This document shows positions 1 to 40,797 of a stretch of 40,797 bases of DNA, piece after piece. Position numbers and translations under genes: made by a program. Source of the DNA: a virus (lineage: Duplodnaviria; Caudoviricetes); the IMG/VR virus record IMGVR_UViG_3300035491_000325, positions 1 to 40,797 of that record; one strand, given 5' to 3'. The notes beneath the pieces are model-generated. The model searched no databases and was not told the origin of the DNA. It worked only from the letters and a program-made list of their open reading frames with translations. Each line of letters opens with the position of its first letter. Positions within the stretch are counted from its first letter, which is position 1.

Positions 1-114
1 AGCTTTGAGCTCAGGCAACCGTTCGGGTTAATCAAGAAAAACCTGCTCCGACCCTCGCTCGCCCACGATCTGAAGATCTAGTCACTGGCGGTCTGGAGCA
101 GGTGTGGAACAACT

Positions 115-311
115 TACAAGTAACTTTGCGGGCAAAGTAACCAAAACCCTCCGCCCGATCATCCGGCCCTCGCTGCGCGAGGGTTCGCTCACTCCATCGC
201 CGTTCCAGAGGCCCGCCGCGGTGGGCCATCCCTGGCCCATCGCGGCTCTCGCGACATCCATGTCGCTCGACCTCTTCCACGACAATTCCGTTCGCCCTCC
301 TGGGCGGGCTC
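115..311 (-). repeat. Structured intergenic repeat, copy 1 (inverted relative to copy 2), probably host DNA
   Basis: The reverse complement shares ordered blocks with 498-745: CAGGAGGxCGAACG, GAGCGxCATGGATGxCGCGAGA, GGGCCAxGGATGGCCC, GGAGTGAGxGAA, GCGCAGCGAG, CCGGATG, TTTTGxTTACTTT. Confidence 0.75.
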
Positions 312-497
312 TGCACGCGCCTGAACCTGCGGTAACCCAGAAGTAGCACGGAGTGCTTGTACATATGTCAGCCTAGGGCTGACCAGGATGCCGGCTAATG
401 AAACTATTGGTTTAACTCGCCAACCCAATCGCGACTTCATCGCTACTAGAACACGCCGAGCAATCTATGGAATGCCGGTTCGTTCAGGCGCGCAGAT

Positions 498-745
498 GCC
501 CCCCTTCAGGAGGCCGAACGCAGGCATTGCGCAGGGGGCGAGCGGCATGGATGCCGCGAGATACCGATGGCGGCCCCGCTTGAAGGGCCATGGATGGCCC
601 TTGCAAGCCGACCCCGGAGCGGTGCCGGAGTGAGGGAAGTCGAGCGCAGCGAGACCCGGATGGCGGGGGTGCGTTTCTTTTGCTTACTTTTCTTTGCGCA
701 CTTCAAAGAAAAGTCAGTCGCCCGAGGGGGCGAAACCCGAAATAT
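498..745 (+). repeat. Structured intergenic repeat, copy 2 (REP/MITE-like Pseudomonas repeat)
   Basis: Contains several hairpins (CGGCATGGATGCCG, GGGCCATGGATGGCCC, ACTTTTCTTTG..CAAAGAAAAGT), is homologous to 115-311(-), and has no convincing ORF. Confidence 0.75.
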
Positions 746-794
746 CTGAAGACCCCCAAAGCGGCGTCCAGAATGTGCAGGCTTGAGAAATATA

Positions 795-853
795 TGACAG
801 GGAAAGCGTGATAAAGGCGGGATATAACGGAACGAGGCGTGAAATAGCGGGAT
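795..853. repeat. Putative prophage left end: terminal TG plus transposase-binding repeats
   Basis: TG at 795 is followed by four GCG(T/G)GA(T/A) units at 806, 817, 837 and 847, arranged as two pairs, just beyond the stop of the last phage gene. TG at 774 is an alternative end. Confidence 0.5.
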
Positions 854-900
854 GGGTTTTGTAACGGTGTTGCCATAGGTGAAACGGCGGCGGCCGTTGG

Positions 901-1269
901 TTAGAGGCCGTCGCCGAAGTCGATTTTATGCTGATCCTGGTCGAACTTCCTGTCCTGCGTCCGCTTGAGCAGTTTGTAGATCGCATTCTCTGTCATGTCA
1001 TATTCAACGGCGAGCGCGTGGTGGTTGCGGCCGTTGAATTTGCCCAGGATCTCCAGATCCCGTTGGGTGATCCGCCAGCGGAAGTCCTTCGGGAACGTGA
1101 CGCAGCTTCCCGCCCAGGTGTTGGACAGATGCTCGACCACCGCCGCGCCGGCCTGCTCGGCGATCTTCGCGTTTACACCATGCTCAGAAACCACCGCCGC
1201 AACGTGATCGGCGATATCGCTGAGTAGCTCGTGGCGCTTCTGTGCCATAGCTGTGGGCTTGGTGCTCAT
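901..1269 (-). CDS. mor: Mor/C family transcription activator
   Basis: 122 aa with the WAGSCVTFPK...RDLEILGKFNGRNHHALAVEYDMTENAIYKLL Mor-type dimerisation and HTH signature. Confidence 0.9.
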   Translation of the reverse strand: MSTKPTAMAQKRHELLSDIADHVAAVVSEHGVNAKIAEQAGAAVVEHLSNTWAGSCVTFPKDFRWRITQRDLEILGKFNGRNHHALAVEYDMTENAIYKLLKRTQDRKFDQDQHKIDFGDGL

Positions 1270-1814
1270 GCGTTCCCCCTTGCCGCTGCGATGCGGCGTT
1301 CGGCTTCCTCTTCCTTTATAAGGCCCAGGCGCAGATCGGCGTTGATGCGGCCGATCGCCTCCTGGATGGTCTGTTGCGGTGAAGGGCCGGCCCGCGTCGC
1401 CTTGGCCGGCGCGGCGGCTTGCACCTGGACAGGGTCGCTGGCGATGCCGTAGACCACCGTGCGCAGGTAGTTGTGGTTATCGAGCGGCAGCGACAGGCGA
1501 TCGCGGGCGATCAGCATCTGCTCGATGCCGGCCGTCCAGATCCTGGGCGGCGCTGGCTTGTTATCGTTTTTGCGGGCGTCCTTTTGCACCGTGCCGGCGT
1601 TGACCAGGTCGAGCAGCTCTTCGACCAGCTTGATCGCGCGGGTCATGCGCAGGCCGCGCTTGGCCGGGCTGAACAGGCGCAGGTAGTTGAGCACCGCGCG
1701 GCCCAGCTTCGGATCGAGGCCGGCGAGCAGCGCCGCCAGCTTCTTGCCGTCCGCGTCTGCGAAACCGGCCTCGATCGGAAACTGCTCGCCGCAGCATGGG
1801 CATTGCAGCTGCAT
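1266..1814 (-). CDS. Conserved Mu-like phage protein with N-terminal CPCC motif
   Basis: 182 aa; MQLQCPCCG and YLRLFSPAKRGL motifs; stop overlaps the mor start. Confidence 0.8.
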   Translation of the reverse strand: MQLQCPCCGEQFPIEAGFADADGKKLAALLAGLDPKLGRAVLNYLRLFSPAKRGLRMTRAIKLVEELLDLVNAGTVQKDARKNDNKPAPPRIWTAGIEQMLIARDRLSLPLDNHNYLRTVVYGIASDPVQVQAAAPAKATRAGPSPQQTIQEAIGRINADLRLGLIKEEEAERRIAAARGNA

Positions 1815-1918
1815 CAGTACCCCCTTACGCCATCTAGGATGCCCAGTACCACCGCACTACCAACCGAGGTGAACGCCAGCCACGCCAGAATGGGCAATAC
1901 AACTTCAGGAGCTGGCAT
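1814..1918 (-). CDS. 34-aa single-transmembrane peptide (not in ORF track)
   Basis: MPAPEVVLPILAWLAFTSVGSAVVLGILDGVRGY; TGATG overlaps with the genes on both sides. Confidence 0.7.
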   Translation of the reverse strand: MPAPEVVLPILAWLAFTSVGSAVVLGILDGVRGY

Positions 1919-2484
1919 CACTCACCCTCCTGCGCCAGAACGGCTGCATTCAGGGCATCCACCAGGGCCTTGAGGATTGGACGCTGCCTGCGCCACCCCT
2001 CGGGCAGTTCTTCCAAACCCTCCAGGCGTTCTGGAGTGTCCACCCCGAGGCGCTTGCAGAGGTCTTCCACCTGGTGGAGTAGCTGGCGTTTCTCCTGCTC
2101 GACGTGCAAGGCGGCGATCAGGGCGTCGAGCTGATCGGCTTTTTTCAGCCATGCCACGCGCTGAACCTTGAACATCTGCCGGGCCAGCGCGTCGGCATAG
2201 GCCCAAGGCAAGCCCATGTCCGCGAGCTGGGCCTCGATCTTGTCGATACGGGGGCCGAGCTGCAGGGCGTTGTGAGGTTTGCCTGCTGCCTTTCCGCTGG
2301 GCTTCGGCTTAAACCCGAGCCGCTCCAGCTCGACCATCAGACGCCCGGCCTGGCGGCTGTTCAGGTCTTTTGCCGACTCGACGCCAGCGACGCGGCGCAG
2401 CAGCGCGCGATAGCTGTCGTCGTCCATGCCCAGTTGGCCCTTGGCGATGTGGATTTTGCTGAGTACGCCTTTCGAGACACTCAT
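1918..2484 (-). CDS. gemA: GemA / Mu gp16 (DUF1018) family protein
   Basis: KIHIAKGQLGMDDDSYRALL...SAKDL signature. Confidence 0.9.
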   Translation of the reverse strand: MSVSKGVLSKIHIAKGQLGMDDDSYRALLRRVAGVESAKDLNSRQAGRLMVELERLGFKPKPSGKAAGKPHNALQLGPRIDKIEAQLADMGLPWAYADALARQMFKVQRVAWLKKADQLDALIAALHVEQEKRQLLHQVEDLCKRLGVDTPERLEGLEELPEGWRRQRPILKALVDALNAAVLAQEGE

Positions 2485-2876
2485 ACGCGGCCACCTGCAG
2501 AGCAGCTCAGACGATTGAGGCGGCGCTTGATGGCTGCCGTCTGCTTGCGCAACGCGCGCAGTTCGGCACTGACGTCGATGGTGGCCACCACCACGGGCTG
2601 GGCTGGTTGCTCCAGTACCGGCTTGGCCTTCACCGGGGCGGCAGGCTTGGCCGGTTTCGCCTTGAGCGGCGCGGCCTGTGCGGGCGTCTGCTGCTCAGGG
2701 TGGATCGACTTCGAGCGCCAGGGGCCGCTTTCCACCGGGCGGCGGAAGTTGTCGAAGGCGTGGATCTCGCCGCCCTTGGCCAGGTACTCAGCGATCTTGG
2801 CATCCAGCTCGGCCTGGCGCTCCTGGGGCTTGGTCATGTCCGTTGACGGGGCTTCCTTGAAAATTGGATGGCCCAT
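2481..2876 (-). CDS. Hypothetical protein with a SutA-like RNA polymerase-binding helix
   Basis: ATG at 2876 overlaps the upstream stop (TGATG) and follows GGAGG; contains ERQAELDAKIAEYLAKGGEI followed by a Pro/Ala/Lys-rich linker. Confidence 0.7.
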   Translation of the reverse strand: MGHPIFKEAPSTDMTKPQERQAELDAKIAEYLAKGGEIHAFDNFRRPVESGPWRSKSIHPEQQTPAQAAPLKAKPAKPAAPVKAKPVLEQPAQPVVVATIDVSAELRALRKQTAAIKRRLNRLSCSAGGRV

Positions 2877-3100
2877 CACTGCACCTCCCGGCCAACGATC
2901 AGCCAGCGGCTCATGCCCGGCTGATCGCTGGGCTTGAGGGCGATGCGTTCGACGTGGTCGAGCTGCTCGCCAAACAGCTTGACGCCCAGGTGGCGCACGG
3001 CCTCGTCCTCGGAGTGGCTGCAACTGGCGCGCTGGCTGCGCACGGTGTTGGTCTGGTAGGCACCCATGCAGTACTTCACGGTGCATTCGAGAGTTTGCAT
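2876..3100 (-). CDS. Hypothetical phage protein (74 aa)
   Basis: Tightly packed within the leftward operon. Confidence 0.75.
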   Translation of the reverse strand: MQTLECTVKYCMGAYQTNTVRSQRASCSHSEDEAVRHLGVKLFGEQLDHVERIALKPSDQPGMSRWLIVGREVQ

Positions 3101-3101
3101 C

Positions 3102-3809
3102 TCACACCCCCTGAGTCAGTCGGACGACGGGCTTGTGACCCAGGCCGTGGTGCAGTTGGGCGCTCTTGCCTGCCTGGTAACCGGCCTCGACGGCACCTTC
3201 ATCGCGGGCTTTGAGCTTGCGGCGCTTCATTTCATGCTTGCCCAGGTCGGCGTGGTGTTTCGCCATGTAGGCCTCAATTGCTTCGGCGATGTTGTCGTCG
3301 ACACCCGCGAACTGGTCGACCTTGAGGTACACGGCATCAATCCAGCCGTTGGCGAAGTGATCGCCGCGCGCGACCTTGGTTGAACGCTTGCAGCGCTTGT
3401 TCTTCGGTGACTGCAGGAACTCACGGCGAGCCTTCTGCAACTGCCGCTCCAGCACCTGATAGGCGTACCCGCTCAGCTCTGGAGCAGCTGCACAGCCAAC
3501 AAAGATGAAGGCACCTACGACGTCGAAGTGATTCGTCAGCTTCTGCGTGATGATCATGCGCGTGCCGAATGCATGGGCGCACACCTGAGCCAGGCGGATA
3601 CGCCAGGTGGGTGGGGTACCGTCCGAGCCGGCCTCGATAGTGACCTCGCCGGCCATGCTGGCCAGCACGTCGCCCATCTCCAGGTTGTAGGCCTCCATCA
3701 GCTTATGGGCCTGGCGCAGGGCGATCTCGGCCTCGTTCGGATTCGAGCCCTTGCCCTTGGCCATCTCCATGCACTTCTTGATCTTTTCGAGAATGCGATC
3801 CTGATCCAT
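3102..3809 (-). CDS. DUF2786-domain protein
   Basis: ILEKIKKCMEMAK..NPNEAEIALRQAHKLMEAYNL N-terminal signature. Confidence 0.85.
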   Translation of the reverse strand: MDQDRILEKIKKCMEMAKGKGSNPNEAEIALRQAHKLMEAYNLEMGDVLASMAGEVTIEAGSDGTPPTWRIRLAQVCAHAFGTRMIITQKLTNHFDVVGAFIFVGCAAAPELSGYAYQVLERQLQKARREFLQSPKNKRCKRSTKVARGDHFANGWIDAVYLKVDQFAGVDDNIAEAIEAYMAKHHADLGKHEMKRRKLKARDEGAVEAGYQAGKSAQLHHGLGHKPVVRLTQGV

Positions 3810-3810
3810 C

Positions 3811-4425
3811 TCACACCCCCGCCAGGCTCAGGTTGATGGGTTCGTAGCGGTCATCACCGATGCGCTGGTAGACGCGGATGTAGACGGCTTTGCCGTTGAC
3901 CTGCAGGGCGTCCTTGAGGGCGACCATTGCGGTTTTCCACTCGGGGTCGTCGATCTCCAGGCGCAGGAGGCCGAGCACGTCGTTAGTGCGGAAATGGCCA
4001 TTGCGACCCATGAAGGCGCGATCGACCAGAGCCATCAGGTGATGGTTGGCGCCTACGCCCCACTTGCGAGTGCAGGCGTAGATCAACTCTTTTGCGGCGA
4101 GGATCTCTTCGGTGAAGGTCAGGCGATCAGCCAGGGCCTTCTCGATCTTGAACTCGCCGTCATAGGTGGTGATCGAGACGTTGCCCTTCTTACCGCCCAG
4201 CTTGACGTTGTAGCGCTCCAGGGAGATGGCGATCAGATCGTCGATATCGGCCAGGGCCTTCTTCTTGAATGCCGCCAGGGCTTCGCTGATGGCCACAGCC
4301 TGGCTGGCCAACTCGCGGGCGACACCGTCGCGCAGCTTGTCGTGCTCGCGGATCTTATCAACGGGTACGAAGAAGCCCTGCGCATTGCGCATGCAGCCCT
4401 CGGGGACTTGGATTTGCTCAGCCAT
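3811..4425 (-). CDS. DUF3164 family protein
   Basis: Start MAEQIQVPEG after GAGGA; MRNAQGFFVP, GGKKGNVSITTYDG and YIRVYQR motifs typical of this Mu-like family. Confidence 0.85.
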   Translation of the reverse strand: MAEQIQVPEGCMRNAQGFFVPVDKIREHDKLRDGVARELASQAVAISEALAAFKKKALADIDDLIAISLERYNVKLGGKKGNVSITTYDGEFKIEKALADRLTFTEEILAAKELIYACTRKWGVGANHHLMALVDRAFMGRNGHFRTNDVLGLLRLEIDDPEWKTAMVALKDALQVNGKAVYIRVYQRIGDDRYEPINLSLAGV

Positions 4426-4630
4426 GGGTTTCTTCCTCGGCTTGTTGGGCATTGGTTTCGAGTTCGGCCTGTACCGCCTCGCGGAAACGGCAGATCTCGT
4501 CGTTGAGCTTGTGGCCACCGATGGTCGGATGGGCCGAGGCGTAGCCAGCGGCGCGCTTGAGCAGCGCCAGAGCTTCGAGCAGGCGTTGTTCGAGCGTTGC
4601 AGGTGCGGTTTCTGGGGCTTGCTTGTTCAT
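4418..4630 (-). CDS. Hypothetical protein (70 aa)
   Basis: ATG at 4630 after GGAGG; stop overlaps the DUF3164 start. Confidence 0.7.
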   Translation of the reverse strand: MNKQAPETAPATLEQRLLEALALLKRAAGYASAHPTIGGHKLNDEICRFREAVQAELETNAQQAEEETHG

Positions 4631-5067
4631 CAATGCACCCTCCCATCAGCGGGCTTGAGGTTGGCGCGGTAGGCCTGGGTGAACTGCTAGACCTGGCGCA
4701 TGACCAGCGCGTTATCGCCGGCCATGTGGGCCTCGCACATCACCGCGATCTGGCTGCAGAGCAGATTGCTGGCCTGGGTGAGCTGGTGCAGCGCCATATG
4801 GAGCTGGTTGTAGCGCTGGCTCTCGTTCTGCAGGCACTGATCCATCTCCTTCATCTCGGCGCGCATGGTGTCGAGGAAGCTCTCGAAGCCGTTGAGAAAG
4901 AGCAGCGTGCCGTCGTCGTCGACCTGGAAGGTCGTGCTGTGCAGTGGGATGCGGACGCCTGCGATGCTGGCATGCACCTCGATTGCATCAGGCTCGCGGC
5001 CAAGCTCACGGGCAACGGTGCCAAGTCGCTGAGCCAGCATCTTTGCGGTAATCGGTTTGGCGCTCAT
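4630..5067 (-). pseudogene. Hypothetical coiled-coil protein with in-frame TAG at 4687-4689 (truncated or read through)
   Basis: MSAKPITAK...LVMRQV-TAG-QFTQAYRANLKPADGRVH-TGA; the distal TGA overlaps the next ATG (TGATG). Confidence 0.6.
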
Positions 5068-5420
5068 GACTCCTGCTCCTTCACCGGCGTAAGCCAGCAG
5101 ACTTGGCAGCCGCCGAGGCGGACGCTGTTGAGGGTTTTGGTGCCGTGGGTGCTCCAGCTCACGCCGCGCCATTCGTGCTTGAACGATGCGGCGAGCTGCT
5201 CGGAGTCCTCGGCGTTGATGAAGATCCTGCCGTCGAGCGGTGAGGCGCCCTCGATGCGCACGCCCACCGCGCGCAGGCGGCGGGTCATGTCGTTGAGGGC
5301 GCGGAGCTTGTCGGCCAGCTCCGGGGTCAGCACGGTGCACATGGGCAGCGCGTGCTGGATGGAGATATCGGCGGCGATCTTGGCGTTGAGCGGGATGATG
5401 TTGGGGGCTGCCATGGTCAT
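5064..5420 (-). CDS. Hypothetical protein
   Basis: ATGA overlaps at both ends; GAGGAGG precedes the ATG at 5420. Confidence 0.75.
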   Translation of the reverse strand: MTMAAPNIIPLNAKIAADISIQHALPMCTVLTPELADKLRALNDMTRRLRAVGVRIEGASPLDGRIFINAEDSEQLAASFKHEWRGVSWSTHGTKTLNSVRLGGCQVCWLTPVKEQES

Positions 5421-5839
5421 TCCTCCTCGTCGCTGGCCGGGGCGGTGCGTTCGATGGAAAGCGGGAACTTCTCGAACTGAAGCCGTGCAAGGCGAAGCGC
5501 CAGACGCCATACCGAATGGCGTTCTCCATCGAGAATGGTTGGGTTGGCATCGTCGACGCCCAGGCATACCTGGCTGCCTTCGGCGGCATTGATCATCTTG
5601 TCGAGGTTGGCCAGGCGGTGCTGGTGCCACTCGATCAGCGGCTTGGCCAAGTCGAACTGCGCCTTTTTTGCCCCAGCGGTGTGCGCTTCGTCCTCGAATG
5701 CGATCAGCAGCTCAAGAAGTACTTGCTTCTCTTCCTTCGCCTTCTCTTCGGTGTGACCAGGACGCTCAGATCCGACCATTCGGAAGGCACTGGCATAAAC
5801 CACTGCCTGCTCCATGATTTGTTCGATGGTGATGGCCAT
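5417..5839 (-). CDS. Hypothetical protein (140 aa)
   Basis: GGAGGT precedes the ATG; lies within the operon. Confidence 0.75.
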   Translation of the reverse strand: MAITIEQIMEQAVVYASAFRMVGSERPGHTEEKAKEEKQVLLELLIAFEDEAHTAGAKKAQFDLAKPLIEWHQHRLANLDKMINAAEGSQVCLGVDDANPTILDGERHSVWRLALRLARLQFEKFPLSIERTAPASDEEE

Positions 5840-5842
5840 GGC

Positions 5843-7042
5843 TCACACCTCCTCGACAATTTCAGCCGTGACCAGCGGCGAGCCGATGGCGGCGGCGGCG
5901 TTCAGGGCGGCGGTGATGACGTTCTGCACGGCCAGTGGGTAGGCCACGGAGTAGCCCACCTGGTTGCCCTTGCCGGGGCTGCTGAGTTTGGCGTGCAGGG
6001 CAGCGATGGCGCTGGGCTCGATGACTTCGCCGAGCTGCTTGCCGGCCATCTGGAAACGGTGCGCCAGGAAGCCGTCCAGGTTGGTGCCCAGCGGGTTGAG
6101 GGTGAGCAGTTCGCAGCGCTGCACCACTTCACGCACTTCCGGGGTGCGCTCGTCGAGGCGACGGCCAAGCTCGGTCTGGCCGAGCAGGACGATGGACAGC
6201 AGCTTGTCGAAACCGCCGTCGCCTTCCAGCTCGAAGAAGCGCTTGAGGTGCTTGAGGGTCGGCACCGGCAGGCTGTGGGCCTCTTCGATGATCAGCAGGT
6301 GCTTGTTGCCCATCTTGGCGCTCTCGCGCAGGGCGCGGTGTACCTGGCGGAACCTGGCCTCGCTGGAGCGGGCCGGTTTGGCTGCCGGGCTGATCTCCTC
6401 CAGGATGGCTTCGCAGATGTGCGCCGACTTGAGGGTCTTGCCCTTGATGTCGTTGTCTTCCATGGCCAGCACATAGGGCTCGATGATCACGATGGGCAGT
6501 CGGTCGCGGGCGATGCGCGCCCGCAGATCCTTGCGGATCGTGGACTTGCCGCTGCCGCTTTCGCCGACCACCGCAGCGAACAGGTTGCCGTGCTTGGCGC
6601 CCTGATACAGGGACTCGCGGACATAGCGGATGTCCGGCGACATGAATAGCTCGTCGCTGCTGCCAGGCTCGGCGAAGGGGTCGCGGAACAGGCCGAACAC
6701 CTTCTTGGCTTCTGGAGACAGCGTCTGACGGCGTAGTAGCATGGGGTTGTGCTCCTCGTTGTTGATTGCGTCTTCGGCGGGGGACTCAGGCGCGGGGGAG
6801 TTGCAGCTCCCCTGCGCCGTCTCTTTCTCTTCGTATACGGCGAACGGATCGTTCGAGACGGTGGCGCCGCAGCGGGCCAGCCATTCGAGGATGCGTGCCT
6901 TCAACACCTCGGGCGCCACGCGCTTGGGCCACATGTTGTGGTTGAGCAGTTGCGCGATGGTCGGGTTGGAGTAATTCAGTTCGCGGCCCAGCTCCGCTTG
7001 GGTGAGTTCGTTGTAGGCCAGGTCTTTTTTGAGCATCAGCAT
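5843..7042 (-). CDS. Transposition ATPase (MuB/ExeA-like AAA) with N-terminal HTH
   Basis: Walker A GESGSGKS, Walker B LLIIEEAH, LLGQTEL; directly downstream of the transposase. Confidence 0.92.
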   Translation of the reverse strand: MLMLKKDLAYNELTQAELGRELNYSNPTIAQLLNHNMWPKRVAPEVLKARILEWLARCGATVSNDPFAVYEEKETAQGSCNSPAPESPAEDAINNEEHNPMLLRRQTLSPEAKKVFGLFRDPFAEPGSSDELFMSPDIRYVRESLYQGAKHGNLFAAVVGESGSGKSTIRKDLRARIARDRLPIVIIEPYVLAMEDNDIKGKTLKSAHICEAILEEISPAAKPARSSEARFRQVHRALRESAKMGNKHLLIIEEAHSLPVPTLKHLKRFFELEGDGGFDKLLSIVLLGQTELGRRLDERTPEVREVVQRCELLTLNPLGTNLDGFLAHRFQMAGKQLGEVIEPSAIAALHAKLSSPGKGNQVGYSVAYPLAVQNVITAALNAAAAIGSPLVTAEIVEEV

Positions 7043-8805
7043 CAGGCACCTCCTGCCAGAGTGAGCTTGGGTCGTTGGGTGAATGCAGCGCGCAGAGCAG
7101 CCAGGACATCAGGCAAGGCATCTTCCTGAACACCTGACGGGTAGTGCTGGCTGAGCCAGGCGTAGTGATCGGCGCCCCAGGCCGGGAACTCGGCCTGCAG
7201 GCGCTTGGCGGCGGCGAATACCGAGAGCGGCGGCAGCTCGATGGTCGGCAGCACCAGGTCATGCTGAGTGCCACGGCGTGGCAGGAAGGTGGGCAGCTCG
7301 GCTTCGGTCATTTCCTTGAAGGGCTGCAGCTTGCCGCCGAACGGGATGGCCTGGGCCTTGCGGGCTGCGTCGGCCTGCTCGCCCATGGCCAGCTTGTCGG
7401 CTGCCTTGCGGGCAACCTGGGCCGGGGTGTCGGCCTTGCGGATGAACTTCTCGCCGATGGTGGCGGCAGCCACGTCGAAGCCCAGCTCGTTACGCTCGAT
7501 GGCGGGCACCACGTAGAACACCTCGCGCCCATCGGCATCGACAGCCACCACCTGGGCGGCATCGTTGCGCCAGGGGTTGCGGGTGACCAGCAGGCGATCG
7601 TTGACCATCACGCCCGGCACCATGGAGACGTCGTATTCGCGGCCCTGGAAGCTCACGCGCACCTTGCTGTTGACCTTGCGCAGCTCGGGCTCGGCCACGG
7701 CCAGGCGGCGGCACTCATCAACGCCCGGCACCTTGATCAGTTGGTGCTCGCGAATGCTCATCCACACCGCCGAGCGCGTCTTGCGGTGGCGAGAATGCAC
7801 GGCCTTGGCGTTGTAGTAGCCGCGCCAGATGCTGGCCAGGTGGTTGAGTTCGTCCAGATCTTTGACCGGTTTGAACTTGAGGCCAGCCTCGAACTTGCGC
7901 TCGATGATGTTCCGCGCGTTCTCCACCTGGCCGGTCACGCGGGCGGCGCCCGGTGCGTGGACGATGGTTTCGATGCCCAGCGAGCGGCACAGATTCTTGG
8001 CCATGGCCGAGGTGTTGGCCGAGCCGGGATCCATCATCAGGATGCTGGGGCGACCGTGCATGATGTCGGCGCCACCGCGCTCCTGCATGGCGTTGATCAG
8101 CACGCTGCAGAGGTTTTCGCCGCTCTCGGCGCCCATCACGTATTCGAGGTAAATCCAGCCGCTGGCGTGGTCGGTGATTTCGTACGACCACACGCGGTCG
8201 GCAGCGATGCGTGCGAGGTTCTTGGGCTTGTTCTTGTAGAACTCGGCCGAGTCCATGACGCGCAGGCCGTTCTCTTCCGCCTTGGCGCTGGGCTTGAGGT
8301 AATAGAGCACGCACAGCGAGGCGTCGATCTGCCAGACGTGGTTCGGGTGCAGGCTCTGCAGCTCGGTGACCGGCGCCGGAGCCAGCAGTTGATCGGGGTG
8401 CAGCTTGTAGGCATGCAGCGCACGGTTGATGGCGCTGATCGACAGCGGGCGGATCTCGCCGGTTTTCTTGTCGGTGTACTCGGCGCGGATCATGCCGCTG
8501 ATGCGCAGGGCATCGACGGCATCGCCTACTGAGTAGAGGCGCTTCTCGTTGCGGCGGGCGGTTTCCATCAGCGCGGTGCTGATGGTCAACGCCTCGTCGC
8601 GGGTGAGCGCGCTTTGCCCGGCATCGGCGCGGCGCTTGCGTGAGGTGGCGGCCACGGTGACCTCCTCCAGTTTGCGGTAGATGGTGGCCTGGCTTAGGCC
8701 GAGTTCTTGCGCCGCTGCTTGGCACAGCGCCGTGCGCTGGCCATGGCCCGCGCGTTCCAGGGCGCGGGCCAGGTCAACCAGGCGTTGGGTGATAACGGCG
8801 CTCAT
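7042..8805 (-). CDS. DDE transposase (B3/BcepMu-type A protein)
   Basis: HPNHVWQIDAS, LMMDPGSAN and GQVENA integrase-core motifs; N-terminal HTH. Confidence 0.93.
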   Translation of the reverse strand: MSAVITQRLVDLARALERAGHGQRTALCQAAAQELGLSQATIYRKLEEVTVAATSRKRRADAGQSALTRDEALTISTALMETARRNEKRLYSVGDAVDALRISGMIRAEYTDKKTGEIRPLSISAINRALHAYKLHPDQLLAPAPVTELQSLHPNHVWQIDASLCVLYYLKPSAKAEENGLRVMDSAEFYKNKPKNLARIAADRVWSYEITDHASGWIYLEYVMGAESGENLCSVLINAMQERGGADIMHGRPSILMMDPGSANTSAMAKNLCRSLGIETIVHAPGAARVTGQVENARNIIERKFEAGLKFKPVKDLDELNHLASIWRGYYNAKAVHSRHRKTRSAVWMSIREHQLIKVPGVDECRRLAVAEPELRKVNSKVRVSFQGREYDVSMVPGVMVNDRLLVTRNPWRNDAAQVVAVDADGREVFYVVPAIERNELGFDVAAATIGEKFIRKADTPAQVARKAADKLAMGEQADAARKAQAIPFGGKLQPFKEMTEAELPTFLPRRGTQHDLVLPTIELPPLSVFAAAKRLQAEFPAWGADHYAWLSQHYPSGVQEDALPDVLAALRAAFTQRPKLTLAGGA

Positions 8806-8808
8806 GGG

Positions 8809-9762
8809 TCAGGCCTCGTCCTTGATCGGGCTCACGCCTTCCTGGTGCATCCAGGTGAAGTCCTCTTCGTCGCCGCTGACTTCGGGCAGCTGGAACTCGG
8901 CTTTCAGCTCGCCCAGCAGGCGCTGCAAGTGGGCGATCAGTTGGGCCTGGAAGTTGCGGTGGTCGCTGCCGGTTTCGCTGGCGTGCTGATCCAGCGTGGC
9001 GAAAGCCGCGCGCAGCTTGCCGCTGATGTCGGCCTCGGCCTCGAAGGCGATGCCAGCGACTTCCTGGCGCAGTTCCTTGGCAGCCTCGTCGGCGCTCATG
9101 GTTTCGATGCGGCGCTTGGCCTTGGCCAGATCCTGCTTGGTGCGATCCAGCTCGGCGTTCTTCTTGCTCAGCACTTCGCCCTGGGCTTCGTAGTCGGCCT
9201 GGGTGTCGGCGAGCTTCTTCTGCAGCTCTTCCTTCTCTTTGGTGTGGTTGTGGATCAGATCCTCGGCCAGCACCTGCACGGCCTCGAAATTGCCCTGCTT
9301 GGAGGCTTCGATCAGGGCTGACTTGGCGTCGTCGGGCAGGCGGCGCCATTGGCGCAGCTCGCGATAGCCGATGCCCATGCGGGTCATGGATTCGAGGGCT
9401 TCTTCGCCGAAGGCGCGCAGGTTGGCGATGTCCATGTCGGCCTTGTCGACCGAGATGCCGAGCACCGAACAGAACTCAGCCCAAGTACCTGAAAACTCCG
9501 AACCGTTCGGAGCCTTCTTGCCAGCAAGGGCGCGGTAGAGCTTGTTTTCCTTGACGTATGCGAGCTTGGAAGTCCGAACGGTTCGGGAAAATTCCTCGAA
9601 GGCGCCGGCCATTTGAGCCTGTCCGAGCAGTTGATTGACCAGGTCGCGCTCGTCCTGCAGGCCCTGGGCAATCGCGCCCAGGTTCTGGATGACATTTACG
9701 GCGTCTTCGTTGACCGGTGCGTCTTGCTGCAGCTCGGTGGGCGTGGTGGATTTACGTGGCAT
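8809..9762 (-). CDS. DUF3102-like protein
   Basis: 317 aa coiled-coil protein at the usual pre-transposase position of B3-like phages. Confidence 0.75.
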   Translation of the reverse strand: MPRKSTTPTELQQDAPVNEDAVNVIQNLGAIAQGLQDERDLVNQLLGQAQMAGAFEEFSRTVRTSKLAYVKENKLYRALAGKKAPNGSEFSGTWAEFCSVLGISVDKADMDIANLRAFGEEALESMTRMGIGYRELRQWRRLPDDAKSALIEASKQGNFEAVQVLAEDLIHNHTKEKEELQKKLADTQADYEAQGEVLSKKNAELDRTKQDLAKAKRRIETMSADEAAKELRQEVAGIAFEAEADISGKLRAAFATLDQHASETGSDHRNFQAQLIAHLQRLLGELKAEFQLPEVSGDEEDFTWMHQEGVSPIKDEA

Positions 9763-10043
9763 CAGGCAGCCCTCCGCTCGGCGTCGCCAGTCATCGCACG
9801 CAAGCGGGCAATGGCCTCGGTGCGGTCGCCGTTGGCTTCGATCAGGGCATTGCGGAACTCGTCGGCGCCACGGCAGCAGCCGTGGAAGTAGGCATCGAAC
9901 TCCAGGCTGCCCTGCGGGTAGTTGACGGTGGTGGGCTCACCCTCGATGCGCAGCTTGAGCGCGGCGCAAAGGCCCTCGACATACACGCTGCTGTGGCGGT
10001 CGCCGCCGCGCAGCAGGTGTTGGGCCAGTTTGGGGTAGTTCAT
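9762..10043 (-). CDS. Hypothetical protein
   Basis: AAGGAG precedes the ATG at 10043; YPQGSLEFDAYFHG motif. Confidence 0.75.
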   Translation of the reverse strand: MNYPKLAQHLLRGGDRHSSVYVEGLCAALKLRIEGEPTTVNYPQGSLEFDAYFHGCCRGADEFRNALIEANGDRTEAIARLRAMTGDAERRAA

Positions 10044-10059
10044 GGCGTGCTCCTTGTTG

Positions 10060-10368
10060 TCAGCGTGCGGCACCGGCCAGCACGCGTTGGTTGATTTCGT
10101 TGATGCGGAGCTGTGCGGCGCCCATCTCGTTGGCGTGGGCCTGGGCGATCTGCAGCAGCGCGATGCTCGGGGCGAAGCGGCCGTTATCCAGCTTCACGGC
10201 CAGGCCCTCGGCGATCAGGGTGTTGAGGGCGCGGTTGATGTTCGGTGCGCTCTCGCCCAGGCCCTTGGCCAGGTCGCCGTTGCTGATGCCGGTGAGGCTG
10301 TAGCCCTTGAGGGCCTTGAGCACGCGGAGGATCCGCGCGCCGCTGTCGGAGGTGCGTGGGGTGGTCAT
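10060..10368 (-). CDS. IclR-type winged-HTH DNA-binding protein
   Basis: ARILRVLKALKG..GISNGDLAKGLGESAPNINRALNTLIAEGL; ATGA overlap with the upstream gene. Confidence 0.85.
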   Translation of the reverse strand: MTTPRTSDSGARILRVLKALKGYSLTGISNGDLAKGLGESAPNINRALNTLIAEGLAVKLDNGRFAPSIALLQIAQAHANEMGAAQLRINEINQRVLAGAAR

Positions 10369-10838
10369 TCGCTGAGATCCAGTTGTGGGTTGGCGTGCTG
10401 CTGCACGTTGCTGCGGTGCCAGGCCAGGCTGGTGAGCCCGCTTTGCAGGGCGGCCAGGGTGTCGTCTGCCTCGGCCTGGCCCTGGTAGAAGGCGATCACG
10501 GCGCCGATGGTGGCGTTGAGCACGGCCTGCAGCTCGTGCATGTCCTGGGCGCTGCAGGTACGGCCGGCCGGGATGTCGATCAGCAGCTTGCCGCTGGTAG
10601 AGGCCAGCCAGCGGCTGACCAGGGCGATGCCGCAGGCATGCTCGAATGCCGGGATCAACACAGCAGGCATGCGCCCCTCGGTGAGCCACTTGTACAGGGC
10701 CCAGTGGTTGGCCTGGCCCATGCGCTCGGCAATGCGCTCGACGCCTAGGTTGTGCCGCTCCTTGGCGAACTCCAGCGACCACTCCATGGCCTGGCGGATG
10801 CTGCTGGGCTGGGCGTTCTTCCAAGAGCGGCGCTTCAT
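10365..10838 (-). CDS. Putative phage regulatory / DNA-binding protein
   Basis: 157 aa; VERIAERMG..WALYKWL HTH-like segment; GGGAGG precedes the start. Confidence 0.75.
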   Translation of the reverse strand: MKRRSWKNAQPSSIRQAMEWSLEFAKERHNLGVERIAERMGQANHWALYKWLTEGRMPAVLIPAFEHACGIALVSRWLASTSGKLLIDIPAGRTCSAQDMHELQAVLNATIGAVIAFYQGQAEADDTLAALQSGLTSLAWHRSNVQQHANPQLDLSE

Positions 10839-10961
10839 TGGATGGCCCTCCCGGCAAGGCTTGCGGCGGCTTCCAAATAAATAGGCTTTTTGCCCATTGG
10901 CAACGCTGTTACCAAAAGGCCAGTCTGTTGGGGTACATTCACCCCGACCGGAGATACGGAC

Positions 10962-11186
10962 ATGGCTACTACTGACCCTCTTGTTCTTGTTGCTGCGATG
11001 CGTTCGGCGTATTTGGCGTTGGCTCGCCGCCTAGCGCTGGAGCACGGCCTTGATCTGAATGGGCTTGCTGACGATCTGGATATGCTGGGCTCGACTCAGC
11101 CAGATGCTGACTGGAAGGAGGGGCATCAGACGCTTTCGGATCTGCTGCGCGGGATCGCGCTAGGTGTGCCAGCAAACGATGACTGA
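10962..11186 (+). CDS. Small acidic helical protein antisense to the early operon
   Basis: GGAGA precedes the ATG at 10962; 74 aa MATTDPLVLVAAMRSAYLALARRL... Confidence 0.55.
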   Translation: MATTDPLVLVAAMRSAYLALARRLALEHGLDLNGLADDLDMLGSTQPDADWKEGHQTLSDLLRGIALGVPANDD

Positions 11187-11529
11187 TCTCGCCCGCCTCG
11201 CTAGAACGGAGCGCGGCGGCGTCGATACCAAGCAACGGGGCTTGATGACTGAAACCCAGCTCGTTGTGTGTGGCCTGCAGGCGGTCACCGACCAGCCGGC
11301 CGGCGCCGATCAGCATCAGGCGGTTGACCAGCTTGGCGGTGCCATCGGATGCACGGGTGCGATCGACGAAGATCAGCGCCTGTTGCTTGGCTTCTTGCAG
11401 GTGGGCGGCGATGGCTGGGCCATCACCCGGCGCGCAGGCGATCAGCGCATCGAGCGCGGCGCGCCAGGCGTCCATCTCGTGAGGGAACAACTCGATCTCC
11501 TCGATTTTGATTTGCGGCTTGTCGGTCAT
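10969..11529 (-). CDS. Hypothetical early protein
   Basis: GAGGG precedes the ATG. The N-terminal ~110 aa look globular; the C-terminal low-complexity part overlaps the + strand ORF. Confidence 0.65.
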   Translation of the reverse strand: MTDKPQIKIEEIELFPHEMDAWRAALDALIACAPGDGPAIAAHLQEAKQQALIFVDRTRASDGTAKLVNRLMLIGAGRLVGDRLQATHNELGFSHQAPLLGIDAAALRSSEAGEISHRLLAHLARSRAADPKASDAPPSSQHLAESSPAYPDRQQAHSDQGRAPALGGEPTPNTPNASQQQEQEGQ

Positions 11530-11573
11530 GGCAGTGACCCTCGCTGCGGTTGAGGTAGGGGGTGGGAGAACGG

Positions 11574-11786
11574 TCAGGCGGCTACGGCTTCGCCATCTTT
11601 GAGGCCGAGGGCAACGGCAATGACATGCGATTGGCCGTAGTTGCCCTTGGAGAAGCCGTTAAGCACTTGATAAACGGCAGTGGGCGGGAAACCGTGGTCT
11701 TTGGCCCACTGGGTGACGGTCAGGCCTTTGGCGCGAAACTGGGCCTTTACCTGCTCGACGGTCTTGGGTTTTTGCTGGGTTGCCAT
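11574..11786 (-). CDS. Ner/Cro-like DNA-binding protein (BcepMu gp16 family)
   Basis: QVKAQFRAKGLTVTQWAKDHGF...VYQVLNG..KGNYGQSHVIAVALGLK; divergent from the repressor; GAGGAG RBS. Confidence 0.9.
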   Translation of the reverse strand: MATQQKPKTVEQVKAQFRAKGLTVTQWAKDHGFPPTAVYQVLNGFSKGNYGQSHVIAVALGLKDGEAVAA

Positions 11787-11812
11787 GGCGGTGGCTCCTC
11801 GGCTGCTAGTTG

Positions 11813-11830
11813 AAGATTCTTAGGAATCTT
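11813..11830. promoter_or_regulatory. Palindrome AAGATTC-N4-GAATCTT (candidate Ner-like site or leader hairpin)
   Basis: Perfect 7-bp inverted repeat in the switch region. Confidence 0.5.
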
Positions 11831-11847
11831 TGGTGTTTGTGGTGCTG

Positions 11848-11876
11848 AGTATGGGTAGAAAGCTACCCATCGTCAA
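11848..11876 (-). promoter_or_regulatory. Leftward early sigma70 promoter TTGACG-N17-CATACT
   Basis: -35 at 11876-11871 and -10 at 11853-11848 on the minus strand, upstream of the ner-like gene. Confidence 0.7.
11851..11870. promoter_or_regulatory. Operator O1: ATGGGTA-N6-TACCCAT
   Basis: Perfect inverted repeat covering the early promoter spacer; second copy at 11885. Confidence 0.75.
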
Positions 11877-11884
11877 GGAGGTTT

Positions 11885-11904
11885 ATGGGTACTTATTTAC
11901 CCAT
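11885..11904. promoter_or_regulatory. Operator O2: ATGGGTA-N6-TACCCAT overlapping the repressor start codon
   Basis: Same half-sites and spacing as O1. Confidence 0.75.
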
Positions 11905-12307
11905 CGGAGAGCGTCTTGCTGAAGAGAGGAAGCGGCTCGGGTTCAATCAAACCGACTTCGCCGCTGTGGCTGGAGTAAGCAGAAAGACTCTTTTTGGGTA
12001 TGAGAGCGGCGAGCGAGCGCCAGATGCAGGAGGGCTTGCGGCTTGGGCTAGCGAAGGGATGGACGTGATGTACGTCGTGCTGGGGGAACGGTCAAAAGCT
12101 AACCCAGCCAGTCAACTGCCAGCAGATGAGCAGGTTTTGTTGGAGGCTTATCGTTCTATGCCGGCGCCCGCTCGTAAGGGACTATTGGCTGAGCTGCTTG
12201 TGAGCGGAAAGAAACCAAAGGCAAAGCCGCGAGCTGCCGATGGAATCCAGGTTTCAGGAAGTGGCCATAGGGTTGCTGGAAGGGATTACAACGAAACGAA
12301 GGAGTAG
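11885..12307 (+). CDS. Prophage repressor (XRE HTH) with C-terminal RVAGRDY motif
   Basis: IGERLAEERKRLGFNQTDFAAVAGVSRKTLFGYESGERAPD; AAGGAGG RBS; no S24 peptidase domain. Confidence 0.92.
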   Translation: MGTYLPIGERLAEERKRLGFNQTDFAAVAGVSRKTLFGYESGERAPDAGGLAAWASEGMDVMYVVLGERSKANPASQLPADEQVLLEAYRSMPAPARKGLLAELLVSGKKPKAKPRAADGIQVSGSGHRVAGRDYNETKE

Positions 12308-12311
12308 AACC

Positions 12312-12695
12312 GTGGATATCCAGGTTGAGGGGAGCAACAACCGTGTCGCCGGTCGGGACTATTACGAGAATCAGATCAAGCCTTGCCCCAGATGTGAGAT
12401 TAGGGTCATTGATCGCGAAAGGGATATTTGCAACCACTGCACGAAGGAAGAGAAAGAACAGATCGCTCAAGGGATACTGATGACGCTTGGCCTGGGTGCT
12501 CTATTCATCTTCGGCTGGTTGCTCAATTGGCGTACTGAGCGAGGCATGCCTGTTGGTCTAGAGGGACTGATTGAAACGTTCGCTCTGGCTATTGGCATAG
12601 TGATCGCTCTGGCGTCTGTGCTCTGGCTCTTTCTCCCGTTGGTTTGGGAAATCGGTGCTGTCTACTTTCAGGAGCGGCGCAGACGCCGCCGTTAA
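12312..12695 (+). CDS. Membrane protein: N-terminal RVAGRDY motif, CxxC..CxxC zinc finger, two TM helices
   Basis: GTG at 12312 after AAGGAG; CPRC and CNHC; two hydrophobic segments; C-terminal poly-Arg. Confidence 0.8.
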   Translation: MDIQVEGSNNRVAGRDYYENQIKPCPRCEIRVIDRERDICNHCTKEEKEQIAQGILMTLGLGALFIFGWLLNWRTERGMPVGLEGLIETFALAIGIVIALASVLWLFLPLVWEIGAVYFQERRRRRR

Positions 12696-12724
12696 TAACC
12701 CCCAGTCAAGGAGAGACCCGGCTT

Positions 12725-13453
12725 ATGAATGTCAGACCTTTGGTTTCAGCTGCGCTGGTAACCCTGTTGCTATCGGGGTGCGCCACTGACTATCGAAACA
12801 AGGCCCCTGCAGAAGTCGCGCAGGCAACTCGCGTGCACGACAGCGAATACAGTGAGAACAGGATCTACCTGGCTCCGCCTGTGACAGGTAATCCCGTGAT
12901 GGGTATGACCTACGAAGCCCAGCTTGCAGCTATTCAATCCAAGAAGGATGGCTCCATAACCCATGCACTCAGGGTCAGGTGGAGCTATCTCTCCCACGCT
13001 TGGATGTTCTTCTCCAACGCCACTCTGCCTGGGCCTATTCCCCTTGAAACCGTTTCCACCAACAGGGAGGTGCATAGCTGCCGCTCTAGCCGTTGCAGCT
13101 ACTACGAAAGTACGTCCGCAGTTGTGCCCCTGGAGATCCTGGCCAATGCAGGCTCTGGCTTGAAGGTTCGCTTCTCCTCGCAGCAGGGTGCAGTCATCGT
13201 TGAACTGCCAGCCACCTATGTGCTCGGTTATCTGCAAGCCATGTCTACGGCGCTGGGCGGGGCTGTTGCGCCCCCAGTTGCTGCTCCGGCCTCAAGGATT
13301 CCCAAGTGGGAGGCTGTGCCGACACGTCCTGCAGGCCAGGCTGGTGAGGTAGTGGTGAAGAGCAAGGAGCAGCAGCTCCAAGAGCTGCAGAACACGCCGG
13401 GGCTGAGTTATGAGGAGTACCAGCGTCGGTATAAGGCGATTACGGGAAAATAG
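12725..13453 (+). CDS. Lipoprotein with a SHOCT-like C-terminus
   Basis: AAGGAG RBS; lipobox LLSGC; C-terminal QLQELQ..GLSYEEYQRRYKAI. Confidence 0.8.
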   Translation: MNVRPLVSAALVTLLLSGCATDYRNKAPAEVAQATRVHDSEYSENRIYLAPPVTGNPVMGMTYEAQLAAIQSKKDGSITHALRVRWSYLSHAWMFFSNATLPGPIPLETVSTNREVHSCRSSRCSYYESTSAVVPLEILANAGSGLKVRFSSQQGAVIVELPATYVLGYLQAMSTALGGAVAPPVAAPASRIPKWEAVPTRPAGQAGEVVVKSKEQQLQELQNTPGLSYEEYQRRYKAITGK

Positions 13454-13878
13454 TGAGATGGAGCTTTGAGTTGAAGATCGATACGCAACTGCTGCAATGG
13501 ATTTACGTCGTTGTTGCTGCACCGCTTCTGGGTTGGCTTGGCGCCTGGTTACACCAACAGAACAAGGCCAGGCAGTCGCGTAAGGCACGTGTCGAGTTTC
13601 TTCGTGGGTTGCCGGAGGAGGCGAAGCTGTGCCTGCTGGGCTTCTACCACAACAAAACCCACACCATGCGTGGTGATCCAGGCGCTCCGGTAGTGCGCTA
13701 TTTGACCCAAATGAAAGTCCTGCACGTCGGTACTGGCGGTGGAACATTCGATGCAGTTGATCGCTACCTCACCGTCATGTCGGTCTATTGGTCAGTTTTC
13801 GATAGGTGGCTGGTAGCAGACGTGGATGCCATCAGGTTGCTTTCTGAGCATCTCCAAGACGAGCTGGAAAACCAATAG
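13453..13878 (+). CDS. Membrane-anchored protein resembling superinfection exclusion protein B (SieB)
   Basis: N-terminal TM helix, then FLRGLPEEAKLCLLGF..THTM..PGAPVVRYLTQMKVL, similar to the recalled SieB C-terminal pattern. Start uncertain. Confidence 0.55.
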   Translation: MRWSFELKIDTQLLQWIYVVVAAPLLGWLGAWLHQQNKARQSRKARVEFLRGLPEEAKLCLLGFYHNKTHTMRGDPGAPVVRYLTQMKVLHVGTGGGTFDAVDRYLTVMSVYWSVFDRWLVADVDAIRLLSEHLQDELENQ

Positions 13879-13899
13879 GCCTATGAGCCAGGAGCCTCT

Positions 13900-14358
13900 A
13901 TGAACAGGGACGCACTGTTTGCCATTTTCGAGAAGCACTGTGGAGCCGAATGGCAGCAAACCGAGCCAGTCGCACTTTCTGCTTGGGACACGGTGGAGGC
14001 GCTCTGGCCGCTCAATGAATACTTCAGGCCCAACTATCAGGCATTCCGTTCGCTGCAGTACAGCCAGGCCTTTGAGGTGAAGGCTGATGAGGCTTTGACG
14101 AATTTTGCGATCACCGGCACATGGGGGTTGGTGAGTGTAGAGACCTGGCGCGTCATTCTTGAGCGACAGCAGCAAGCAATTACAGCGCTGCCGCTGCATG
14201 AGATGAGTGGTGGGAAACCATGGGTATTCGTCCCACCTACGTTGCCCGATGCTGCTCTAACAGCTGCTGCAGTCCTTGTTGTGCTGCATGGAATGAAGCT
14301 CCCGTTTCCAGTTGCTGATCGAGCAAGCTACGAACCCTCGCTAAAACCGCAGGGTTAA
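13900..14358 (+). CDS. Hypothetical accessory protein (152 aa)
   Basis: AGGAG RBS; last gene of the low-GC cluster. Confidence 0.75.
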   Translation: MNRDALFAIFEKHCGAEWQQTEPVALSAWDTVEALWPLNEYFRPNYQAFRSLQYSQAFEVKADEALTNFAITGTWGLVSVETWRVILERQQQAITALPLHEMSGGKPWVFVPPTLPDAALTAAAVLVVLHGMKLPFPVADRASYEPSLKPQG

Positions 14359-14483
14359 TATCTCCGGCTGCTGCAAAAGCTTTGGCCTGCTCTTCGCTGT
14401 AAATCCCTCTCCATTGATTCATTGCAGCCTCTTCCGGTTTATCTAACGACATGAAGAGACTGCTGCATTTCGACGGCAATGTA

Positions 14484-14528
14484 TTTTTGCCGCGTCCAAA
14501 TTACTCCGCGCGCGCGCGAGGCGAAGCT
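14484..14528 (+). promoter_or_regulatory. Late promoter box 1 (lysis operon)
   Basis: TTTTTGCCGCGTCCAAATTAC-N18-GAAGCT; homologous boxes at 23553 and 29535. Confidence 0.7.
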
Positions 14529-14602
14529 GTTCATGCATCCCGTTGGAACGGATCGGGATACGAACAGCCACGGCCAGGGATGGCCACCCTCGGAGCGCAA
14601 CC

Positions 14603-14902
14603 ATGCCCAACGCCCGCACACCCAAGCGCCGCATTCTGCCGCGCATGACCGTTTTCGCTGTTATCTCCATCCTCCTGCTGCTGGCCATCTGGTACGTGCG
14701 GCCCGAGCAGTTGCAGGTGGTGCTGTACAAGGCCGCGCTCATCACCATCGGCGCGGTGCTGGGCTACTACATCGACCGTGCGGTGTTCCTGGTTGAGGCT
14801 CGGCCACACCAGTGCATCGGGGGCATTCATATCGTCGGGGCCTGGATCCGCCGAGCGCTGCTGGTGATGGCGTGCATCCTCGGCATGACGCTGGGGCTCT
14901 GA
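14603..14902 (+). CDS. Holin (2/3-TM putative holin family)
   Basis: PEQLQVVLYKAALITIGAVLGYYIDRAVF and RRALLV..ILGMTLGL; directly precedes the endolysin. Confidence 0.85.
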   Translation: MPNARTPKRRILPRMTVFAVISILLLLAIWYVRPEQLQVVLYKAALITIGAVLGYYIDRAVFLVEARPHQCIGGIHIVGAWIRRALLVMACILGMTLGL

Positions 14903-14904
14903 CC

Positions 14905-15795
14905 ATGGGGCGCATCAAACACCTCGGCGGCGTGCTCTGGCATAGCTGCCGCATCCTCTGGCACCTGGATCCGCGCCTGGTGCTCTATCCGCTGCTGATG
15001 ATCGTGGTGTGTCTCGGTGCCTGGGCGATGCCTGTGCAGGCCGCCAGCATTCCCACCGCCGCCGAGCAGCACCGTCGCACCCTGGTGCGCGCTGCCCATG
15101 CTGAGTGGGGCCTGGGGGCGCCTGTGGCGACGTTCGCGGCGCAGGTGCATCAGGAGAGCGCCTGGCGGGTGAATGCTCGCTCTGGCGTCGGCGCCGAAGG
15201 CCTGGCGCAGTTCATGCCCGCGACTGCCGATTGGATGGCCGAGATCTACCCGCGCAGCCTGGGCCCGGCGCAGCCGTACAACCCAGGCTGGGCACTGCGG
15301 GCGCTGGTGGCGTTCGACCGCTGGCTATACGAGCGCAACCAGGCCGCGACCGAGTGTGACCGCTTCGCCTTTGTGCTGGCTGGCTACAACGGCGGCCAGG
15401 GCTGGGTGAATCGTGATCGACGGCTGGCATCGGCAAAGGGCGCCGATCCGCTGGCCTGGTTCGATTCCGTCGAGCGGCACAACGCTGGTCGCTCGGCTGC
15501 CAACTTCCGCGAGAACCGCCATTACCCGCGCGCCATCCTGCTGCGCTGGGAGCCGATGTATGCGGCTGCCGGCTGGGGGGCTGGTGTGTGCGCCGACAGG
15601 TATAGCCGCCATGAAGATCCCGACGCTGTTTCTGCTCGCCACGTTGACCACCAGTTCGCCTGCCGCCTGCTCCCGGAACTGGCTGGCTGCCGCAGACCTG
15701 AACGTATCGCCGCCGCCCCACGTTCGACCGGCCAAGGTCTGGTTGCGCGAGCGCGCGGACAAACGCGCACCTTTGCCGCGCTGGCTCAAGCGTAG
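14905..15795 (+). CDS. Endolysin, lytic transglycosylase (SLT) with N-terminal hydrophobic signal/anchor
   Basis: QVHQESAW, GAEGLAQFMPAT, AGYNGG and ENRHYP motifs. Confidence 0.9.
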   Translation: MGRIKHLGGVLWHSCRILWHLDPRLVLYPLLMIVVCLGAWAMPVQAASIPTAAEQHRRTLVRAAHAEWGLGAPVATFAAQVHQESAWRVNARSGVGAEGLAQFMPATADWMAEIYPRSLGPAQPYNPGWALRALVAFDRWLYERNQAATECDRFAFVLAGYNGGQGWVNRDRRLASAKGADPLAWFDSVERHNAGRSAANFRENRHYPRAILLRWEPMYAAAGWGAGVCADRYSRHEDPDAVSARHVDHQFACRLLPELAGCRRPERIAAAPRSTGQGLVARARGQTRTFAALAQA

Positions 15796-15805
15796 GGGGC
15801 GGTGA
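15611..15805 (+). CDS. Small basic protein overlapping the endolysin 3' end
   Basis: MKIPTLFLLATLTT...LPRWLKRRGR; stop overlaps the spanin start (GTGA). Confidence 0.5.
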   Translation: MKIPTLFLLATLTTSSPAACSRNWLAAADLNVSPPPHVRPAKVWLRERADKRAPLPRWLKRRGR

Positions 15806-16428
15806 TGAAGAACGTCCTCGGCTGGCTCAGTGATCACTGGTACCTCCTGATCTTCGTGGTGCTGGCGTACCTGATGTGGGCCTACGGCGAGAGCCAGTAC
15901 GACCGGGGCCACAGCGCCGCCCAGGCCATTGGTGATAAGGCGCTGGCCGATCTGCGCGAGGAGCACCAGAAGCTGCGCGCCGATGCCGCCGAACAGAACC
16001 TGGTGCTCTACCGCCAGCAGGTGGAGCGCGCCAACCAGGCCGAGCTGGTGTTCCTGGATGCCCAGGACGAGATCGGCCGACTCAAGCAGCAACTCACACA
16101 GGAGCGCATCAACCGTGTCTCGACTCAATACACCCCGGCGCGCGGCGCTGCCCCTGTGGCTGCTCCTCGCTTCGTTGTCACTTGTGGCTGGCTGCGCGAC
16201 TTCAACGCAGCGCTTGGAGCCACTGCCCCAGCTCCAGCCGGCTGCCGAGCCTACGCCGGCTCTGAAGAAACGGCCTGGCCCGCCCCCGGCTCTGACGCCG
16301 AACTACTGGAAAGCGGCGTTACCGCCGCAGACATCCTGGCCCATGCGCGTGACTACGGCGCTTGGGCGCTCGCCATCCGTGCGCAGCTGAACGCGCTGAT
16401 CGACCTACACGAAAAGGACAAGCCCTGA
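15802..16428 (+). CDS. i-spanin (Rz-like)
   Basis: N-terminal TM helix plus periplasmic coiled coil, following the endolysin. Confidence 0.75.
   Translation: MMKNVLGWLSDHWYLLIFVVLAYLMWAYGESQYDRGHSAAQAIGDKALADLREEHQKLRADAAEQNLVLYRQQVERANQAELVFLDAQDEIGRLKQQLTQERINRVSTQYTPARGAAPVAAPRFVVTCGWLRDFNAALGATAPAPAGCRAYAGSEETAWPAPGSDAELLESGVTAADILAHARDYGAWALAIRAQLNALIDLHEKDKP
16115..16390 (+). CDS. o-spanin (Rz1-like) lipoprotein embedded in the +1 frame
   Basis: GTG after AGGAG; signal peptide LPLWLLLASLSLVAG-C; Pro-rich mature part. Confidence 0.65.
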   Translation: MSRLNTPRRAALPLWLLLASLSLVAGCATSTQRLEPLPQLQPAAEPTPALKKRPGPPPALTPNYWKAALPPQTSWPMRVTTALGRSPSVRS

Positions 16429-16763
16429 TGGACTTCGACTACCTGCTGCGCCTCGGCCAGTTCCTGTTCACCGTCCTGGTGGGCCTGTTTTCGCTGATGG
16501 CGGCGCGCCGGGCGTCATCGAAGGTCGAGGCCGAAGCCCTGGCCCAGCGCCTGGCCGGGCAGGACAACCGGTTGACGGTGCTGGAGCAGCAGATGAAGCA
16601 CCTGCCCACCGGTGACCAGTTCACCGAACTGGCCGGCGAACTGGCCGAGCTGGCTGGCGACATGAAGGCGATCAAGGTCGAGATCGCGGGGGTAACCAAA
16701 GCGCTCGACCCTTTGGCACGCGCCGTTGAGCGCATGAATGAATACCTGTTGAACAACAAGTGA
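16428..16763 (+). CDS. DUF2730-like membrane / coiled-coil protein (Mu gp25-like)
   Basis: TM helix, RLTVLEQQMKHLP and C-terminal YLLNNK; TGATG overlap. Confidence 0.8.
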   Translation: MDFDYLLRLGQFLFTVLVGLFSLMAARRASSKVEAEALAQRLAGQDNRLTVLEQQMKHLPTGDQFTELAGELAELAGDMKAIKVEIAGVTKALDPLARAVERMNEYLLNNK

Positions 16764-16770
16764 GGCTGCA

Positions 16771-17067
16771 ATGAGCACTCAATACGCTGACTATCTCCGC
16801 CAGGATCAGCGCCTGGTGATGCTGCGCATCCTCTCTGAGCTGCCGCAGTACCGGGCAAACTCGTCGGTGATCACCAGCCTACTGGGCGAGTTCGGCCATC
16901 ACCCGAGCCGTGATCAAGTCAAAGCCGAGCTGGTCTGGCTGGGCGAACAGGGCCTGGTGAAGGTGGAAGATATCGGCTCCGTCCTGGTCGTCACCCTGAC
17001 CGAGCGCGGCGCCGACGTGGCTGCTGGCCGCGCTTCGGTACCGGGCGTCAAGAAGCCGGGGCCCTGA
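16771..17067 (+). CDS. Mu gp26-like winged-helix protein
   Basis: RLVMLRILSE, SRDQVKAELVWLGEQGLV, LTERGADVAAGRASVPGVKKP. Confidence 0.85.
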   Translation: MSTQYADYLRQDQRLVMLRILSELPQYRANSSVITSLLGEFGHHPSRDQVKAELVWLGEQGLVKVEDIGSVLVVTLTERGADVAAGRASVPGVKKPGP

Positions 17068-17069
17068 CC

Positions 17070-17618
17070 ATGGCGCGCAAGAGCAGCGTCGACAAGGCGC
17101 GTGATGAGGTTCGCGACCTCATCAACCGCATGTTGCGGGACAACCGGCTGACACTCGACGAGATGCGGGACGTGCTCGAGGAGCAGTTCCCTGGTGAGCA
17201 GGTGCCCAGCCGCACTGCGCTGCACCGCTACCGCAAGGGCTTCGACGAGATCATGCGGCACCACCGCGAGATCCAGGTGGCGAGTGATGCACTGGTGGCC
17301 GAGCTGGGCGAGAACTTCGACGACAAGTCCGGCGCGCTGCTGGCCCAGGCCGTTACGACCCTGGCCACCCGTGCTTCGCATTCCGCCCTGGAGAAGGAAG
17401 AGATCGATATCGGCGACGTGCTCGACCTGACCCGCGCGGCGAAGTACGCCCAAGAGTCCCGCGCGTTGAGCAGGAAGGAGCGCGACGCCGTGGCCAAAGA
17501 GGCGCGCGCCCAGCAGCTCAAGGAGCAGGAAGAGCGCCTAGAGGAACTGCGCGGTACCGATGGCATGAGCGAAGAGTTCGAAGACCGCATCCGCCGCGTA
17601 CTGATGGGTAAAGCCTGA
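17070..17618 (+). CDS. Terminase small subunit (DUF3486 / Mu gp27)
   Basis: MARKSSVDK and PSRTALHRY motifs; lies before the large terminase. Confidence 0.85.
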   Translation: MARKSSVDKARDEVRDLINRMLRDNRLTLDEMRDVLEEQFPGEQVPSRTALHRYRKGFDEIMRHHREIQVASDALVAELGENFDDKSGALLAQAVTTLATRASHSALEKEEIDIGDVLDLTRAAKYAQESRALSRKERDAVAKEARAQQLKEQEERLEELRGTDGMSEEFEDRIRRVLMGKA

Positions 17619-17785
17619 TGGAACTGTTGGCGATTATTGGTTTGCTCTGGATCGGTTGGCTGCTGGGTTGGCGCCATGCCCATTTCACCGTGGCCGCTGA
17701 GTGTGAGCGCCTTGGTGCCTTCTACGTCGGCAAAACCGTTTACCGCTGCACCGCCATCGAGCCGAAGGAAGAGCCCAGTGAGTGA
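17618..17785 (+). CDS. 55-aa membrane protein (not in ORF track)
   Basis: MELLAIIGLLWIGWLLGWRHAHFTVAAECERLGAFYVGKTVYRCTAIEPKEEPSE; TGATG overlap upstream; stop overlaps the terminase start region. Confidence 0.75.
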   Translation: MELLAIIGLLWIGWLLGWRHAHFTVAAECERLGAFYVGKTVYRCTAIEPKEEPSE

Positions 17786-19436
17786 TCCAGAAGCCAAGGC
17801 GCTGAAAGCGCTGACCAAGCCCCGCAAGATCGATCTCGCCGCCGAGCTGGAGCTGCATGGCGTTGTCGTGCCCCAGGACATGGCCGATGCGGTACCAGAG
17901 AAAGAAGGCGTGTTCCTGCCGTACCAGCAGCGATGGTTCGACGACACCAGCCAGATCATGATTGCCGAGAAGTCGCGCCGTACCGGTCTCACCTGGGCCG
18001 AGGCCGGGCGCAACGTCATCAACGCCGCCAAGCCCCGCCGCCGTGGTGGCTGCAATACGTTTTACGTGGGCAGCAAACAGGAGATGGCGCTGGAGTACAT
18101 CGCCGCCTGCGCACTGTTCGCCCGCGCCTTCAACGAGATGGCCCAGGCCGACGTCTACGAGCAGACCTTCTGGGATGATGGGCGCCGAGAGGAGATCCTG
18201 GCGTACATGATCCGCTTCCCGAAGAGCGGCTTCAAAATCCAGGCGCTCAGCTCGCGCCCGAGCAACCTGCGCGGTCTGCAGGGCGACGTGGTGATCGACG
18301 AGGCGGCATTCCATGAATCCCTGGAAGAGCTTCTCAAGGCCGCCCTGGCGCTGACCATGTGGGGCAACAAGGTAAGGCTGATCAGCACCCACAACGGCGT
18401 CGACAACGCCTTCAACAGCTACATCCAGGACGCCCGCGAAGGCCGCAAGGACTACAGCATCCATCGCATCACCCTGGACGATGCCCTGGCCCAGGGGCTG
18501 TACAAGCGCATCTGCTACGTCACCAACCAGGAATGGTCGCCCGAAGCCGAGAAGCAATGGCGCGACAAGCTCTACAAGAACGCCCCCAACATCGAGTCGG
18601 CCGACGAAGAGTACGGCTGCGTACCGAAGAAATCGGGCGGAACCTATCTCAGCCGAGTGCTTATCGAGCAGGCAATGGTCGATGACCACTCCATTCGCAT
18701 CTACCGCTACGAGGCGCCCGAGGGCTTCGAGCAGTGGACGCCTGAAATGCGCGAGGCTGAGATCCGCGCTTGGTGCGAGGAGAACCTGGCGCCCGAGCTG
18801 GCGCGCCTGAACTCGCGCAATCGCCATACCTTTGGTGAAGACTTCGCGCGCCGTGGCGACCTTACGGTGTTCACGCCGCTGCAGATCGATCCGCTGCTGC
18901 GCAAGCGTGTGCCCTTCGAGGTTGAGTTGCGCAACCTCACCTATGAGGCGCAGCGCCAGATCATGTTCTACATCTGCGATCGCCTGCCGCGTCTGTCTGG
19001 CCTGGCGTTCGACGCCACCGGCAACGGCGGGTACCTGGCTGAGCAAGCGGCACTGCGCTATGGCGCCGGCCTGGTCGACCAGGTGCAACTGAACCTCGCC
19101 TGGTATGCCCTGTGGATGCCCAAGCTCAAGGGCGAGCTGGAGGCCTTCAACCTGCAGATCGCCCGCCACCAGACGCGCCTCGACGATCTGCTCTCGATCA
19201 AGGTGGACAATGGCGTGCCCGTGATCGACAAGGGGCGCACCAAGGATCTCCAGGCGCAGGACAGCAAGGCCAAGCGCCACGGAGATAGCGCGGTATCGCT
19301 GGTCATGGCGGTTCGGGCCAGCTTCATGGAAGGCGGCGCCATCGAGTTCACCGCACTGCCACGCCACAGCCGTGGCTTCGACAACGTCGATGACGACGAC
19401 AACGACATCACTCTTCCGGAACCGACAGCATGGTGA
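17778..19436 (+). CDS. Terminase large subunit (Mu gp28-like)
   Basis: LPYQQRW, EKSRRTGLTW, VVIDEAAFH, ISTHNG, GEDFAR, DATGNG and HGDSA motifs; GTG start after AAGGAAG. Confidence 0.93.
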   Translation: MSDPEAKALKALTKPRKIDLAAELELHGVVVPQDMADAVPEKEGVFLPYQQRWFDDTSQIMIAEKSRRTGLTWAEAGRNVINAAKPRRRGGCNTFYVGSKQEMALEYIAACALFARAFNEMAQADVYEQTFWDDGRREEILAYMIRFPKSGFKIQALSSRPSNLRGLQGDVVIDEAAFHESLEELLKAALALTMWGNKVRLISTHNGVDNAFNSYIQDAREGRKDYSIHRITLDDALAQGLYKRICYVTNQEWSPEAEKQWRDKLYKNAPNIESADEEYGCVPKKSGGTYLSRVLIEQAMVDDHSIRIYRYEAPEGFEQWTPEMREAEIRAWCEENLAPELARLNSRNRHTFGEDFARRGDLTVFTPLQIDPLLRKRVPFEVELRNLTYEAQRQIMFYICDRLPRLSGLAFDATGNGGYLAEQAALRYGAGLVDQVQLNLAWYALWMPKLKGELEAFNLQIARHQTRLDDLLSIKVDNGVPVIDKGRTKDLQAQDSKAKRHGDSAVSLVMAVRASFMEGGAIEFTALPRHSRGFDNVDDDDNDITLPEPTAW

Positions 19437-21592
19437 CCACTTCCCGCATCCTGGGCCCCGATGGCCAGCCGATCCAATTGGCCGAGATCCGCGAGCCGCA
19501 GACCGCCCACCTCACCAGCCTGCATCACGAAGTGGGCAATCACCCCTCGCGCGGCCTGACGCCCAGCCGCCTGGCCGCGCTGCTCGATGCCGCCGAGCAA
19601 GGCGATATCGTTGCGCAGTACGAACTGTTCGAAGACATCGAGGAGAAGGACGGCCACGTGTTCGCCGAGATGGGCAAACGCCGCCGCGCCGTGGCTCAGC
19701 TTGAATGGCAGATCGTCCCGCCCGACAACCCCACGGCCAAAGAGAAGGAAGCCGCCGCCGCTCTGGAGAGCCTGCTGGCCGGCCTGGACGACTTCGAGGC
19801 GATGCTGTTCGACGTGACCGACGCCATTGGCAAAGGCTTTGCCTGCCTGGAGTTCGACGGCTGGCACCGCGTCGACGGCGATTGGTTGCCGAAGGGCATC
19901 GATCACCGGCCGCAGACGTGGTTCCAGCTCACCCGTGGCGAACGCCGCCAGGAGATCCGCCTGCGCGGCTCGATGGGTGGCGAGCCGCTGCAGCCGTTTG
20001 GCTGGATCACCCACATCCACAAGGCCAAGAGCGGCTACCTGGAGCGCAGCGCGCTGATGCGTGTGCTGGTGTGGCCGTACCTGTTCAAGAACTACAGCGT
20101 GGGCGACCTGGCCGAGTTCCTGGAGATCTACGGCATCCCCATGCGCGTGGGCAAATACCCAGGCGGCGCGACCCAGAATGAGAAGCTGACCCTGCTGCGC
20201 GCCCTGGCCCAGCTTGGCCACAGCGCTGCAGGCATCATCCCCATCGGCATGGAGATGGAGTTCCTCAATGCCGCCCAGGGCGACCCGGCCGCGTTCAAGC
20301 TGATGATCGACTGGTGCGAGCGCACCCAGAGCAAGGTGATCCTGGGCGGCACGCTCACCAGCGGTACCGGCGAAGGCACCAATACCAACGCCCTGGGCAA
20401 CGTGCACAACGAGGTGCGCCTCGACCTGCGCGACTCCGATGCCAAGCAGTTGGCCGCCACCATCAGCCGTGACCTGGTGTACCCCATCGCCGTGCTCAAT
20501 GGCCTGGTGGACAACTGGAAGCGCTGCCCGCGCCTGGTGTTCCAGATCCAAGAGCCGGAGGACATGAAGGCCTATGCCGACGCCCTGCCGAAGCTGCTCG
20601 GGATGGGCTTCAAGATCGGGCGCCAGTGGGCTCAGGAGAAGGTGGCCATCCCCGAGCCGGCCGAGGGCGAGGATGTGCTGCAGCTGCAGGCCGAGCCGTC
20701 GGCGCCGACGCCACCCGAACCGCCGGCAGTGCGTGCGGCAGCTACCGCACAGAAGCCAGCCACTACCGCTGCAGATCGCCTGGACGACGACCTGCAGCCC
20801 ATCACCGGCCAGTGGATCACGCGGATCCGCCAGCTCGTCGAGCAGGCCGAGAGCCTGGAGCAGATCCGCGATGGCCTGGCCGAGTTGCTGCCCGATATGA
20901 CCCTGGAGCAGTACGCCGAGGCCATGGCCCAGGCGCTGGCTGCTGCTGCCCTGCAGGGGCGCCTGGATATCGTGCAGGAGGCTGCCAGTGGCACACCTCG
21001 CGCGGTCGCATCTAGCTACAATCCATCACAGCCGCGTGTACCAGCGGGGCACCCAGATGGAGGTCAGTGGATGGATGATGGAAGAACGCCGGATGTAGCA
21101 CCGGGATATCAACGGCTATACCACGGCAGCAGCGCGGGCGATGTTGGTGAGGTAAAAGATCAGGGTGTATTCCAAGGGCTGTTCACATCGCCAACTCCTG
21201 GTGCAGCTAAATCACACATCTACTCAGATAAGGGCGCTCTGTATTACACGGACATTGAAGAATCAAAGATTCTGGATACAAGAGCGCTGAACTACGATTT
21301 GGACGCTGATGAAGTCGCGAAGGCCCTGAAATCTTCAATGCGCGTATCAGACGATGACTTTGATGTCGCATGGAGCGCTGTCATCGAGGACTCGAATGTC
21401 TATGACATGGATGAAGAGGAGGTATTGCGGATTTTTCGCGCTGATGATCTCGGCGAGGCCTCTTTCGAGGCGCAACGAATCCGTGGGCAGGTAGCTAAGC
21501 GGCTCGGCTATCAGGCCATCGCCATGGACGATGAGCACGGCACCAGTTATCTGGTACTGCCTGGCGCCAAGATGAAGCGGTACAACCCGTGA
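19430..21592 (+). CDS. Portal protein (DUF935 / Mu gp29) fused to a C-terminal AcrIF11-like ADP-ribosyltransferase domain
   Basis: Residues 1-~520 are portal (FLEIYGIPMRVGKY, SKVILGGTLTS, ALGNVHNEVR). The last ~200 aa are a low-GC in-frame extension. Confidence 0.92.
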   Translation: MVTTSRILGPDGQPIQLAEIREPQTAHLTSLHHEVGNHPSRGLTPSRLAALLDAAEQGDIVAQYELFEDIEEKDGHVFAEMGKRRRAVAQLEWQIVPPDNPTAKEKEAAAALESLLAGLDDFEAMLFDVTDAIGKGFACLEFDGWHRVDGDWLPKGIDHRPQTWFQLTRGERRQEIRLRGSMGGEPLQPFGWITHIHKAKSGYLERSALMRVLVWPYLFKNYSVGDLAEFLEIYGIPMRVGKYPGGATQNEKLTLLRALAQLGHSAAGIIPIGMEMEFLNAAQGDPAAFKLMIDWCERTQSKVILGGTLTSGTGEGTNTNALGNVHNEVRLDLRDSDAKQLAATISRDLVYPIAVLNGLVDNWKRCPRLVFQIQEPEDMKAYADALPKLLGMGFKIGRQWAQEKVAIPEPAEGEDVLQLQAEPSAPTPPEPPAVRAAATAQKPATTAADRLDDDLQPITGQWITRIRQLVEQAESLEQIRDGLAELLPDMTLEQYAEAMAQALAAAALQGRLDIVQEAASGTPRAVASSYNPSQPRVPAGHPDGGQWMDDGRTPDVAPGYQRLYHGSSAGDVGEVKDQGVFQGLFTSPTPGAAKSHIYSDKGALYYTDIEESKILDTRALNYDLDADEVAKALKSSMRVSDDDFDVAWSAVIEDSNVYDMDEEEVLRIFRADDLGEASFEAQRIRGQVAKRLGYQAIAMDDEHGTSYLVLPGAKMKRYNP
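21110..21592 (+). other. acrIF11: AcrIF11-like anti-CRISPR ADP-ribosyltransferase domain (part of the portal ORF)
   Basis: LYHGS, GVFQGLF, AKSH, ALNYDL and QRIRGQVAKRLGYQAIAMDDEHGTSYLVLPG match, in order, the recalled AcrIF11 motifs LFHGS, GVFGGLF, ALSH, ALNYEI and QRLRGVLAVRLGYTSVEMEDEHGTTWLCLPG. Confidence 0.85.
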
Positions 21593-22815
21593 TTAGCGCC
21601 ACGTCGCTGCCGTTCCGCGAGCAGAACGAGTTCCTGCGCCGCAAACTCAACCTGCCTACCAACGGCTGGACGGACGTATACGGCCGCGAGAACGACTATG
21701 CATTCGTGGTGGCCGGCGCCAATCGCAACGACCTGGTGGCGGATTTTCACCAGGCTGTGCAGCGGGCGATCGAGGGCGGCACCACCCTGGAAGCGTTCCG
21801 CCAGGACTTCGACCGCATCGTCGCCAAGTACGGCTGGAGCTACAACGGCGGCCGCAACTGGCGCTCGCGGGTGATCTACGAGACCAACCTGCGCAGCAGC
21901 TATATGGCGGGCCGCTATGAGCAGCTGCTGGCCGTGCGTGAGGAGCGCCCTTACTGGCAGTACCTGCACAGCGATGCAGTGGAGTTCCCGCGTGAGAAGC
22001 ACGAGGCCTGGAACGGCATGGTGCTGCGCTGGGATGACCCGTGGTGGCAGTACCACTTCCCGGTCAACGCCTGGGGCTGCCAGTGCGGCGTGCGGGCGCT
22101 GAGCTATGACGACCTGGTGCGCATGGGCAAAACCGGCCCGGACACGGCGCCGCCGATCATCTTCGAGCAACGCACCATCGGCCAGCGCAGCCCGCAAGGC
22201 TCGCGCACGGTGACGGTACCTGTGGGTATCGACCCCGGCTTCGAGCACATCCCTGGCCAGTCGCGGCTGGCCAGCCAGGTGCCGGTACCGCGCCTGGGCG
22301 AGGAGCTGATCCCGTCCGCCGCGCCTGGCCTGCCGAACCGCCCGGCACCGGATGCGCTGCCGGCACCGCGCGTGATCGACCCCGAGACCCTGCCGCCTGC
22401 AGGCATGACCGATGCCGAATATGCCCGCCGTGCGCTTGATGCGTTCGGCGCGCAGCTTGATGCCGCCGAGCTGGTGACCGACGTCCTGGGCGAGCGCATT
22501 GCGGTCGGCCCGAGCATGTTCCAGCAACCTAACGGCACCCCAGCCGTGCAGGGTCAGGGCGAGCTGCTGCCGCTGCTGGCGGAAACGCTGTTGCAGCCAG
22601 ACGAGATCTGGACGCGCCTGGAGTACTCCGAGGCGGTGGGCAAATCGCAGGTGCTGCGCCGCTACCTGGGGCGCTTCAACTTGGGCCAGCAACTGACCCA
22701 ACTGGTGGTCATCGAGCTGGCCGGCAACGCCTGGAGCTGGGACATCGAGGCGGACGGCGCAGGTGTCGTCGAGCTGCTGCGCCAGGGCGTGCGCCTGTAC
22801 CGGCGCGAGGACTGA
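21589..22815 (+). CDS. Mu gpF-like head morphogenesis protein (MuF) with a C-terminal PBECR-like extension
   Basis: IYETNLRSSYMAGRY, PYWQY, HEAWNG and PVNAWGCQC; C-terminal LAETLLQPDEIW..RRYL. Confidence 0.9.
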   Translation: MISATSLPFREQNEFLRRKLNLPTNGWTDVYGRENDYAFVVAGANRNDLVADFHQAVQRAIEGGTTLEAFRQDFDRIVAKYGWSYNGGRNWRSRVIYETNLRSSYMAGRYEQLLAVREERPYWQYLHSDAVEFPREKHEAWNGMVLRWDDPWWQYHFPVNAWGCQCGVRALSYDDLVRMGKTGPDTAPPIIFEQRTIGQRSPQGSRTVTVPVGIDPGFEHIPGQSRLASQVPVPRLGEELIPSAAPGLPNRPAPDALPAPRVIDPETLPPAGMTDAEYARRALDAFGAQLDAAELVTDVLGERIAVGPSMFQQPNGTPAVQGQGELLPLLAETLLQPDEIWTRLEYSEAVGKSQVLRRYLGRFNLGQQLTQLVVIELAGNAWSWDIEADGAGVVELLRQGVRLYRRED

Positions 22816-22817
22816 CC

Positions 22818-23390
22818 ATGGCCGGTGTTACGCTTGAGTTCGATGCGGTTGGGGCATTGGCCATCATCAATGAGGCTGCAGCCGCAACGGCAAACCCTGC
22901 TGCCATGCTGCGTAACATGGGTGAATACCTGGCCTTCCAGGCATTACCCAGTCGCTTCGCCAGTCAGTCATCGCCGGATGGCACGCCCTGGCAGGCGCTG
23001 TCGCCGGCATACCTCAAGCGCAAGAAGAACAAGGACAAGATCCTGGTGCTCGATGGCTCACTGAGTAACGGGCTCAGATTCCAGGTCGTGGGTGGCGATC
23101 TGCTGGTGGGCACCAATATGGTCTATGGAGCGATTCATCACTTCGGTGGTGACATCGACATTGCCGCCCGCAGTCAGCAGGCCTACTTCCGCCAGGATGG
23201 CCGGAGTGGTGAAGTGGGCAGCAAGTTCGTCAGCAAGAGTCGTAGCAACTTTTCCCAGTCGGTCACCATCGGTGCCTACACCATCCAGATACCTGCACGC
23301 CCCTGGTTGGGTGTCAGCGACGATGACACCTATGAGTTGATCAACATCGCGATGAAGTACCTGATGCCAGGCGTTTGGGGCGGAGGCTGA
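22818..23390 (+). CDS. Virion morphogenesis protein (Mu gpG family)
   Basis: RFASQSSPDGTPWQALS, VGTNMVYGAIHHFGG, IPARPWLG. Confidence 0.9.
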   Translation: MAGVTLEFDAVGALAIINEAAAATANPAAMLRNMGEYLAFQALPSRFASQSSPDGTPWQALSPAYLKRKKNKDKILVLDGSLSNGLRFQVVGGDLLVGTNMVYGAIHHFGGDIDIAARSQQAYFRQDGRSGEVGSKFVSKSRSNFSQSVTIGAYTIQIPARPWLGVSDDDTYELINIAMKYLMPGVWGGG

Positions 23391-23552
23391 AAACGGCCCA
23401 GGAAGGCCCCTGGAGGCGTTTGGGGGCTGCCGTTGTATGCGTACGGGCGCCTCTGGCCGTTTCTGGGGCTGTTTGGGCGTTTATAAACACGGTAGGTGGG
23501 GTGGCAGTGACTCACCGGCGCACGTATCGCCGCAAAACTCCCCGCTGAAAGA

Positions 23553-23597
23553 TTTTTGCCCCGTCAAAATTACTTGCCCGGCCTGCAGCGCCAAGCT
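23553..23597 (+). promoter_or_regulatory. Late promoter box 2 (head operon)
   Basis: TTTTTGCCCCGTCAAAATTAC-N18-CAAGCT. Confidence 0.7.
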
Positions 23598-23603
23598 GCC
23601 GGC

Positions 23604-24707
23604 ATGAAGACAAAACGCCTCCCTCTCGCCGTTGCACTCGCCGCCTGCAGTTTCGTACTGGGGGCACCGGCTGCCGACAACACCATCTGGGTTCAGGTGA
23701 CCCCGGCTGGCAACTTCCTGCCGGCTGATGGTCGTGAGATCAAGGTGCCGTACTGGCATATCGATCAGGCGGTGGCCGCCAAGGTCATCGAGCGCTTCCA
23801 CGCCCGCAAGAACAAGCGCGTGGTCGACTACGAGCACCAGACGCTGCTCAAGGAAGAGAACGGTCAACCAGCGCCTGCCGCTGGTTGGTACACCGACCTG
23901 CAGTGGCGTGAAGGCGAAGGCCTGTTCGCCCAGGTGCAACTGACCGACCGCGCTGCCAAGTACATCGCCGAGGGCGAGTACCAGTATTTCTCCCCCGTGT
24001 TCCTTTACCACCCGACCACCGGCGACGTCTTGGACGTGCAGATGGGCGCGCTCACCAATGCCCCGGCAATCGACGGCATGCAGGAACTCAGCCTGCGCGC
24101 CGCCGCGTCGTTCGGCTGTTTCGATGACTCCCCAGAGGAAAACCCCGTGAACCAATTGCTGCTGGCGCTGATCGCCGCCCTCGGCCTGGCCGAGAACACC
24201 ACCGAGGAGCAGGCAGTCGCCGCGCTCTCCGCCCATACCACCAACCTGCGCAAGCTGCTGGGCCTGGATGAAAAGGCCGGTGGCGAAGCCATGCTGGCAG
24301 CCTGCACCGGCCTCAAGGCCAAGGCCGCTACCAGCGTCGACCCGTCGCAGTTCGTGCCGCTGTCGGTCGTCGAAGGCCTCAAGGCCGACATGGCCGCGCT
24401 GACCGCTCGCCTGGGCGAGCGCGACGAGAAGGATCTCGACAGCCAGATCCAAGGCGCCCTGGAAGATGGGCGCCTGCACAAGACCATGGAGGAATGGGCG
24501 CGCGACCTCGGCAAGAGCAACCGTGCCGCCCTGACCTTGTACCTGGACAAGGCACAGCCCATCGCGGCCATCGCCGGTAGCCAGACCGGAGGCAAACCGC
24601 CGGTGGCGGATGAGAAAACCGGTCTGACCCAGGACGAGCTGGCTGTGTGCTCGGCCATGGGCATCACCGCCGAACAGTTCAAGGCCGCCAAGGCCGAGGA
24701 GCAATAA
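23604..24707 (+). CDS. Prohead protease I (Mu gp32-like)
   Basis: VVDYEHQTL, APAAGW, EYQYFSPVF, ALTNAPAIDGM. Confidence 0.92.
   Translation: MKTKRLPLAVALAACSFVLGAPAADNTIWVQVTPAGNFLPADGREIKVPYWHIDQAVAAKVIERFHARKNKRVVDYEHQTLLKEENGQPAPAAGWYTDLQWREGEGLFAQVQLTDRAAKYIAEGEYQYFSPVFLYHPTTGDVLDVQMGALTNAPAIDGMQELSLRAAASFGCFDDSPEENPVNQLLLALIAALGLAENTTEEQAVAALSAHTTNLRKLLGLDEKAGGEAMLAACTGLKAKAATSVDPSQFVPLSVVEGLKADMAALTARLGERDEKDLDSQIQGALEDGRLHKTMEEWARDLGKSNRAALTLYLDKAQPIAAIAGSQTGGKPPVADEKTGLTQDELAVCSAMGITAEQFKAAKAEEQ
24147..24707 (+). CDS. Scaffold protein Z (in-frame internal start within protease I)
   Basis: AGAGGA precedes an in-frame GTG (VNQLLLALIAALGL); matches the I/Z arrangement of Mu. Confidence 0.65.
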   Translation: MNQLLLALIAALGLAENTTEEQAVAALSAHTTNLRKLLGLDEKAGGEAMLAACTGLKAKAATSVDPSQFVPLSVVEGLKADMAALTARLGERDEKDLDSQIQGALEDGRLHKTMEEWARDLGKSNRAALTLYLDKAQPIAAIAGSQTGGKPPVADEKTGLTQDELAVCSAMGITAEQFKAAKAEEQ

Positions 24708-24710
24708 GCC

Positions 24711-25118
24711 ATGACTGCGCTGACCAAAGACCGCAACACCAAGCGCCGTGATGGCGTGCAGTACTCCGACCCGGTGGCCGGCAGCACCAAGATCTATGCC
24801 GGCGCCCTGGTGTGCATCAACGCCTCGGGCTATGCCGTGCCGGGCAGCACTGCCACCACCCTGAAAGCCCGTGGGGTTGCTCAGGAGTACGTCGACAACT
24901 CCGCCGGTGCAGCCGGTGATCTGCGCGTGGAAAGCCGCCGTGGCGTGTTCCCGTTCGTCAACAGCGCCTCCACCGACGAGATCACCCGCGCCGATATCGG
25001 CAACACGGCGTACATCGTCGACGACCAGACGGTCGCCAAGACCTCTGCCACCAACACCCGCTCGGTTGCCGGCGTTATCCGCGATGTGGATAGCGATGGC
25101 GTCTGGGTCGAGATCTAA
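24711..25118 (+). CDS. Head decoration / cement protein
   Basis: MTALTKDRNT, IYAGALV, YIVDDQTV and GVWVEI; lies between protease and capsid. Confidence 0.75.
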   Translation: MTALTKDRNTKRRDGVQYSDPVAGSTKIYAGALVCINASGYAVPGSTATTLKARGVAQEYVDNSAGAAGDLRVESRRGVFPFVNSASTDEITRADIGNTAYIVDDQTVAKTSATNTRSVAGVIRDVDSDGVWVEI

Positions 25119-25132
25119 GGAGCAAGACTCAG

Positions 25133-26026
25133 ATGATCATCAATCAGCAAAGCCTTTCCATCGTACATACCGGTTTCAAAGCTTCGTTCCAACGCGGCTT
25201 TGCCGGTGCGCCAATCGACTACGACCAGATCGTGATGGAGGTGAACTCTACGACCTCCACCGAAGAATACGGCTGGCTTGGTGCAACTACACAGTTCCGC
25301 GAATGGCTGGGTGATCGCGTCATCCAGAACCTGGAACTGCACGACTACAGCATCAAGAACAAAGAGTTCGAGAACACGGTATCTGTGCCTCGCACCAAGA
25401 TCGAGGACGATCAGTTCGGTATCTACAGTCCGTTGATGGAGCAGTTGGGGCAGGACGCCAAAGAGCACCCAGCCACCCTGGTTTATGCCCATCTGAAGAA
25501 TGGTTTCACCGGCAAGTGCTATGACGGTCAGTACTTCTACGACACTGATCACCCGGTGCGCGGTGCCAACGGCCAGGAAACCTCGGTAAGCAACTTCCAG
25601 GGCGGTAGCGGTACGCCGTGGTTCCTGCTGGACGTCACCCGTGTGATGCGCCCGATCATCCTGCAGAAGCGCAAGAGCTATCAGTTCGTTGCCAAGACCG
25701 ATATCAAGGACGACAACGTGTTCGACCGCAACCAGTTTGTTTGGGGGGTGGACGCGCGTTTGAACGTCGGTTACGGCCTGTGGCAGTTGGCCTACGCCTC
25801 CAAGGAAACGCTGGATACCGCCAGCTTTAACGATGCCTATGCGGCGATGCAAAGCCTCAAAGGCGACAACGGTCGCCCGCTGGGGATCCGTCCGAAACTG
25901 CTGGTAGTGCCGCCAAGCATGCGTGCTACCGCCCTGGAAGTGGTCAAGGCCGAGCGCAACGCCGCCGGCGCCACCAACATCAACCGCGACGTGGTCGACG
26001 TGCTCGTCACCCCGTGGCTGGCCTGA
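25133..26026 (+). CDS. Major capsid protein (Mu gpT family)
   Basis: YGWLG, REWLGDRVIQNL, IEDDQFGIY, CYDGQYFYDTDHPV, PLGIRPKLLVVPP. Confidence 0.93.
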   Translation: MIINQQSLSIVHTGFKASFQRGFAGAPIDYDQIVMEVNSTTSTEEYGWLGATTQFREWLGDRVIQNLELHDYSIKNKEFENTVSVPRTKIEDDQFGIYSPLMEQLGQDAKEHPATLVYAHLKNGFTGKCYDGQYFYDTDHPVRGANGQETSVSNFQGGSGTPWFLLDVTRVMRPIILQKRKSYQFVAKTDIKDDNVFDRNQFVWGVDARLNVGYGLWQLAYASKETLDTASFNDAYAAMQSLKGDNGRPLGIRPKLLVVPPSMRATALEVVKAERNAAGATNINRDVVDVLVTPWLA

Positions 26027-26038
26027 TGGGGGTGACGC

Positions 26039-26761
26039 ATGGCTGGTAAAGCAACCACCAAGGAGCCTGCAAAGGCGCCCACCAAGAGCGCAGAAAAGGC
26101 AGCCCCAGCGGCTGCCCCTGCGGCCGCCGAACAGCTGGACAACCAGCCGGCGGCACCTACCACGAGCGAGGCACCCGGCTCGGACGCCGGTTCGAGCGGG
26201 CAGGAAGCCCACCCTCCTGTGACCCTGAACGGGCTGGAGATTGCCAGCTATCTCGAAGGGTTGCTCGCTGGCGCAACGGGCCTTGTGCCGCTCTCCAAAC
26301 TGGATGAGCCGCTGCTGCGCCAGGTCGGCCAGTTCGTCGAGATCGAGGGCTTTGCCGAGTTGCCGCCTGAGCAACTGGCAATCCAGATCGAGGCCAAGGT
26401 GGGTATCGGCGCAGCGGTTACGCCCGCGCCGTCCACCGCCGCCCCTGATACCACCCCGGCCGCGCCTGATACGGCGGCCGCCACCAGTCAACCGGCATCT
26501 GCCGCGCCCCAGGCGTCTGTGGGCGATGCCGCTGCACCTGGTAGCGATCAGCTGGACGACGACGGCGATATCGAGGGCCTGTGGGTGACTGCGATTCCCG
26601 AGCAGGGTTTCCGCCGCTGTGGCTTTCGCTTTACCCGCGAGGGCTTCGGCATCGCCCTGGACGCCCTGACGGCTGAGCAGATCGAGCAGCTGGAGAACGA
26701 GCCCAACCTTAAGGTTGAGCGCGGCATTTTCTCTGTCCGTGTCGGCGAGCGCGTGTACTGA
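26039..26761 (+). CDS. Mu gp35 / HI1506-like protein with Ala/Pro-rich linkers
   Basis: C-terminal GFRRCGFRF..LTAEQIEQLENEPNLKV motif. Confidence 0.75.
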   Translation: MAGKATTKEPAKAPTKSAEKAAPAAAPAAAEQLDNQPAAPTTSEAPGSDAGSSGQEAHPPVTLNGLEIASYLEGLLAGATGLVPLSKLDEPLLRQVGQFVEIEGFAELPPEQLAIQIEAKVGIGAAVTPAPSTAAPDTTPAAPDTAAATSQPASAAPQASVGDAAAPGSDQLDDDGDIEGLWVTAIPEQGFRRCGFRFTREGFGIALDALTAEQIEQLENEPNLKVERGIFSVRVGERVY

Positions 26762-26764
26762 CCC

Positions 26765-27280
26765 ATGAACTACATCACCCTCGACGACCTGGCCGAACGC
26801 CCAGGCGCACGCGAACTGGCCCAAGTGGCCACCAAGGAAGGCGTGCGTGCGGTGGCCACCGACCTGATGGAGGCCACCCTGCGCGGCGCTGACCGCAGCG
26901 CCTGGCCGACTGACCAGGTCGCCGTTGCGGATGATGCCCTGCAGCGCATCCAGGATGCCGTCACCGAGGCTGAAAGCCTGATTGACGGCTACCTGGCCAA
27001 GCGCAGCTACCCGCTGCCGCTCAGCCCGGTACCGAAACTGGTTACCGGCTGGGCGCGCGATATCGCCCGGTACCTGCTGCACAAGGATCGCGGCGGTAAA
27101 GAGGATTCTGATCCGATCGTGCGCAACTACAAGGATGCGCTCAAGTTCCTGGGCCTGGTCGCCGAGGGCAAGTTCAGCCTGGGCGCCGAGGATCCGATCA
27201 CCAGCAACCCAAACCAGCTCGACGTGCGTTTCGAGTCCGCGCCGGCTGTGTTCGACCGCACCAGCAGGCGGGCGTACTGA
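26765..27280 (+). CDS. Head-tail adaptor (DUF1320 / Mu gp36)
   Basis: IDGYLAKRSYPLPL, DIARYLLH, YKDALKFL..VAEGKFSLG. Confidence 0.9.
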   Translation: MNYITLDDLAERPGARELAQVATKEGVRAVATDLMEATLRGADRSAWPTDQVAVADDALQRIQDAVTEAESLIDGYLAKRSYPLPLSPVPKLVTGWARDIARYLLHKDRGGKEDSDPIVRNYKDALKFLGLVAEGKFSLGAEDPITSNPNQLDVRFESAPAVFDRTSRRAY

Positions 27281-27720
27281 TGAACTTCGCGCCCCTCGAT
27301 ACCACGCTCGTCGAGAGCCGCCTGCGCGACCAGGTGACGGACTTTGGCGAGGTCAACGGCGCCGCCGCGTATCACACGCTCAAGGGCCTGGACAGCTTCC
27401 GCACCGGTGATTGCTGGGTGGTGCTGGCTGCCGAGACCAACCCGGCAGCCGATGGCCCGCAACCCAAGCGCAAGGCCGCAGCCGGTGCCGTGTTCGGCGT
27501 GGTGATCTGCGCCAGGAACTACCGCGACCTGCATGCAGACGCGGCAAAGGATGAAGTGATGATTTATGTCGGTAAGGCCCGAGAGGCGCTTATCGGCTGG
27601 GCCCCTGCCGGCTGGAAGGAGTGCGTCTGGCTCAAGGGCCAGGTACTCGATAGCGACAGCGACCGGGTGCTCTGGATCGATATTTACACCACCACCCACG
27701 TACTAGGGGGCAACCCGTGA
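27280..27720 (+). CDS. Putative tail terminator / neck protein
   Basis: Follows the adaptor; REALIGWAP motif. Confidence 0.7.
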   Translation: MNFAPLDTTLVESRLRDQVTDFGEVNGAAAYHTLKGLDSFRTGDCWVVLAAETNPAADGPQPKRKAAAGAVFGVVICARNYRDLHADAAKDEVMIYVGKAREALIGWAPAGWKECVWLKGQVLDSDSDRVLWIDIYTTTHVLGGNP

Positions 27721-27926
27721 GCAAGCAATCCGAAACCGCAGCCAAGCCGGCCGCAAAGCCCGAGCTGCACAAGGTCAAGCTGGCCAAGCCGCACAAGCAT
27801 GCCGGCGTGGATCAACCCAAGGGCGCGACTATCGAGGTGACCGCCCCCGAGCGCGAGTTCCTGATCCAGGTTGGTGTGGTCGCAACCCCTGAAACTACCG
27901 ACGCCGCCGCTCCGGCTGCCGAATAA
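27717..27926 (+). CDS. Small virion-associated hypothetical protein
   Basis: VKLAKPHKHAG..GATIEV motif; GTGA overlap. Confidence 0.7.
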   Translation: MSKQSETAAKPAAKPELHKVKLAKPHKHAGVDQPKGATIEVTAPEREFLIQVGVVATPETTDAAAPAAE

Positions 27927-27937
27927 CGAGGTGCACA

Positions 27938-28711
27938 ATGTCTGAGTCTTACTACTTCGGCCAAGGCAAGCTGTATGTTGCCGAGATTGGCGCCGGCGGT
28001 GTCTTGGGCCAATGGGTGTGGATCGGTGACGTCTCCGAACTCACCGGCCAGGGTGCCGAAACCCGCGTTCAACATCGTGAGTCGCACAGCGGCGTCAATG
28101 CCATGGTGCGCGACTTCGGCAAGGAACTCGGCATGACCTGGAACGCCACGATGCACCAGCTCGATGCCGACAACGTCGGTCGTTTCACTCGTTCGCGCAT
28201 GAGTGCGCAGATCTCTGGCACCGTGACCGCCGAGGCGCTGCCGAATCCGGTGGCCAATGGTGATCTGATCTCGCTCGATCACATGAACGTGTCCAGCCTG
28301 GTGATTACCGATAGCGCCACACCGACCCCGGCGACGCTGGTGCGCGGCACTCACTACGACTACGACATCTTTGGCGATGTCGAGATCCTGACTCTGCCGA
28401 CCTCGCCGGCGCCTACCCAGCCACTGAAGGCCGCGTACAGCCACGGCGCCACCAAGCAGGCCGCGTTCCTGGCCGGCACCGACAAGAACTACGCACTGAA
28501 GTACAAGGGCATCAACCTGGCCGAGAACGGTGCGCCGATCCTGGTCGAGCTGTACAAGACCAGTGCCGGCCTGCTGCAGCAGCTTTCGCTCATCACCAGT
28601 GGCAACCAGTTGGCCAGCTCGCCGGTGACCTTCACCACGCTGCTGGACTCCAGCAAGCCGGCATCGGGCGACCTGGGTCGGTTTGGCCGCTTCGTTGAAA
28701 TGGCGGTCTGA
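27938..28711 (+). CDS. Major tail (tube) protein
   Basis: YYFGQGKLY, WIGDVSEL and HRESHSG; GAGGT RBS; no sheath gene is present. Confidence 0.85.
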   Translation: MSESYYFGQGKLYVAEIGAGGVLGQWVWIGDVSELTGQGAETRVQHRESHSGVNAMVRDFGKELGMTWNATMHQLDADNVGRFTRSRMSAQISGTVTAEALPNPVANGDLISLDHMNVSSLVITDSATPTPATLVRGTHYDYDIFGDVEILTLPTSPAPTQPLKAAYSHGATKQAAFLAGTDKNYALKYKGINLAENGAPILVELYKTSAGLLQQLSLITSGNQLASSPVTFTTLLDSSKPASGDLGRFGRFVEMAV

Positions 28712-28713
28712 CG

Positions 28714-29229
28714 ATGGCCAAGCTGAAGGAGAAGAAAGGCATCATCACCGCGCCCGAGGCCCCTGCTGCCGAAGGCGCGGATGATCTGCCAATCCTCCAC
28801 CCGGATCTCGAAGCCAAGCTCAATGGCCGCATCGTCATCGTGCGTGAGTACGGCTTCGTCGAGGGGCTCAAGGTGCGGCAGCAGCTCAAGCGCTTCCTGG
28901 ATGGGCTGTATGAGCTGACCAAGCTCGGCAACCTGCCGCCGCTGGACGAGGTGTTCGGGCTGATCGTCGAGAACATCGATGACGTGCTGGAGGCCGTCGC
29001 GCAGTCGGCCGACATCGATGTTCAGGAGCTGAAGGTCTTGAAGGATCAGGCCGAAGGCGACGTGCTGCTGCTCAAGTGGTGGACAGCCAACGGCCCTTTT
29101 TTCAATCGGCTTGCCGTGCAGCGCGTGCTGGCGGAACGGATCGCAGCAACCGAAGCGGAAAAGCGCCGCGCTGGTCAGACGTCTACGCCTGCCTCGTCCG
29201 CGCCGGATACGGCGACGTCGAGCGCATAG
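28714..29229 (+). CDS. Tail assembly chaperone (gpG-like)
   Basis: Lies between tail tube and tape measure; VREYGFVEGL, WWTANGPFF. Confidence 0.8.
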   Translation: MAKLKEKKGIITAPEAPAAEGADDLPILHPDLEAKLNGRIVIVREYGFVEGLKVRQQLKRFLDGLYELTKLGNLPPLDEVFGLIVENIDDVLEAVAQSADIDVQELKVLKDQAEGDVLLLKWWTANGPFFNRLAVQRVLAERIAATEAEKRRAGQTSTPASSAPDTATSSA

Positions 29230-29378
29230 GCCGATACACCGAGCGGCAGATCCTGCTGTTCTATGACGCCGAGCACCGACGCCGCCGCCGCGAGCGAGCC
29301 GAGAACTTCATCGACCTGAACTACGCCGGTGCCAGTGCCAAGGATGCCGGGGAGCATTACAAGCTGTTGAGTAAGTGA
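29094..29378 (+). CDS. -1 frameshift extension of the tail chaperone (gpGT-like)
   Basis: In-register slippery sites C CCT TTT (29094-29100) and T TTT TTC (29097-29103); the -1 frame is open to 29378 (WSDVYACLVRAGY..YTERQILLFY). Confidence 0.7.
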   Translation, partial: PFFQSACRAARAGGTDRSNRSGKAPRWSDVYACLVRAGYGDVERIGRYTERQILLFYDAEHRRRRRERAENFIDLNYAGASAKDAGEHYKLLSK

Positions 29379-29380
29379 CA

Positions 29381-29512
29381 CAGGCGTCCGCAAGCGCGGT
29401 GCAACGTTAGGATCAGTAAAGCCCCGTCGAACCTCCTGGGCCGGTACGTGCAGGACGGCCAATACCAGAAATGACGTACGGGAAATAAGCAGGGGTTGCG
29501 CCCTGGTGCCTG
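29381..29512 (+). ncRNA. Candidate structured RNA
   Basis: Nested stems 29381-88/29505-12, 29398-405/29495-502 and 29444-49/29474-79 with G-U pairs; immediately followed by a terminator. Confidence 0.45.
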
Positions 29513-29516
29513 CATC

Positions 29517-29539
29517 GCCGCCTTCGGGCGGCTTCTTTT
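29517..29539 (+). terminator. Rho-independent terminator
   Basis: GCCGCC-TTCG-GGCGGC followed by TTCTTTT. Confidence 0.8.
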
Positions 29540-29579
29540 GCCTCGTCAAAATTACATCCCGCTCCGCGCGCGCGAGGAT
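29535..29579 (+). promoter_or_regulatory. Late promoter box 3 (tape measure / tail tip operon)
   Basis: CTTTTGCCTCGTCAAAATTAC-N18-GAGGAT. Confidence 0.7.
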
Positions 29580-29611
29580 TGCAGCGAACCCCACTGCTGT
29601 GATCCCGCCCG

Positions 29612-32600
29612 ATGGCCAACAAAGAACTCGAATTTGCCCTGCGTCTGAAAGCCGACCTGGAACAAGGTCAGCAGCAGCTGCAGGCGCTCGCCGATTCTGT
29701 CGAGAACGTCGGCGCCGCCGCTGCGACATCGAGCACCCAGCTCGGCCAGATCGGCGAGAGTGCCGACCAGCAGACCGCTCGCATTCGCGCGATGGTCGAT
29801 GCCAGCCTGCAGCAGCAGGCCGCAGCCGATGCGCTGGCCAACAGCGTCGAGCGTGGCAACAGCATTGCCCAGGAAGCAAACAGCACCTGGCAGCAGACGG
29901 CAGCCGCTCAGACCGAGGCGATGAACGCCTATCACAACGCAGAACGTGCCACCGAGCAGAAGGCTCAGGCCGACCTGAAAGCGGCAGAGGCAGCCGCTGC
30001 CGCCGCTGCATCCGCCGAAAAGGAAGGCGCCGAGCTGCAGCAGCTGCTGGGCAAGATCGATCCGGTGATTCGCAAGCTCGACGAGCTGGACAACATGGAG
30101 CAGCAGCTGCGCCGCGCGCGTGCCTCCGGTCAGATCGATCTCGACACCTTCGACACCTACAACGCCAAGCTGCAGGAGCAACGCCAGCGCCTGGGCGGCA
30201 CCACGGATGCCATGCGCGTCGCCGGCATCACCGCTGGCCAGTACCAGCAGGCCATGCGCCAACTGCCAATGCAGATCACCGACATCACCACCAGCCTGGC
30301 CAGCGGCATGCCGATCTGGCTGGTAGCGGTGCAACAGGGTGGGCAGATCAAGGATTCGTTCGGTGGCTGGGCCAACGCCGGGCGTGCCCTGGTGAGCACC
30401 ATCAACCCGCTCACCCTGGCCATTGCCAGCGTCACTGCGGCCATCGGTGCGACCGTGATCGCTGCGGTCCAGGGCGCGGCCGAGACGTACGAGTACGAAA
30501 AGGCGATCGCCCTGACGGGTAATTCGGCCGGGGTGAGCGCTGATCGTCTGGCGCAGATGGCTCAGCAAATCGACACCGTATCCGGCACCCAACGCCAAGC
30601 TGCTGCAGCACTGGCCGAAGTGACGGCCGCAGGCAAGTTCACCGCCGACCAGATCCAGCTGATCGCCACCACGGCGGTGGTGATGGAGAACAGCATCGGC
30701 CGTGCCGTCAGCGCTACGGTCGACGAGTTCAAGAAGCTGGCCGAGGAACCGGCCGAGGCGTCCGCCAAGCTCAACGAGCAGTACAACTACCTCACCCTGG
30801 CGGTGTACGAGCAGATCGCTGCACTGGAAGCCCAAGGCGACCAGGCAGGCGCGGCGCAACTGGCCATGGAAGCGCTGGCCGCGGCGATGCAGAGCCGTTC
30901 GGCTGAGATCTCCGGCAACCTCGGGCTGGTCGAGTCCGCATGGCAGGCTGTCAAGAACGTCGCCGCCGAAGCCTGGGATGCAATGCTGGATATTGGCCGC
31001 GCCGACACCCTTGAACAGAAGCTCGCCAATATCGCCAAGCAGCGCCAGACCGCCATGTACGGTGCGCGCGGTGATCGTGTTGCAACGGGTATCGATCCGG
31101 CCCTGGAAGCACGCCTGGCAGCCGAGGAAGAAGGCCTGCGCGAGCAGATCCGCCTGCGCGACGAGCAGGCCAAGCAGGAAGGCGAAGCCGCTCAGGCCAA
31201 CCGTGAGGCCATCGCCGCTGCCCAGGAGCGCACCAAGGCCGCCGACGCCTTCGTGAAGAGTGCCGAATCTCAGCTCCAGAGCCTGCAGAACCTGAGCAGC
31301 GTCGAGCGCGCGCAGCGCCTGATGACCGAGCAGAACATCGACGCCACCAGCGAGCTGGGCAAGCGCATGCTGGCCGCTGCCCAGGCGACCGACACGCAGC
31401 GCGCCGCCAATGAGGCGGAAGCCGAGGCCAAGCGCCAGGCCACCGAGGCACAGCGCAAAGCCACTGCCGCTCAGCGCGAGCAGGAGCGCGCCGCCGAGGC
31501 CGCACTGAAGGCGACCCAGAAGAGCATCGAGCAGCAGCTCAGCTATGTTCAGGGGCTGGAGGATCAAGCGGCAAAACTCGGCCTGACCTCCGCCGAGGTG
31601 CGCCAGTACGAGCTGGCCGAGAAGGGCCTCACCGGCGCCATGCTGGAGCGCGCCAACGCCGCCGTGGCGTTGATCAATGCCAGCGAAGCGCAGCGCCAGG
31701 CCGATGCCAACGCCCGCACCAATGCCGGCCTGGAAGCCGACTTCCTGCGAGCCTCTGGCCGCGAAACCGACGCCGCTCTGCTGGAGATCCGCACCAAGTT
31801 CGCGGCACAGCGCACGGAGCTGGAAAAGGCAGGCAACGAAGCCGGCCTGGCCTGGCTGGACAAGCTGATCCCGGTCGCCGAAGCCAAGGTGCGCGTGGAC
31901 GACGTGCAGCGCGAGATGGATCGCATCCTGGCCGAGCAGCAACGCCAGGAGCAGTCGGTGAACGTGCAGCAGGATGCAGGGCTGATCACCGAGCTACAGG
32001 CGCGTGAGCGGATCCTGGAGATCCACCGCCAGACCTATGCCCAACTGGAGCAGATGCGCCCACTGCTGGCCGAACTGGCGCAGCAACCCGGCGCTGTGGG
32101 CGAGGCGGCATCCCAGGCGCTCTATGCCCTGGACGAGCAAGCGCAACGCCTGATGGCCACCACCACGCTCCTGCAGGAAACGCTGCGCGACGGGTTGACC
32201 TCGGGCCTCACCGAGGCGCTCACTGGCCTGGCCAATGGCACGCTGACCCTGCGCGAGGCAGTTACTGCTCTCGGTCAAAGCGTGCTCGATGCGTTCACTC
32301 GGATGGCCGCTGAGAACGTCGCCCAATCCCTCACCAGCAGCGTGATGGGCCTGTTCGGCGGTGGCGGCAATGACGCTGCCGGCATGACTGCTGGTGCGGC
32401 CGCAGTTACCTCTTCTGCCGGCGCACTTTCCGCTGCCGGCGCAACGCTCGTCACCGGCGCATCGGCCATCCAGGTCGCCGCTCAGGCGCTCGCTGCAGCA
32501 AATGGGGGCAGCGCTGCAGCAGGTGCTACCAGCACTGCCGGCGGTAGTGGCGGATGGTTGTCAGCCATTGCAGGGATGTTTGGCGGCGGAAGTGGCGCGG

Positions 32601-33070
32601 CGGCTGGTGCCAGCACCTATACCGGCGCCTTCGGCTTCGCCGAGGGTGGCCAGGTGCGCGGCCCTGGCACCCCGACCAGCGACAGCATCCCTATTTGGGT
32701 CAGTGACACCGAGTACATCACCCGAGGCGCTGTTGTACAGCAGCCAGGTGCGAAGGCGTTTCTGGATGCATTCAACGCCCACGGTATGGCCGCACTCGAT
32801 GACTACGCCATGCGCCGCTGGGCTCACCAGGCGACCGGCGGCCTTGCCGGCGTGCCGGCACCCGCGATGCCCAGCCCCGGCTTGGGCACCTCGCGCCTGG
32901 CCGAGCCGGCCAAGGGCGGCAGCACCACCATCAAGAACGGCGTGAACCTGTACGCCGTGCAGCGCCCAGAGGATGTGGCTGCCATGGCCTGGGGCGACGC
33001 TGGGAAGCAGCACTTCATGGTGCTGCTGCAGCAGGAAGGCGCTTCGATTAAGCAGGTTCTGGGGATCTAA
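29612..33070 (+). CDS. Tail tape measure protein
   Basis: 1152 aa, Ala/Gln-rich; LPMQITDITTSLASG..QQGGQIKDSFGG lambda-type TMP motif; C-terminal FAEGGQVRGPGTPTSDSI. Confidence 0.95.
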   Translation: MANKELEFALRLKADLEQGQQQLQALADSVENVGAAAATSSTQLGQIGESADQQTARIRAMVDASLQQQAAADALANSVERGNSIAQEANSTWQQTAAAQTEAMNAYHNAERATEQKAQADLKAAEAAAAAAASAEKEGAELQQLLGKIDPVIRKLDELDNMEQQLRRARASGQIDLDTFDTYNAKLQEQRQRLGGTTDAMRVAGITAGQYQQAMRQLPMQITDITTSLASGMPIWLVAVQQGGQIKDSFGGWANAGRALVSTINPLTLAIASVTAAIGATVIAAVQGAAETYEYEKAIALTGNSAGVSADRLAQMAQQIDTVSGTQRQAAAALAEVTAAGKFTADQIQLIATTAVVMENSIGRAVSATVDEFKKLAEEPAEASAKLNEQYNYLTLAVYEQIAALEAQGDQAGAAQLAMEALAAAMQSRSAEISGNLGLVESAWQAVKNVAAEAWDAMLDIGRADTLEQKLANIAKQRQTAMYGARGDRVATGIDPALEARLAAEEEGLREQIRLRDEQAKQEGEAAQANREAIAAAQERTKAADAFVKSAESQLQSLQNLSSVERAQRLMTEQNIDATSELGKRMLAAAQATDTQRAANEAEAEAKRQATEAQRKATAAQREQERAAEAALKATQKSIEQQLSYVQGLEDQAAKLGLTSAEVRQYELAEKGLTGAMLERANAAVALINASEAQRQADANARTNAGLEADFLRASGRETDAALLEIRTKFAAQRTELEKAGNEAGLAWLDKLIPVAEAKVRVDDVQREMDRILAEQQRQEQSVNVQQDAGLITELQARERILEIHRQTYAQLEQMRPLLAELAQQPGAVGEAASQALYALDEQAQRLMATTTLLQETLRDGLTSGLTEALTGLANGTLTLREAVTALGQSVLDAFTRMAAENVAQSLTSSVMGLFGGGGNDAAGMTAGAAAVTSSAGALSAAGATLVTGASAIQVAAQALAAANGGSAAAGATSTAGGSGGWLSAIAGMFGGGSGAAAGASTYTGAFGFAEGGQVRGPGTPTSDSIPIWVSDTEYITRGAVVQQPGAKAFLDAFNAHGMAALDDYAMRRWAHQATGGLAGVPAPAMPSPGLGTSRLAEPAKGGSTTIKNGVNLYAVQRPEDVAAMAWGDAGKQHFMVLLQQEGASIKQVLGI

Positions 33071-33366
33071 CTCTCATGCAGCTTTGCACGAGCCAGCAGG
33101 CCGATTATCACGCATCCGGCATGGCCAAGACGTTCCATGTAGATCTTCTGTGCCGAGGCGAAGTAGGGAATGGCATCTGCCGGCATCTCCACTTGGATGC
33201 CGTCATCGTTCAGCAGCCGGTCGTAGATGGGCCTGAACTCAGCTGCCACCTCGCGTGCTTGTTCCTCGGTAAGCCCTGCTTCCGGGATCGTAAGGATGTC
33301 CAGGATGTATCTCTCAATCTGGTCGTAGTGGCTGGCTTTGAGCGGGAAATCGATCACGTCACCCAT
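33067..33366 (-). CDS. Opposite-strand accessory (moron-like) protein, 99 aa
   Basis: AAGGA precedes the ATG at 33366; MGDVIDFPLK start; fills the gap between TMP and the next tail gene. Confidence 0.7.
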   Translation of the reverse strand: MGDVIDFPLKASHYDQIERYILDILTIPEAGLTEEQAREVAAEFRPIYDRLLNDDGIQVEMPADAIPYFASAQKIYMERLGHAGCVIIGLLARAKLHES

Positions 33367-33400
33367 TTCAGTGCTTCCTTGTTGAGTAGGTAACACCTTT

Positions 33401-34237
33401 ATGCCTCACCAAATTGGCTACGTCGACAACACGGGCGGCCTGCTCGCCCACTACAAGATGCTGGAGACCATCCGCGACTTCGCATCCGCGAACGGCTGGA
33501 CCGTGCTGCGCTACGACACCGCCCCGGCCAACCGGGAGTTGATCCTCAAGGGCGTGGGCTACACAGGCGAAGAGGAGATCTTCGTGGGCTTCCGCACCTA
33601 CCAGGACGCCTCGGCCGACTATTACAACCTGCTGGCCGGTGTGTTCACCGGCTACGTCGCCGGCAACACCTTCGACACCCAACCTGGTGCCCGCCTGAGC
33701 GGTGTGCCGGCGCACAACAATCGCATCGACTACTGGCTGACACTCAACCCGCAGCGCATCGCTTTAGCGATGAAGGTGGGCACGCCGGTCTACGAGAGCT
33801 GCTACGTCGGCAAGTGCTTGCCCTATGGCCGGCCGAGCCAGTACCCGTATCCTGTTGTTTGTGCCGGGATGCTGAGTGGGGCTGCGGCAACGCGGTTCAG
33901 CGATACCAGCCACTCGATCCCCTACAAGGGCAACCGGGCGAACATGGCGCTGCGTAGCAATGATGGCTGGCTGCAGCCATACGCATACCCCTGGTCTAAC
34001 GCGGCTCTGACCGGTACGACGATCATCCGCGACACCGGCGAAATCTATCACCTGCTGCCAATCGAACTGCACGACAACACCGCGAATCTCTGGGGCGCCC
34101 TGGAAGGCATCTATCACATCAGCGGATTCAATAACGCCGTCGAGAACACCCTCGTGGTTGATGGTGCCGATTATGTCGTGATTCAGGACGTATCCCGGAC
34201 GGGTCACGCTGACTACTACGCTCTGAGGCTCGACTGA
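33401..34237 (+). CDS. Virion structural protein (distal tail region)
   Basis: 278 aa; PYGRPSQYPYP, GALEGIYHISGFNNAVEN; Pseudomonas transposable siphophage tail module. Confidence 0.8.
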   Translation: MPHQIGYVDNTGGLLAHYKMLETIRDFASANGWTVLRYDTAPANRELILKGVGYTGEEEIFVGFRTYQDASADYYNLLAGVFTGYVAGNTFDTQPGARLSGVPAHNNRIDYWLTLNPQRIALAMKVGTPVYESCYVGKCLPYGRPSQYPYPVVCAGMLSGAAATRFSDTSHSIPYKGNRANMALRSNDGWLQPYAYPWSNAALTGTTIIRDTGEIYHLLPIELHDNTANLWGALEGIYHISGFNNAVENTLVVDGADYVVIQDVSRTGHADYYALRLD

Positions 34238-35199
34238 TGGCATATTTGAACGGCACTGCAACTACCATCGCAGCGTTACGCACTGCTCTGATCGATGCCT
34301 GTACTGCGGCTGGGTGGACTTGGAACGCTGGAACCGAGGTTCTAAGCAAGGGCCTGCTGTTCGCGCAATTGACGGTCTCAGCGACCAATCTGCATCTAGT
34401 CGGCAGAACGGCAGCCGGTACCGGCGACGCTCCTAACCGCGTCAGCGTTGGGCGACTCTGCGCGACAGCAGGGTATCCAACGTTCGATTTCGTTTTCCCG
34501 ATCCAGTACCACATTTTCACATTTGACGATCCTGACGAGGTGTACCTGGTCGTCAACTACAGCATCGATACATACCAGTTTTTGGCGTTCGGCCAATCCG
34601 GCGTTGCGGGTTTGACCGGCACGGGCATGTGGATAGCCGGCACTTTAGGCGGTGATTTAGCCACTCCATCTACCAGCGCCGGGGGTACAGGCGTTGCGTT
34701 CATTGGCCCTGGTTTTGGCGGCAACGGGAACGTAAATAACGACTATGTCAGCCCCGCATGGGGTTGCTGTACCCGTTCAATACTGACTGGCCGCACAACG
34801 TTCAGGAACCTGTTCGTGCATAGCGGTCTGGACGCGCAGCCATGGCATCTCGCCCAAGCGCTGACCGATGCCCATCTCGGCGTTACATCGTTCACTGAAC
34901 TGCTGGTAACTCAGCCCTCCGCGTGGAACAGCGAGTCGGCGCTCATTCCGATGCGGGCGTACAAGGTTCGAGCTGCCAATCGCGTGTCACTGGTCGCAGA
35001 CCTCGCCCATGCGCGGCATGTGCGCATCGATAACTACGAGCCAGGCCAGGTTATTGAGATCGGCCCAGACCGTTGGAAGTGCTTCCCGTGGCTACGCAAA
35101 GATGGCAGTGCTCGCGATGGTGCAGCCGGCACTTCGTTCACAGCGTCTATTAATCACAGCGGCACATTCGGCTGGGCTATCCGCTACGAGGGGCCGTGA
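34237..35199 (+). CDS. Virion structural protein
   Basis: TGATG coupling; RIDNYEPGQVIEIGPDRWKCFPW, HSGTFGWAIRYEGP. Confidence 0.8.
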   Translation: MAYLNGTATTIAALRTALIDACTAAGWTWNAGTEVLSKGLLFAQLTVSATNLHLVGRTAAGTGDAPNRVSVGRLCATAGYPTFDFVFPIQYHIFTFDDPDEVYLVVNYSIDTYQFLAFGQSGVAGLTGTGMWIAGTLGGDLATPSTSAGGTGVAFIGPGFGGNGNVNNDYVSPAWGCCTRSILTGRTTFRNLFVHSGLDAQPWHLAQALTDAHLGVTSFTELLVTQPSAWNSESALIPMRAYKVRAANRVSLVADLAHARHVRIDNYEPGQVIEIGPDRWKCFPWLRKDGSARDGAAGTSFTASINHSGTFGWAIRYEGP

Positions 35200-36902
35200 T
35201 GGCAGTTATCAATGCACGCTCTGTACATGTGACCGAGGGTGGCTTCACCTCGCCGCTGTGGGCTGCGGATCTTTACCGCCGAGCATTTGTCGCCGTTCCT
35301 GCGTCGGCTGTTATGCAGAGCTTGGCTGGTAGCGCAACGCTGAGCACTGCCTGGCCTGTCGAGGCGGTCAGCCGTGAGATTGGCGGTGCGGCTGCTGGCG
35401 CGTTCGTGGACGATTACTACAACCGTATCCATATCAATCCCCAGCGTTTCGACCTGGGCAACGTCGTTTCTGCTCAGAATTTCCCAGTAAGCCTGTGGAA
35501 CGCATTTCTGGAGCCGCGCACGCTCAATGCTATCGAGGGCCTCGACGAAGGCATCGAAATCAGTGGCCAACCCGATGCGCCGCTGCTGTTCCCAGCGCTG
35601 AAAGAGCGTATATGGCAGGTCACTGTCACCCCAGATGGTCAGCCGGTGCTGGATGCCACCCTTGAGTGGCAGTTCGAGGGCGATATCACTGCAGCGCTGC
35701 GTATCACCGCCAACCGCATCATCGCCTGGACATTCGTGCCGGACTGGGGCGATGGCATCGAAGAAACTCTCACAGCCTCGACCGATATCCTGCAGAGCGA
35801 GTCGGCCGTCAGCCAGCGCCGCCAGCTGCGTTTGGCGCCTCGCCGCGAGTTCAGCGGCTCGATGTACGTGGAAGGCCGTGAGCGGCAGTACCTGGATCTG
35901 GCGCTGTTTGGCTGGAGCGATCGCATTTGGTCGCTGCCGATCTGGCCGGACATCCAGCTGCTGGAAGTGGCCGTGGACGTCGGCGCCGAGTTCATCCAGT
36001 GCGCCACTGCCTTCCTGGATTTTCGAGATGGTGGGCTCGCCATGCTGCGCGGTGAGGATGCATTCACGTCGGAGACCGTCGAGATCCTCGAGGTACTTCC
36101 TACCGGCCTGCAGCTCAAGCGTGGCACTCAGCAGGCCTGGCCAGTTGGCTCGCGGCTGTACCCTGTACGCACCGCGCAGCTGCAGTCCGAACCCGAGCTG
36201 ACCAAGCTCACGGATCGGCTGATCGAGGCTGACGTGCAGTTCCTGGTTGTCGAGGAATGCGAATGGCCGGAATGGCTGCCGAGCACCCTATATAGAGGAA
36301 GGCCAGTCTGGGATCGTCGCCCGGACGATAGCGAGAACCTGACCCACTCAGCCCAACGCCTGCGCTCAACACTCGATAGCGGCATGGCCATCCCGCTGAT
36401 CACCGATACCGCCCAGCGCGCCCTGCAGATGCTTGGGCAGCGGCACCTGGATCTGGGGCGCGAAGCGCGCGCACTGGTGCGCTCGTTCATCTACGGCATG
36501 CGCGGCCGGCAAAAAGTCGTCTGGGTGCCCAGCCATATGGATGACCTCACCCTTGTGGCCACTGCCTCGGCGGTGGCCACCACCATCGACATCGAGAACA
36601 TCGGCTACACACGGTTCAGCAACGGCAAGCCTGGGCGTCGCGATATCCGCATCGAGCTGTGGAATGGCACGGTGCTGATGCGCCGCATCACCGGCGCCAT
36701 CGAGCTAGATGGCCAAACCGAGCGCCTGGCCCTCGATGCCGCGCTTGGCATCGAGATCCAGCCGGGCGACGTGGCACGCATCAGTTGGATGAACCTGTGC
36801 AGGTTCGAGGCGGACGCGCAGCGCATCGAGCATATGACCGATAGCGAAGGCGTTGCCGCATGGTCACCGGTATTCAAAGAGGAGCGCGACGATGAGTTTT
36901 AA
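35199..36902 (+). CDS. Virion structural protein (tail tip / baseplate hub region)
   Basis: About 567 aa; DYYNRIHI, PDWGDGIEE, QRRQLRLAPRR. Confidence 0.8.
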   Translation: MAVINARSVHVTEGGFTSPLWAADLYRRAFVAVPASAVMQSLAGSATLSTAWPVEAVSREIGGAAAGAFVDDYYNRIHINPQRFDLGNVVSAQNFPVSLWNAFLEPRTLNAIEGLDEGIEISGQPDAPLLFPALKERIWQVTVTPDGQPVLDATLEWQFEGDITAALRITANRIIAWTFVPDWGDGIEETLTASTDILQSESAVSQRRQLRLAPRREFSGSMYVEGRERQYLDLALFGWSDRIWSLPIWPDIQLLEVAVDVGAEFIQCATAFLDFRDGGLAMLRGEDAFTSETVEILEVLPTGLQLKRGTQQAWPVGSRLYPVRTAQLQSEPELTKLTDRLIEADVQFLVVEECEWPEWLPSTLYRGRPVWDRRPDDSENLTHSAQRLRSTLDSGMAIPLITDTAQRALQMLGQRHLDLGREARALVRSFIYGMRGRQKVVWVPSHMDDLTLVATASAVATTIDIENIGYTRFSNGKPGRRDIRIELWNGTVLMRRITGAIELDGQTERLALDAALGIEIQPGDVARISWMNLCRFEADAQRIEHMTDSEGVAAWSPVFKEERDDEF

Positions 36903-37713
36903 CAGCCGCGAGACCTCGCTGGATGCCGGCACGCCAATCCGCCTCTACGAGTTCCGCCGTGGTGTGATGCGCTGGCTGTACAACACCAGCGGCCGGGATA
37001 TCACGTTCGGTACTCAGATATACCGCACGGTTCGCGGTGGCCTCTCCGACAACGGCATCCGCCAGAGCGGCGTTGCCAAGCAGGACAGTTTGATCATCAC
37101 CGCGCCGGCCGACATTGAGGTCGCGCAGCCGTTTCGCAACAGCCAGCCCAGCGCGTCGATTGGGCTGATCATTTATGACATGCACTACGGCGAGAGCGAT
37201 CGCAAATGGCGTTACACCGGCAACATCGCCAATGTGAGCTGGCCCAAGCTGGATACCTGCTCGATCACCTGCCAGGACATCGATGCCGAAATGAGCAGGC
37301 CAGGGCTCGTGGACACGCATAGCCGCACCTGCACCACGATTCTCGGCTCGCCCTGGTGCAAGGTCGACCTCAACCCGCTGCGCGTGGATACCGTCATCCA
37401 GTCGCTCACCGGCTCTGCGATCAGCAGCGGTGCCGTAGCGGCGTACCCGGACGGCTGGTTTACCGCCGGCTGGGTCGAGTGGTCGATCGGCTCTGGCGAA
37501 TATGACCGGCGCACCATTGAGCAACACACCGGCAGCGAGCTGGTGCTGATGGGTGGCACATTGGCGCTCGTCGGTGGGCAGTCGATTCGTGTGTATCCAG
37601 GGTGCGATTTCACGGCCAGTACGTGCCGCGACAAGTTCGGCAATCTGGCGAATTTCCGGGGCCAACCGCAGATGGATGGCAAATCTCCGTTCGACGGCGA
37701 GCAGGTGTTCTGA
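36892..37713 (+). CDS. DUF2163 / BR0599-family tail protein with Cys cluster
   Basis: RTCTTILGSPWCKVD and YPGCDFTASTCRDKFGNLANFRG; AGAGGAG RBS. Confidence 0.85.
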   Translation: MSFNSRETSLDAGTPIRLYEFRRGVMRWLYNTSGRDITFGTQIYRTVRGGLSDNGIRQSGVAKQDSLIITAPADIEVAQPFRNSQPSASIGLIIYDMHYGESDRKWRYTGNIANVSWPKLDTCSITCQDIDAEMSRPGLVDTHSRTCTTILGSPWCKVDLNPLRVDTVIQSLTGSAISSGAVAAYPDGWFTAGWVEWSIGSGEYDRRTIEQHTGSELVLMGGTLALVGGQSIRVYPGCDFTASTCRDKFGNLANFRGQPQMDGKSPFDGEQVF

Positions 37714-37722
37714 GGAGCGAAT

Positions 37723-37962
37723 ATGGATCCGATTACGATCAACCTGATCATCTTGGCGGCCTCTTATCTACTACAGAGTGCCTTGGCGCCTAAACCAACA
37801 AAGCCGAAAGCCGCCTCGTTTGAGGACTTCGATTTTCCGCGCTGCGACGAAGGCACCGAGAAAGAATGGATTTTTGGGCAAGTGTGGACGAAGGACTGGA
37901 TGGTGCTCTCCGTGCGCAATCAGCGCACCAGGGCGATCAAGTCGGAGGGTGGCAAGAAGTGA
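37723..37962 (+). CDS. Small tail assembly protein
   Basis: GAGGAG RBS; DFDFPRCDEG..IFG motif. Confidence 0.8.
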   Translation: MDPITINLIILAASYLLQSALAPKPTKPKAASFEDFDFPRCDEGTEKEWIFGQVWTKDWMVLSVRNQRTRAIKSEGGKK

Positions 37963-38201
37963 GTAAGCCGTTGATCGTCACCATCGAGCACCTGCATACC
38001 GTCCCCACCTGGACGGGGCGCACAGGTTTTTGCGCGCGGCAGTCGCGTGCGTTCTTCGCCGAACACGGGCTGGACTGGCTGGCCTTCGTGCGTGAGGGCA
38101 TCGCGGCTGATGTGTTGCTGGCTACTGACAACGCGCTGGCCGCTCACCTGGTCGAGCATGCGCGGGTCGTAGAGGAGGCCGCCAATGGGCAGCAGCAATA
38201 A
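37959..38201 (+). CDS. Small tail assembly protein
   Basis: GTGA overlap; FCARQSRAFFAEHGLDWLAFVREGI motif. Confidence 0.8.
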   Translation: MSKPLIVTIEHLHTVPTWTGRTGFCARQSRAFFAEHGLDWLAFVREGIAADVLLATDNALAAHLVEHARVVEEAANGQQQ

Positions 38202-40797
38202 GGCGCAAACAGTTGGTTATCGGTATTCGTTTGATATCCACGGCGCCGTCGGCAAGGCGATCGACGGCCTGTTGAAGATCCGCGCTAGCGGTAAGACAGC
38301 ATGGTCTGGCAATGCCACCACGACGCAGAGCTTCACGATTAACGCGGCCAATCTATTCGGGGGTGACTCGGGTGAAGGCGGTATCCAGGGCCGGTTCGAT
38401 CTGATGATGGGCGATGAAGATCAGGCGCAGAACCCGCGCCTGGCCGCTGCCCTAGGCGGCAGCCTGGTGCCTAATTTCCGTGGCTTTGCCGGCTTCTTCT
38501 ACAGCGGGCTGGTGACCTCGATCAACCCGTACCCGAAAACCTGGGAGATGTTGCGCTATCGCCGGCTCAAGGGCTGGGATGGTGAGGTGTGGTACCCGGA
38601 GACCTGCGCCATCGACCTGGCCAGCGGCGATGTCCGGGCGATGAACCCGGCCCACATCCTCTATGAGGTCTACACAAACCGCGAGAATGGCCTCGGCATC
38701 GATCGCTCTATGCTCGATGACGATGCCTTTCGAGCGGCGGCGCTGCAGCTGTACAACGAGGGTTTTGGCCTGTGCCTGGGCTGGAAGCGCAGCAGCGGCA
38801 CGCTCGGCGATTTTCGTGACCAGATCTGCGATCACATCGCCGCGTACTGTGGCCCCGACCGCAACACTGGGCTGATCACGCTGAAGCTGATCCGCGACGA
38901 CTACGACGTCGAGGATCTGCCGCTGTTCGATGAGGACAGTGGGCTGCTGAGCATCGAGAGCGATGAGACCAGCAGCGCGACGCTGGCACCGAGTCAGCTC
39001 TACGTAGAGTTCACTGATGCCATCACGGGTAAAACGCGCCGCGCGCGCGCCGTGAACCCGGCGATTGCCCAGGTACAGGGCGGGCCATCCACTGAAACGG
39101 TTTCGTTCCCTGGCCTGCCGGTCGGCGAGTTGGCTGCCCGTGTTGCGCAGCGTGAGATGCGTATCAAGGCCAGCAACTTGCGCCGTTACAAGGTGAAGCT
39201 GGACAGGCGCGCAGCTGGCATCGGCCCTGCTGATCCATTTCGCATCCGCTCGCTGGCCCGTGGCATTGAGGAAGTTGTGGTGCGTGCAGGGAAGATCGAG
39301 GACGGCACCCTGGATAATGGCGTCATCACTATTACGGCCGTGCAGGATGTATTCGGGCTGCCGGCGACGTCGTTCATCGTTGTTCCCCCGAGCGGCTATG
39401 TGCCGCCTGATCGGACGCCCTATGCCCCGTCCCTTCGGCGTGTGATTGAAGTACCGTATCGTGAAATCGCCGGGCAGATCGACGCGGCCAATCTGGCCCT
39501 GGTTGACGTCACTGCAGCGTGGTTCAGCACGCTGGCCGCCAGGCCGAGCAATCTCTCGCTGAGTTACACCCTGACGACTCGCCCCGGTACAAGCGGCTCA
39601 TTCACTGAACGCGGTACCGGCGACTGGTGCCCGACTGGGCTGCTGGTTGCGCTGATGCCGATCGAGGCCGGGCCCACGGTGGTGACGCTCACCAGCGGCA
39701 TTGACCTCGACGCCGTCAGCGTCGGCCAGGCGGCAGTGATCGACGACGAGATCGTGCGTGTCGACGCGATCGACCTCGATACTAATCAGTTCACCCTGGC
39801 GCGTGGCTGCGTTGATACCGTGCCGGCCCAACACGCCGCTGGTGCGCGCATCTGGTTCTACGATGGCTTTGAGGGCGTCGACGAAACCGAGTACACCAGC
39901 GGCGTTACCGTCCAGGCAAAGCTGTTGACGAATACGAGCGAAGGGCAGTTGGCCGAGGGATTAGCGGCGACTGATTCGTTGGCGTTGGTTGGGCGGCAAG
40001 GGCGGCCGTATCCGCCAGGTCGTTTACGCATTTCTGGTGCTGCATATCCGGCAGCGTTTAGCGGCGTTCTAGCGATCAGTTGGGCGCACAGAAGCAGGCC
40101 TCTACAGGCTGATCAATTGATCGATACGACCCAGGGTTCTATAGGCCCCGAGGCAGGAACAACATATAGCTGCCGGCTACTCAAGGCTGATGACGGTTTC
40201 GTGTTGGCATCGACGACCGGTATCACAGGCGATGGCGTGACCCTGAGTGCTGGTTATTCCGGCGATGTGATTCTGGAGGCATGGTCGTTGAGGGGGGGCA
40301 TTGAGTCGTTCCAGCGAGCACGGCACCGTTTTGTTTATACGGTTCCGCCGGCAGGATCCCATCAGTATTGGCGGCTGCTCTACAGCGCATTGTCTGGTTC
40401 TGACTCATTCGCAGCTATTTCGGAGTTTCAGTTGCGCACTGCGGTTGGCGGGGCATCTGTCGCGGTTGGTGGGGTGGCCTCTGCATCGAGCCAGTACTCG
40501 TCTAGTTTCTCTGCAAGCCAGGCCTTCGACGGGAGTATGTCTACATCTTGGTCGTCGGTGAGTGGTGATACGGTTGGTGCGTGGTTGGCATATAAGCTGA
40601 CAACTGCACTGGCTATCGTCGAGATTTCTTTGGGAGTGCAGAACACTAATAGCGGCGGCGTTCGGCCAGCGCAGATGCCTGGAGCATTCAGCATCCAATA
40701 CTCAGACGATGGCATTACCTGGGCGACGGCCCAAACGTTCACAGGACAAACAGGTTGGGTGCATGGCGAGGTAAGGACGTTCGCCCTGCCTACGTGA
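38185..40797 (+). CDS. Tail tip / central fibre protein with a C-terminal discoidin (F5/8 type C)-like domain
   Basis: TVGYRY, MNPAHILYE, LYNEGFGL and RGCVDTVP; C-terminal ASASSQY..AFDG..W..FSIQYSDDGITW; TGA at the window end. Confidence 0.85.
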   Translation: MGSSNKAQTVGYRYSFDIHGAVGKAIDGLLKIRASGKTAWSGNATTTQSFTINAANLFGGDSGEGGIQGRFDLMMGDEDQAQNPRLAAALGGSLVPNFRGFAGFFYSGLVTSINPYPKTWEMLRYRRLKGWDGEVWYPETCAIDLASGDVRAMNPAHILYEVYTNRENGLGIDRSMLDDDAFRAAALQLYNEGFGLCLGWKRSSGTLGDFRDQICDHIAAYCGPDRNTGLITLKLIRDDYDVEDLPLFDEDSGLLSIESDETSSATLAPSQLYVEFTDAITGKTRRARAVNPAIAQVQGGPSTETVSFPGLPVGELAARVAQREMRIKASNLRRYKVKLDRRAAGIGPADPFRIRSLARGIEEVVVRAGKIEDGTLDNGVITITAVQDVFGLPATSFIVVPPSGYVPPDRTPYAPSLRRVIEVPYREIAGQIDAANLALVDVTAAWFSTLAARPSNLSLSYTLTTRPGTSGSFTERGTGDWCPTGLLVALMPIEAGPTVVTLTSGIDLDAVSVGQAAVIDDEIVRVDAIDLDTNQFTLARGCVDTVPAQHAAGARIWFYDGFEGVDETEYTSGVTVQAKLLTNTSEGQLAEGLAATDSLALVGRQGRPYPPGRLRISGAAYPAAFSGVLAISWAHRSRPLQADQLIDTTQGSIGPEAGTTYSCRLLKADDGFVLASTTGITGDGVTLSAGYSGDVILEAWSLRGGIESFQRARHRFVYTVPPAGSHQYWRLLYSALSGSDSFAAISEFQLRTAVGGASVAVGGVASASSQYSSSFSASQAFDGSMSTSWSSVSGDTVGAWLAYKLTTALAIVEISLGVQNTNSGGVRPAQMPGAFSIQYSDDGITWATAQTFTGQTGWVHGEVRTFALPT

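Follow-up and report, generated by a model that had tools for sequence, protein, structure and literature searches.

The XRE repressor SinR of Bacillus subtilis is antagonized by the product of a neighboring gene, SinI, which mimics the SinR oligomerization domain in the available text on that system. RexB of phage λ is a membrane protein. The rexAB genes are co-transcribed with cI, and the accounts available of λ cI-rexA-rexB describe a repressor operon encoding repressor-binding proteins that shift the switch and are modulated by RexB. To our knowledge, exit from lysogeny in prophages with repressors that do not cleave themselves is a largely open question. A further precedent is given by the BASS pairs. 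BASS1-10 (bioRxiv 10.1101/2020.01.06.895854) and BASS11, Bab/Agp (bioRxiv 10.1101/2024.11.07.622273), are described in the available parts of these reports as adjacent genes with a C-terminal motif on the first product and an N-terminal motif on the second, which is also the arrangement described here. According to the available text of the BASS11 report, the C-terminal motif belongs to the protein acted upon and the N-terminal motif to the sensor (bioRxiv 10.1101/2024.11.07.622273).

We analyzed a 40,797-nucleotide stretch of viral DNA, called the window, in which a repressor ends in a 17-residue peptide (the tail) that recurs near the start of the next gene product (the head of the partner). 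An earlier note on this DNA had proposed a sensor-repressor signaling pair of RHIM-like character. Joint conservation, covariation, and a BASS-like layout lend partial support to the signaling pair, whereas the likeness to RHIM was not supported for this motif type.

The window carries a B3-like immunity region

Gene content identifies the immunity region of a B3-like (Beetrevirus-type) Pseudomonas transposable prophage, because the window encodes a transposase, an AAA protein, a ner-like gene, a holin, and an endolysin, and its repressor is 51.5% identical to B3 ORF18. The repressor is divergent from the ner-like gene, transposase A and B lie to the left, and holin and endolysin lie to the right. 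This gene order is the same as in the Beetrevirus immunity region (B3, Ps59, Fc02), and the ner-like gene occupies the same place in B3 and Fc02. The features are as follows.

11574..11786, minus strand: Ner/Cro-like early regulator of the BcepMu gp16 family, oriented divergently to the repressor; above-cut-off match to TIGR04111 (E 2e-26); phrog_925
11848..11876, minus strand: sigma-70-like site, candidate early promoter; weak 9/12 consensus match; position matches Fc02 pE
11885..12307, plus strand: XRE-family immunity repressor, 140 aa, with HTH, helical hairpin, linker, and tail motif, without an S24 domain
12245..12295, plus strand: tail motif, repressor residues 121-137, from translation and column conservation
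12300..12304, plus strand: Shine-Dalgarno sequence of the partner, inside the last codons of the repressor, from the sequence
12312..12695, plus strand: partner, 127 aa, with head, zinc ribbon, two predicted transmembrane helices, and poly-Arg end; both ends predicted cytoplasmic
12318..12368, plus strand: head motif, partner residues 3-19, from translation and invariant residues
12384..12440, plus strand: predicted CxxC-x11-CxxC zinc ribbon
12468..12632, plus strand: two transmembrane helices (predicted), joined by a short loop
12725..14358, plus strand: three more accessory genes ahead of the holin, encoding a lipoprotein, a weakly SieB-like membrane protein, and an unknown product; listed as context only

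The promoter and terminator scan was at chance level, with one sigma-70-like site found and 1.4 expected. The end of the lipoprotein gene (12725-13453) matches Fc02 e4, and the small membrane protein at 13453-13878 matches the SieB superinfection-exclusion family at E 0.006, below the cut-off. Frames at 10890-11186 (plus strand) and 10969-11529 (minus strand) are homologues of the overlapping Fc02 superinfection-exclusion genes olg1 and gene 10 (57% and 47% identity in the aligned frames), and the olg1-like frame probably starts at an internal ATG.

HTH_3 is the only Pfam domain in the repressor (E 1e-8). Its AlphaFold2 model (90 sequences) consists of an HTH at residues 7-66, a helical hairpin at 80-105, and a low-confidence tail. 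Foldseek matches to the model are generic XRE domains, and the likeness to SinR is one among many XRE folds. The repressor is 36% identical to Fc02 RepC, which has no tail. Experiments identified the Fc02 counterpart as the immunity repressor, and the Fc02 lysogen transcribes its gene together with the downstream gene, as described in the available text of PMC9936078. That downstream gene encodes a lipoprotein, JBD25 is arranged likewise, and neither phage has a tail or a partner. By this comparison the tail and partner form an optional insertion that separates the repressor core from the lipoprotein gene, because in Fc02 and JBD25 a tail-less repressor is followed directly by the lipoprotein. 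The module is also optional in that RepC represses without either part in the available text of PMC9936078. An S24 peptidase domain was found neither by the Pfam scan nor in the AlphaFold2 model, so the hallmark of LexA/λ CI-type self-cleavage is missing, as the earlier note had stated. This absence carries no information on the partner: the Fc02 repressor, with neither tail nor partner, lacks S24 too and functions as an immunity repressor.

The partner starts at GTG 12312, 7 nt behind an AGGAG located in the last codons of the repressor, and a Shine-Dalgarno-like word begins within the repressor coding sequence in 33 of 39 close pairs. Translational coupling of the two genes is likely from this arrangement. 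An upstream ATG at 12240 (151-aa frame) was rejected as the start because the Shine-Dalgarno sequence and the relatives favor GTG 12312. A frameshift fusion of repressor and partner was rejected because the frame offset varies (28, 12, and 11 of 51). The CxxC/CxxC finger and two transmembrane helices first noticed in the partner agree with the predictions made here. Its four Cys are invariant in 17/17 aligned relatives, Zn_ribbon_3 matches in relatives are weak, hydropathy places hydrophobic segments at about residues 53-71 and 89-107, and the AlphaFold2 model has long helices at 41-77 and 83-126. Both termini are predicted to be cytoplasmic because of the two hydrophobic helices and the poly-Arg end. 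A search of annotated phages with the window partner gave no match at E 1.

The tail and the head match at the protein level

The tail and the head are identical at 13 of 17 residues. Only three of these 13 use the same codon, all seven codons of RVAGRDY differ between the copies, and nucleotide identity is 32/51, which reproduces the translations, identity, and codon differences first reported for the pair. Among all ungapped 17-residue comparisons of the six-frame translations of the window, this is the sole match with 13 identities; the runner-up has 11 and lies in low-complexity junk frames. A DNA-level repeat or operator was rejected because the codons differ. Mean column conservation is 0.79 in the tail motif, 0.43 in the linker, and 0.55 in the HTH, in an alignment that was selected for the tail. 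The tail and the head are both low-confidence in monomer models.

Codon usage was compared in 46 thinned pairs of the AGRD motif type, drawn from 65 (L015 and L028 were dropped by pattern). G and N are invariant in 46/46 heads. Own pairs share 10.09 residues compared to 9.65 in permuted pairs (reached in 26 of 20,000 permutations), and codons at identical residues are shared in 34% of cases in own pairs and 33% across loci. General gene conversion or recent copying between tail and head is not seen at this level of codon sharing. These data indicate that the match is old and kept by selection, because own-pair residues exceed the permuted value while shared codons are near the cross-locus level; the claim that it is maintained in the protein and is not a recent duplication is upheld. 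The tail variants of Ps59 and L149 are not mirrored in their heads. In L015, a rare shared change lies in 8/11 identical codons and may reflect local copying.

The adjacency of tail and head and the possible copying in L015 would also suit a relic, that is, a tandem duplication that arose long ago over the gene junction and was passed on as a block without any interaction. We regard this as highly improbable: G, N, R, A, G, R, D, and E are fixed in both copies although synonymous sites are saturated, and the head persists on bodies of unrelated kinds, with genes inserted in between, and on a second downstream gene in L012 and L015. The comparisons point instead to a matched pair kept by selection at the protein level.

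The pair is conserved in other phages

The pair is present in B3 (ORF18/ORF20), Ps59 (gp17/gp18), and the P2-like coliphage 520873. The B3 and Ps59 members are annotated as hypothetical, and the body of the B3 partner is unrelated to that of the window partner. The coliphage partner (L005:3909-4076) is unannotated in its record and is cut to 55 aa compared to 216 aa in close relatives. Burkholderia phage AP3 has a different motif type, in both the tail and the head positions. Among the 136 distinct AGRD-type tails in all loci fetched, 129 have a head within 120 nt and six have one 138-688 nt away, some of them across an inserted gene, giving a head by pattern in 135/136, a count biased by the finding of most loci with the motif itself. 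For the remaining tail (L344), the head is a variant. Scanning IMG/VR with the motif gave at least 119 loci, at least 111 of them with a repressor match just upstream; the other eight among the matches listed comprise two with the repressor beyond an inserted gene, one tail-head pair, and five incomplete sequences.

A profile of 30 heads searched against 1.84 billion proteins gave 81 matches, 71 of them N-terminal and eight C-terminal on repressor-like proteins. The remaining two, the long top matches, are animal Ig repeats and were rejected as chance. NLR, Bell, and TIR domains are absent from the 67 of the 81 matches scanned with Pfam. A sequence search of the PDB with the profile gave one chance match (E 7.5), and the ESM Atlas search gave unnamed clusters only, below 0.9.

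One Burkholderia P2-like lineage (14 loci, L121-L131 and L134-L136) conserves the tail and has unrelated next genes. Neither head nor partner was found in 5/5 records of this lineage that were searched, four of which are at least 90% complete. The slot behind the repressor in these loci holds highly variable accessory genes. L345 encodes, on its reverse strand (617-1021), an HTH protein of different appearance that likewise has the AGRD motif at its end; its zinc-ribbon partner lies past an inserted gene.

Tailed repressors were compared with tail-less relatives using a profile built without the tail and searched against about 1200 genomes. The sample took 70 of the 111 Pseudomonadaceae matches, those ranked highest apart from a few skips, together with every match of three other searches; loci identical to profile members or to the centre genomes were left out. 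The 75 loci were reduced to 57 by a downstream-frame requirement and 80% thinning. The tail rule was blind to the partner and was set after the sequences had been seen. A matching head on the next gene was found for 17/19 tailed and 1/38 tail-less repressors (Fisher p 2e-11, a significance inflated by kinship). One of the two tailed misses, L227, has a matching head by eye, and the single tail-less match is a chance match. The own-partner score of the tailed loci was 45.1 compared to 24.8 when permuted, a value reached in 0 of 100,000 permutations of loci that are related and not independent. The earlier note had named joint conservation and covariation in homologous pairs as the check on its proposal. 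Both are observed, and covariation is strong between motif types and weak within the AGRD type.

Behind tail-less repressors there is often a small gene that copies the repressor HTH (L208, L212, L215, and L223, by eye), and the helical hairpin is copied by a small next gene in L240, L246, and L263 and by the L178 partner, also by eye. The copies behind tail-less repressors look like a wider habit of placing repressor mimics next door.

Motif types, charge, and partner bodies

Several motif types coexist within Pseudomonadaceae, switching in both proteins. A tree of 23 Flk-like bodies contains three sister pairs (support ≥95) of differing motif type, with tail and head differing together, and no case of mixed tail and head types occurs on that tree. 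The repressors of these sister pairs fall apart on the repressor tree, which has few columns and many open forks. Joint switching can come from a single recombination event because tail and head usually lie within 120 nt, and the three sister pairs are swaps and not three co-evolution events. The simplest reading of the trees is that repressor and head move as one cassette and that bodies are exchanged just behind the head.

A hydrophobic segment is present in 98 of 108 complete bodies, which divide by pattern into 76 Flk-like, 19 zinc-ribbon, and 13 other. The body kinds include the zinc ribbon with two transmembrane helices found in the window, the Flk-like body, and a coiled hairpin; the window partner, of the zinc-ribbon type, bears no likeness to Flk. 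The partner family met most often, phrog_5825, is related to enterobacterial Flk at half its length (L034:3400-4026, L177:509-1108, L045:3022-3660, and others), and a phage link for Flk is possible. Flk-like bodies match anti-repressor PHROGs and ORF6C weakly (E 0.0007-0.02), a hint only. About 500 nt behind the repressor, L012 and L015 have tandem partners, one zinc-ribbon and one Flk-like, each with its own head.

The tail and head consensus sequences differ in charge. Tails are neutral or basic and heads are acidic, with a net charge over positions 1-8 of +0.41 in tails and -1.02 in heads (p 4e-8, n = 46 related loci). This difference bears on the possibility that both motifs bind a third factor, for example a protease or adaptor that reads the repressor tail, with the head as a decoy. 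The Mu repressor tail is read by ClpXP, terminal and disordered motifs suit degrons, and tails persist without heads in the Burkholderia lineage. A pure decoy would not need a systematic charge difference, however, and the coexisting motif types of Pseudomonadaceae switch in both proteins. We consider a third factor very unlikely.

A proposed mechanism and the direction of the effect

The covariation and charge patterns make it probable that tail and head bind each other directly through the motif. Whether the contact has a β-arch or cross-β geometry is evenly balanced; if so, tail and head would stack as short β-arches. The repressor tail may be a self-association element, because one lineage retains it in prophages where no head was found, and the acidic head would be a mimic that prefers a neutral or basic tail. 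The chance that the head mimics this element, co-assembles with the tail, and draws the repressor to the membrane is put at slightly below even. An action of the partner against the repressor likewise falls a little short of an even prospect, and the sequence would suit an effect of either sign. In this reading, the predicted inner-membrane partner captures the repressor, which would be depleted in its free form at the early promoter, loosening or tuning lysogeny without RecA cleavage. The repressor and head would travel as a cassette, with the body behind the head as an exchangeable anchor or sensor.

The same binding could act in reverse, with the repressor tail controlling the membrane protein by templating an exclusion or abortive-infection effector or by holding a toxic protein inactive until the repressor is lost. 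The partner belongs to the accessory genes that follow the repressor, a region transcribed in the Fc02 lysogen (available text of PMC9936078), and it adjoins the weak SieB-like gene; Bab/Agp is a prophage-borne, amyloid-triggered membrane killer in the available text of bioRxiv 10.1101/2024.11.07.622273, and co-transcription with the repressor gene has its parallel in rexAB. The BASS killer bears the C-terminal motif in that text, however, which is opposite to the layout here, the bodies are mutually unrelated and many have one terminal anchor only, and PADLOC gave no match besides a generic HTH and a chance CxxC match. Reverse flow is for these reasons judged unlikely. Alternatively, the partner could stabilize the repressor: acting as a co-repressor or a scaffold at the membrane, it would nucleate repressor oligomers and make lysogeny deeper. 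Translational coupling and likely expression in the lysogen, extrapolated from the available account of Fc02, a relative with another next gene, would suit a constant partner, and an antagonist made together with the repressor would need an off state of its own. Exchangeable bodies suggest inputs and not a fixed scaffold, and membrane tethering of a DNA-binding protein more often takes it off its operators, so we hold a stabilizing role to be quite unlikely.

Capture of the repressor by the partner is the reading we prefer. A broader version of it, which appears rather unlikely, is that temperate phages of two or more families, B3/Mu-like and P2-like, link exchangeable membrane sensors to the repressor by an amyloid signaling motif. 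The partner would template a cross-β stack of the tail, giving a self-propagating, SOS-independent switch, and motif types would be specificity codes between phages.

The pair is a candidate input to the lysis-lysogeny switch, present unremarked in the classic phage B3 (ORF18/ORF20). If the binding is true, a membrane protein would gain a handle on that switch. If the contact is a cross-β stack, amyloid signaling would act on a transcription factor in phage decision-making and not in cell death. Even if it is not cross-β, a 17-residue tag coupling any membrane domain to a repressor would make a novel regulatory module, with possible use as a part in engineering.

Comparison with known systems

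A published description of the pair was not found in the full-text literature searched, a scope that excludes most subscription papers, and the word "phage" does not occur in the main text of a 2026 review of signaling amyloids or of a 2025 paper on motif detection. The conserved module is real and apparently undescribed.

The RHIM core tetrad is (I/V)Q(I/V/L)G. The window has IQVS and IQVE in its place and the Q at position 2 is not conserved, which leaves the RHIM-like label of the earlier note unsupported. L040 and L228 have a RHIM-like tetrad (IQIG/VQIG/VQLG) in both tail and head. The tetrad is visible in BASS3 peptides in the available part of the supplement of PMC8086366. Of the 36 BASS1 peptides listed in the same part of that supplement, 13 share by eye the AGRD ending of the window motif, whose spacing resembles BASS6, again by eye. 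The FHG-type pairs (L200, L232-L235) resemble BASS2, also by eye.

Like BASS motifs, the phage motif is short, rich in G, N, and V, and of several sequence types; the adjacent genes share a C-terminal and an N-terminal motif, and the within-pair match exceeds the between-pair match. The membrane protein of the window takes the receptor position of the BASS layout, and E. coli Bab/Agp is prophage-borne like the window pair, in the available text of bioRxiv 10.1101/2024.11.07.622273. BASS pairs carry NLR, TPR-GreAB-PIN, Bell, TIR, or CHAT domains, whereas the phage pair has none of them: scans with Pfam, PHROG, PADLOC, and NCBIfam did not find BASS receptor or effector domains in the pair or its relatives, and at E 0.001 the head profile retrieved no BASS-type protein among the 67 of 81 matches scanned. 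The phage motif (17-18 aa) is also shorter. Unlike in BASS, its C-terminal carrier is a phage transcriptional repressor and its N-terminal carrier a small predicted membrane protein. On domain content the pair is not a BASS member, because it has no NLR, Bell, or TIR domain.

As with SinI, with which small phage antirepressors such as AimX are grouped as the nearest comparison, a neighbor carries a copy of a C-terminal element of an XRE repressor. SinI is soluble and helical and copies a helical oligomerization domain, whereas the element copied here is a glycine-rich terminal peptide that lies outside and after the helical hairpin as a low-confidence coil, on a mimic predicted to be membrane-bound. 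The operon position is similar to that of λ rex, which differs in having two genes instead of one and has neither sequence likeness nor a shared motif. The commonest partner body matches the model of Flk (Fluke), a membrane-anchored flagellar checkpoint protein, in 10 proteins (E 1e-6 to 2e-16, well short of the curated cut-off); it shares the C-terminal anchor of Flk described in the available text of PMC13344023 and is about half its length. In its working the pair resembles a BASS pair or a SinI-type mimic, and in its position rexAB, but it departs from each of these in a defining feature.

Follow-up and report, generated by a model that had tools for sequence, protein, structure and literature searches.

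The window, i.e. the whole 40,797-nucleotide stretch of viral DNA analyzed here, raises the question of why its portal gene continues beyond the usual end of such genes and what the domain encoded behind the portal is for. The open reading frame at positions 19430–21592 (plus strand) encodes 720 amino acids, and its translation is free of internal stops. Its first part (19430–20992, plus strand; residues 1–521) is a portal protein of the Mu gp29 type: the Portal_Mu profile PF06074 matched residues 64–406 (E 1e-103, 347.6 bits), the gene lies between a terminase gene (phrog_2) upstream and a gene for a MuF head protein with a C-terminal PBECR2 domain downstream (21589–22815, plus strand; PF04233 and PF18810), and it was the single portal match in the entire genome of this 100%-complete provirus. 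The protein aligns over residues 7–512 with the JBD30 portal (8RKA) and over residues 5–514 with the Mu portal (9KHX). Core ring domains extend to about residue 393; a Pro/Ala linker then leads into a helical C-terminal segment, whose homologous counterpart is missing from the mature Mu portal. A full-length AlphaFold model of the 720-residue protein, based on a portal alignment of 17 sequences, reached a mean pLDDT of only 42.7 and was set aside. The initial annotation, made from the DNA letters alone, had described a portal frame that does not stop at about 520 residues, and this proved right, as the frame stays open and the PF06074 region is followed by the tail. A stop codon near position 20990, which would have undermined that description, is absent: in each of two public sequencing runs (X1 and X2), one 724-nt contig (assembled, not raw reads, and from runs that may be the source sample itself) spans positions 20899–21622 with both junctions and 0 differences. 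An assembly chimera or a frameshift was ruled out by these single contigs crossing both junctions in two runs. The portal fusion is real and its frame is intact.

The tail contains an ADP-ribosyltransferase (ART) domain of the AcrIF11 family (residues 563–709; 21116–21556, plus strand). It scored 100.4 bits against the NCBIfam model NF052490 (cut-off 50), covering model positions 3–142 of 142, and a sequence search of 177,635 PDB sequences matched the AcrIF11 structures 6KYF (E 1.3e-13) and 8DWQ (E 9e-8). An AlphaFold model of the domain (pLDDT 96) retrieved the same structures in Foldseek, with 6KYF as the top match (E 1.1e-11; TM 0.66/0.83) and 8DWQ as the second (E 9.5e-6), followed at rank 3 by 9K3A, a chain of a cyanophage pre-ejectosome (E 6.7e-5). 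Both the HMM search and the structure comparison that the initial annotation had proposed thus match AcrIF11, and the motifs on which it had based the assignment were all found (YHGS at 564, GVFQGLF at 579, AKSH at 593, QRIRG at 682, and DDEHG at 700). The NAD-site histidine H565, H596 at the second aromatic/His position, and the acidic pair D701/E702 align with H20, Y46, and D146/E147 of AcrIF11 Pae2, in which double mutants of the matching residues abolish activity according to the accessible text of PMC12421852; D701 and E702 are invariant across 48 aligned sequences. A Pfam scan of the tail returned no family at E 0.1, hence no ART-PolyVal (PF18760), and the T4 Alt/VIP2-type profile PF03496 had no match in the tail either, the active site being of the His type and not R-S-E. 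With HMM, PDB sequence match, and predicted fold in agreement and the catalytic residues intact, the tail is, as judged from its sequence and model, an intact-looking AcrIF11-family ART. It differs from AcrIF11 (6KYF, 8DWQ, NF052490) in being joined through a junction peptide to an essential structural protein of a late operon, in having neither its own promoter nor an HTH regulator, and in showing 28% identity to 6KYF (structural alignment) and a longer helical region. Its probable substrate, by a modest balance of the evidence, is Cas8f of type I-F CRISPR: in the accessible text of PMC12421852, two AcrIF11 homologs that are only ~27% alike both modify only Csy1, and AcrIF11 acts sub-stoichiometrically, with Csy1 alone being modified in P. 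aeruginosa.

The junction alignment, base composition, and tblastn delimited an inserted cassette of 600 bp (20993–21592, plus strand) that is in frame with the portal gene. The initial annotation had contained neither this discrete insertion nor the PRVPAG..GGQW peptide and the in-frame internal start at 21071 described below. The cassette replaces two bases (CG) of the usual overlap between the portal stop and the MuF start, brings a new stop codon overlapping the MuF start, and rebuilds the GTG start codon of MuF with its 3′ end, so that the head operon remains readable. Its GC and GC3 contents are 0.54 and 0.54, compared with 0.67 and 0.87 in the portal part and 0.68 and 0.87 in the MuF gene. 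Neither a terminator nor a promoter was found within the cassette, no sigma-70 consensus promoter was found between positions 19000 and 24000, and a PADLOC scan gave no match. The insert-less joint (20992 to 21593, skipping 600 nt with CG in between) was present in X1, X2, and X4; its carrier, an insert-less relative, had a depth in X1 and X2 similar to that of the cassette-bearing form. Runs X3–X24 contain only small shares; of the two examined, X4 crosses the joint uninserted and X3 has no cover there. The cassette was absent from 37/37 related loci (tblastn), all 14 other listed members of the protein cluster are 521–523 aa long, i.e. untailed, no phage record out of 364 covered 80% of the fused protein, and no close copies were found in the viral and metagenome contigs scanned; this rarity is overstated, to an undefined extent, by clustering at 90% identity, in which short representatives mask fused members, the fused portal itself being a case in point. 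NF052490 was found in 0/5 related proviruses, a weak result given that the positive controls were silent as well.

Between the portal and the ART domain lies a conserved junction peptide of the YxPxQPRVPAGxxxGGQW type (Y530–W547; 21017–21070, plus strand). We found 132 distinct copies of it across 140 viral stretches; in phage head proteins it stands ahead of variable enzyme modules, and among 72 peptide-bearing ORFs scanned, 16 carried a portal domain, two MuF, and one a prohead protease. Another Mu-type portal (L065), 26% identical to the present one, carries this peptide in the equivalent position, followed by an unrelated VIP2/Alt-type ART; Mu-type portals have taken up ARTs at the same spot twice, independently. 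The L065-type fusion was missing from 22/22 related portals examined. Natural fusions of Mu-type portals to MuF (or MuF-PBECR2), up to 945 aa in size, made up 8 of 33 long portals, indicating that the portal C-terminus tolerates large loads. The peptide alone, compared with proteins of 396–1260 aa, scored with none of 80 candidates, residues 522–560 had no feature match in the protein atlas (only sub-threshold structural rows), and no relevant paper on the motif was found in the open-access literature.

These data bear on the question of whether the insertion matters to the phage at all. As the fusion is a singleton in all scans of relatives, viral contigs, and metagenome contigs, conservation lends no support to selection; a recent near-neutral or mildly harmful insertion at a permissive site, with the enzyme lost together with the tail or without a target in this host and the lineage perhaps a dead end, would also account for the unameliorated codon use (GC3 0.54 vs 0.87), for the insert-less relative coexisting in the runs, and for the L065 fusion being likewise missing from its relatives. 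We regard this as quite unlikely, since the cassette landed in frame, rebuilt the MuF start, and kept its catalytic residues, its carrier equals the insert-less relative in depth in two runs, ARTs sit at the same spot on two independent Mu-type portals, and the rarity is inflated by the clustering.

A different role is suggested by L054, where HK97-type portals carry CdiA-CT-type RNases behind the junction peptide, accompanied by small downstream ORFs and repeated cassettes: the ART might be a polymorphic toxin tip, delivered, as MuF toxins are, to kill or stall non-lysogens. The MuF polymorphic toxins, as far as described in the accessible text of PMC5576092 and PMC3482391, resemble the present locus in that a temperate phage's head protein bears a variable enzyme, in some cases an ART, at its C-terminus. 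However, the carrier here is the portal, neither an immunity gene nor any other ORF precedes MuF, whose start lies within the stop codon of the fusion, and the close relatives are tipless rather than differently tipped, which places the locus outside that class. As AcrIF11, moreover, modified only Csy1 in P. aeruginosa (accessible text of PMC12421852), a toxin is extremely improbable. For a non-toxic, target-specific enzyme, no immunity gene would be expected.

The relatives of the ART domain are mostly parts of large proteins. The best homolog (P0008) carries the entire peptide–ART unit (51% identity over 195 aa), homologs of at least 200 aa accounted for 19 of the best 20 and 115 of the best 150, and polyvalent-type domains occurred in 15/24 large homologs, most of the nearest ART relatives being domains of polyvalent or otherwise large proteins rather than products of acr–aca operons. 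Free homologs of 149–154 aa exist too; free homologs with a small HTH gene next downstream are 40–48% identical to the ART domain. In a tree of 46 of the ~210 domains, the ART grouped, weakly (88/81), with fused forms and with P0008 and P0009, apart from the HTH-linked free homologs, and an AU test on the same set did not reject its joining the latter, represented by L186, L191, and L260 (p 0.195). The HTH protein of L186 had no match in the phage genome in a search run without a positive control, and a contig search for the P0008 locus yielded two free 174-codon frames in its stead. The initial annotation had seen no aca gene next to the domain, and we agree: no HTH gene adjoins it and MuF follows directly. 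The locus thus departs from a canonical acr–aca operon in its fused gene, its downstream MuF, and its lack of a promoter consensus. This is not disqualifying, since acrIF11 Pae1 is likewise without aca1 (accessible text of PMC12421852). The common occurrence of AcrIF11-family domains within large phage proteins calls into question the CRISPR-specificity of the family as a whole.

Homologous portals are dodecameric, with crown and wing within the head. A portal ring would accordingly bring as many as 12 enzyme copies into the prohead, and incorporation of the fused ART is highly probable. The inward-facing C-terminus proposed in the initial annotation gains indirect support by analogy with JBD30, whose portal keeps its crown and wing domains within the capsid (PMC11445458, accessible text). 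As for release, Mu gp29 lacks its last 124 residues in the virion structure, which the accessible text of PMC11915804, citing a 1996 paper, puts down to cleavage by protease I. The Mu gp29 and JBD30 gp32 portals (9KHX, 8RKA), described there and in PMC11445458, are homologous to the present one over their full length, including the C-terminal segment absent from the mature Mu portal, but are 512 and 526 aa long and carry no cargo. Because the Mu tail is absent from virions and both the homologous segment and a Mu gpI-type head protease (23556–24707, plus strand; PF10123, E 1.9e-103) are present here, a route for release may exist: the protease, as a candidate cutter, would likely free the tail near residue 393 as a fragment of ~36 kDa (pI 4.5) or smaller.

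We therefore favor, with a probability of roughly 0.48, the following reading. A mobile cassette of junction peptide and AcrIF11-family ART was inserted at the portal stop codon; the ART would be built into the head, freed, retained there, passed through the tail, and probably injected with the DNA, so that it could ADP-ribosylate a host defence protein, most likely Cas8f, before any phage gene expression. Given incorporation into the prohead, delivery of the ART is somewhat better than an even chance. More tentatively, and with doubt, we suggest a natural virion-delivered anti-CRISPR, in which twelve AcrIF11 copies per portal, freed by the protease, inactivate type I-F systems at DNA entry and the peptide marks an exchangeable cassette; by way of such cassettes, the portals of phage families that are not related may acquire various ARTs and nucleases. 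Several observations speak against delivery: (i) a folded, acidic 19-kDa domain would have to be ejected through a siphophage portal of ~21 Å, the opening reported for the empty JBD30 particle (PMC11445458, accessible text), (ii) the cleaved tail of the Mu portal is not known to be retained in the head, and JBD30 cleavage products are thought to leave via capsomer pores (PMC11445458), (iii) translation from a strong internal ribosome site would make virion delivery unnecessary, and (iv) the ART groups, weakly, with fused forms rather than with HTH-linked free homologs. No relevant paper on Mu gpH cleavage was found in the open-access literature.

An enzyme on the portal could also act without being released: still attached to portal or prohead inside the cell that makes the particles, the ART would modify a sensor or effector by which the host attacks the packaging machinery. 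Late expression is compatible with this option, which is raised for head-linked ARTs in the accessible text of PMC9503650. A tail inside a closed prohead would, however, be shielded from cytoplasmic targets, and both AcrIF11 proteins assayed act on Csy1 (PMC12421852, accessible text), which makes a tethered function very unlikely.

The internal ribosome site is a GGAGGT Shine–Dalgarno-like sequence 6 nt upstream of the in-frame ATG at 21071 (M548) (21059–21073, plus strand), a candidate start for a 173-aa enzyme. At -10.0 kcal/mol it is the strongest among 112 internal in-frame ATGs of 14 late genes, and none of the 132 other copies of the peptide motif pairs GGAGG with a start codon following the Trp (GGAGG in seven, a start in two). 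The functional product might thus be a free AcrIF11 made from the late transcript, with the fused copy incidental, cut off, and lost. In P0008, a Met lies immediately upstream of the domain, the tree sister P0009 starts at the matching place, and free homologs of 149–154 aa exist. On the other hand, the Gly-Gly codons of the motif favor such a sequence by chance, the site was noticed post hoc and, in the fold predicted for the mRNA, is partly paired, and the cassette came in frame with a head-cargo peptide. Moreover, with no promoter consensus found, expression would be confined to the late phase, when CRISPR has already acted on the entering DNA, and would be silent in the lysogen. On balance, we consider a free enzyme as the functional product unlikely. 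Such an enzyme would behave as an ordinary Acr in the cell that makes it or would leave that cell immunosuppressed, and its synthesis would be compatible with virion delivery.

Virion delivery of fused enzymes as such is not a new idea. The accessible text of PMC5512222 and PMC9503650 names portal or MuF fusions of PBECR, 2H, InPase, Nudix, and ART enzymes, places ~44% of phage ARTs in packaging-type contexts, and predicts early injection of the fused enzymes; portal- or MuF-fused ARTs with early injection are therefore a class already in print (Iyer et al.). The present locus has its hallmark, an enzyme domain on a head protein in the packaging module, but its cargo is of the AcrIF11 family rather than ART-PolyVal or Alt/VIP2, and it is a single enzyme in a datable insertion with insert-less near-isogenic relatives. 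T4 Alt, an R-S-E clade ART, is a separate late-made protein that is packed into the head, injected, and acts on RNA polymerase (PMC5512222, accessible text); the present ART is late too, but it is an H-type enzyme of diphtheria-toxin fold on a portal, and packing and injection are here only proposed. The novelty lies in the portal cargo, which belongs to a validated anti-CRISPR family, in a phage whose close kin infect Pseudomonas. Searches of the open-access literature, a scope that leaves most subscription papers outside, turned up no natural AcrIF11 carried on a portal or in a virion; the main text of PMC9503650 does not contain "AcrIF11", and that of PMC12421852 does not contain the words "fused", "portal", or "polyvalent".

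According to the accessible text of PMC12421852, phage-expressed AcrIF11, though enzymatic, overcomes CRISPR only above a threshold phage population. A packaged catalytic Acr, if our preferred reading is true, would remove the delay, and a single phage could beat CRISPR without failed pioneer infections. The locus also makes the old prediction that portal- and MuF-fused enzymes are injected testable: for this cargo family a substrate is known and an assay is at hand, close kin of the portal infect culturable Pseudomonas, and the insert-less relatives, ~90% identical, provide a natural control.

The portal gene of the provirus (19430-21592, +) forms a stop-free frame of 720 residues, which confirmed the initial annotation that this ORF reads on past its usual end. 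The Portal_Mu profile matched residues 64-406 of the fused ORF, and residues 1-523 aligned over nearly their full length with two portals of solved structure, that of JBD30 (8RKA, E 2e-132) and that of Mu (9KHX, E 1e-106). This was the single portal match in the whole provirus (completeness rating 100%), whose gene order is Mu-like, namely transposase and transposition protein, late activator, terminase, portal, MuF, gpG, gpI protease and gpT capsid, followed by a tube-and-tape-measure tail. Its closest isolated relatives were Pseudomonas phages H72, Fc02 and JBD25 (70-72%), a group which we take to be B3-like phages. The named members of the 90% cluster of the portal were mostly Pseudomonas or Ectopseudomonas proteins. 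Since a PBECR2 nuclease-like domain forms the C-terminal end of the MuF gene product too (21589-22815, +), two types of cargo may be present in the head. The gpG-gpI interval, which houses acr genes in D3112-like phages, is short here (23391-23555) and contains no plus-strand ORF of 60 aa.

Thirty-seven related viral loci were compared, of which 35 were translated and two partial matches were left out. Of the 35, 34 terminate where portals normally do (490-533 aa as read), the last one being read out of frame, and a tblastn search for the tail in all 37 gave no match. The portal stop and MuF start overlap in all but one of the 27 closest loci; in the window, two bases of this overlap are replaced by 600 bp (20993-21592), the 3' end of which provides a new stop overlapping the GTG start of MuF. 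The insert had GC/GC3 values of 0.54/0.54, lower than those of the portal (0.67/0.87) and MuF (0.68/0.87). Both junctions were recovered on one 724-nt contig in each of two public sequencing runs, X1 and X2 (0 differences; depth 35.7 and 65.3), which rules out an assembly slip as the origin of the fusion, and the stop codon near 20990 that the initial annotation had named as a possible counter-finding is absent. The portal-ADP-ribosyltransferase (ART) fusion is real. X1 and X2 come from the same year and habitat and, since they may be the source sample, are not independent occurrences of it. The insert-less joint was found at depths of 32.5 and 52 in these runs and was the sole form in run X4. 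Over positions 19300-22900 X1 and X2 hold a related insert-less phage lineage of comparable depth, which is a natural competitor or control, and the phage group as a whole offers culturable hosts along with such insert-less controls. No second copy of the fusion was present among 33 Mu portals exceeding 595 aa or in our other surveys, these counts being too low because the protein itself was concealed behind a 523-aa cluster representative. The fusion is recent and so far unique. Eight of the 33 long portals (P0178-P0182, P0205, P0207 and P0208) are natural Mu-portal-MuF or portal-MuF-PBECR2 single polypeptides of 703-945 aa.

The tail scored twice the cut-off of the NCBIfam AcrIF11 profile (NF052490) and matched the AcrIF11 structures 6KYF and 8DWQ in a PDB sequence comparison. 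Its predicted model (pLDDT 96) ranked 6KYF first, then 8DWQ and a cyanophage pre-ejectosome chain, with RES/ParT and diphtheria-fold ARTs below them. H565, H596 and D701/E702 align to H20, Y46 and D146/E147 of the reference protein Pae2, in which double mutants at these positions lose activity (PMC12421852). ART-PolyVal and VIP2/Alt profiles gave no match in the tail, and an Alt-type ART was rejected on the latter ground. Judged by the profile and PDB matches together with the aligned catalytic residues, the tail belongs to the AcrIF11 sequence family and its active site looks intact, so the HMM and structure comparisons suggested at the outset bore out the view of an AcrIF11-like tail with its motifs kept.

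For the peptide joining portal and ART (residues 530-547), a strict DNA pattern retrieved 132 distinct copies from 140 viral stretches, the total number of stretches being estimated at about 160. Seventy-nine copies had long flanks, and 72 ORFs from among these were scanned for domains at E 0.001. Their head domains were HK97-type portal (15), MuF (2), Mu portal, prohead protease and DUF2213 (one each). Their enzyme domains included CdiA-CT RNase A (9), ribonucleases (3), VIP2-type ARTs (2) and single Nudix, zeta toxin, deaminase and lytic transglycosylase domains; many ORFs had no family. At L065 (2434-4593, -), a Mu-type portal 26% identical to that of the window carries the peptide right past the portal end, followed by a VIP2/Alt-type ART (PF03496) unrelated to the window ART; such a tail occurred in none of the 22 L065 relatives examined. 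The best homolog of the tail ART, P0008 (51% over 195 aa), also bears this peptide, at an identical distance, so peptide and ART travelled as a single cassette. Our literature search on the motif found no relevant paper. At L054 (1558-4823, +), an HK97-type portal with peptide and CdiA-CT RNase A is followed by an 81-aa ORF and a second cassette, in which portal end, peptide and RNase A are repeated, and then by a 107-aa ORF and a probable prohead protease gene; this looks like a polymorphic toxin-immunity array on a portal. Two to three peptide copies are found on further contigs, e.g. L042, L045, L067, L093 and L080-L082.

Fusions of PBECR, 2H, InPase, Nudix and ART domains with portal or MuF proteins have been described, with injection predicted (PMC5512222, PMC9503650), ARTs are among the MuF toxins (PMC5576092, PMC3482391), and T4 Alt is the tested model for a packaged ART (PMC5512222). 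The window fusion would work like this head-packaged class; a MuF toxin as the identity of the tail was rejected. The main text of PMC12421852 mentions neither portals nor polyvalent proteins and uses 'fusion' for a reporter only, and searches of an open-access library listed no paper on portal-borne or packaged AcrIF11. The fusion is valuable because it ties the hypothesis of delivery to an enzyme whose substrate is known and for which an assay exists.

In JBD30 the portal, a dodecamer, keeps its crown and wing within the capsid (PMC11445458), and the last 124 residues of Mu gp29 are absent from the virion structure, which its authors attribute to protease I with reference to a 1996 paper (PMC11915804). 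In our reading of the portal alignment, this cleavage boundary lies at about residue 393 of the window portal, and a gpI protease gene is present. The fused portal would nucleate the prohead, gpI would cut free a fragment of at most 36 kDa (pI 4.5), and some ART copies would be kept in the head and then enter the cell after the DNA. A dozen copies would be enough only for a catalyst, and AcrIF11 acts sub-stoichiometrically and specifically (PMC12421852). Retention and ejection are the weak step of this route. JBD30 cleavage products are thought to exit via capsomer pores, and at its narrowest the JBD30 portal channel measures about 21 Å (PMC11445458). We put the probability that the window tail is a delivered counter-defence enzyme at slightly under one half.

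In addition to the fusion, a free 173-aa enzyme may also be made from an in-frame ATG at 21071, since GGAGGT 6 nt ahead of it is the strongest Shine-Dalgarno (SD) sequence when the 112 ATGs inside 14 late genes are compared, and the combination of GGAGG with a start codon is missing in all 132 other peptide copies. Part of this site is base-paired in the predicted fold, and SD-like sequence is favoured by Gly-Gly codons. No promoter consensus was found near the cassette, so the free enzyme would appear late only. In PMC12658196 acrIF11 is treated as a free gene with aca7; an acr-aca operon was rejected for the tail, given its fusion to the portal and the missing promoter consensus.

Modification of Csy1 (Cas8f) by two AcrIF11 homologs that are about 27% alike (PMC12421852) counts towards Cas8f as the target, as do free homologs with a small HTH gene directly downstream at L186 and L260 (40% and 48% identical to the tail ART). 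The HTH neighbours of L186 and L191 are presumably Aca1-like; NCBIfam named none of these, and that of L260 gave only sub-cut-off HTH matches. Against Cas8f counts the size of the homologs, at least 200 aa in 115 of the best 150 of 477, length being a crude proxy since fragments occur. Of 24 large homologs 15 had LPD, ART-PolyVal, MuF_C, InPase or Acb1 domains; among 88 others such domains occurred in 12, three of them below cut-off, and none of these 112 homologs had a portal domain. FastTree placed the tail ART among fused forms, 44 rows with two short ones; IQ-TREE (46 rows) grouped it with P0008 and P0009 (88/81), and kinship to the HTH-linked group was not rejected (p 0.195). That the tail is specifically a delivered type I-F anti-CRISPR seems to us rather unlikely.

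Elsewhere in the surveys (P0008-P0156, L180-L216), AcrIF11-family domains lie mostly within larger phage proteins, many of them 230-450 aa long with no family assigned to the N-terminal region, others polyvalent and up to 6,000 aa long; in P0085 the domain is joined to Acb1. In Desulfobulbus elongatus (L261:3912-7343, +) it lies inside a 1144-aa protein, the ends of which, we assume, resemble ArdC and primase modules, and which suggests transfer by conjugation. A plasmid collection contained 256 records with an AcrIF11-family homolog (about 34% identity), 241 of them predicted conjugative and mostly enterobacterial, and among the rows listed these homologs are annotated as hypothetical protein.
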